Shown piece by piece: positions 1 through 32,000 of a stretch of 32,000 nucleotides of DNA. Position numbers and translations under genes: made by a program. Location: positions 3,960,001 to 3,992,000 of the forward strand of contig NZ_CP021983.2 in the NCBI RefSeq assembly GCF_002075285.3. Reading direction: 5' to 3'. Source of the stretch: Halomicronema hongdechloris C2206. Lineage in GTDB: Bacteria > Cyanobacteriota > Cyanobacteriia > Phormidesmidales > Phormidesmidaceae. The notes beneath the pieces were generated by a model. It had not been told where the DNA came from. It did not search any database and was given only the letters and a program-made list of their open reading frames with translations. How positions within the stretch are numbered: the stretch's first letter is position 1; each line of letters begins with the position of its first letter.

Positions 1-205
1 GAACGAGTTGGGTATCTCTCACGATCCAGGCATCCGGGTTCGCATGGCATTATGGGGTTTGGAAACTGGCCAGTCACCAGTGGATGTCATGCGACGGTAT
101 CAAGTGGCGATTGTGTCCCACGGTAAGCCGGATCGGGATGAAATCGAGGCCTTTCGCCGTCAGTTTGTGATGGGATTGGGATACTGCCCAGAGACTCTTG
201 CCTAG
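1..205 (+). CDS. 3' end of a CDS truncated by the window edge; product not recognised
   Basis: This frame is open from the first bases of the window to TAG at 203-205. ORF-track entry 8..205 is the part after an internal Met. I recognise no family motif. A weak hairpin AGTGAG-aatc-CTCACT at 215-230 with a T-rich tail follows. Confidence 0.35.
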   Translation, partial: NELGISHDPGIRVRMALWGLETGQSPVDVMRRYQVAIVSHGKPDRDEIEAFRRQFVMGLGYCPETLA

Positions 206-549
206 ACGCTTGTTAGTGAGAATCCTCACTCTATTATTCGGTTTATGCAGGCAATTTGGCTTGGCAGTTAGTTCGAAAGCGGGATCGTCTAGAAAGTCAG
301 GCGTAGCTAGCCTGAACCTTTTGGTTTTCACCGCATAACCGGATCTTACCCAGAAGCCTAACGTTTCTTCATGGCGAGCCTATATTCTTGCCTAGGATCA
401 GAGAGGTTTGGTTAAACTGTGTCTGGTCTTAGCTCCTTATCCGCCTCAAGTCCGACAGGGCCAAGGAAATATAGGTATGGTTCAGGCGTAGCCTACAGGG
501 GTTGGATGCTTTGGATGCTATCTTACTGCAACAGGCCGCCGACCATGGC

Positions 550-1758
550 TCAGCTGACGGGTAGACTCGCTTTCAGTTCGAAGATGTGTTCGATGGTTTC
601 CTCTACAGAACGATCTGGGGTGGAGGCACCGGAAGTGATGCCTACTGTAATCGGACCGTCGGGCAGCCAGGGATCGTCTACAGTCAGGTCGCCGTGGAGC
701 CGCTTGTGTTCGATCCGGTTGCCGGGACCGATGCGGCTGGCACTGTCGATGTGATACGAAGGAATATTTCGATCAATGGCGATTTCTTGCAGGTGGGTCG
801 TGTTGGAGGAATTGTAGCCACCGATGACCACCATGAGATCTAGGGGCTGATCTACCAGGCCGAACATGGCATCTTGTCGCTCCTGGGTGGCATCACAGAT
901 GGTGTTAAAGCTGAGAAAGTGCTCGTTTAGATGGAGAGGGCCGTACTTTTCCAGCATGGTGCGCTCAAAGAGCTTACCGATTTGCTCGGTTTCGCCCTTG
1001 AGCATGGTGGTTTGGTTGGCGATCCCGACCTGTTGTAAATCGGTGTCGGGATCAAAGCCCTGGGAATAGGCGTTCTTAAATTTGGCTAAGAAGGTATCTC
1101 GGTCGCCTCCATGGAGGATGTAGTCGGCCACGTACTGAGCTTCTTCGAGGTTGAGGACGACTAAATATTTATGGGCGAAGGAACTGGTCGCGATGGTTTC
1201 TTCGTGGTTGTATTTGCCATGAATGATGGAGGTGTAGTCTTTTTTCTTGTGCTTTTCGACGGTGTTCCACACCTTAGAGACCCAAGGACAGGTGGTGTCG
1301 ACGATGGTGCAGCCGTTGTCGTTGAGTAACTGCATTTCTTGGACACTGGCTCCAAAGGCGGGCAGGATGACGACGTCCCCGGGGCCGACGACGGAGAAGT
1401 CTTTCTGGCCGTCTTTGACCTCAATGAAGTTGACTCGCATCTGCTGCAGGCGCTGGTTAACGCCAGGATTGTGAATGATTTCGTTGGTGATCCAGATGCG
1501 ATCGCAAGGAAACTGTTGCCGAGTCTCGTAGGCCATGGCTACCGCCCGCTCGACCCCCCAGCAGAAGCCAAAGGCCTCGGCTAACTTGATGGTGACATCA
1601 CCACGGGTGAGGGTGTACTGGTTATCCCGAATCGTCTGAATCAGGCTGCTGTTATATTCCGTCTGCATCTGACCGGCCACGTCGCTGTCATGGCCAAAGC
1701 CCTGGCGGAAGTATTTTTCAGACTTCTGTAGCGAGCGCTTGAATGCTTTAGTATCCAT
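550..1758 (-). CDS. ispH: 4-hydroxy-3-methylbut-2-enyl diphosphate reductase (IspH/LytB), MEP pathway
   Basis: 402 aa, ATG at 1758. It has the long cyanobacterial-type N-terminus and the Cys-containing blocks [22 protein letters not shown] and [12 protein letters not shown] that are typical of IspH. Confidence 0.95.
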
Positions 1759-1828
1759 GACCCCTCACGGCATGTCTGCACGTTACCTAGGATAACGGGT
1801 GATCTACCCAGAATTGGCAATTGGGTGA

Positions 1829-2743
1829 TTAATCCTGCTGCAATGTCAGGGCGATGGCCGTGCGCCAGACCAAGTAGCCCTGTCGGTTTAGATGTAAGCC
1901 ATCGGTGGTCAGATGGGCTCGGAGGGCACCATCGCCGTCGGCAAAGAGGGGATAGAGATCGAGGTAATCGATGCTATAGTTCCTAGCCAGGTGACGAAAT
2001 TCGGCATTGATGGCTTGGATGCGGGTGTTAGGCAACACCAACAATCGCTCGCGGCCTTCCCAGGTGGCCTGTTCTGCGCCATGGGGCAAGATCGATTGCA
2101 GGACAATGCGGGCCTGGGGATGGTGGCGGCGCAGATGCCGAATAATATCGCGGCTGTTTTGGACTACCTCGGCTTCGGGCACTCCCCAGATTAAATCGTT
2201 GATGCCGATCATCAGGAAAATGACGTCGGGGTCTAGGTCATCTAGCAGGTTAAGCCGTTGTAGCAGCCCAGCTGAGGTTTCGCCGGAGATGCCTTGGTTA
2301 ATCCAGGTGCGGTAGCCAGGCAAGAGCTCTGGCGGAAACCAAAGACTGAGAGAATCGCCCAGGAGTACCGTCTGGCGGTCTAGGTCTCGCGATGCGATCG
2401 CATCAGCCTCCTGTTGCAGCAGAGACAGCCACTGTTGATAGGTCAATTGATGACGCCGCCCTAACTGGGCAGGCTCACTGGATTCCTCCTTAGCCGCCGC
2501 ATTAGCGCTTGGCGGCCGCATTGACGACGACGGGGTAACCGGCTCTGGCCGTTGGGATAAAGCCACCAGCACCGCCACAAACAACACCCCATTCATCGCC
2601 AGGGATAGCAAGGCCCACGTAGGCACCAGTTGCAACCGACGTGCCAATCCCTTCACGACCTTCAGGGGATACCTAGATCGAGCCAATGTCCTTATCTCCT
2701 TTGCTGATTCCCGGCTGCCTTTATGTGGGCACTGCTGGCTCAA
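1829..2743 (-). CDS. SGNH/GDSL-family hydrolase with an N-terminal membrane anchor
   Basis: 304 aa. The SGNH blocks LLGDSLS, GISGETS, IGINDL and DGLHLN occur in the expected order. A hydrophobic segment WALLSLAMNGVLFVAVLVAL lies near the N-terminus. Confidence 0.8.
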   Translation of the reverse strand: MSQQCPHKGSRESAKEIRTLARSRYPLKVVKGLARRLQLVPTWALLSLAMNGVLFVAVLVALSQRPEPVTPSSSMRPPSANAAAKEESSEPAQLGRRHQLTYQQWLSLLQQEADAIASRDLDRQTVLLGDSLSLWFPPELLPGYRTWINQGISGETSAGLLQRLNLLDDLDPDVIFLMIGINDLIWGVPEAEVVQNSRDIIRHLRRHHPQARIVLQSILPHGAEQATWEGRERLLVLPNTRIQAINAEFRHLARNYSIDYLDLYPLFADGDGALRAHLTTDGLHLNRQGYLVWRTAIALTLQQD

Positions 2744-2874
2744 ATTCTAGAGGGATTTTTCGGGGCCGACTAGGGAGAAAAGACGGCTTATCCGGACAGC
2801 CTAAGAGACTAGACCAGACCCCTGGAATCATCAATGGCAGGCATCAATGACAGGGGTCAGTGGCAACATCGCAA

Positions 2875-3969
2875 CTACACGTTAAAGCGGAAAAGCATGA
2901 CATCCCCTTCCTGCACCACGTACTCTTTTCCTTCACTGCGAACGAGGCCCTTGTCCTTCGCCGCCGTCATGGAACCTACCGCCACCAGATCCTCATAGGC
3001 AATGGTTTCAGCTCGGATAAAGCCGCGCTCAAAATCACTGTGGATCACCCCAGCCGCTTGGGGAGCCAACATCCCGGCCGTGATAGTCCAGGCTCGAGTC
3101 TCCTTGGGGCCTGTGGTAAAGTAGGTTCGCAATCCCAATAGATCATAGGTGGCTCGAATCAGTGACATCAGGCCGCCTTCCTCAACTCCCAGCGAGATCA
3201 AAAAGTCATCTCGGTCTTCCGGTGGCAACTCAATCAGTTCTGCCTCCACTTGGGCGGAAACCACCACCACCTGAGCACCTTCGGCCACTGCAATCTGCTT
3301 GACCTGCTCCACCCAGTCATTGCCGGAGGCCAGATCATCCTCCGAGACGTTGGCAGCGTAGATTACTGGTTTGCGAGTCAATAATCCCAGGGGCTTAATT
3401 AGGGCCTCCTCATCGTCATTGAGGTCTACCAAGCGGGCTGGTTTCCCCTGATTTAAAACCGGCAACAGTTTTGCCTCTAAGAGCTCCAACTCCCCCCGAG
3501 CCTGCTTATCGGCCTTCGCCTGTTTACGCACCCGCTCGATCCGGCGTTCTAGCTGAGCCAAATCGGAGAGGGCCAATTCTAGATTAATCACCTCAATATC
3601 TCGAGCCGGCCCTACCGCCCCAGCCACATGCACGATGCCGTCGCTCTCGAAACACCGCACCACATGCACCACAGCATCAACTTCTCGGATGTTGGCTAGG
3701 AATTGGTTGCCTAGACCTTCTCCTTGGCTGGCGCCCTGGACAAGACCGGCGATGTCCACAAATTCAACCCGGGCCGGGACAATATCTGCCGATTCAGACA
3801 GTTGAGCTAGGGCCTGTAGGCGCTCGTCCGGCACTGCCACCACACCCACATTGGGGTCAATGGTACAGAAGGGGAAGTTGGCCGCTTGGGCCTTGGCATT
3901 GGCCACTAGGGCATTGAAGAGGGTCGATTTGCCAACATTGGGTAGTCCGACGATTCCGGCTCTCAGCAT
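2875..3969 (-). CDS. ychF: Redox-regulated ATPase YchF (Obg-like GTPase family)
   Basis: P-loop GIVGLPNVGKSTLFNAL and a conserved C-terminus KEYVVQEGDVMLFRFNV. I place the start at ATG 3969 (MLRAGIVG...), giving 364 aa, rather than the upstream ATG 3999 of the ORF track. Confidence 0.93.
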   Translation of the reverse strand: MLRAGIVGLPNVGKSTLFNALVANAKAQAANFPFCTIDPNVGVVAVPDERLQALAQLSESADIVPARVEFVDIAGLVQGASQGEGLGNQFLANIREVDAVVHVVRCFESDGIVHVAGAVGPARDIEVINLELALSDLAQLERRIERVRKQAKADKQARGELELLEAKLLPVLNQGKPARLVDLNDDEEALIKPLGLLTRKPVIYAANVSEDDLASGNDWVEQVKQIAVAEGAQVVVVSAQVEAELIELPPEDRDDFLISLGVEEGGLMSLIRATYDLLGLRTYFTTGPKETRAWTITAGMLAPQAAGVIHSDFERGFIRAETIAYEDLVAVGSMTAAKDKGLVRSEGKEYVVQEGDVMLFRFNV

Positions 3970-4095
3970 GGGACATGGAAAATTTGCAGGGTCACCCAAC
4001 TACTGTAACGGAGTCGAGGCCCTAGGAGTTGACCGGACTCCCTGGAGCCCACACACTTTAGGATGAGAGGGTATTTCAGGGAGTAAGGGGTGGTT

Positions 4096-4707
4096 ATGGG
4101 AGTCTTAGCAGCAGCACGGCGATGGCTAATCGTGGCATTATTGAGTCCAGTAGTGGTCGGGTGTGCCTCGGATTGGAACATTGCCTGGCCTGGCTCGGGA
4201 GGAGATAACGAGGTGCCGCCCGCTACGGGCACCCAAACCCTGACGACCCTCTCAGAGGATTGGCAACAGCTGCGAGATGGGCAAGGACGGTTACAAATCA
4301 AGGTGCCGACGGGATGGCAACCGGACGCTCGTCTCCATGACAGCGCCGAGTTAGAGGCGGGTAATCCAGAGCAAGAGGCTTATGTGATCGTCCTATCTGA
4401 GGCCATCTCAGCGGTCAGCTATAGCGGCTTGGAAGACAATGCCTTGACCTATAAACGCGCCATTGTCAATGGCCTAGATAGCCAACCAGAGCGAGAAGTT
4501 AAAACCAGTGTCAGCTTAGAGAGTGGTCTGTCTGGCGTGCAATATGAGATCCATGGTGAATATCGAGACCAATCTCTGGTCTATCTCCATACCACGGTGG
4601 TAAGCGACACCCATTATTACCAAATTGTGGCTTGGTCCGCCGCCGACCGGTTTGAGGAGAATCAAGAGACCTTGCAAGATATAATTCAAAGCTTTCAGGA
4701 AAGTTGA
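4096..4707 (+). CDS. Putative lipoprotein, function unknown
   Basis: ATG at 4096 is preceded by AAGGGG. The signal peptide has the lipobox VVGC|AS (MGVLAAARRWLIVALLSPVVVGCAS). I recognise no family. The ORF track starts at GTG 4090. Confidence 0.6.
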   Translation: MGVLAAARRWLIVALLSPVVVGCASDWNIAWPGSGGDNEVPPATGTQTLTTLSEDWQQLRDGQGRLQIKVPTGWQPDARLHDSAELEAGNPEQEAYVIVLSEAISAVSYSGLEDNALTYKRAIVNGLDSQPEREVKTSVSLESGLSGVQYEIHGEYRDQSLVYLHTTVVSDTHYYQIVAWSAADRFEENQETLQDIIQSFQES

Positions 4708-4952
4708 GGCTTTACTCTCCCTGAACCCCGCGGCAGAGATGGTTGCTCAACGGCGGTGGCTCCCGATAAGACTACGCTGAGTTGGGTAGCTCAGAGTACT
4801 CACCCGAGGGGAACGAGATCCCCTCGGACTCCGACGACCAGGGCGTTCCGCTTGTGGTGAGCGCAGTCGAACTACCGCCCTGGACCCCGCGGCAGGGCAT
4901 GTCGATCAGCGGCGCTAGATCGCGTCGCATCGGCAAGGAGGCGAGGGGCTTT

Positions 4953-4987
4953 TTCCTTCTTCCTTCTTCCTTCTTCCTTCTTCCTTC
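4953..4987. repeat. Perfect heptanucleotide tandem repeat (TTCCTTC)x5 inside a 54-nt homopyrimidine tract (4950-5003)
   Basis: Counted base by base, the units are 4953-4959, 4960-4966, 4967-4973, 4974-4980 and 4981-4987. They are followed by CCCCTCTCCCCTCCCC. The tract is intergenic, 68 nt upstream of ATG 5055. Confidence 0.95.
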
Positions 4988-5054
4988 CCCCTCTCCCCTC
5001 CCCATCGTCTCGTTCTATGGCCTAATAGAAGAGGACGCTGTTTCGGAGAGAGTG

Positions 5055-5633
5055 ATGGGTCTTGCAAACAATTGCCGTTGGCGAAACCGGTTGGCATCCT
5101 GGTTGGTGCTAGGGATGCTGGTACTGGGTAGCTGGCTAGGGCTAGGCAGTCCGGCTTGGGCTGGGCTCGATGACGACCACTACGATGGCAACATCTTCGC
5201 CCTCTACGCGGGTAATGGCTCCTTGGTGCCACCACGGGTGTCTTTAGCCCAGTCCTTACAGCAGGAAAGGCCGACGCTGCTGGTGTTGTATGTGGATGAC
5301 AGTAAGGACTGTAAGCAATTTTCGTCGGTGATCTCGCAGCTGCAGGCCCCCTATGGTCGGGTGGTGAGTTTTGTGCCGGTTATGGCGGATTCGATTCCGG
5401 TGAAGCAGGAGTATGCTCCTACGGAGCCGGGCTATTACTTCGAGGGGGCAGTGCCCCAGACAGTACTGTTGGATGGCCAGGGCACGGTGCTGCTGAATAA
5501 AACCGGCATCGTTGCCTATGAGGCCATCGATGATGAGCTACGGGAGCTGTTTGACTTACTGCCCCGTTCGGAGTCGGAAGAATTGCGACGGCGGCCGGTG
5601 AACGAAGTGAATTCAGAGTTGGTGGACTCCTAA
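5055..5633 (+). CDS. Secreted or lumenal thioredoxin-fold protein lacking CxxC. It resembles the cyanobacterial family I recall being labelled 'thylakoid membrane photosystem I accumulation factor'.
   Basis: ATG at 5055 gives MGLANNCRWRNRLASWLVLGMLVLGSWLGLGSPAWA|GLDDDHYDG, a signal peptide with an AWA cleavage motif. The core is LLVLYVDDSKDCKQF...VPQTVLLDGQG. The family name is from memory only. Confidence 0.7.
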   Translation: MGLANNCRWRNRLASWLVLGMLVLGSWLGLGSPAWAGLDDDHYDGNIFALYAGNGSLVPPRVSLAQSLQQERPTLLVLYVDDSKDCKQFSSVISQLQAPYGRVVSFVPVMADSIPVKQEYAPTEPGYYFEGAVPQTVLLDGQGTVLLNKTGIVAYEAIDDELRELFDLLPRSESEELRRRPVNEVNSELVDS

Positions 5634-6247
5634 AAGATGAAGCTACGAACGACCTCGATGCTGGCTTTGACGGCCTCGTAGCCAAAGATAAGGATCAAAA
5701 CCGAGAGAGTGCCGCCCATGGCACAGAGCACTAGCCCCCCAAGACTAATGGCTCCGTCGTCATCGAGCAGCCCGAAACCGGTGACGAAAATACCGATGGC
5801 TGGCAAAGTGTTGGTGCCGGGGATGGGGATCATCATGGACATGGCCATCAATGCGATCGCACCGCCGATGACGATGCGCCCTGGCAAGCTGGTGCAGATG
5901 TAACTGAGCGGGCGAGAGATAGCCTCGATGCGCCGTAGCCAGGGGGTGCCGGTTTTGACCACTGACTGGATCTGCTTCAAATCAAAGCCCTTGGTCTGCC
6001 AACTGGCCGGGAACCAGGGGTGCACGGCCCCGACAATTAACTGAATGGCCAGCAACAGCATCACAATCCCGAAGGGAATGGAATAGCCTGGGGCCGGGAT
6101 CGGCAGGGCCGACGGCAGTGATAGGAGCACAAATAGAAATCCGAAGGTACGCTCACCGGCTAGGGTTAAGATGTCGGCCAGGGTGACCTTAGGGGCCCGG
6201 GATTCGACAAAAAAAAAGCGATTGAGTTCGACAGAGAGTTTGGCCAT
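5630..6247 (-). CDS. ExoD-family membrane protein (exopolysaccharide synthesis ExoD-like)
   Basis: The pattern LADILTLAGERTFGFLFVLLSLPSALPIPAPGYSIPFG and four or more hydrophobic helices match the ExoD family. The start is taken at ATG 6247 (MAKLSVEL), which avoids overlap with the upstream gene. The ORF track starts at 6292. Confidence 0.72.
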   Translation of the reverse strand: MAKLSVELNRFFFVESRAPKVTLADILTLAGERTFGFLFVLLSLPSALPIPAPGYSIPFGIVMLLLAIQLIVGAVHPWFPASWQTKGFDLKQIQSVVKTGTPWLRRIEAISRPLSYICTSLPGRIVIGGAIALMAMSMMIPIPGTNTLPAIGIFVTGFGLLDDDGAISLGGLVLCAMGGTLSVLILIFGYEAVKASIEVVRSFIF

Positions 6248-6269
6248 AGAGGGTTGCCATAGGATGAGG

Positions 6270-6851
6270 TTATAAGAAATGTACGGCGACAATGCCGATT
6301 ACCATCACCGCCAGAGCGCTCCAAGCGACGGTGTCGAAGGACGCTTCCAACCACTGCTGAAATCGAGGACCGCCCCAATACATCAACCCGCCGACCAGGA
6401 AAAAGCGGAGATTGCGGCCGATCAGGGAGGCCAAGATAAACTGGGGCAGGCTGAAGTGGAACACGCCAGAGGCAATGGTAAAGACCTTATAAGGGATGGG
6501 GGTGATTGCCGCCGCCAATACCCCCCAGAAGCCCCAGGTTTGATAGAGCGTTTCTATTTGGGCAAAGACATCCTGTTGGGGATCGTAGAGCTGCAGTAGG
6601 GGTTGACCCAGGCTGTCGAAGGCTATCCAGCCGATGGTATAGCCGAGGATGCCTCCTAGCACTGACCCGATGCCGCAGCTGGCAGCAAAGCGTAGGGAGC
6701 GTTGCGGCTGACCAGCACAGAGGGCCAATAGCAGCACATCCGGGGGAATCGGGAAAAATGAGGACTCCGCCAGGGCAATGAGAAACAGAGCCGCCTCGCC
6801 ATAGGGCGTGTGGCTCAGGCCAGCGATCCAGTGGTAGCCGCGCTTTAACAT
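6270..6851 (-). CDS. DedA/YqaA-family (VTT/SNARE-associated domain) membrane protein
   Basis: 193 aa. FLIALAESSFFPIPPDVLLLAL is the characteristic DedA/YqaA motif. The rest is multi-pass hydrophobic. Confidence 0.8.
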   Translation of the reverse strand: MLKRGYHWIAGLSHTPYGEAALFLIALAESSFFPIPPDVLLLALCAGQPQRSLRFAASCGIGSVLGGILGYTIGWIAFDSLGQPLLQLYDPQQDVFAQIETLYQTWGFWGVLAAAITPIPYKVFTIASGVFHFSLPQFILASLIGRNLRFFLVGGLMYWGGPRFQQWLEASFDTVAWSALAVMVIGIVAVHFL

Positions 6852-7168
6852 AGGGTAGACAGCTGAGAATGGGCCTCTACGATTGAGTCAAGCCTAACGA
6901 AGGATCTGTCAGTGCCAATATCGGCCCAGGGTGCCGTTGCCCAACAACTACCGTGAGCCACTTACGTATTCTGGGGCAGAAATGATGCCTCCATAGAGAT
7001 AGAGGGATTTCCCGTTCTGCCTGCTTACTGCTGTCTCGGCACATTAGCCTAGACTTGACAAAATTTAATCTAACAAATGGCTTCCTAGACCTGACAAGCA
7101 GATGCGATCGCACTTCATCACAACTTCTTGGAGATATCTCGGTCTAGGGAGGGCGAGGACTAAGGGGA

Positions 7169-8641
7169 TCAGCTGTTAGATGGACCATTGAGGCGAGGGC
7201 GGCGGCGATGCCACTCGGTAGCCTGCTCATAGGCATAGCCCACCTCGAACAGCAGATCCTCCCGCAGCACATTACTGATGAGCTGTAGGCCGATGGGCAA
7301 CCCTTGCTCATCAAAGCCGCAGGGCAAACTCATGGCCGGCAAACCGGCTAGGTTTACCGGGATCGTCATCAAGTCAGACAGATACATACCCAGGGGATCA
7401 TCGGTTTTTTCACCGGCCTGGAAGGCAGTGGTGGGCGAGGTGGGACACACCAACACATCCACCTGATTGAAGGCATTCTCGAAGTCTTGTTTGATCAGGG
7501 TCCGTACCTTCTGGGCCTTGAGATAGTAGGCGTCATAGTAGCCTGCCGAGAGGGCGTAGGTGCCAATCATGATCCGCCGTTTCACCTCGGCCCCAAATCC
7601 CTGGGCTCGGGTCCGGGTGTACATCGACATCAAACTAGTGTCGTCAGTGCGCAGACCATACTTGACGCCGTCATAACGGGCCAGGTTGGAAGAGGCTTCA
7701 GAGGGGGCAATGATGTAGTAGGCCGGTAGGCCATAGCGAAAGCGGGGACAGGAAATGACTTGAATCTCGGCCCCCAGCTCCTGCAACTGCTGAATTGCCT
7801 TTTCTACCGCTGCCTGCACCACCGGGTCTAGGCCACTGCCGAAGGTCTCCTGAATCACGCCGATGCGTCGCTTGCTGCGTTGGTTCAGGCGAGGCCGCAG
7901 GGCCTGACCGTAGTCGGGCACCGGTTGGGGAATACTGGTGGCATCCCGGGAATCGTGGCCAGCAACCGCCTGCAACAGAATGGCAGCATCCTCGACGGTG
8001 TAAGCCAGGGGACCGATCTGATCGAGGGAAGAGGCATAGGCTACCAGGCCATAGCGAGACACCCGACCATAGGTCGGCTTCAGCCCGACGATGCCGCAAA
8101 AGGAGGCCGGCTGCCGAATGGAGCCGCCGGTGTCGGACCCCAGGGCCGCTACACATTCGCCGGCGGCAACGGCGGCGGCGGATCCTCCAGAAGACCCTCC
8201 TGGTACCCGTTGGGGATCCCAAGGATTAGCCGTCAGTTGATAGGCAGAATTCTCCGTGGAGCTGCCCATGGCAAACTCATCCAGATTGGTCTTGCCCAGG
8301 CAGATGGCTCCCGCTTGGGCCAGGCGTTGGGTCACGGTGGACTCGTAAGGGGGGACAAAATTGCCCAACACCTTGGAGGCACAGGTGGTGCGGATGCCGT
8401 GGGTACAGAGGTTATCTTTCAATCCCAATGGGATGCCGCTGAGTAACCCCAGGGACTCTCCGGCCGCGAGCTGGACGTCTACCTGTTGGGCTTGGGCCAA
8501 GGCTAGCTCGCCAGTGACGGTCAAAAAGCTGTTTACGGTGGGTTCCAGTTGCTCTAGCTGAGCCAGATATTCCTGGGTAATCTCAACTGCCGAGCGTTCT
8601 TTATTGACCAGTTGCTGATGCAGTTCGCGAATCAAGGACAT
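7169..8641 (-). CDS. gatA: Glutamyl-tRNA(Gln) amidotransferase subunit A
   Basis: Amidase signature [14 protein letters not shown] and catalytic-Lys block LGLKDNL. The N-terminus [22 protein letters not shown] is typical of GatA. The start is taken at ATG 8641; the ORF-track start 8659 is a TTG six codons upstream. Confidence 0.95.
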
Positions 8642-8930
8642 CGGGGGCTCCTTCGGCAATGCGGCACCAAGATATCAGTATAAAGAGGTTTGGCAAGGGC
8701 GTATCGGCTTCCGGCCTGGAGGCCTAGATTTCCCTAAAGGGCGACCGCGGGTATCGTGCCAAACACCATGGCCGGGAAGTAGCCTCTATGGTAATCAGCA
8801 AGTCCTGGCGGAGCTAGATGAGGGCGGGCCTCTCTCGCCAGGATTGAGTCGTCACTGCGGGCCGGGTTCAAGGCGTTCCACGGGACTGGGTTGGCCTAGG
8901 GATAGGCCCTAAAAAGATGAGGATGAGGAA

Positions 8931-10253
8931 ATGGTCTGGGTTGGGAGCGAGTCGCGATGGGTAGCCAAGGCAGGGATCGGGGGGCTGGTGTTGGCCGCCT
9001 GCTATCCCCTGGTGCTCAGGGCCATGTCTTTGGCCCCCTCCAGTCATGTCCAGACCCGCGATTTGCCACAGTCTCTAGGCCCAGCAGAAACAGGGCTGGC
9101 TCCGGTGAGATTGATCTCGCTGCCAGGGACAACACAGATGGCCATCGCGGCTGATCCCTTGAGTCCAGCCATCCAGTGGTGGCGACCCCCATCGGATACC
9201 TTGGCCCGCGATGCCTATGGTCTTGCCCGCCGGTTGGCAGCTCAGGCGGTGGCCATGCAAGTAGGGCGGGGCAACGGACAGTTCGTCTGGCAACGGCAGG
9301 CCTTTCTCTGGCGAGCTGCGATCGCACAGTTGCAAACTATCCCTCCCACCTCCCCATTGGCCACCCTAGCCAGCCATGAGCAGCGTCTCTACGCAACTCG
9401 CCTGGCAGCGGTGACAGCGCGCCTGGAGGCCGTCGAAGCCGATGTGCTGGGGCAGATTGCAGGGCGCTTAGGATCGCCTAGGATCGTGCGCATCAGTGTT
9501 TGTCCACTGATGGGGACTTGCCGGCATCACCAAGGCCAAGTTCCCCCGGCCAGCCCGGCCAGTCTGATTAAGATGCCCATCGCCTTCGTGCTCCTGCAGC
9601 AGGTAGCCGCGACGGCTAGCGATCTGGGCGACTCGATCTATATTGATCCCCACAACTTCACGGAAAATGGGGCCCAGGCCCGCATCTTCGTGGACCGTCA
9701 TTATTCCTTAGGTCAGGTCATGGCCCGCATGATCGATGAAAGCAACAACATCGCCACCAATCAGTTAATCGACTATTTGGGCTGGGCTACCTTGAATCTA
9801 GCACTGCAGCAGCAGGGCTTCGCCACCATCCAGGTGCGCACCAAGCTGGTGGGGGCCGAGACCTCCCCCACCCAGAACATGGGCTGGGCCGCCAATACCC
9901 TGACCACGGCGGAGCTGACGGACCTGATGCGGTCTGTATATGCCCGTCGGGTGCCGGGGGCCGAGCACCTGATTCGAGCCCTAGCCACCCAAACCCATCG
10001 TGACTTTGGCTATGAGGCGCTGAGGGCGTTTCCGGCGCAGCGGGTGGCCTGGCTGGGGGAGAAGACCGGCCAAAATTCTCAGGTGATTGGTTCGACCTTA
10101 GCAGTGCGGGTTGATGGTCAGGTTTACCTGCTGACAGTCACCCTAGATCGCAGCGGTAATCAGCGGCGGCTGCGGCAAATTCTGCGGGATGTGGTCAGTT
10201 ATCTGCTCTACCGAGAGCCGCTGTTAGGGTCGCCCCTAGCCCAGGGCTCCTGA
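8931..10253 (+). CDS. Class A beta-lactamase-like serine hydrolase with an N-terminal membrane/extension domain
   Basis: 440 aa. The SxxK (PASLIKMP), SxN (ESNNIATNQL) and KTG (GEKTG) motifs occur in the canonical order in the C-terminal half. An N-terminal hydrophobic segment is present. Confidence 0.7.
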   Translation: MVWVGSESRWVAKAGIGGLVLAACYPLVLRAMSLAPSSHVQTRDLPQSLGPAETGLAPVRLISLPGTTQMAIAADPLSPAIQWWRPPSDTLARDAYGLARRLAAQAVAMQVGRGNGQFVWQRQAFLWRAAIAQLQTIPPTSPLATLASHEQRLYATRLAAVTARLEAVEADVLGQIAGRLGSPRIVRISVCPLMGTCRHHQGQVPPASPASLIKMPIAFVLLQQVAATASDLGDSIYIDPHNFTENGAQARIFVDRHYSLGQVMARMIDESNNIATNQLIDYLGWATLNLALQQQGFATIQVRTKLVGAETSPTQNMGWAANTLTTAELTDLMRSVYARRVPGAEHLIRALATQTHRDFGYEALRAFPAQRVAWLGEKTGQNSQVIGSTLAVRVDGQVYLLTVTLDRSGNQRRLRQILRDVVSYLLYREPLLGSPLAQGS

Positions 10254-11696
10254 GCTGTTATGGCCGTTGCTGTCTGGGTTGGCGGGGGTGAGGGCAGTTG
10301 CGATCGCATCGATCACCCGTCCCACCGGAATCACCTCTAGGGGCGGCTGACTCATGCCCTGGCCCTGGGGCACGATGGCCCGAGTAAAGCCCAACTTAGC
10401 CGCTTCTTTCAGCCGCAACTCCATCTGGGAAATGGGTCGCACCTGCCCGCCCAGGCCCACCTCGCCGATTAACACCAGCCCTGGATCCACCATGCGATCG
10501 CGAAAGCTGGCCACCACCGCCACGGCGACACCCAGATCCGCCGCCGGTTCCCCTACACTCAGCCCCCCCGAGGAGGCCACATAGGCATCGAGCTTCGAGA
10601 GGGGAATGCCCAATCGCTTCTCCAGCACCGCCAGAATCTGGAGCAACCGATTAAACTCAATGCCCGTAGCCGAGCGCCGAGGAGAACTATAGCTGGTGGG
10701 ACTCACCAGGGACTGAATTTCCACCACCAAAGGCCGAGTGCCCTCACAGGCAACGATGGTGGAGATCCCCGGCACCGGCTGATCCCGATTACTCAAGAAC
10801 AGGGCCGAGGGATTCTTAACCTCTGCCAGGCCGCGATCACGCATCTCAAATACGCCCAATTCGTGGGTGGCGCCAAATCGGTTCTTCACCGACCGCAGCA
10901 GTCGATGGCTAGCGAAGCGATCCCCCTCGAAATAGAGCACCGTATCCACCAAATGCTCCAGCACCTTGGGGCCGGCAATCGCCCCCTCCTTAGTCACATG
11001 ACCCACGATAAATAGAGACGTTGTCTGGCGTTTGGCCAACTGCATCAAGGCTGAGGTGCATTCCCGCACCTGAGCCACCGAGCCCGGAGCCGACGTCAAA
11101 GCACCGTAATATAGCGCCTGAATGCTGTCGATGATGGCGATGGTGGGCTGCAGGGACTCCAGCTCCAGCAGGATGGTTTCCAAATCGGTCTCTGGCAGTA
11201 AGTAGAGCTGTGATCCCAATGAAGCCTGCTGATCCCGAGGGGCAGAGCCTGCCGCCGTTAACCGTTGCCAACGCAGTTTCAGTTGTTGCCCAGATTCTTC
11301 CGCACAGACGTATAACACCGAGGTGGTGGCCGCTAGCTGTTGGGCCACCTGTAGCAGCAAGGTGGATTTGCCGATGCCAGGATCGCCTCCCAGCAACACC
11401 AGAGACCCTGGTACGATGCCACCCCCCAGCACCCGATCCAATTCCCGGTAGCCTGATCCCAGACGGGCTTGGGGATGTTCGGTCACCTGGTCCAGAGGAA
11501 TCGCTTGCCGTGGCTGGGCCGGGTCAGCCTTAGCTTTGTGACGGCGGCTGGCCGGACGAGGGCCCGTCCCAGTTTGGGGCGACAGAGGTTGCTCCACTAG
11601 GGCGTTCCAACTGTGGCAGACAGGACAGCGGCCAAAGTACTGAGAGGACTCGGCCCCACACTGGTTACAAACGTAGAGAGAGCGAGATTTAGCCAT
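10236..11696 (-). CDS. radA: DNA repair protein RadA/Sms
   Basis: 486 aa. It has an N-terminal zinc ribbon CNQCGAESSQYFGRCPVCHSWN, Walker A GGDPGIGKST, the KNRFG motif and a Lon-like C-terminal domain. Confidence 0.95.
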   Translation of the reverse strand: MAKSRSLYVCNQCGAESSQYFGRCPVCHSWNALVEQPLSPQTGTGPRPASRRHKAKADPAQPRQAIPLDQVTEHPQARLGSGYRELDRVLGGGIVPGSLVLLGGDPGIGKSTLLLQVAQQLAATTSVLYVCAEESGQQLKLRWQRLTAAGSAPRDQQASLGSQLYLLPETDLETILLELESLQPTIAIIDSIQALYYGALTSAPGSVAQVRECTSALMQLAKRQTTSLFIVGHVTKEGAIAGPKVLEHLVDTVLYFEGDRFASHRLLRSVKNRFGATHELGVFEMRDRGLAEVKNPSALFLSNRDQPVPGISTIVACEGTRPLVVEIQSLVSPTSYSSPRRSATGIEFNRLLQILAVLEKRLGIPLSKLDAYVASSGGLSVGEPAADLGVAVAVVASFRDRMVDPGLVLIGEVGLGGQVRPISQMELRLKEAAKLGFTRAIVPQGQGMSQPPLEVIPVGRVIDAIATALTPANPDSNGHNSSGALG

Positions 11697-12117
11697 GGGT
11701 TCAGTATCGCACTGGCCAGCTAGCTTAGGGCCTCAGGAGCCGAAGCTAGCATTAGCTCTGGAGTTGAGAGCCACTGAGGTCGCTTAACTAAGCTGAGATC
11801 GCCCTAGACTCGCAGAGTCTGATAGCCTGGCTACTCAAATATAGAGACATGGAGGGGGAGTCGGGATGAGCCCCATCGTCTTTGCAATTTTGCGATCGCA
11901 CTTGAGAAATATAACAATCCAATGCTCTCCATTAAGCGCTCGGGGAACCTTAAAAAACCCTGAAAACCTTCCATTTAGGAGATTGTTCGGGGCTCAAGAT
12001 GGGGATAGATGCCGTAACATCTTAATATCGCAGTACTAAAAGTTAATTATGCAAAATTAGCAAAATTAGCAGTTAACCCCTGGAGAAGATTAGCGTCTGT
12101 TGGGAGCTGAGAGAGCG

Positions 12118-12846
12118 TTGGAAAACACAAAGGAAAAAATACTGGTCGTTGACGACGAAGCAAGCATTCGCCGCATCTTAGAAACCCGGTTGTCAATGAT
12201 TGGCTACGATGTGGTGACGGCTGCAGATGGTGAAGAGGCGTTAGATACCTTTCGCTCCAGCCATCCAGACCTAGTGGTGCTGGATGTGATGATGCCCAAG
12301 TTAGATGGCTATGGCGTCTGCCAGGAACTGCGTAAAGAGTCAGATATCCCCATTATTATGCTCACAGCCCTAGGGGATGTGGCCGATCGTATCACCGGGC
12401 TAGAATTGGGAGCCGATGACTACGTCGTCAAGCCCTTTTCTCCCAAGGAACTGGAAGCCCGGATTCGATCCGTGCTGCGGCGGGTGGATAAAACCGGTGG
12501 CACTGGTATCCCCAGTTCTGGAGTGATCACCGTCAATACGATTCGCATCGATACCAATAAGCGCCAAGTCTACAAGGGGGACGAGCGGATTCGACTGACC
12601 GGCATGGAGTTTAGCCTTCTAGAACTCTTGGTCAGCCGCTCTGGTGAGCCCTTTTCTCGCTCTGAGATTTTGCAGGAAGTCTGGGGCTATACCCCAGAGC
12701 GTCACGTGGATACCCGGGTAGTGGATGTTCATATCTCTCGGCTCCGGGCCAAGCTAGAAGATGACCCCAGCAATCCTGAATTGATTCTCACTGCCCGCGG
12801 TACCGGCTACCTGTTCCAACGAATCGTGGAACCGGGCGAAGAGTAG
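12118..12846 (+). CDS. rpaB: OmpR-family response regulator RpaB (Ycf27)
   Basis: The near-invariant RpaB block is KEKILVVDDEASIRRILETRLSMIGYDVVTAADGEEAL...DVMMPKLDGYGVCQELRKESDIPIIMLTALGDVADRITGLELGADDYVVKPFSPKELEARIRSVLRR, followed by a winged-helix C-terminus. There is no ATG, so the start is TTG 12118 (preferred, purine-rich GAGAGAG upstream) or TTG 12100. Confidence 0.9.
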   Translation: MENTKEKILVVDDEASIRRILETRLSMIGYDVVTAADGEEALDTFRSSHPDLVVLDVMMPKLDGYGVCQELRKESDIPIIMLTALGDVADRITGLELGADDYVVKPFSPKELEARIRSVLRRVDKTGGTGIPSSGVITVNTIRIDTNKRQVYKGDERIRLTGMEFSLLELLVSRSGEPFSRSEILQEVWGYTPERHVDTRVVDVHISRLRAKLEDDPSNPELILTARGTGYLFQRIVEPGEE

Positions 12847-12902
12847 TCTGCTAAAATTTCTTAAGGTTTTTGTAGCTTTTAGTCTTTATACAGCTTTAGT
12901 CA

Positions 12903-13937
12903 ATGGGAGCAACTCGGGCACGAATCGCAGTCGATGCGATGGGTGGAGACCACGCGCCGGCTGAAGTAGTCACTGGCGCCATCCGGGCTAAGGCGGAGTT
13001 AGGGGTCGACATCTTACTGGTTGGAGATCCTGACCAAATTTATGCCGCCACTCCTCAGCCCGGGAATTTAGATCAGCTAGAGTTGGTTCCAGCGGAAGGC
13101 ACCATTGCCATGGACGAAGAGCCGCTCAGTTCTCTGCGGCGTAAGCCCAAGGCATCCATTAATGTTGCCATGGACCTAGTGAAGCGGAAGCGGGCCGACG
13201 CGGTGGTTTCGGCAGGGCACTCCGGTGCTGCCATGGCAGCAGCATTATTGCGGCTAGGCCGATTAAAGGGCATTGATCGACCTGCCATTGGGGCCGTTTT
13301 CCCCACCGTAATAGCAGATAAGTCAGTGTTAATCCTAGATGTGGGGGCCAATGTAGACTGTCGGCCCAAATTTCTAGAGCAGTTTGCCGTCATGGGGACG
13401 ATCTATTCCCGCTATGTGTTGGGGGTCGAGCAGCCCACGATAGGTCTCTTGAATATTGGCGAAGAATCTAGCAAGGGCAATGATCTGGCCGTGCGGGTGC
13501 ATCAGATGCTCCAGGAAAACCCGGCCGTGCCCTTCATTGGCAATGCCGAAGGGCGAGATGTGCTGTCGGGCCAGTTTGATGTGGTTGTGTGTGATGGCTT
13601 CGTCGGCAATGTCTTGCTGAAGTTTGCCGAAGCCGTTGGGGAGGCTGTTTTAAATATCCTGCGCGAGGAACTGCCCCAGGGGCTACGGGGCAAGGCTGGT
13701 ACGATGATGCTTAAGCCCAATCTGCGTCGGATCAAGCAACGGGTAGATCATGCTGAGCATGGGGGTGCTCTATTATTAGGAGTTGCCGGTATTGCGGTGA
13801 TTAGTCATGGCAGTTCCCAAGCCCCCTCTATCTTCAATGCGATTCGCCTGGCCAAGGAAGCCGTTGATCATGAAGTACTGCAGCGAATTCAGGCCCAATA
13901 TCAAAAAGTTGCCATGCCGGCTGCGGATGGGGAGTAA
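12903..13937 (+). CDS. plsX: Phosphate acyltransferase PlsX
   Basis: 344 aa. IAVDAMGGDHAP at the N-terminus, plus the GNAEGRD and VISHGSS blocks. Confidence 0.95.
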   Translation: MGATRARIAVDAMGGDHAPAEVVTGAIRAKAELGVDILLVGDPDQIYAATPQPGNLDQLELVPAEGTIAMDEEPLSSLRRKPKASINVAMDLVKRKRADAVVSAGHSGAAMAAALLRLGRLKGIDRPAIGAVFPTVIADKSVLILDVGANVDCRPKFLEQFAVMGTIYSRYVLGVEQPTIGLLNIGEESSKGNDLAVRVHQMLQENPAVPFIGNAEGRDVLSGQFDVVVCDGFVGNVLLKFAEAVGEAVLNILREELPQGLRGKAGTMMLKPNLRRIKQRVDHAEHGGALLLGVAGIAVISHGSSQAPSIFNAIRLAKEAVDHEVLQRIQAQYQKVAMPAADGE

Positions 13938-14947
13938 TGGTGCAAGCTAATTTGGTGGGGGTTTCGATTACAGGTAGTGGGTCAGCCCAATTGTCTAGAG
14001 CGCTGAGCAATGATCAGCTGAGCCAAATTGTCGATACCTCCGATGAATGGATCGCCAGCCGCACCGGTATCCGCCAGCGCTACATTGCTGAGACGCAACA
14101 ATCCCTCAGTCATATTGCTGCTGAGGCCGGGCGTCAGGCCCTAGCCATGGCTAAACTGCCCCCTGAGTCGGTACAGCTCATTATTCTGGCCACCTCAACC
14201 CCAGACGATCTATTCGGCAGTGCTTGTCAAGTGCAGACCCTCCTAGGGGCAACCCATGCAGTGGCCTTTGATTTGACGGCAGCCTGCTCTGGCTTTGTAT
14301 TTTCCTTGGTGACAGCTGCCCAATACCTCCGCCAGGGTGTGTATCAGAATGTGCTTGTTATCGGGGCTGATATCTTGTCCCGGTGGACGGATTGGAGCGA
14401 CCGTCGTACCTGCATCTTGTTTGGCGATGGAGCTGGAGCCGTAGTGATGCAGGCGAGTGATGTCGATGGGTTGCTGGGCTTCGAACTCTGTAGTGACGGC
14501 CGCCTCAACGGTTGTTTGAAGCTATCCTATCAGTCGGAGCCGCTAGAGATAGTAGAGGGTATTCAGGGGCAACAGGGAACCTTTCAACCCATCACTATGA
14601 ATGGCCGCGAGGTCTATAAATTTGCCGTGAGTCGAGTGCCAGAGGTGCTGGAAAAAGCTCTCTTTCGAGCTGGCAAAACCCCTAGAGATATTGACTGGTT
14701 AGTACTGCACCAAGCCAATCAGCGGATTTTAGATGCTGTGGCTGAGCGCTTAGAGGTACCTTCAGAGCGGGTGGTGAGCAACATGGCCTGCCATGGTAAT
14801 ACCTCGGCGGCATCCATCCCATTAGCCTTAGATGAAGTGGTGAGAGCGGGCAAAGTACGGCCTAGTGATTTAATAGCAACGGCCGGATTTGGCGCTGGAC
14901 TGACTTGGGGCGCTGCCATCTTTGAGTGGGCTGCTGGCCCTGCCTAA
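13937..14947 (+). CDS. fabH: Beta-ketoacyl-ACP synthase III
   Basis: 336 aa. The start ATG shares one base with the plsX stop (TAATG at 13935-13939). Active-site Cys in DLTAACSGFVF, and the HQAN and GNTSAAS blocks. Confidence 0.95.
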   Translation: MVQANLVGVSITGSGSAQLSRALSNDQLSQIVDTSDEWIASRTGIRQRYIAETQQSLSHIAAEAGRQALAMAKLPPESVQLIILATSTPDDLFGSACQVQTLLGATHAVAFDLTAACSGFVFSLVTAAQYLRQGVYQNVLVIGADILSRWTDWSDRRTCILFGDGAGAVVMQASDVDGLLGFELCSDGRLNGCLKLSYQSEPLEIVEGIQGQQGTFQPITMNGREVYKFAVSRVPEVLEKALFRAGKTPRDIDWLVLHQANQRILDAVAERLEVPSERVVSNMACHGNTSAASIPLALDEVVRAGKVRPSDLIATAGFGAGLTWGAAIFEWAAGPA

Positions 14948-15063
14948 ATCTTCCCTAAATCCCCGTTTACTGAGACAGTGAATTATTGGGAGTCGTTGGG
15001 CCGCCATTCCTTGTGAATTGGGCCATAGTCATCCTACTCACTGGTGTTAAGGCTGGGACAATC

Positions 15064-15954
15064 ATGACCAAGACTGCATGGGTATTCCCCGGACAGGGAT
15101 CGCAGGTAATAGGTATGGGGGCTGATTTGGCTGCCGTGCCCTTGGCAATGACTCACTTGCAAGAAGCCGAGGATATCTTAGGCTGGTCGGTACTGGCAGT
15201 CAGCCAGAGCGAAGAGAATAAGCTGGCTAATACCCTCTATACCCAACCTTGCCTATACGTGATCGAATGTATTCTGATGGATTTGCTCAAGCAGCAGGGA
15301 TGGCAGCCAGACTTGGTAGCTGGCCATAGTTTGGGAGAATATGTGGCTCTCTATGGGGCCGATGTATTTGAGTTTGGCACTGGGTTGCAGCTGGTGAAGC
15401 GGCGGGCAGAGCTGATGAGCCAGGCCTCTGATGGCATGATGGCGGCATTGATGGGCTTCGATCGCGATGAGTTGATTGCCAGTTTAGAGCAAACGGCGGA
15501 TGCTGTTTTAGCCAATGACAACAACCCGGGACAGGTGGTGATCTCAGGCACCCCGGCCGCCGTCGAATCGGTGATGACGAAAGTCAAGGCCAAGCGAGCA
15601 GTGCCCCTCAAGGTCAGTGGTGCTTTCCATTCCCCTTTAATGGCAGATGCGGCGGCAGAGTTTGAGTCAGCCTTAGAACCGGTGGCCTTTGCCGCAGCGA
15701 CAGTACCTGTACTGTCGAATGTCGAGCCGACTCCCAGTCAGGATGCTGAAGGGTTGAAGCAGCGCCTACGGCAACAGATGACGGAGCCGGTACGGTGGCG
15801 GGAAATTTCCTTACAGTTGCCCCAGTTGGGGATCGAGCGGGTAATTGAAGTCGGACCTGGCAATGTGTTGACGGGGCTGATTAAGCGGACCTGTAAATCG
15901 CTGACATTGCTGAATGTGGGCACTTTGGCTCAGGTACAGGGGTTGGTTAAATAG
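15064..15954 (+). CDS. fabD: Malonyl-CoA-ACP transacylase
   Basis: ATG 15064 gives MTKTAWVFPGQGSQ, the canonical FabD N-terminus. It has the GHSLGEY nucleophile elbow and the SGAFHSPLM block. The ORF track begins 26 codons upstream at 14986. Confidence 0.95.
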   Translation: MTKTAWVFPGQGSQVIGMGADLAAVPLAMTHLQEAEDILGWSVLAVSQSEENKLANTLYTQPCLYVIECILMDLLKQQGWQPDLVAGHSLGEYVALYGADVFEFGTGLQLVKRRAELMSQASDGMMAALMGFDRDELIASLEQTADAVLANDNNPGQVVISGTPAAVESVMTKVKAKRAVPLKVSGAFHSPLMADAAAEFESALEPVAFAAATVPVLSNVEPTPSQDAEGLKQRLRQQMTEPVRWREISLQLPQLGIERVIEVGPGNVLTGLIKRTCKSLTLLNVGTLAQVQGLVK

Positions 15955-15956
15955 CC

Positions 15957-16595
15957 ATGGGGCGCGATCGTGAACCCCGGATTAGCCTGCTGCTCTATCA
16001 CCTGTTTAAGTGGTCGGTGGTGAGCCCGGTTTTCCATGGTTATTTTCGAGGCCGTATCTACGGGGCCGAGCAGGTGCCCCGGCGGGGCAAGGTAATCGTG
16101 GTGGCCAATCACGCTAGTGATTTCGATCCTCCAATCGTGTCTAACTGTGTGGGGCGCCCTGTGGCTTACATGGCCAAGGAAGAGCTGTTTCGGGTGCCGA
16201 TCTTAGGTCAGGCGATTCGTCTGTATGGGGCCTATCCAGTCAAGCGGGGCGCGGCCGATCGCAACGCCATTCGAGCCGCTTTAGCTCAGTTGGAGCGGGG
16301 CTGGGCGGTGGGAATCTTCTTGCAGGGAACTCGCACCCGAGATGGACGCATCCCAGGCCCAAAGCTGGGGGCGGCACTGTTGGCGGCAAAGGCTGAAGCT
16401 CCGTTGTTGCCGGTGTGTCTCTGGGGTAGCCATCGGATTTTTCCCAAGGGGGGTAGGGGCCCTCGACCGGTGCCGTTGACTGTTCGTATCGCGGCTCCCA
16501 TTGCACCACCGCCATCCTCAGATCGGGTGACGCTACAGGCGGTAACGGAGCACTGTACTCAGGTGATTCATGACTTGCATGATCAGGGCCGGTAA
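15957..16595 (+). CDS. plsC: 1-acyl-sn-glycerol-3-phosphate acyltransferase
   Basis: 212 aa, starting 2 nt after the fabD stop. It has the acyltransferase HX4D motif (NHASDFDP) and the downstream blocks AKEELF, FLQGTRT and PILPV-like (PLLPVC). Confidence 0.85.
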   Translation: MGRDREPRISLLLYHLFKWSVVSPVFHGYFRGRIYGAEQVPRRGKVIVVANHASDFDPPIVSNCVGRPVAYMAKEELFRVPILGQAIRLYGAYPVKRGAADRNAIRAALAQLERGWAVGIFLQGTRTRDGRIPGPKLGAALLAAKAEAPLLPVCLWGSHRIFPKGGRGPRPVPLTVRIAAPIAPPPSSDRVTLQAVTEHCTQVIHDLHDQGR

Positions 16596-16678
16596 CGGCT
16601 GCAAGCTTCGAGAAAGCAAACGCTGATCGACACCCTCTGGCAAACTAGGAAGAGCGTTGTAGACCGTTTTTATGGCTC

Positions 16679-16981
16679 ATGACAGATGCCCTCAGAACTG
16701 AACTAGCGGACATGGTGGATTCAGCTGAGTGGACTTGGTTGCAACCCCATGCCAATCGGGATGCCGTCGTTGTAGTCGATCAGGCTTTGGACTTGGTGGA
16801 CGTAGGGGTTGCGATCGCAACGGACAATGTCACCTCCGTAGACCACTGGATTGGCGAACAACTGCTGCGAAAACCCACCCTAGACCAGCTGATCCGATGG
16901 GAACGCACCGAGGGATTGCGATTTCAAGCCCTAATCGTGCCACCCTATGTGCTAGTACAACAGTCTCCAGAGGCGACCTAG
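16679..16981 (+). CDS. Small conserved protein, probably DUF2288 family
   Basis: 100 aa. The pattern AEWTWLQPH..RDAVVVV...LDLVDVGVAIA.DN...V.HWI....L.KP....FQALIV.PYVLVQ matches my recollection of DUF2288. The assignment has not been searched. Confidence 0.6.
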   Translation: MTDALRTELADMVDSAEWTWLQPHANRDAVVVVDQALDLVDVGVAIATDNVTSVDHWIGEQLLRKPTLDQLIRWERTEGLRFQALIVPPYVLVQQSPEAT

Positions 16982-17017
16982 GCCTACCTAGGCGATTCCC
17001 CCCTTTCCTGCACTTCT

Positions 17018-17979
17018 ATGCCCACTATCGCCCCCAATCACCCCGCCTGCATCCCTTCCAGACGCCCTGGTGTTGGCTCTATGCCCTGTGGAAGTTCTCG
17101 CGACCCCATACCATTATCGGCACCAGTTTCAGCGTGCTGGGGTTGTTTGCCATCGCCGCCGCTACCATCCCCGCCCCTGCCATCGCTTGGGGGGAGTTGG
17201 CCTGGGCCTGGTTGGCCTGTTTGGGGGGCAATCTCTACATTGTCGGCCTGAATCAGATTCAGGATATCGAGATCGATCGCATCAATAAGCCCCCACCTCC
17301 CCCTGGCATCCGGGGAATTTTCCCGCCGCGATGGCTGGTGGCTGGTAGGCGCAGCTGTGATCGTGGCCCTGGGGCCTAGGCGGGGGGGCGGGGGATATCT
17401 GTTTGCCACTGTTGCCATCAGTGTGGTCATCGGCACCGCCTACTCCCTGCCCCCTATACGGCTGAAGCGATTTGCCGTCTGGGCCTCGGCCTGCATCTTG
17501 GTGGTGCGCGGGGTGGTGGTGAATCTGGGGTTGTTTCTGTATTTCGCTGCCGCCCAGCAATCTCCAGGGATTCCCCCCATCATCTGGGCCTTGACCGGGT
17601 TTGTGGTGGTCTTTAGCGTTGCGATCGCAATTTTCAAAGACATCCCCGACATCGAAGGCGATCGTCAATATAATATCCGCACCTTTACCGTTCGCTTGGG
17701 GCAACGCACCGTCTTCAACCTAGCCCGCGGGTTACTCACCCTGGCTTACCGGCGGTATGATGCTAGCGGCTCCCTGGCTGCCAACCGTCAACCGTCTAGG
17801 GCTAGTCATGGCCCATGGTCTGGTCCTAGGCAGCTTTTGGTGGCTGAGTCAGCAGGTTATCTGGCCCCGCGCCCCCCCGCCGACGGCTCCGGTTTTCCTA
17901 TCGCAGCTTTTACCAGATCATCTGGGGGTTCTTTTTCCTGGAATACGTGATTGTCCCAGTAGCGTGTTGGCTACAGTAA
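17018..17979 (+). pseudogene. Homogentisate phytyltransferase (UbiA family, tocopherol pathway, slr1736/VTE2-like) interrupted by multiple frameshifts
   Basis: Homology is continuous only across frame hops. WKFSRPHTIIGT...GLNQIQDIEIDRINKP reads in frame 1 up to 17292. HLPLASGEFS...GTAYSLPPIRLKRF...FKDIPDIEGDRQYNIRTFTV reads in frame 2 over 17294-17749. GGMMLAAPWLPTVNRLGLVMAHGLVLGSFWWLSQQV reads in frame 0 over 17751-17858. FYQIIWGFFFLEYVIVPVACWLQ then reads in frame 1 to TAA 17977-17979. Premature stops fall at 17377-17379 and 17948-17950. Confidence 0.75.
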
Positions 17980-18010
17980 CTGTCTTGTTATCCATTGCCC
18001 TACACCGCCC

Positions 18011-19144
18011 ATGTACGACTGCATCATTGTCGGCGCTGGTCCCGCCGGCGGTACCGCTGCCTATCACCTAGCCAAACGGGGCCGCTCCGTCCTGGTATTG
18101 GAAAAGGCCACCCTGCCCCGCTATAAACCCTGCGGCGGCGGCGTCTCTCCCCAGGTGGCCCAATGGTTTGACTTCGACTTCACGCCAGCCATTTCGGCTC
18201 AGGTCACCACCGTCCGCTACACCTGGAACCTAGGAGCCCCAGTCACCAGCGAGATCACCACCGGCTCCCCGATCTGGATGGTGCGGCGGGACGAATTCGA
18301 CCATTTTCTGGTGCAACAGGCCGTAGGCCAGGGGGCAGAACTGCGCCACAGTACCAAAGCCACCGGTATTACCTTCGCCCATGACAGCTGGCAAGTCACC
18401 ACCGCCCAGGAGCCAGTGTCAGGCCGCTATCTGATCGCCGCCGATGGGGCTCGGGGGCCCCTAGCCAAGTGGCTCGGCTTTACCCAGCGGCAGCGCACCA
18501 GCGGTGGGCGCCTAGAAATTGAAACCCCGCGTGCCGGTGCCGGAGGCCCCACATCCCCCCATTTTGAGTTTGGCCTGTTGAAGAATGGCTATGTGTGGAA
18601 CTTCCCCAAGGCCGACGGCTACTCCCTAGGCAGTGGTATCTTTCGCCAGGGCAAGCGAGCTTCTCAGGATCTGAAACCGGCCCTGCACCAGATATGCTGC
18701 CAGTTTCAGGTGGATGCCGCTCAGGCACAGCCCCACGGCCATCCCCTCAACCTGTGGAATGGTTACCAACGGCTCCACACGCAGCAGGCTCTCTTAGCCG
18801 GCGAGGCCGCCTGTGTGGTCGATCCCTTCACCGCCGAGGGAATTCGACCGGCCATCTTCAGTGGCTTACAGGCGGCTCAGGCCATTGACGCGGCCTTGGG
18901 GGGCGACCTGCAGGCCCTAGAAGCCTACTCCCAGCGGCTAAACGAGAAATGGGGGGCGCAGACATGGCCCTGGGCTCGGCGCCTGGCCCAAGCCTTTTAT
19001 CAATGGCCCCGGCTGGGCTATCGGGTGGGCATCCAACGGCCCTCCGGCACCGAACAGATGGTCAAGGTCCTCTGCGGCGAACGGCGCTATGCCGATGTGG
19101 TGCATCGGGCCCTGCGTCGCCTCAGCGGCGGGGTACTGGCCTAG
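18011..19144 (+). CDS. Geranylgeranyl-reductase-family FAD-dependent oxidoreductase
   Basis: 377 aa. N-terminal dinucleotide fold YDCIIVGAGPAGGTAAYHLAKRG..VLVLEK, then PRYKPCGGGVS, DGARGP and a C-terminal GEAACVVDPFTAEGI block. These are typical of the GGR (TIGR-type) family. It starts 31 nt after the HPT stop. Confidence 0.8.
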   Translation: MYDCIIVGAGPAGGTAAYHLAKRGRSVLVLEKATLPRYKPCGGGVSPQVAQWFDFDFTPAISAQVTTVRYTWNLGAPVTSEITTGSPIWMVRRDEFDHFLVQQAVGQGAELRHSTKATGITFAHDSWQVTTAQEPVSGRYLIAADGARGPLAKWLGFTQRQRTSGGRLEIETPRAGAGGPTSPHFEFGLLKNGYVWNFPKADGYSLGSGIFRQGKRASQDLKPALHQICCQFQVDAAQAQPHGHPLNLWNGYQRLHTQQALLAGEAACVVDPFTAEGIRPAIFSGLQAAQAIDAALGGDLQALEAYSQRLNEKWGAQTWPWARRLAQAFYQWPRLGYRVGIQRPSGTEQMVKVLCGERRYADVVHRALRRLSGGVLA

Positions 19145-20315
19145 GGGCGGGCTCCATCAGGCCCTGTAGGGGAGGGGCAGCGGCCATCCCTTTGTGCTGA
19201 ATCAAGACACCAAAGTTTCCCATGCCCAAGGGGTTGATCAGTTGGTGCAGGGCTTCCCGACGCCGCAATAGCTGTTGCAGAGCCGAGGTGTCTGCCGCCT
19301 CCGTCTCCGAGATGGCCGCGATCCGATCGCCTAGGCCCAGGGCCATGAGGAATAACCCTTGGGGCGTAAATCCCTCCCGGGTGAGCCCGCACTGCTCTCC
19401 TTGCCGCTCTAAGGCGGTGAAATTTACATGGGCGGTGATGTCTTGCTGTCCGAGGTACTGGTAGGGATCATCATGATGCCCGTGGCGGTAGTAGCACTGC
19501 AGGGTGCCCTGGCGACGGGAGGGGGCATAGTAACGCTGGGTCGCATAGCCATAGTCGATGGTGACGACATAACCTCGCTGCAGTCGGTCGGCGACGGTGC
19601 TGAGCCAGTCCAGGGCGGCCAGATTGACTTCGGTGCGATAGCCCACTGGATAGCCAGGGGGACTCAGGTGAATGCCGATATCCTGGAAGTATTCCTGAAT
19701 CCGGGGGGTTGAGAAGGGCCCCAAAGTTTCCCGCAGTTCCGCTTCTCCGGTCTCGCCTAGGGTGACGTAGACTTCTTGCAGACCGGCCTCTGTCACCACC
19801 ACCTGATGTACCGGCAGAGCATCCACCAGCTCGTTGGAAAAACAGCAGCCAATTACCGAATTGGCTGCGATCGCATCCCAGCCGACCCACTCGATGCGAT
19901 CCCCCCAGGCGGCCAATCGCTGCCGTTGTGTCTTCTGTAGGCCTCCGGAGATTTCGACAATCTTGTACTGCAATGGGGCCAGACACTCTGGATGATGCCG
20001 CTCTAGATGAGAGAGCACATCAGCCGCCACCAACCCCTGGCCCGCCCCCATCTCCAGCAGGGTAAAGGGCCGAGGCTGGCCCAGATACTGCCACATCTGG
20101 GCAAACTGTTCCCCTAGTAACTCGCCGAAATCGTGGCCCAAATGCGGCGCGGTGACAAAATCTCCCCCAGGCCCCAGGGCCGTCCCAGTAATGTAATAGC
20201 CATGCTCTGGATGGTACAGGACCAGGTCCATGAACTCAGCGAAGGGAATGCGGTGATGGGCGCTGGTGTTAATGCGGTGGGCAATGGCCTCAAAAAGCGC
20301 GGGATTAGAGGGCAT
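19122..20315 (-). CDS. SAM-dependent methyltransferase of the MidA/NDUFAF7 (DUF185) family
   Basis: FAEFMDLVLYHPEHGYY...GDFVTAPHLGHDFGELL...LLEMGAGQGLVAADVL matches the MidA-type pattern. The start is taken at ATG 20315 (MPSNPALF), 10 nt after the argJ stop. The ORF-track start 20375 would overlap argJ by 50 nt. Confidence 0.75.
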   Translation of the reverse strand: MPSNPALFEAIAHRINTSAHHRIPFAEFMDLVLYHPEHGYYITGTALGPGGDFVTAPHLGHDFGELLGEQFAQMWQYLGQPRPFTLLEMGAGQGLVAADVLSHLERHHPECLAPLQYKIVEISGGLQKTQRQRLAAWGDRIEWVGWDAIAANSVIGCCFSNELVDALPVHQVVVTEAGLQEVYVTLGETGEAELRETLGPFSTPRIQEYFQDIGIHLSPPGYPVGYRTEVNLAALDWLSTVADRLQRGYVVTIDYGYATQRYYAPSRRQGTLQCYYRHGHHDDPYQYLGQQDITAHVNFTALERQGEQCGLTREGFTPQGLFLMALGLGDRIAAISETEAADTSALQQLLRRREALHQLINPLGMGNFGVLIQHKGMAAAPPLQGLMEPAPRPVPRR

Positions 20316-20325
20316 GGACAGCCAA

Positions 20326-21567
20326 TCAAGTAGTGTACTCGGCATTGATGCGGATATAATCGTAGCTGAGATCACAGCCCCAGGCCTGCCCCCGTCCCGA
20401 TCCAGTCCCCACGGACACGATGATGTCCACCGTATCGTCTTGCAGGTAAGCTCCCGCCGCCGCTTGCTTCAGATAGGCGCTCGCCGCCGATCGATCGAAG
20501 GGTTGAGGCTGGCCGCCATCCATCAGGACAAACTCTCCCAATTGAATGCGGAGATCCCCCTGATCAAATCCTACCCCAGCTCGGCCTGCGGCCCCGGCAA
20601 TGCGACCCCAGTTAGGATCGCGGCCAAATATGGCTGACTTGACCAAAGAAGACCCAGCGATGGTACGGGCAATCTGGCGCGCCGCTTCATCATGGGCGGT
20701 GCCCTGGACCGTGATCTGTATTAAGCAGGTAGCCCCCTCCCCATCCCGGGCAATGGCTTTGGCTAGATGGGTACACACAGCGGTCAGCATCCCTTCTAGG
20801 AGATCGGCCTCGGGGCCAGCTTCGGTAATGGCCGGGGTACGGGAAGCACCATTGGCCAGGGCAATCAAGCTATCGTTCGTGCTAGTATCGCCATCGATGC
20901 TGATCTGGTTGAAGCTAAGCTCAGCGGCCCGCTGCACCATGGCCTGCCATAGGGGGGGTGAAATACTGGCGTCGCAAGTGATGAAGGCCAGCATGGTGGC
21001 TAGGTTGGGATGGATCATGCCCGAGCCTTTGGCAATGCCGCCGAGGCGCACCGGGCGATGGGCGATCTCAGCTTCCACGGCCCCAGACTTAGCCACCAAA
21101 TCTGTGGTCAAGATGGCCTGGGCCGCCGCCGCCGATCCCGCCTCAGATAGGGCGGCTACAACGGCGGGAATGCCCTGCCTCAGGGCAGCCATGTTGAGGC
21201 ATTGGCCAATCACGCCAGTCGAGGCAACCATGACCGCATCGGCTGGAATTCCTAAGGCTTGGGCGACGAGATCGGCACTTGCAATGGTGTCTACCCAGCC
21301 CTGGCTACCGGTGCAAGCATTGGCCTGACCCGCATTGCAGAGAATGGCCCGAGCGACAGATTTCGCCTCCAGGCGTTGGCGGCAGTAGTCGACACAGGCG
21401 GCCCGCACTTGACTCTGGGTAAAAATGCCCGCTGCGATCGCATCTCCCTCAGAGACAATCAGCGCTAAATCCGAGGCTCCCGAGGGTTTTAAGCCGGCAG
21501 CAATCCCCGCTGCCCTAAATCCCTTAGGGGCGCTGACACCCCCCTCAACCATCCGCCATTGCGTCAT
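20326..21567 (-). CDS. argJ: Bifunctional ornithine acetyltransferase / N-acetylglutamate synthase
   Basis: KGFRAAGIAAGLKPSG..DLALI near the N-terminus, the autoproteolytic site context NLATMLAFITCDA, and the C-terminus SYDYIRINAEYTT. ATG is at 21567; the ORF-track first codon at 21570 is TTG. Confidence 0.95.
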   Translation of the reverse strand: MTQWRMVEGGVSAPKGFRAAGIAAGLKPSGASDLALIVSEGDAIAAGIFTQSQVRAACVDYCRQRLEAKSVARAILCNAGQANACTGSQGWVDTIASADLVAQALGIPADAVMVASTGVIGQCLNMAALRQGIPAVVAALSEAGSAAAAQAILTTDLVAKSGAVEAEIAHRPVRLGGIAKGSGMIHPNLATMLAFITCDASISPPLWQAMVQRAAELSFNQISIDGDTSTNDSLIALANGASRTPAITEAGPEADLLEGMLTAVCTHLAKAIARDGEGATCLIQITVQGTAHDEAARQIARTIAGSSLVKSAIFGRDPNWGRIAGAAGRAGVGFDQGDLRIQLGEFVLMDGGQPQPFDRSAASAYLKQAAAGAYLQDDTVDIIVSVGTGSGRGQAWGCDLSYDYIRINAEYTT

Positions 21568-21764
21568 CAAATCACCCTCAATCGGCCCTGTTTTCCCGGG
21601 ATTATATCAGGGGTGATGTCTACCACGGCCCCAAACGGCACCACCTAGCCAATCGCCACAAGGAATATCAGCCGCCGACCGATTGATGAAGCAACTCACA
21701 GCCAAGCCTTAACCCCCAAGCATCGCAGGCAATCGCCGATGGCCATGTTGGCAGCAGGGCTGCT

Positions 21765-21793
21765 AAAAAAAAGAGAGCTGCGTCGCAGCTCTC
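21765..21793 (-). terminator. Rho-independent terminator for the gatB transcript
   Basis: On the minus strand a perfect 10-bp inverted repeat (GAGAGCTGCG at 21773-21782 and CGCAGCTCTC at 21784-21793) is followed directly by T8, the complement of A8 at 21765-21772. It lies 167 nt downstream of the gatB stop and about 200 nt upstream of the argJ start. Confidence 0.6.
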
Positions 21794-21841
21794 CTTACCA
21801 TCAGGGTGCATCTACATACCATATTATCTTACATGTGAGGC

Positions 21842-21870
21842 GGGGGGCGCCACCCCCCAATCTATTTTTT
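21842..21870 (+). terminator. Candidate plus-strand terminator-like hairpin (G6-CGCCA-C6 then T6)
   Basis: G6 at 21842-21847 pairs with C6 at 21853-21858 around the loop CGCCA. T6 at 21865-21870 follows after a 6-nt spacer, so it is not canonical. No annotated plus-strand gene ends here. Confidence 0.3.
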
Positions 21871-21960
21871 GTTACATTTTGTGAGCTTTCTCAGCTGCTC
21901 TCGGGGGTGAATGCGTCTGGACCTGCCCGGAAGCGCCCTCGAGCCCGGGTGATTACCTCC

Positions 21961-23448
21961 TTAGCCTTTAAGTTTCTCACCCAGCAGTTGATTGGTCAGC
22001 TTCGGATCAGCCCGCCCCTCAGTCTGCTTCATGACTTGTCCCACAAAAAAGCCCTGAAGTTTCGTCTTGCCAGCCCGATACTGCTCCAACTTGTCAGGAT
22101 TGTCAGACAATACCTGATCAATGATAGCCCCTAGTTCAGTTGGATCCGACAGCTGACTCAGGCCCCGTTCCTCGACGAGAGCCTGGGGAGATCCTCCATC
22201 CTGTAGCAGTTCCGGCACAATTTCCTTCGCAATCTTCGTACTAATAGTGCCCGCTTCAATCAGTTGAATCATCTCCGCTAAGGATGCCGGGGACAGAGCA
22301 ATCTGATCAATCGTCAGTTTTTCAGCATTTAAGTAGGCTGCAATATCCTGCGTTACCCAGTTGGCCGCCAGTTTAGCATTAGCCCCGGCTGCCACGGTGG
22401 CCTCAAAGTACTCAGCGACTGCACGCTCATCGGTTAGCACCCGCGCATCGTAAGGGGATAAGCCAAAGGCCGTCTCATAATGCCGACGCTTTTGGGCCGG
22501 TAACTCCGGTAACTCGGCCTGCCAGGTCGACAGTTGCTCTGCCGACACCTCTAGCGGCGGCAAATCCGGTTCCGGGAAGTAGCGATAATCGCTCGATCCT
22601 TCCTTAGAGCGCATGCTGATGGTGCGTTGACTCCCTTCCTCCCAGAGGCGAGTTTCCTGGATGATTGGCTCTCCTGCTTCCAGGGCCTGCACTTGCCGTT
22701 CGATCTCATGGTCGATGGCCTTCTGGATGGCACTGAAGGAGTTCATGTTCTTGATCTCTACCTTGGTGCCAAAGGCCTCTTGCCCCAACGGCCGCACCGA
22801 GACATTGACATCACAGCGCAGGGAACCTTCCTGCATATTGCCGTCGCTAATGCCCAGATATCGCATGATGCGGCGTAACTCTTGAGCATACTCAGCCGCC
22901 TCCTGTCCCGATCGCAAATCAGGTTCAGAGACAATTTCGATCAACGGCACCCCGGCCCGATTGTAATCCACCAGCGAATAGGCCGATCCCGATAGGCGGT
23001 CACTGCCAGCATGGACCAGCTTGCCAGCATCTTCTTCCATATGTAGGCGGGTAATGCCGATGCGCTTGCGGGTAGCCTCTTTGCTTTGCTTGTCAATTAA
23101 CTCGATCTCCAACCAGCCATGCTCGGCAATGGGCAAATCGTACTGGGAGATCTGATAATTCTTGGGCAGGTCAGGGTAAAAATACTGCTTGCGATCAAAC
23201 TTACTATAGGGAGCGATCTGACAATTCAGCGCGAGTCCTGCTTTGACAGCATATTCCAGTACCGTCCCATTCAGCACTGGCAGTACCCCCGGCAAGCCCA
23301 TCACAATCGGATCAACATGGGTATTGGGGACAGCCCCAAAGGCATTTGAACTGGGCGAAAAGATCTTGGTATCGGTACATAGCTGACAATGCGTTTCCAG
23401 GCCAATAATGGCCTCATACTGAGTCTTCACAGGAGCCGCGGAAGTCAT
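21961..23448 (-). CDS. gatB: Aspartyl/glutamyl-tRNA amidotransferase subunit B
   Basis: 495 aa. [14 protein letters not shown]-terminus, the blocks [19 protein letters not shown] and [10 protein letters not shown], and a C-terminal YqeY-like domain ending [23 protein letters not shown]. Confidence 0.95.
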
Positions 23449-23560
23449 GAAGAACTTTTCCCATGGCAGAGGTGGACGTGTTTATTGTAGCCCGCTTGAG
23501 CCCTGGGGATGGATCGCCCATACTAATTGCTACCACTCATTCTAGTGATCACCGACCCCA

Positions 23561-23746
23561 ATGGAGAAACAATACGACAGCCGCATCTATGTAGAGCAAA
23601 TGGCCTTGATGCTGGGCTTATCCTTGCCACCTGACAGCCAAATGGGGGTCATAGACGCCTTCGAGCAACTGCGAGCGGTGGCGCAACCGGTGCTGAACTT
23701 CCCCTTACCGGATGATTTGGAAGTGGCTCCCATCTTTGAACCATGA
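23561..23746 (+). CDS. AtzG-like small protein (DUF4089-type), probable small subunit of the downstream amidase
   Basis: 61 aa. The pattern YVEQMALMLGLSLPPD....V...FEQLRAVAQPVLNFPLPDDLEVAPIFEP matches my recollection of AtzG/DUF4089 proteins (...A..LGL.L......V..N...L......L..FPLPD..EPAPVF). Its stop overlaps the amidase start in ATGA at 23743-23746. Confidence 0.6.
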   Translation: MEKQYDSRIYVEQMALMLGLSLPPDSQMGVIDAFEQLRAVAQPVLNFPLPDDLEVAPIFEP

Positions 23747-25149
23747 CATCTACCCCGGATGCCTTAGGGATTGCCAACTCTATCCGCCGTGGCGAACGGA
23801 CGGCGACCGAAGTCATTGCCGCAAGCATAGCTCAGATTGAAGCCCTAAATCCCCAGCTCAATTGTTTCACGGCTATCACTGCTGACATGGCCCGAGCGAT
23901 GGCAGCCGATATGGACCGGCGCCTCAGTACCGGCGAAGACCCAGGCCCCCTAGCCGGGGTTCCCTTCGCCGTAAAAAATCTCTTCGATATTAAGGGGCTC
24001 ATTACCTTAGCCGGTTCCCGCATTCATCGCGAGCGCCCTCCAGCTCACCAAGATGCCACCCTGATTACTCGTCTGAAACAAGCTGGCGCTATCTTGGTAG
24101 GGGCCCTCAATATGGATGAGTATGCCTATGGCTTCGTGACCGTCAACAGCCACTATGGCATTACCCCAAATCCCCACGATGTAACTCGCATAGCCGGTGG
24201 CTCCTCAGGAGGGTCGGCAGCCGCCATAGCCGCAGGGGTAGTGCCCCTGACCCTAGGATCGGATACGAATGGCTCCATCCGGGTTCCCGCTGCCTTGTGC
24301 GGAGTTTACGGATTTAAGCCCACCTACGGCCGTCTGTCCCGAGCCGGAACCTACCCCTTAGCCAATAGCCTTGATCATGTGGGGCCCCTGACTCGCTCGG
24401 TGCGAGATATGGCCGCTGCCTACGATGCCTTACAAGGCCCTGATCACCGCGATTCCCTCTGCGGTGATCGGCCCTCAGAACCCGTGAGTCCAGGGTTGGA
24501 GCAGGGCATTGAGGGGATGCGTATCGCCGTGGCTGGAGAGTATTTCAGCCAAGCAATGGAGCCGGAGGTAGCTAGGGCTGTAGACCAGGTGGCAGAGGCT
24601 TTGGGAGCTACAAAGCGAGTAGTCATCCCAGAGTCTACCCGAGCTCGGGCAGCTGCCTATGTGATTACGGCCAGTGAGGGGAGTCATTTGCACCTATCTC
24701 GCCTGCAACGTCGCCCCATGGAGTTTGACCCGGCTACCCGAGATCGCTTCTTGGCGGGAGCCATGATACCGGCAAGCTGGTATATCCAAGCCCAGCGATT
24801 TCGGCGTTGGTACCGAGATCGGATCCGATTATTATTCCAGTCAGTCGATATTGTACTGGCGCCAACGACGCCCTGTGTCGCTCCTGCCTTGGCCCAGACT
24901 ACCCTATCGATCAATGGAGAAGAGATGCCAGTGCGAGCTCATTTGGGCCTTTATACCCAGCCCCTATCTTTCGTAGGACTGCCAATTCTCTCAGTTCCGG
25001 TGCATCAACCGGGAAACCTGCCGGTGGGAGTGCAGGTCATTGCCGCTCCCTACCAAGAAGAACGAGTATTACGGGTCGCAGCCCACCTAGAGGCTATGGG
25101 CATCACGTCAGCCCCTGTTGCTGCTGTGGATGGCGATTGCCCTATCTGA
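23743..25149 (+). CDS. Amidase-signature enzyme, AtzE-like (GatA paralogue)
   Basis: 468 aa. Catalytic-Lys block VPFAVKNLFDIKG and amidase signature [14 protein letters not shown]...GSDTNGSIRVPAALCGVYGFKPTYGR. It is translationally coupled to the 61-aa ORF upstream. Confidence 0.85.
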   Translation: MTSTPDALGIANSIRRGERTATEVIAASIAQIEALNPQLNCFTAITADMARAMAADMDRRLSTGEDPGPLAGVPFAVKNLFDIKGLITLAGSRIHRERPPAHQDATLITRLKQAGAILVGALNMDEYAYGFVTVNSHYGITPNPHDVTRIAGGSSGGSAAAIAAGVVPLTLGSDTNGSIRVPAALCGVYGFKPTYGRLSRAGTYPLANSLDHVGPLTRSVRDMAAAYDALQGPDHRDSLCGDRPSEPVSPGLEQGIEGMRIAVAGEYFSQAMEPEVARAVDQVAEALGATKRVVIPESTRARAAAYVITASEGSHLHLSRLQRRPMEFDPATRDRFLAGAMIPASWYIQAQRFRRWYRDRIRLLFQSVDIVLAPTTPCVAPALAQTTLSINGEEMPVRAHLGLYTQPLSFVGLPILSVPVHQPGNLPVGVQVIAAPYQEERVLRVAAHLEAMGITSAPVAAVDGDCPI

Positions 25150-25179
25150 AATGCTGGAGAGCTAAGTTGGAGAGCTAAG

Positions 25180-25377
25180 TTGAGCGACTCAATCATCTGG
25201 TACATTCTGAAGTCAGCCACAGGACAGTGTGAGATTGTCCCGGCCTCGCAGCTACAAGACATCGACAGTGATGGCGCTGACACCTGGGGCCCCTATGACT
25301 CTAAAGCAGAGGCCATTGCCCGCCGAGTCGGCCTCATCCGCGCTGGCAAGTGTCGACCGATGCAAGCTAGCTGTTAA
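25180..25377 (+). CDS. Small hypothetical protein (65 aa) with a TTG start
   Basis: The only in-frame start is TTG 25180, which has GGAG 8-11 nt upstream. There is no internal Met until residue 61. The sequence IIWYILKSATGQCEIV...WGPYDSKAEAIARRVGLIRAGKCRP has a plausible globular composition. The family is not recognised with certainty. Confidence 0.4.
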   Translation: MSDSIIWYILKSATGQCEIVPASQLQDIDSDGADTWGPYDSKAEAIARRVGLIRAGKCRPMQASC

Positions 25378-26678
25378 CGGCTAGGAACAGCGCCGACATC
25401 CAGCTCATGGGTCTCTCGGGCCGCTCGAATTTCTTGAGCCAAGATGTCTAAGGCCTGGATATATTGCGGATCGGCTTCGGTGCCAATAGCCTCGCGATTT
25501 TCCGACAGGGCTTCCCGCTCGGATTCACTCAGCTCTACCATGACGTCTGGCGTGATGCCAGCTTTATTAATATCGCGACCATCGGGGGTTAGGTACTTGG
25601 CGACGGTGACCGCGACGCCTGAACCGTCATCTAGGCTGCGGACTGACTGGACTAGCCCCTTACCAAAGGTACGAGTGCCCACCAACACAGCGCGTTCGTT
25701 GTCTTGTAGAGCCCCAGCAAGAATCTCACTGGCACTGGCGGAGCCGCCGTCCACCAACACGACCAAGGGCCTGGTCGTCAGAGCCTTACCATTGGCAGCT
25801 TCTTCATCGATGATGCCCTGACGGTTAACAGTGGACACGATGGTGCCGTCTTCTAGCCACATGCGGGCGATATCAATACTAGAGAATAGGAGTCCCCCTG
25901 GATTGGAGCGCAAATCTAAGATGTAACCGGTGACGTCGCGCTCTTCTAGGGCTGCAATGGCCTCTTCCATCTCTTCTGCAGCATTGGCACTGAATTGAGT
26001 CAGGCGAATGTAGCCTATTGGACCTTCTGGTCCTTCCTTGTAGGCATAGCGAACGGGATGAATCTCGATGCGATCGCGAACAATGGTGTAGTCGATGCTG
26101 CGGTTCTCTCGACGAATCGTCAACGTCACCTCAGATCCCACCGGTCCCCGAATCAAGCTAACGGCCTCATTGAGATCCATGCCTGCGGTACTGTGACCAT
26201 CGATTGCTGTGATCACATCCTGGGAGCGCACCCCTGCCTCAAAAGCAGGGGTGTCTTCAATGGGGGAGACGACGACAATCTCTTCGGTCTCTTCGTCTTG
26301 GGAAATCTGAATACCGACACCAGTCAACTCTCCGGAGGTGTCGATTTGCATATTGCGAAACTCTTGAGGATCCATGAAGCGCGTGTAGGGATCCTCTAAC
26401 CTGTCCAGCATTTCGCGAATAGCCGTGTAGGCATCCTCGCGATCGCTGTAGGAACGCTGTAGATATTCCTGGCGTACAGCTTCCCAGTCCACCTGATTGA
26501 AGGTGGCATCAACATAATGACGCTCAATCAGCTGCCACACCTCATCAACCAGCTCCTTGGGGCTTTCTTCGAAAAAGGCTTGGCCCTGCGAGAGCTGAAT
26601 CCCGGCACCGGTGACAGTGACCGCCGCTACTGCCAATGCCGTTGCTCCCAGTACCAGTCCACGCTTTGCAATCGCCAT
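25374..26678 (-). CDS. Carboxyl-terminal processing protease (S41A, CtpA/B/C family)
   Basis: 434 aa. It has a signal/anchor, a PDZ region (GVGIQISQDEETEEIVVVSPIEDTPA), the catalytic block DLRSNPGGLL...GSASASEILAGAL and the TFGKGLVQS Lys block. Confidence 0.9.
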   Translation of the reverse strand: MAIAKRGLVLGATALAVAAVTVTGAGIQLSQGQAFFEESPKELVDEVWQLIERHYVDATFNQVDWEAVRQEYLQRSYSDREDAYTAIREMLDRLEDPYTRFMDPQEFRNMQIDTSGELTGVGIQISQDEETEEIVVVSPIEDTPAFEAGVRSQDVITAIDGHSTAGMDLNEAVSLIRGPVGSEVTLTIRRENRSIDYTIVRDRIEIHPVRYAYKEGPEGPIGYIRLTQFSANAAEEMEEAIAALEERDVTGYILDLRSNPGGLLFSSIDIARMWLEDGTIVSTVNRQGIIDEEAANGKALTTRPLVVLVDGGSASASEILAGALQDNERAVLVGTRTFGKGLVQSVRSLDDGSGVAVTVAKYLTPDGRDINKAGITPDVMVELSESEREALSENREAIGTEADPQYIQALDILAQEIRAARETHELDVGAVPSR

Positions 26679-26820
26679 AGCGAAATTGAATCCCCATCAT
26701 GAAGACAAGTATGCCCAATCTAACACAGGCATTCGGCAGCAAGAGGTACCAGAAGCCACAAAGGTAGGATGTCTTGCCGTAAGCTTCGCATTGCCTTATT
26801 CAAGGCGTTATTCAAGCGGA

Positions 26821-28044
26821 TCAAGGATCGATCCAGCGGCCGTCGGCTTTAATTAAATTAATCAACTCAACCACCCCCTGATCTTCAGGAACTCGCTTGA
26901 TCTCCTCACGACCTCGGTAGAGGGAAATATAACCTGGGGTCTTGCCCACATAACCGTAGTCAGCATCGGCCATCTCCCCAGGGCCATTGACAATACAGCC
27001 CATGACAGCGATGTCGAGCCCTGTGAGGTGACTGGTGGCCTGACGCACCTCACGCAGCACATCTTCTAGATTGAATAGAGTGCGGCCACAGGACGGACAG
27101 GCCACATATTCCACCATGGTTTTGCGTAGACCTAAGGCCTGCAAAATGCTGTAGCAGACGGGAATTTCCTTTTCCGGAGCTTCTGTCAGAGAAACGCGAA
27201 TGGTATCGCCAATGCCTTCGGCCAGTAGAGTGCCAATGCCAGCAGTAGACTTAATCCGGCCATATTCCCCGTCGCCAGCCTCGGTGACGCCTAAGTGCAG
27301 AGGATAGTCCATGCCTAACTCATTCATGCGCTGCACCATGAGTCGATAGGCGGCTAGCATAACGGGTACTCGCGAGGCTTTCAGGGAAATAACCAGGTTG
27401 TAGAACTCCAGCGATTCACAGATACGGATAAATTCCAAGGCTGATTCCACCATGCCCTCTGGGGTATCGCCATAGGTGAAAAGCATGCGCTCAGCCAAAG
27501 AACCATGGTTCACCCCGATGCGCATGGCCTTGTCCTGCTGCTTGAGGGACAACACCAGGGGCTCTAACGTCTGACGAATTTTGTCTCCAATTTCCTGAAA
27601 CTCATCTGGGGTGTATTCCGAACGTCCTGGTTTCGGTTTTTCAAAGACATATAGCCCGGGGTTAATTCGCACCTTATCCACGTGCTTGGCTACTTCCAGG
27701 GCAATTTTCATGCCGTTGTGATGCACATCGGCCACCAGGGGAACGGGCTGATAGGTCGCCGCCAATTGTGCCTTGATTTGCGCCAGGGCTCGGGCATGGG
27801 CCATGCTGGGTACCGTCACCCGGACAATTTCACAGCCGATTTCATGGAGACGGCGAATGGCAGCGACAGAGCCCTCCACATCTAAGGTGTCCTCGTTGAT
27901 CATCGATTGCACCACCACCGGATAGCCACCGCCAATGGTGGTGTCGCCTACCCGCACTGGACGAGTTTTGCGACGATGAATCGTGGTGTCGAAGGCCGCC
28001 TCAGAAGGCGCAGTGGTCGTAACAGGAGAGGGCAGGGTCTGCAT
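26821..28044 (-). CDS. ispG: 4-hydroxy-3-methylbut-2-en-1-yl diphosphate synthase (ferredoxin), IspG/GcpE
   Basis: [28 protein letters not shown], and the cluster ligands CPSCGRT and [12 protein letters not shown]. The start is taken at ATG 28044 (MQTLPSP). The ORF-track start 28071 is a TTG nine codons upstream. Confidence 0.95.
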
Positions 28045-28303
28045 AGCACTCACGGAATCGGATAGGGGCAATTGGGAACTCGATTTACTACTCAGGGTGC
28101 CACAGAATGGCCGTGTTTATGCGCGATGTGGGTGACATATCACGTTGCTCGGCTAGGATCGGCCCTAGCTAGGCTAAACCCTCTCCTGTCATAGAGGTGG
28201 CTGATGGCGATGTTGGCGGACAATCAGAATTTAAGGAGTGCTGGTGTGAAGTCAAGATCGATCGCAAGACTGTAGGTACCAATAATGGGGATTGGATTTA
28301 GAT

Positions 28304-29008
28304 ATGGATATAGATCATCAGGTCGCTCTTGTCACAGGTGCTAATCGTGGCATCGGTTTGGCAGTAACCCGCCAATTAGCTCGCCAGGGAATTAAGGTGA
28401 TTTTGGGCAGTCGGGATCCGGAGCAAGGAGAATCGGTGGCCCAAACGTTACGTGATGACGGCCTAGACGTTAGTTCTCACCAGCTATCGGTCACTGATGC
28501 CGGGGGCATCAAGATCCTGGCCCAGTTGATCGAAACCAAGTTTGGCCGCTTGGATATTCTGGTCAACAATGCTGGAATCTTCCCTGATAGCAATAGCATT
28601 TTGACTACAGCCATTGGTCCGATTCGGGCAGCGATGGAAACTAACGTATTTGGCCCAATCCTGATGGCGCAAGCCTGTGTTCCCTTGATGAAGCGCCATG
28701 GCTACGGCCGCATTGTCAATGTGTCGTCGGGGATGGGGCAGCTGTCTGACATGGGGGGAAACTACACCGCCTATCGACTCTCTAAGGTGACGCTGAATGG
28801 GGTGACTCGAATCTTGGCGGCTGAATGCCGGGACGCCAATATTAAGGTAAATTCGGTGTGTCCAGGATGGGTTCGGACTCGTATGGGTAGTGAGGCAGCG
28901 CCCCGCAGCCCGGAAGAGGGAGCCGATACGATTGCTTGGCTGGCGACTTTACCCGATGATGCGCCTAGCGGACAATTCTGGCGCGATCGCACCCCAATTC
29001 CTTGGTAG
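28304..29008 (+). CDS. Short-chain dehydrogenase/reductase (carbonyl-reductase-like SDR)
   Basis: TGANRGIG cofactor motif, NNAG, and the catalytic S...YRLSK (YxxxK). ATG is at 28304; the ORF-track start 28292 is TTG. Confidence 0.85.
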   Translation: MDIDHQVALVTGANRGIGLAVTRQLARQGIKVILGSRDPEQGESVAQTLRDDGLDVSSHQLSVTDAGGIKILAQLIETKFGRLDILVNNAGIFPDSNSILTTAIGPIRAAMETNVFGPILMAQACVPLMKRHGYGRIVNVSSGMGQLSDMGGNYTAYRLSKVTLNGVTRILAAECRDANIKVNSVCPGWVRTRMGSEAAPRSPEEGADTIAWLATLPDDAPSGQFWRDRTPIPW

Positions 29009-29013
29009 TGGTC

Positions 29014-29331
29014 TCAGCTGACAATCTGGTCACCGATCCAACTGAGATAGGGGGCAGCCCCGGCGGTGATGGGCAGGGCGATGATTTCGGGAACCTCGTA
29101 GGAGTGTAGGTCTCGAATGCGGCTGTCTAGGCGATCAAATTGGCCTAGGTCGGTTTTGATCAGAAGCTGCCATTCTGGATCGCGATGGACGCTCCCCTGC
29201 CAGGTATACACAGAACGGATGGGAAGTATGCTGACGCAGGCGGCTAGCTTCTCTTGGACTAAGGCTGATGCGATCGCATCAGCTTCAGCCTCCGAGCCAG
29301 CGGTTACCAAGACAACCCCATAGGTAGCCAT
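29014..29331 (-). CDS. cutA: Divalent-cation tolerance protein CutA
   Basis: 105 aa. VLVTAGSEAEADAIASALVQEKLAACVSILP..SVYTWQG......EWQLLIKT.......L...I..LHSYEVPEIIALPI is the CutA1 pattern. Confidence 0.85.
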   Translation of the reverse strand: MATYGVVLVTAGSEAEADAIASALVQEKLAACVSILPIRSVYTWQGSVHRDPEWQLLIKTDLGQFDRLDSRIRDLHSYEVPEIIALPITAGAAPYLSWIGDQIVS

Positions 29332-29517
29332 CGTTAGTTAAGGTCCTGAGTGCAGCATCGGTTTGATAATCCTTCCCATTGTAAGGGAGGCCTTGGGGGA
29401 AACCGACGGCAGGGCAGCACGAATTCGACAAGAGACTAGGCAGGGGACAGTCACCGGCTTTTTGCTGAGAGACCATTGTCTGCCTAGAGGGGGGTGCTGT
29501 TGCCATGGGCTCTTCTC

Positions 29518-30000
29518 TCAGCGGGTATCTGTGGCAACGCCATCTAGGTAGGCCCGGTGGAACTGCGCCCAAGCCAAGTTGGCTCCCTCCAGCTTGGTTC
29601 CCTGGAGATTAGCGTCACTGAGGTTGGCCCCTTGCAAATTGGCGCCGCGCAGGTCTGCCTGTCGTAGGTTGGCCCGAGAGAGATTGGCCCCAGTTAGGTT
29701 GGCCCCCTGCAAATTCGCCTTGACCAGGAAAGCGCCTTGCAGCGTCACCTCCGTCAAGCTAGCCAATCTCAGACAACTCTCGCTCATCTTGGCAAAGCTC
29801 AGGTCGGCCCAATTCAGCGTTGCCTCAGTCAGATTGGCATGGGTAAGAAACGACCGTCGCAGGTTAACCCCAGTCAGGTTGGCAGTACTGAGATCAACCG
29901 CTACCAAAATATGGTGGGCTAAGTTGGCCCCATTCAAGTGGATACCGGCAAAATTCCGATAACCAGTCTCATACAGCTCTAGAAAATAGGTGATATGCAT
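29518..30000 (-). CDS. Pentapeptide-repeat protein
   Basis: It carries more than 20 tandem A(N/D)LxG-type pentapeptides (GANLAHH...ANLTGVNL...ANLQGANLTGANLSRANLRQADLRGANLQGANLSDANLQGTKLEGANL). I prefer ATG 30000 as the start (MHITYFLELYETGYRNFAGIHLNG). The alternatives are ATG 30072 and TTG 30099. Confidence 0.85.
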   Translation of the reverse strand: MHITYFLELYETGYRNFAGIHLNGANLAHHILVAVDLSTANLTGVNLRRSFLTHANLTEATLNWADLSFAKMSESCLRLASLTEVTLQGAFLVKANLQGANLTGANLSRANLRQADLRGANLQGANLSDANLQGTKLEGANLAWAQFHRAYLDGVATDTR

Positions 30001-30122
30001 ATCACGGCGATAGCGGTCTGGAGATGGAACAGGCCACTGTATCCCAGGAAATGTAAGCGATGAAGATGCCATAGGATAAAAACTGCCAGGAATTAACAAC
30101 GTTCAACCTGAACCCTGGCCGA

Positions 30123-30314
30123 ATGTCGATGAACCGGTTCCAGAGGATGAAGAGCAGCGACTCCCTAACCTGCTACTACAGACCTGATTGGGCCCAGATT
30201 GGTCCAGAACTGTTGCAGCGAATTAAGGGCATCAACTTAGCAAATAGTCTCCGAATCAGGGCACACCTGTTCCGAGACCTCTCAGTCGATGAGATACCCG
30301 CTCTAGCTAACTAG
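30123..30314 (+). CDS. Questionable small ORF (63 aa), no recognisable family
   Basis: This is only an ATG-initiated open frame in a 320-nt spacer. I see no motif and no clear RBS. It is listed for completeness. Confidence 0.2.
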   Translation: MSMNRFQRMKSSDSLTCYYRPDWAQIGPELLQRIKGINLANSLRIRAHLFRDLSVDEIPALAN

Positions 30315-30440
30315 GATGACCATAGGGACAAGACTAATCAGAGGGATACCAGCTCCCCTACAGATTAGGAGGTGCCGCGATAGATTTCCTAGTTGTGTCA
30401 AGTAGATTGATATTTTGGAGTGAAACTTAGCAGTTACTCA

Positions 30441-30746
30441 ATGGTTAGACGAATTGGGTTAACGATTGTATGGTTAGGCTTCATTCTGTATGCATTTTTG
30501 GCCGCCCCACCGGATCATCCCCAAACGCTGGATCTGATTTTGCGCCTGAGTCGTGGCGACTGGCGTGAGATTAACCCAGCCATCGTAGTGCTGCTGGTAC
30601 CGACACCGTTGGGGGATGACATGGCCCGGCGGGGCATGAAGGGACGTTGGCCTTGGGCGGTGATGGCCGTACCGATGCTTGGAGCAATTGTCTATCTGAT
30701 GCTGCGGCCCCCATTGCCTGCCAACGACTCGGCACTCATCCATTAA
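30441..30746 (+). CDS. Small membrane protein of unknown function
   Basis: It has two clear hydrophobic helices (IGLTIVWLGFILYAFLAA and WPWAVMAVPMLGAIVYLML). ATG 30441 is preferred; GTG 30420 is the ORF-track start. Confidence 0.5.
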   Translation: MVRRIGLTIVWLGFILYAFLAAPPDHPQTLDLILRLSRGDWREINPAIVVLLVPTPLGDDMARRGMKGRWPWAVMAVPMLGAIVYLMLRPPLPANDSALIH

Positions 30747-30815
30747 GCATGATCCTCTCAGACAATTTTCAGCCCATCTCAGTACGCTGAGGCCCAGTCC
30801 CTAGTAGAGAACGCC

Positions 30816-32000
30816 ATGGAATCTCTTCGACCCATTGTTAAAGATCTGGTTCTGCTTGGGGGCGGTCATTCCCATGCCATTGTGCTGCGCCAGTGGGGGA
30901 TGCGACCTTTGGCAGGGGTGCAGATCACCTTGATCACCAACCTGGCCGATACTCCCTACTCTGGCATGCTGCCGTCCCATGTGGCGGGTCTCTACGATTT
31001 TGATCAGGCTCATATTGACCTACGGCCCCTGACCCGTTTCGCTCAGGCCCGTCTCTTCATGGACCGAGTCATTGGTCTCGATTTAGAGCGGCGACGGGTC
31101 ATCTGTGCCCACCATCCCCCCGTCGCCTATGATGTTCTGTCCATTGATACGGGCAGTACCCCGGCGATGGTGGCAGTGCCTGGGGCAGCTGATCATGCTG
31201 TGCCGGCCAAGCCTGTCCCTCAGCTATTGCAGGCCTGGGCCAGGGTGCGCCAGCAGCTAGAGGCGTCACCAGAGCGGCCTCTCACCATCGCCGTGGTTGG
31301 TGGCGGCATCGGCGGGGTAGAACTGACCCTGAACATGCAGGCGCGGTTGCAGAGACGACTAAAAGAGCTAGGGCGGCCACAGGATCAGGTCACATTTCAT
31401 CTGTTTCATCGCCGGGCCGAACTGGCCCCGGAGCGGTCTCGGGCCACTCGTCATTATCTGCAGCGACTGTGCCTACGACGGCGAATTCAGCTGCACCTGC
31501 AGCAAACAGTTGCTGCGGTGGAGACTATTGGCGGACCTTTGCCCTATCGAGTGCGCTGTGAGTCGGGGTTGACAGTGGCGTGCGATCGCATATTTTGGGT
31601 CACCCAAGCGGCGGCTCCCGACTGGGTACGACAGTCTGGTCTGGCTAACGATTCCCAAGGGTTCATTGCCGTTGCCGATACCCTCCAGAGTCGCTCCCAC
31701 CCCAATGTGTTCGCCGCTGGAGATGTGGCCACCATGGTTAACCATCCCCGACCCAAGGCCGGAGTCTTCGCCGTGCGTCAGGGCAAACCATTAAGCCTTA
31801 ACCTGCGGCGCCACCTGCAAGGTCAACCGCTACAACCCTTCAGGCCTCAACGGCAATTCTTGACCCTGATCGATACGGGCCGCGGCACCGCCATCGCCTC
31901 CCGGGGGCCTTTCGTGGCCGAGTCCTGTCTATTCCGATACTGGAAAGACCACATCGATCAAAAATTCATGGCTCTGTTCCGCGACTTTCCCGAAATGGGG
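30816..32000 (+). CDS. FAD/NAD(P)-binding pyridine nucleotide-disulfide oxidoreductase family protein, 3'-truncated by the window edge
   Basis: This ORF is absent from the ORF track because it has no stop. I translated 395 codons from ATG 30816 to base 32000 without meeting a stop. It has two dinucleotide folds (DLVLLGGGHSHAIVL and IAVVGGGIGGVELTL) and a GDVA block (FAAGDVATM). Confidence 0.8.
   Translation, partial: MESLRPIVKDLVLLGGGHSHAIVLRQWGMRPLAGVQITLITNLADTPYSGMLPSHVAGLYDFDQAHIDLRPLTRFAQARLFMDRVIGLDLERRRVICAHHPPVAYDVLSIDTGSTPAMVAVPGAADHAVPAKPVPQLLQAWARVRQQLEASPERPLTIAVVGGGIGGVELTLNMQARLQRRLKELGRPQDQVTFHLFHRRAELAPERSRATRHYLQRLCLRRRIQLHLQQTVAAVETIGGPLPYRVRCESGLTVACDRIFWVTQAAAPDWVRQSGLANDSQGFIAVADTLQSRSHPNVFAAGDVATMVNHPRPKAGVFAVRQGKPLSLNLRRHLQGQPLQPFRPQRQFLTLIDTGRGTAIASRGPFVAESCLFRYWKDHIDQKFMALFRDFPEMG

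What the first reader, a model, noticed from the sequence alone, without database searches (positions are those of the whole stretch)
17018..17979. Tocopherol prenyltransferase gene readable only through four to five single-base frame hops, while every neighbouring gene is intact
The UbiA-family protein can be followed end to end, but only by changing frame. It starts at ATG 17018 in frame 2 (MPTIAP). It moves to frame 1 from about 17035 (..PRLHPFQTPWCWLYALWKFSRPHTIIGT...GLNQIQDIEIDRINKP, up to 17292). It returns to frame 2 over 17294-17749 (HLPLASGEFS...FKDIPDIEGDRQYNIRTFTV...LLTLAY). It then moves to frame 0 over 17751-17858 (GGMMLAAPWLPTVNRLGLVMAHGLVLGSFWWLSQQV). It probably returns to frame 2 over 17859-17911 (LAPRPPADGSGFPIAAF). 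It finishes in frame 1 (YQIIWGFFFLEYVIVPVACWLQ, stop 17977-17979). Uncorrected reading stops at TAG 17377-17379 and TGA 17948-17950. Several junctions sit on homopolymers: C5 17031-17035, C5 17290-17294 and T4 17908-17911, with C7 17872-17878 as an alternative site for the last shift. Both Asp-rich prenyltransferase motifs and the C-terminal FYQ.IW..FFLEY block are preserved. This argues for very recent decay, slippage-prone tracts or localised sequence error rather than an old pseudogene. In roughly 27 kb of other coding sequence in the window I saw no comparable disruption.
Basis: partly seen in the sequence, partly recalled or inferred. Interest (0 to 1): 0.7.

Follow-up and report, generated by a model that had tools for sequence, protein, structure and literature searches.

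The report
Frameshifted vitamin-E prenyltransferase gene (HPT)

Summary
Window 17018-17979 is the orthologue of homogentisate phytyltransferase (HPT; slr1736/VTE2). It is readable only across four single-base frame changes (frames 2>1>2>0>1), not five.

Four one-base edits restore a 319-codon ORF with no stop. That ORF scores 397 bits on NCBI's HPT equivalog model (cut-off 226). All 26 other genes in the window are intact.

The window is from Halomicronema hongdechloris C2206, a finished hybrid 454/PacBio/Solexa assembly. The closest relative is a fully syntenic metagenome lineage with an intact 320-aa HPT.

The repaired protein shows no sign of relaxed selection:
- It keeps all 72 columns invariant in 120 intact HPTs.
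- It fits the family profile as well as its intact sister (481.7 vs 483.8 bits).
- It has no excess of lineage-specific changes (15 vs 18).

The disruption is therefore very recent on an evolutionary scale. I lean to a genuine young pseudogene (about 0.55) over a local consensus error (about 0.38). Only reads or PCR can decide. Programmed recoding is unsupported. Interest is low.

The parts
17018..17979 (+). Homogentisate phytyltransferase (HPT, slr1736/VTE2 orthologue), 962 nt, disrupted by four 1-nt indels
   Evidence: Pfam UbiA 1e-37 on the stitched protein. NCBIfam NF009525 397 bits against a cut-off of 226. 76% aa identity to the intact syntenic orthologue P0001.
17018..17043 (+). Segment 1, frame 2: start codon and MPTIAPNH(P). 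The ATGCCCA start is shared with the orthologue.
17031..17044 (+). Indel 1: one base missing relative to the orthologue (frame 2 to 1). It lies somewhere in the C5/C4 runs of the variable N-terminus, and the exact site cannot be resolved.
   Evidence: DNA alignment gap near 17041. The dynamic programme places it at 17033-17036. There is no canonical start codon in frame 1 between 16982 and about 17125 (reading).
17044..17289 (+). Segment 2, frame 1: RLHPFQ...WKFSRPHTIIGTS...NQIQDIEIDRINK, including the first Asp-rich motif (17251-17292)
   Evidence: tblastn HSP in frame 1, 17038-17289, 81% identity.
17290..17294 (+). Indel 2: one surplus C in a C5 run (the orthologue has C4), frame 1 to 2, inside the invariant NKPHLP motif
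   Evidence: (all five queries, all three penalties).
17294..17749 (+). Segment 3, frame 2: HLPLASGEF...IGTAYSLPPIRLKR...KDIPDIEGDR (second Asp-rich motif 17636-17665)...LLTLAY
   Evidence: The literal ORF 17357-17950 covers only UbiA profile positions 90-196 of 250.
17374..17382 (+). Codons for Pro-Arg-Arg (aa 120-122) in a hydrophobic stretch. These residues are never seen there in 120 intact HPTs. This is the only candidate for substitution-level damage.
   Evidence: The alternative reading, a compensating indel pair, gains only 1.7 bits.
17749..17750 (+). Indel 3: one surplus base (TACCGG against TA-CGG), frame 2 to 0. It is not in a long homopolymer.
17751..17871 (+). Segment 4, frame 0: GGMMLAAPWLPTVNRLGLV...FWWLSQQVIWPRAP
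   Evidence: tblastn HSP in frame 3(=0), 17751-17891.
17872..17878 (+). Indel 4: one surplus base in or next to the C7 run, frame 0 to 1, in the variable C-terminal loop (resolvable only to about 17860-17892)
17873..17979 (+). Segment 5, frame 1: ...SYRSFYQIIWGFFFLEYVIVPVACWLQ and stop TAA 17977-17979, aligned with the orthologue's stop
16679..16981 (+). Intact upstream neighbour (DUF2288, 100 aa), ending 36 nt before the HPT start
   Evidence: dN/dS 0.045.
18011..19144 (+). Intact downstream neighbour: geranylgeranyl reductase family protein, 377 aa, 100% identical to a Halomicronema hongdechloris C2206 protein. It starts 31 nt after the HPT stop.

Best explanation
This is the single-copy orthologue of homogentisate phytyltransferase (HPT) in Halomicronema hongdechloris C2206. 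HPT is the UbiA-fold membrane enzyme that joins homogentisate to phytyl diphosphate. That step commits the cell to tocopherol (vitamin E) synthesis.

In this sequence the gene is a very young pseudogene. Four independent one-base indels (one loss, three gains, mostly in C runs) break the frame.
- Translation from the conserved ATG ends after 77 codons.
- No remaining ORF holds both Asp-rich catalytic motifs together with the C-terminal FYQxIWxxFFLEY block.
- No active enzyme can therefore be made, and the strain should lack tocopherols.

Inferred course of events: the gene is unusually rich in G/C homopolymers and so is prone to slippage. One frameshift inactivated a gene that is dispensable in a low-light, far-red niche. 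Further slippage indels then accumulated neutrally, before base substitutions became detectable.

Shown here: gene identity, the four indels, intact neighbours and the absence of other decay. Inferred: that the indels are in the organism and not only in the assembly, the order of events, and the tocopherol-null phenotype.
For: Identity: Pfam UbiA, the HPT equivalog at 397 bits against a cut-off of 226, and hits that sources name HPT.

Four indels: DNA alignment to the intact syntenic orthologue, tblastn frames, and the frameshift-aware dynamic programme with five queries. Four one-base edits give 960 nt, 319 codons and no stop.

Confinement to this gene:
- The neighbours ending 36 nt upstream and starting 31 nt downstream are intact, as are all 26 other genes.
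- 86 homopolymer runs of 5 or more in 25.5 kb of other coding DNA carry no frameshift.
- P(all four indels in this gene) is 1.7e-6 by length and 2e-4 by share of runs.
- This pattern is what selection produces if only this gene is dispensable.

Other points:
- The indel at 17749/50 is not in a long homopolymer.
- The gene has 12 runs of 5 or more, against 5 in its orthologue. The other 17 genes have 65 against 69.
- The assembly has 72x coverage from three chemistries, and the authors report verifying frameshifts elsewhere.
- Pro-Arg-Arg at aa 120-122 is never seen in 120 homologues.
- In the sister lineage five contigs differ by 0-4 nt yet encode the identical protein, so the gene is under purifying selection there.
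- A Synechocystis review assigns tocopherols roles in protection from lipid peroxidation and in chill-light tolerance, and names Hpt as the committing enzyme (PMC7133116).
- From my own recollection of the papers cited there, not checked here: slr1736 knock-outs are viable.
Against: No substitution-level decay at all:
- 0 of 72 invariant columns changed.
- 6 departures at columns conserved at 95% or more, the same as the intact sister, with 5 shared.
- 15 window-unique against 18 sister-unique changes. The control gene gives 9 against 10.
- Profile score 481.7 against 483.8 bits.

By my estimate this bounds neutral divergence since inactivation at about 0.02 per site or less. The indel-to-substitution ratio in this gene would then have to be about 0.3 or more. 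That is higher than the roughly 0.1-0.2 I recall for bacterial pseudogenes and mutation-accumulation lines (memory, not tested), although the run-rich sequence raises the expected ratio.

Three gains against one loss runs against the usual deletion bias. All events are exactly 1 nt, which is also the signature of 454 or PacBio errors.

No independent sequence of this strain or of a closer relative could be found.
Confidence: 0.55

Rival explanations
1. Local consensus error. The organism's HPT gene is intact and functional. The four indels were introduced during the hybrid 454/PacBio RS/36-nt Solexa assembly and manual contig joining, for example at a former contig end or join covered by poor read ends, corrected PacBio reads or a single Sanger read.
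For: - All four events are exactly 1 nt, three are surplus C's, and two or three sit in C runs of 5-7.
- The repaired protein cannot be told apart from a gene under full purifying selection.
- The genome paper reports only 17x 454 and 14x PacBio coverage, poor 454 reads at contig ends, chimeric PacBio reads, small misassemblies and manual joining in Gap5 (PMC6416890).
- Many frameshift 'pseudogenes' in public genomes are assembly artefacts that depend on platform, assembler and coverage (PMC11017572).
- The span of the cluster (about 850 nt) is about one Sanger read or one contig-end patch (inference).
Against: - A general error process is excluded: there are no frameshifts in 25.5 kb of other coding DNA with 86 runs of 5 or more.
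- It needs a low-quality patch that happens to fit inside one gene, with intact genes within 40 nt on each side. I estimate the chance of that at about 0.2.
- The G+C content of the gene (59.7%) is lower than that of the intact neighbours GGR-family (63.8%) and Beta-lactamase2 (61.8%), so coverage bias gives no reason for a patch here.
- One indel (TAC-C-GG) is not a homopolymer miscall.
- 41.5x Solexa coverage should correct homopolymer errors.
Confidence: 0.38
2. Old pseudogene: the pathway was lost long ago and the gene has been drifting neutrally since.
For: Pairwise dN/dS to the sister orthologue is 0.19, against a median of about 0.05-0.06 for the neighbours.
Against: - The elevated dN/dS is shared by both lineages: 15 against 18 unique changes, and mean identity to 119 other HPTs is 0.580 for both.
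- No invariant residue is lost.
- There is no in-frame stop after repair.
- There are no large deletions, and the start and stop codons are kept in register with the orthologue.
Confidence: 0.01
3. Programmed recoding or transcript slippage: the gene is still expressed as full-length HPT because ribosomes or RNA polymerase shift at the four sites. Two of the +1 sites have a CCC-C context, which I recall as prone to +1 slippage.
For: The repaired frame looks fully constrained. The +1 sites at 17290-94 and 17872-78 read CCC-C.
Against: - Four separate events of two kinds (-1 and +1) would all have to succeed in each translation.
- The site at 17749/50 (TAC-C-GGC) and the -1 site have no slippery motif that I can see (reading).
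- None of the intact homologues examined needs a shift: the 120 database proteins and the six syntenic HPT loci.
- Rfam finds no element in the window.
Confidence: 0.01
4. A different gene, or a set of split genes, occupies the locus: antisense ORFs, or functional HPT fragments made as separate polypeptides.
For: ORFs of 132 and 140 aa lie on the minus strand. Plus-strand ORFs of 216 and 197 aa overlap HPT.
Against: - The antisense and off-frame ORFs hit no Pfam family.
- The two plus-strand ORFs carry only UbiA profile positions 6-55 and 90-196 of 250, followed by out-of-frame tails.
- The first of them would have to start inside the DUF2288 gene.
Confidence: 0.01

Closest known systems
Homogentisate phytyltransferase (Hpt, Synechocystis slr1736; plant VTE2); NCBIfam NF009525, Pfam PF01040 UbiA
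   Same: - The repaired protein matches the equivalog model end to end (positions 7-309 of 310, 397 bits).
- It keeps both Asp-rich motifs (NQIQDIEID, KDIPDIEGD) and the C-terminal FYQxIW..FFLEY block.
- It keeps all 72 columns that are invariant in 120 intact HPTs.
   Different: The reading frame is broken four times, so no full-length product is encoded as written. Every one of the 120 database homologues and the six syntenic HPT loci found (L001-L006) is uninterrupted.
Intact syntenic orthologue P0001 on metagenome contigs L001-L005 (JGI 3300023218 and 3300022719; Logan SRR23862439, SRR23862444 and SRR23862446)
   Same: The gene order is the same over about 21 kb, from the amidase gene to gcpE. 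The HPT start and stop codons are in register. Identity is 76% aa and 77% nt after repair. Both lie at the same distance from other HPTs (0.580).
   Different: P0001 is one ORF of 320 codons with 5 homopolymer runs of 5 or more. The window copy has four frame-breaking indels, one in-frame 3-nt loss and 12 such runs.
Frameshift pseudogenes of dispensable genes in bacteria, and the spurious frameshift 'pseudogenes' produced by assembly errors (Cooley and Wright 2024, PMC11017572)
   Same: One-base indels, mostly in homopolymers, disrupt an otherwise conserved gene. The two causes cannot be told apart without reads.
   Different: Four indels in one gene with no detectable substitution decay is unusual for natural decay. 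Strict confinement to one gene in a window that is otherwise clean is unusual for assembly error.

Membership tests
Homogentisate phytyltransferase (NCBIfam NF009525 equivalog) | Whole-protein score above the curated cut-off (226 bits) with end-to-end coverage | tested here: met
   397.3 bits, profile positions 7-309 of 310, on the frame-repaired protein. The next best UbiA-type model scores 75.8 bits, below its own cut-off.
Homogentisate phytyltransferase / UbiA superfamily | Two Asp-rich motifs (NQxxDxxxD and KDxxDxxGD) and the UbiA domain | tested here: met
   NQIQDIEID at 17251-17277 (frame 1) and KDIPDIEGD at 17636-17662 (frame 2). Pfam PF01040 1.3e-37, positions 6-245 of 250. 0 departures at 72 invariant columns.
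Homogentisate phytyltransferase (functional gene) | One uninterrupted ORF encoding all transmembrane helices and both motifs | tested here: not met
   Four frame changes. The literal product from the ATG is 77 aa. The largest ORFs cover UbiA positions 6-55 and 90-196 only.
Homogentisate phytyltransferase (functional gene) | Enzyme activity, or tocopherol in the cell | not testable with these tools
   The papers found that mention both H. hongdechloris and tocopherol looked from their titles and abstracts like reviews or unrelated work, and I did not open them. The genome paper does not mention tocopherol.
Genuine (evolutionary) pseudogene | ORF disrupted relative to intact orthologues at the syntenic position | tested here: met
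Genuine (evolutionary) pseudogene | Relaxed selection: excess lineage-specific or conserved-site substitutions | tested here: not met
   15 vs 18 unique changes (p=0.73). 6 vs 6 departures at columns conserved at 95% or more. 481.7 vs 483.8 bits. This is compatible only with very recent inactivation.
Genuine (evolutionary) pseudogene | Indels present in the organism's DNA (reads, or an independent assembly) | not testable with these tools
   The source genome and closer relatives are absent from every collection searched.
Assembly or sequencing artefact | Error-type signature: 1-nt indels at homopolymers, with no other change | tested here: inconclusive
   All four are 1 nt and two or three are in C runs of 5-7, but one is at TAC-C-GG. 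No errors appear in 86 other runs of 5 or more in the window.
Programmed ribosomal frameshifting / recoding | The shift site is conserved in orthologues, with a slippery motif and a stimulatory element | tested here: not met
   All intact homologues examined are uninterrupted: 120 database proteins and six syntenic HPT loci. There is no Rfam hit. Two of the four sites have no slippery context that I can see (reading).

The most novel reading that the evidence does not exclude
The gene is still functional. Full-length HPT would be made from the frameshifted template by multiple recoding events, either +1 slippage at the CCC-C contexts or transcript slippage in the C runs. That would explain why the repaired frame shows full purifying selection despite four frame breaks. 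A milder version is that the type strain for chlorophyll f is a natural, recent tocopherol-null. This would tie life in a far-red, low-light niche to loss of the lipid antioxidant.
Probability: 0.01. Interest if true: 0.85.

Novelty: new member of a known kind. Interest (0 to 1): 0.18.

Why it matters
If the indels are real, the reference chlorophyll-f organism Halomicronema hongdechloris C2206 cannot make tocopherols. That would matter for photoprotection and lipid-peroxidation studies in far-red photoacclimation. It would also be one more case of tocopherol loss in cyanobacteria.

If they are errors, this is a small correction to a reference genome. It would also warn that this 2010s hybrid assembly may hold local indel clusters.

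Either way, no new kind of biological system is involved. The useful general point is methodological: a frameshifted gene whose repaired product is as conserved as its intact sister should not be called an evolutionary pseudogene without read support.

Tried and rejected
1. Independent sequence of the strain or of a closer relative. Exact-protein look-ups for three window proteins found nothing. Scans of genome contigs and metagenome contigs with the adjacent GGR-family protein found nothing closer than 70% and 65%. The homologue search found only the source protein itself (100%) and the L001 clade (86-88%).

2. Proteome and annotation tables of the genome paper. The stored supplement is cut before this locus: plsX, argJ, homogentisate and tocopherol give no hits. 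One GO term for 4-hydroxyphenylpyruvate dioxygenase appears in a misaligned column and is unusable.

3. Rejected.

4. A hidden compensating indel pair around the G7/G5 runs that would explain Pro-Arg-Arg at aa 120-122. It gains only 1.7 bits, and the dynamic programme never chose it even at a penalty of -8.

5. Elevated dN/dS (0.19) as evidence of relaxed selection. Rejected, because the excess is symmetric between the two lineages.

6. G+C-driven coverage loss as a reason for a local error patch. The gene is not the most G+C-rich in the window.

7. RNA elements and tRNAs: none.

8. Antisense or alternative ORFs: no family hits.

9. Status of the other tocopherol genes (HPPD, VTE1, VTE3, VTE4) in this genome. 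I could not test this. They are not in the window, and I had no query close enough to pull the strain's copies into a top-120 hit list, so I left the third homologue search unused.

Full report
WHAT IS THERE.

Window 17018-17979 (+ strand) encodes a UbiA-family prenyltransferase that can be read only by changing frame. The frame-stitched protein hits Pfam UbiA (PF01040, 1.3e-37, profile 6-245 of 250). Its best database relatives are proteins that sources name homogentisate phytyltransferase (HPT). After repair it scores 397.3 bits on the NCBIfam equivalog NF009525 'homogentisate phytyltransferase' (cut-off 226, profile 7-309 of 310). Every other UbiA-type model falls below its own cut-off. HPT joins homogentisate to phytyl diphosphate and commits the cell to tocopherol synthesis (review PMC7133116).

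SOURCE AND CLOSEST RELATIVE.

The adjacent protein (18011-19144) is 100% identical to 'Geranylgeranyl diphosphate reductase [Halomicronema hongdechloris C2206]', on a contig of 5,577,845 bp. That length is the finished genome of Chen et al. 2019 (PMC6416890). The genome itself is absent from the searchable collections.

The nearest relative is an uncultured lineage found on five metagenome contigs (L001-L005).
- Its gene order is identical over about 21 kb.
- It carries an uninterrupted 320-aa HPT, P0001.
- The five contigs differ by 0-4 nt in this gene, yet all encode the same protein. The gene is therefore under purifying selection there.

THE FRAME BREAKS.

The DNA alignment of 17018-17979 to L001:10001-10963 (77% identity) shows, in the window:
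- one base missing near 17041, in the variable N-terminus;
- one extra C in the C5 run 17290-94 (the orthologue has C4);
- an in-frame 3-nt loss near 17555;
- one extra base at 17749/50 (TACCGG against TA-CGG);
- one extra base at the C7 run 17872-78.

tblastn with P0001 returns HSPs in frames 1, 2, 0 and 1. I wrote a protein-to-DNA dynamic programme that allows frameshifts and ran it with five intact HPTs at three penalties. It always gave the same three +1 shifts: in the codons at 17287-90 and 17747-50, and at 17880-92. With the two closest orthologues (P0001, P0002), at the two lower penalties, it also gave the -1 at 17033-36. It gave no other consistent shift; single odd extra shifts appeared only at the lowest penalty with three of the more distant queries (P0003, P0028, P0035).

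Four one-base edits give 960 nt, which is 319 codons plus a stop, with no internal stop. The path is therefore frame 2 > 1 > 2 > 0 > 1, which is four hops.

- The DNA alignment has no gap there.
- Frame 1 reads SYRSFYQIIW from 17896, identical to the orthologue.
- The five-hop protein scores 5 bits lower on the family profile.

As written, translation from the conserved ATG stops after 77 codons (TGA 17249-51). The two largest HPT-bearing ORFs cover only UbiA profile positions 6-55 and 90-196 of 250. Antisense ORFs hit no family.

THE NEIGHBOURS.

All 17 genes with an orthologue on L001 give a single in-frame HSP. Sixteen are 81-99% identical at the amino-acid level, and Beta-lactamase2 is 66%. 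The remaining ORFs of the window carry full-length Pfam domains, and a further gene runs intact off the 3' end. The genes on either side of HPT end 36 nt before it and start 31 nt after it.

If four indels fell at random on the 26.5 kb of coding DNA, all four would land in this gene with P = 1.7e-6. Weighted by homopolymer runs of 5 or more (12 here, 86 elsewhere), P = 2e-4.

HOW OLD IS THE DAMAGE?

Pairwise dN/dS to the orthologue is 0.19, against about 0.05-0.06 for typical neighbours. That excess is not specific to the window lineage.
- With the consensus of 119 other HPTs as outgroup, the window has 15 unique changes and P0001 has 18 (p = 0.73). Both are 0.580 identical on average to the others.
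- The control gene gives 9 against 10.
- The repaired protein keeps all 72 columns that are invariant in 120 intact HPTs.
- At columns conserved at 95% or more it departs 6 times, exactly as P0001 does, and 5 of those departures are shared.
- Against a profile built without P0001, it scores 481.7 bits and P0001 scores 483.8.

From 0 hits at about 165 non-synonymous sites in invariant codons, and from the relative-rate counts, I estimate neutral divergence since inactivation at about 0.02 per site or less (inference). Divergence from the sister is dS = 0.79 in total, or roughly 0.4 per lineage. An old pseudogene is excluded.

The only candidate for substitution damage is Pro-Arg-Arg at aa 120-122. 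It lies in a hydrophobic stretch where none of 120 homologues has such residues. Reading it as a compensating indel pair gains only 1.7 bits.

REAL OR ARTEFACT?

The gene is the most homopolymer-rich in the window. It has 12.5 runs of 5 or more per kb, against 3.4 per kb elsewhere. It has 12 such runs against 5 in its orthologue, whereas the other 17 genes have 65 against 69. It is therefore prone to slippage both in the cell and in the sequencer.

For a real, young pseudogene:
- The indels are strictly confined to one gene, with intact genes within 40 nt on both sides. Selection produces this pattern automatically. An error patch fits it only by chance, which I estimate at about 0.2.
- The gene is dispensable (from memory, Synechocystis slr1736 knock-outs are viable).
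- One indel lies outside any long run.
- Coverage is 72x from three platforms, and the authors report verifying frameshifts elsewhere.

For an artefact:
- All events are exactly 1 nt, and three are surplus C's.
- There is no substitution decay, so the indel-to-substitution ratio would have to be about 0.3 or more.
- The assembly history includes 17x 454 and 14x early PacBio coverage, 36-nt Solexa reads, poor 454 read ends at contig ends, chimeric PacBio reads and manual joining.
- Many frameshift pseudogenes are known to be assembly artefacts (PMC11017572).

I weigh these at about 0.55 real, 0.38 artefact, and a few per cent for everything else. This split is a judgement, not a measurement.

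Recoding is not supported. The 120 database homologues and the six syntenic HPT loci are all uninterrupted. Two of the four sites lack any slippery context that I can see. Rfam finds nothing.

COMPARISON WITH WHAT IS KNOWN, AND VERDICT.

By every sequence criterion the locus is an HPT gene, but it fails the criterion of an uninterrupted ORF. It is a frameshifted copy of a well-characterised enzyme gene at its ancestral, syntenic position. That is a known kind of thing, whether it turns out to be a young pseudogene or an assembly error.

The genome paper does not mention it: 'pseudogene' and 'tocopherol' each occur 0 times. The papers found that mention both this strain and tocopherol looked like reviews or unrelated work from their titles and abstracts, and I did not open them.

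Its interest score is too high. The decisive test is simple: read mapping or PCR across 16950-18050, and a tocopherol assay.

Noticed in passing
window 17018-19144; L001-L005; L006:633-2865: HPT lies directly upstream of a geranylgeranyl-reductase-family paralogue. That protein scores 235 bits on TIGR02032 but stays below the ChlP/BchP cut-offs. The adjacency is seen only in H. hongdechloris, its sister metagenome lineage and MAG Co-bin13. 141 other cyanobacterial loci with at least 1.5 kb upstream of this reductase gene have no HPT there. A functional link, such as side-chain reduction for tocopherol, is possible but untested. The reductase gene is intact here (dN/dS 0.089).
   Followed up: partly
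window 17018-17979 and 20326-21570: Excess of long G/C homopolymers relative to the sister lineage. HPT has 12 against 5 runs of 5 or more (5 against 1 runs of 6 or more). argJ has 6 against 0 yet is intact. The other genes are at parity (65 against 69 in total).
   Followed up: partly
window 17374-17382: Pro-Arg-Arg replaces the hydrophobic residues (consensus Leu-Ala-Ala/Leu) found at these three positions in all 120 intact HPTs. 9 of the 12 surrounding nucleotides differ from the sister orthologue, next to G7 and G5 runs. The cause is unexplained: it could be a local mutation cluster, an error, or lineage-specific tolerance.
   Followed up: partly
whole window: The HIP1 octamer GCGATCGC occurs 17 times in 32 kb, where I estimate about 1 from base composition. 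This is typical of many cyanobacteria. The palindrome CCTAGG occurs 18 times against an estimated 10, including two copies just upstream of the HPT start (16977, 16987) and two inside the gene (17375, 17825).
   Followed up: no
window 8931-10253: The Beta-lactamase2-family gene is the fastest-evolving intact gene of the region. It has 67% aa identity to the sister lineage and dN/dS 0.25, against about 0.05 for most neighbours.
   Followed up: no
window 23561-25149 and 7169-8659: A 61-aa AtzG-like ORF overlaps by 4 nt the start of an amidase gene (23743-25149). A second, paralogous amidase (35% identity) lies at 7169-8659. Both arrangements are conserved in the sister contig.
   Followed up: no
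window 550-1758 and 26821-28071: Two genes of the MEP isoprenoid pathway, lytB/ispH and gcpE/ispG, lie in the same 32-kb window as HPT. Both are intact. They are not adjacent to HPT, and I tested no link.
   Followed up: no
window about 30750-32000: A plus-strand reading frame stays open for at least 416 codons and runs off the 3' end of the window. The ORF listing does not list it because it is cut by the window end. I did not identify it.
   Followed up: no

Follow-up and report, generated by a model that had tools for sequence, protein, structure and literature searches.

A two-gene AtzE/AtzG-type amidase operon beside gatB in Halomicronema hongdechloris and its candidate link to AH_C in related cyanobacteria

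We found that the 32,000-nucleotide stretch of Halomicronema hongdechloris DNA analysed here (the window) contains a genuine two-gene AtzE/AtzG-type operon of a kind that is common in cyanobacteria and already annotated. It is reasonably likely, in our view, that this operon is translationally coupled and encodes a heteromeric AtzE/AtzG amidase that works with a free-standing allophanate hydrolase C-terminal domain (AH_C) in triuret/biuret-type nitrogen salvage. The first gene, atzG-like, encodes a non-catalytic small subunit of 61 amino acids (23561–23746, plus strand), and the second, atzE-like, encodes an amidase-signature catalytic subunit of 468 amino acids (23743–25149, plus strand). The stop codon of the first overlaps the start codon of the second in an ATGA (23743–23746, plus strand), which points to translational coupling. 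These positions and the overlap agree with the first-pass annotation of this DNA. An ATGA-type overlap or abutment was present at approximately 35 of 77 orthologous loci; it was seen at loci L004, L081, L084 and L143.

The small protein matched the AtzG-like family PF13318 with 68.8 bits against a cutoff of 24, covering model positions 1–50 of 50, as expected from its initial assignment to AtzG/DUF4089. This full-length match, together with its conservation at the protein level upstream of the amidase, argues that the 61-amino-acid ORF is not a chance ORF. When PDB chains were searched with a profile of the cyanobacterial AtzG-like orthologues, the AtzG chain 6c62_C was found (E = 9e-5) and no GatC chain was matched at E ≤ 10. 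The protein itself had no Pfam match other than PF13318 at E ≤ 1, and it is short, at 61 amino acids versus 83–99 for GatC chains. Its only NCBIfam match was HpxX (NF033624), at 28.3 bits and under the 70-bit cutoff. An AF2 model (pLDDT 86) has helices at residues 7–18 and 24–45. In a fold search with this model, AtzG 6c62_C ranked first, and GatC/GatF-type chains made up eight of ranks 2–13 (TM-scores 0.44–0.57; all E-values above 0.1). AtzEG is regarded in the literature as derived from GatC/GatA (PMC6219798); for this ancestry, which the first-pass annotation had adopted, our searches add a weak signal at the level of fold and no match to GatC in sequence. From the sequence, we strongly infer that the 61-amino-acid subunit is an AtzG-type helical partner.

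The larger protein scored well over the cutoffs of two AtzE-family models along its full length (NF006631, 736.9 bits, cutoff 461; TIGR02715, 708.3 bits, cutoff 425.75) and matched AtzE (6c62_A) at E = 2.8e-148. It is 53% identical to crystallised AtzE and 35% identical to the GatA of the same window. Two other identities were considered and rejected. The match to the gatA model TIGR00132 was partial and, at 322.7 bits, under the cutoff of 481.1, as against 658 bits for the window's GatA; the allophanate hydrolase models TIGR02713 and NF006043 gave 209–229 bits against cutoffs of 487–511, and the protein lacks a fused C-terminal AH_C. Comparison with AtzG/AtzE and GatC/GatA models, as the first-pass annotation had proposed, therefore supports its choice of AtzG and AtzE over GatC and GatA. 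The motifs AVKN, GGSSGGS and GSDTNGSIR carry a Ser-cisSer-Lys triad, the codons of which span 23974–24276 on the plus strand (Lys78, 23974–23976; cis-Ser154, 24202–24204; nucleophile Ser178, 24274–24276). In our alignment these three residues are invariant among 80 cyanobacterial orthologues, AtzE and GatA, and AtzE has the identical residue in 148 of the 176 columns that do not vary among the cyanobacterial enzymes. These comparisons strongly suggest that the 468-amino-acid subunit is a Ser-cisSer-Lys amidase of the AtzE type.

In Pseudomonas sp. ADP, AtzEG is an obligate heterotetramer that converts 1-carboxybiuret to 1,3-dicarboxyurea, and the amidase is insoluble without AtzG (PMC6219798). 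The window pair resembles this system (PDB 6C62/6C6G) in gene order, with the small subunit gene preceding the amidase gene, as well as in the amidase identity, the shared triad, the full-length PF13318 match and the profile hit to 6c62_C described above. Unlike it, the window pair is chromosomal and cyanobacterial, lies in housekeeping surroundings and is not accompanied by atzD, atzH or atzF. None of these three genes was found among the window ORFs or among the recurrent neighbours of the 80 orthologous loci, so we rejected the cyanuric acid operon atzDGEHF as an identity for the locus; within the window, the earlier remark that there is no s-triazine context also holds. The accessory protein differs too, being AtzH in the AtzE–AtzG system and AH_C in related cyanobacteria. 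Proteobacterial atzG-atzE-atzH clusters, including the enterobacterial ggt-atzG-atzE-atzH (hpxWXYZ), likewise lie outside s-triazine pathways (PMC6219798), and small nitrogenous amides are the presumed targets both there and for the window pair. Unlike these clusters, the window pair has no adjacent AtzH-like or GGT-like gene and falls short of the HpxX model. The published survey left out cyanobacteria (PMC6219798), and searching the literature for AtzE in cyanobacteria and for DUF4089 gave us nothing relevant.

Of 80 cyanobacterial species (GTDB loci), 77 have an AtzG-like ORF upstream of the amidase orthologue, the opposite of the lack of conservation that the first-pass annotation had named as a possible objection. 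The AtzG-like orthologues are 33–58% identical at the protein level and usually 62 amino acids long. There are 803 homologues, among which DUF4089 is the common name, and the pair is named in databases as ‘DUF4089 protein’ and ‘AtzE family amidohydrolase’. Taken alone, the locus is thus an ordinary member, named by annotation pipelines, of a family that is very widespread in filamentous cyanobacteria. At approximately 12 loci the two genes are split by insertions (DUF4328, a response regulator, Uma2, a kinase and DUF3574, among others), which are unrelated to the system and include no AtzH-like gene. The pair is surrounded by unrelated housekeeping genes in the window and at most orthologous loci. 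Among recurrent neighbours, DUF952 was present at 19 loci. A ureidoglycolate-lyase-like gene (PF04115, 39 bits) lies near the pair, in varying position, at 6 of the 80 loci; tblastn and HMM searches of the window detected neither. A 65-amino-acid ORF downstream of the pair (25180–25377) had no Pfam match and is not kept across the 80 loci.

In related cyanobacteria the pair is associated with AH_C. An AH_C gene (PF21986, 134 bits) lies immediately upstream of the pair on the same strand at 7 of the 80 GTDB loci, all from one broad Leptolyngbya-like lineage, and at approximately 15 of 56 metagenome loci. The AH_C, AtzG and AtzE genes overlap in Leptolyngbya NIES-2104 and Phormidesmis, and three natural AH_C::AtzG fusions (P0069, P0071 and P0113) were found. 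The two fusions examined in context, P0069 and P0113, are upstream of amidases that are 66–68% identical to the window enzyme. Other stand-alone AH_C genes adjoin an isochorismatase whose closest relative is the triuret hydrolase TrtA (6XIX, 281 bits), the product of which, 1-carboxybiuret, is the substrate of AtzE (PMC7948467). These clusters also carry a BiuH equivalog (408 bits, cutoff 370), a formamidase and a Bmp-type ABC transporter. No amidase-signature gene was found in them, which implies that the amidase must come from elsewhere. In Phormidium LEGE 05292, the one genome in which both were seen at separate loci, one contig carries the AH_C/TrtA-like/BiuH cluster and another the AtzG/AtzE pair. 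The window itself contains no AH_C, as judged by tblastn and HMM searches, and no TrtA-like or BiuH gene; the AH_C partner of its pair is probably encoded elsewhere in the genome. PMC12625717 has atzH in its abstract where its main text has trtB, so TrtB may be AtzH-like rather than AH_C-like.

From comparative genomics, cyanobacterial AtzG/AtzE and free-standing AH_C would appear to work together, with the AH_C gene lying directly upstream of AtzG, or joined to it in a fusion, in some lineages, and located elsewhere in others. Together they may constitute the terminal amidase module of triuret/biuret-type nitrogen salvage. A TrtA-like hydrolase would produce 1-carboxybiuret and BiuH would produce allophanate; AtzE/AtzG would then deamidate the N-carboxylated ureide, and AH_C would process the unstable N-carboxy product, a role that in Proteobacteria belongs to AtzH or to the fused C-terminal domain of AtzF. 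The substrate, given as unknown at first pass, can on our best reading be narrowed to a prediction of 1-carboxybiuret or allophanate-type compounds, although the other recurrent neighbours, DUF952 and the ureidoglycolate-lyase-like gene, leave room for oxalurate or another ureide. No triuret/biuret-type nitrogen-salvage route in cyanobacteria is described in the literature that we searched.

A more tentative extension, which we put forward as possible rather than probable, is that the AtzE-like, AtzG-like and free-standing AH_C proteins form an undescribed three-part enzyme, with AtzG as the adaptor between AH_C and the amidase, and that this enzyme provides the amidase missing from the amidase-less clusters. 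Such an enzyme would be analogous to allophanate hydrolase or carboxybiuret hydrolase, but split. In the allophanate hydrolases AtzF and DUR1,2 (PDB 4GYR, 4ISS) an amidase-signature domain is fused to AH_C; in related cyanobacteria these modules are linked by operons or by AtzG fusions, but they would be separate polypeptides bridged by AtzG, and the window has no AH_C. A GatC-derived AtzG might tether AH_C to the amidase in the way that GatC tethers GatB to GatA, and the window's pair would then be the two-gene part of a three-part system. The operons, the fusions and the amidase-less clusters lead to a testable hypothesis that names a substrate, a third subunit (AH_C) and a triuret/biuret-type salvage route. 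If it is true, many cyanobacteria could draw nitrogen from triuret, biuret and related products of purine photo-oxidation, and a GatC-derived adaptor would have been reused for recruiting another partner, AH_C.

Alternatively, the pair may encode a housekeeping amidase that acts on a different small amide and belongs to no dedicated pathway, in which case the AH_C link would be confined to one lineage and irrelevant to the window's genome. The unrelated housekeeping genes around the pair and the small share of GTDB loci with an adjacent AH_C are consistent with this idea, as is the outcome of our search for NtcA-type sites. No NtcA-type site (GTA-N8-TAC) was present upstream of the window's atzG-like gene, and none was found within 250 nucleotides upstream of atzG-like at any of the 77 loci, compared with approximately three expected by chance; nitrogen control is thus not indicated. 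Both promoters, for gatB and for atzG-like, are presumably located in the 112-nucleotide region between the two genes (23449–23560). A consensus scan of this region gave no sigma-70-like site, and a promoter and terminator consensus scan of 23300–25500 gave counts equal to the shuffled expectation. We nevertheless consider an unrelated amide unlikely, as most of the invariant residues are common to AtzE, the AH_C::AtzG fusions are paired with the orthologue group of the window enzyme, and the TrtA-like/BiuH/AH_C clusters require an amidase encoded elsewhere.

It is also possible, though we judge it still a little less so, that the pair is an oxalurate enzyme of purine (ureide) catabolism of the HpxX/HpxY type, as proposed for enterobacterial hpxWXYZ. 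Oxalurate is a close analogue of 1-carboxybiuret, HpxY is treated as an AtzE-related oxalurate amidohydrolase (PMC12625717), HpxX is the sole NCBIfam match of the small protein, and a ureidoglycolate-lyase-like gene occurs near the pair at a few loci. The HpxX score is, however, well under its cutoff, the place of the ureidoglycolate-lyase-like gene varies, and neither GGT/HpxW-like nor AtzH/HpxZ-like genes were seen in the window or among the recurrent neighbours. The associations with AH_C, TrtA-like and BiuH genes are more specific and point instead to the carboxybiuret or allophanate-type reading.

Finally, the apparent special status of the locus came from its position beside gatB (21961–23448, minus strand), which we regard as a neighbour outside the system. 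A genuine gatB (NF004012, 710 bits, cutoff 338) and a genuine gatA (7169–8641; TIGR00132, cutoff 481) had been called at first pass, correctly according to these models; gatA is on the minus strand, which had gone unstated. The absence of gatC from the window was also upheld, in that a Pfam scan of the small ORFs and a listing of the remainder, together not fully exhaustive, gave no GatC-like candidate among the ORFs left unassigned. It had been asked whether the pair is functionally linked to gatB, either because the divergent genes share their regulation or because GatB is recruited as a GatCAB-like third subunit, and the divergent layout at a distance of 112 nucleotides, which we confirmed, would fit such a link. 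So would the presence of the same layout in L004, a Trichocoleus relative whose amidase is only 66% identical to the window amidase, and the presumed GatCA origin of AtzEG (PMC6219798) with the weak resemblance of the AtzG-like model to GatC chains. GatCAB has in common with the window pair the amidase-signature fold, the triad and a small helical partner upstream, but the amidase is distant from the window's GatA and under the gatA cutoff, the small subunit is some 35 residues shorter than GatC and gives no GatC sequence signal, and linkage to gatB is not conserved. In the survey of cyanobacteria proposed at first pass, gatB adjoined atzG/atzE at 1 of 80 orthologous loci (L004) and was absent within 10 kb on either side at the other 79. 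No block could be aligned between the 112-nucleotide intergenic region of the window and the 257-nucleotide one of L004, a full-scoring GatA is present in the window itself, and the fusions and operons point to AH_C instead of GatB as the third partner. The link is unsupported and very improbable; it fails the synteny test, and the gatB adjacency is a lineage-specific gene order without functional meaning. The window gatB is itself closest to that of a Trichocoleus sp., with 91% identity over 224 amino acids.

The gene at 23743-25149 on the plus strand encodes a 468-aa protein that matched the AtzE family models NF006631 (737 bits, cutoff 461) and TIGR02715 (708 bits, cutoff 426), but reached no more than 323 bits with the gatA model, whose cutoff is 481, and 209-229 bits with allophanate hydrolase models; this bore out the first-pass annotation in preferring AtzE to GatA. 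Among solved structures it comes closest to Pseudomonas sp. ADP AtzE (6C62_A, E=2.8e-148), and its identity is 53% to that enzyme and 35% to the GatA encoded in the window. It carries Lys78, cis-Ser154 and Ser178, which do not vary across 80 orthologues. The cyanobacterial clade has 176 invariant columns; AtzE shares the residue at 148 of these and GatA at 101. By homology, the protein is predicted to be an amidase of the Ser-cisSer-Lys type that works with an obligate, small helical partner.

The ORF for this partner (61 aa; 23561-23746, plus strand) overlaps the amidase gene in an ATGA (23743-23746) that joins the stop of one to the start of the other; these positions, and the 112-nt spacer to the divergent gatB, agreed with the ORF table and sequence as first reported. 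The small protein matched Pfam PF13318 (AtzG-like, formerly DUF4089) at 68.8 bits over the whole model (cutoff 24), as had been proposed. As a single query it matched the AtzG chain 6C62_C weakly (E=0.098); a profile of its cyanobacterial orthologues matched this chain over its full length (E=9e-5) and found no GatC chain. Its AlphaFold model (pLDDT 86) has two helices and an extended C-terminal tail; GatC is longer than the small protein by about 35 residues. A fold search with the model ranked AtzG first. GatCAB and GatFAB structures supplied GatC/GatF-type chains at 8 of ranks 2-13, but all E-values were non-significant. On this ranking, the suggested derivation from GatC, an ancestry published for AtzG (PMC6219798), appears weakly visible, at the level of the predicted fold only.

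Scanning one genome per species gave 80 cyanobacterial loci with amidases 62-68% identical to that of the window. The amidase gene is preceded by an AtzG-like ORF on the same strand in 77 of these loci, and for one of the remaining three the upstream DNA is missing. Lengths of this ORF group around 62 aa, and public records routinely name cyanobacterial homologues of the small protein 'DUF4089 domain-containing protein'. The pair is thus real and conserved, and it already carries an annotation. The two genes overlap or abut in about 35 loci. In about 12 of the 77 (L019, L023, L039, L044, L045, L050, L051, L060, L066, L069, L075 and L080) they are 0.6-2 kb apart, with unrelated inserts (a response regulator, a Uma2 nuclease, a Ser/Thr kinase-FGE protein or DUF3574), so tight coupling is not universal; four Nostocales loci (Nostoc, Scytonema, Calothrix) carry a DUF4328-like membrane protein between the genes. 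A DUF952 gene (PF06108, 112 bits), an upstream gene common in heterocystous cyanobacteria, lies just 5' of the AtzG-like gene on the same strand in 19 mostly Nostocales loci (for example, L031 9421-9771), which may be lineage synteny only. In the literature we found, AtzE/AtzG pairs are described for Proteobacteria only (PMC6219798). The window locus is a cyanobacterial pair of this kind, and annotation pipelines already name such pairs.

Clustering of neighbouring ORFs in the orthologous loci revealed no universal partner. In seven loci from Leptolyngbya-like genera, however, a 130-170-aa gene directly upstream of the pair on the same strand encodes a stand-alone allophanate hydrolase C-terminal domain (AH_C; PF21986, 134 bits). 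A search with this protein returned many stand-alone AH_C proteins in cyanobacteria, with 5C5Z as the closest solved relative. 'Glutamyl-tRNA amidotransferase' is a widespread misnomer for them in NCBI (P0001-P0120 and P0244 of our search) and in PDB 5C5Z; they carry no GatA, GatB or GatC domain. The search also returned three proteins, P0069, P0071 and P0113, in which AH_C and an AtzG-like domain are naturally fused. The genes for the two viewed in context, P0069 and P0113, lie immediately 5' of an amidase gene and overlap it by 4 nt, as in the window pair; the encoded amidases share 66-68% identity with the window enzyme, which places them in the same orthologue group. Such fusions, of about 200 aa and immediately upstream of AtzE-like amidases, are encoded at L081 (5001-5594), L084 (2030-2644), L082 and L083. 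In a survey of 56 metagenome loci, those with AH_C fell into three classes: AH_C-AtzG-AtzE operons (about 15 of the 56), stand-alone AH_C with no amidase nearby, and canonical fused allophanate hydrolases, in which AH_C is just 33-43% identical. The three genes overlap in cultured Leptolyngbya sp. NIES-2104 and a Phormidesmis genome; the 32-kb window holds the two-gene part only.

The substrate is probably an N-carboxylated ureide. Since the conserved columns bearing the active site are AtzE-like, 1-carboxybiuret would be the most likely, with allophanate as the alternative. The fused C-domain of allophanate hydrolase has been proposed to handle the unstable N-carboxy product. In Pseudomonas, AtzH handles this product (PMC6219798), and in cyanobacteria AH_C may do so, joining the complex via AtzG. 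Less probably, the pair would be a housekeeping amidase without a pathway, in line with its housekeeping gene contexts (in the window ispH, ychF, gatA, radA, plsX-fabH-fabD-plsC, argJ, gatB, ctpA and ispG) and with the lack of an NtcA-type site upstream in all 77 loci. Also less probable is an HpxXY-type oxalurate amidase, for which two points speak: HpxX is the sole NCBIfam match of the small protein, and a cupin resembling ureidoglycolate lyase (PF04115, 39 bits) occurs 0.03-5.3 kb away, in varying position and orientation, in 6 of the 80 loci (L016, L024, L036, L039, L047 and L064). However, the HpxX match (28 bits) is far under the 70-bit cutoff, so model-level support is lacking, as are hpxW/hpxZ-type neighbours. 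GatB recruitment or shared regulation, the headline proposal of the first-pass annotation, is contradicted by synteny, as gatB adjoins the pair in only one of 80 loci, by the full GatA in the window and by the fusions, which show AH_C as the partner; the identification of the pair stood.

That single locus, L004 of Trichocoleus sp., has the window's layout and a gatB 91% identical to the window's, but its spacer, at 257 nt, cannot be aligned with the 112-nt one and its downstream genes also differ, so the juxtaposition is lineage-specific gene order. Models confirmed gatB (21961-23448, minus strand; NF004012, 710 bits) and gatA (7169-8641, minus strand; TIGR00132, 658 bits) as genuine; the minus strand of gatA had not been given at first. 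None of the window's unassigned ORFs was gatC-like, as first described. The two genes lie about 13 kb apart with no gatC between them; with amidotransferase genes thus dispersed, a lone gatB beside unrelated genes is not unusual in this genome.

The AH_C operons and fusions, together with amidase-less clusters resembling those for triuret and biuret, are a lead of specialist interest drawn from comparative genomics. In the class of stand-alone AH_C loci, AH_C adjoins a Bmp-type ABC transporter and an isochorismatase-family gene whose top solved relative is the triuret hydrolase TrtA (6XIX/6XJ4; PMC7948467), at 281 bits versus 184-196 bits for biuret hydrolases. At L104 a second isochorismatase passes the NCBIfam BiuH equivalog cutoff (408 versus 370 bits), and a formamidase is present too. 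These loci mirror the published trtA-biuH-trtB-atzF-bmpA-nupABC cluster (PMC7948467, PMC12625717), but contain no amidase-signature gene, leaving AH_C an orphan; they look like triuret/biuret utilisation clusters minus their allophanate or carboxybiuret amidase. AtzE acts on 1-carboxybiuret, which TrtA yields; the product of BiuH is allophanate (PMC7948467). Phormidium sp. LEGE 05292 has such a cluster on contig JADEWG010000084 and AtzG/AtzE on JADEWG010000024 (L036), with no AH_C within 10 kb of the latter. At L146 (6309-11591), L144 (5322-10105), L085/L086 and L104, the TrtA-like gene is divergent from AH_C, followed by Bmp-type transporter and ROK-family genes.

Two minor features of the window were also noted. 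A 65-aa ORF between the amidase gene and ctpA (25180-25377, plus strand) is probably not a gene: it hit no Pfam family, and none of the 80 related loci has a counterpart of it 3' of the amidase. A gene for a UbiA-family prenyltransferase, of the homogentisate prenyltransferase type (17000-17950, plus strand), is split over two reading frames (motif ...NQIQDIEIDRINKP/HLPLASGEFS...). It breaks at a run of five C at 17290-17294 (AAGCCCCCACC), where four would hold the frame; the cause is a sequencing error at the homopolymer or else a real frameshift/pseudogene.
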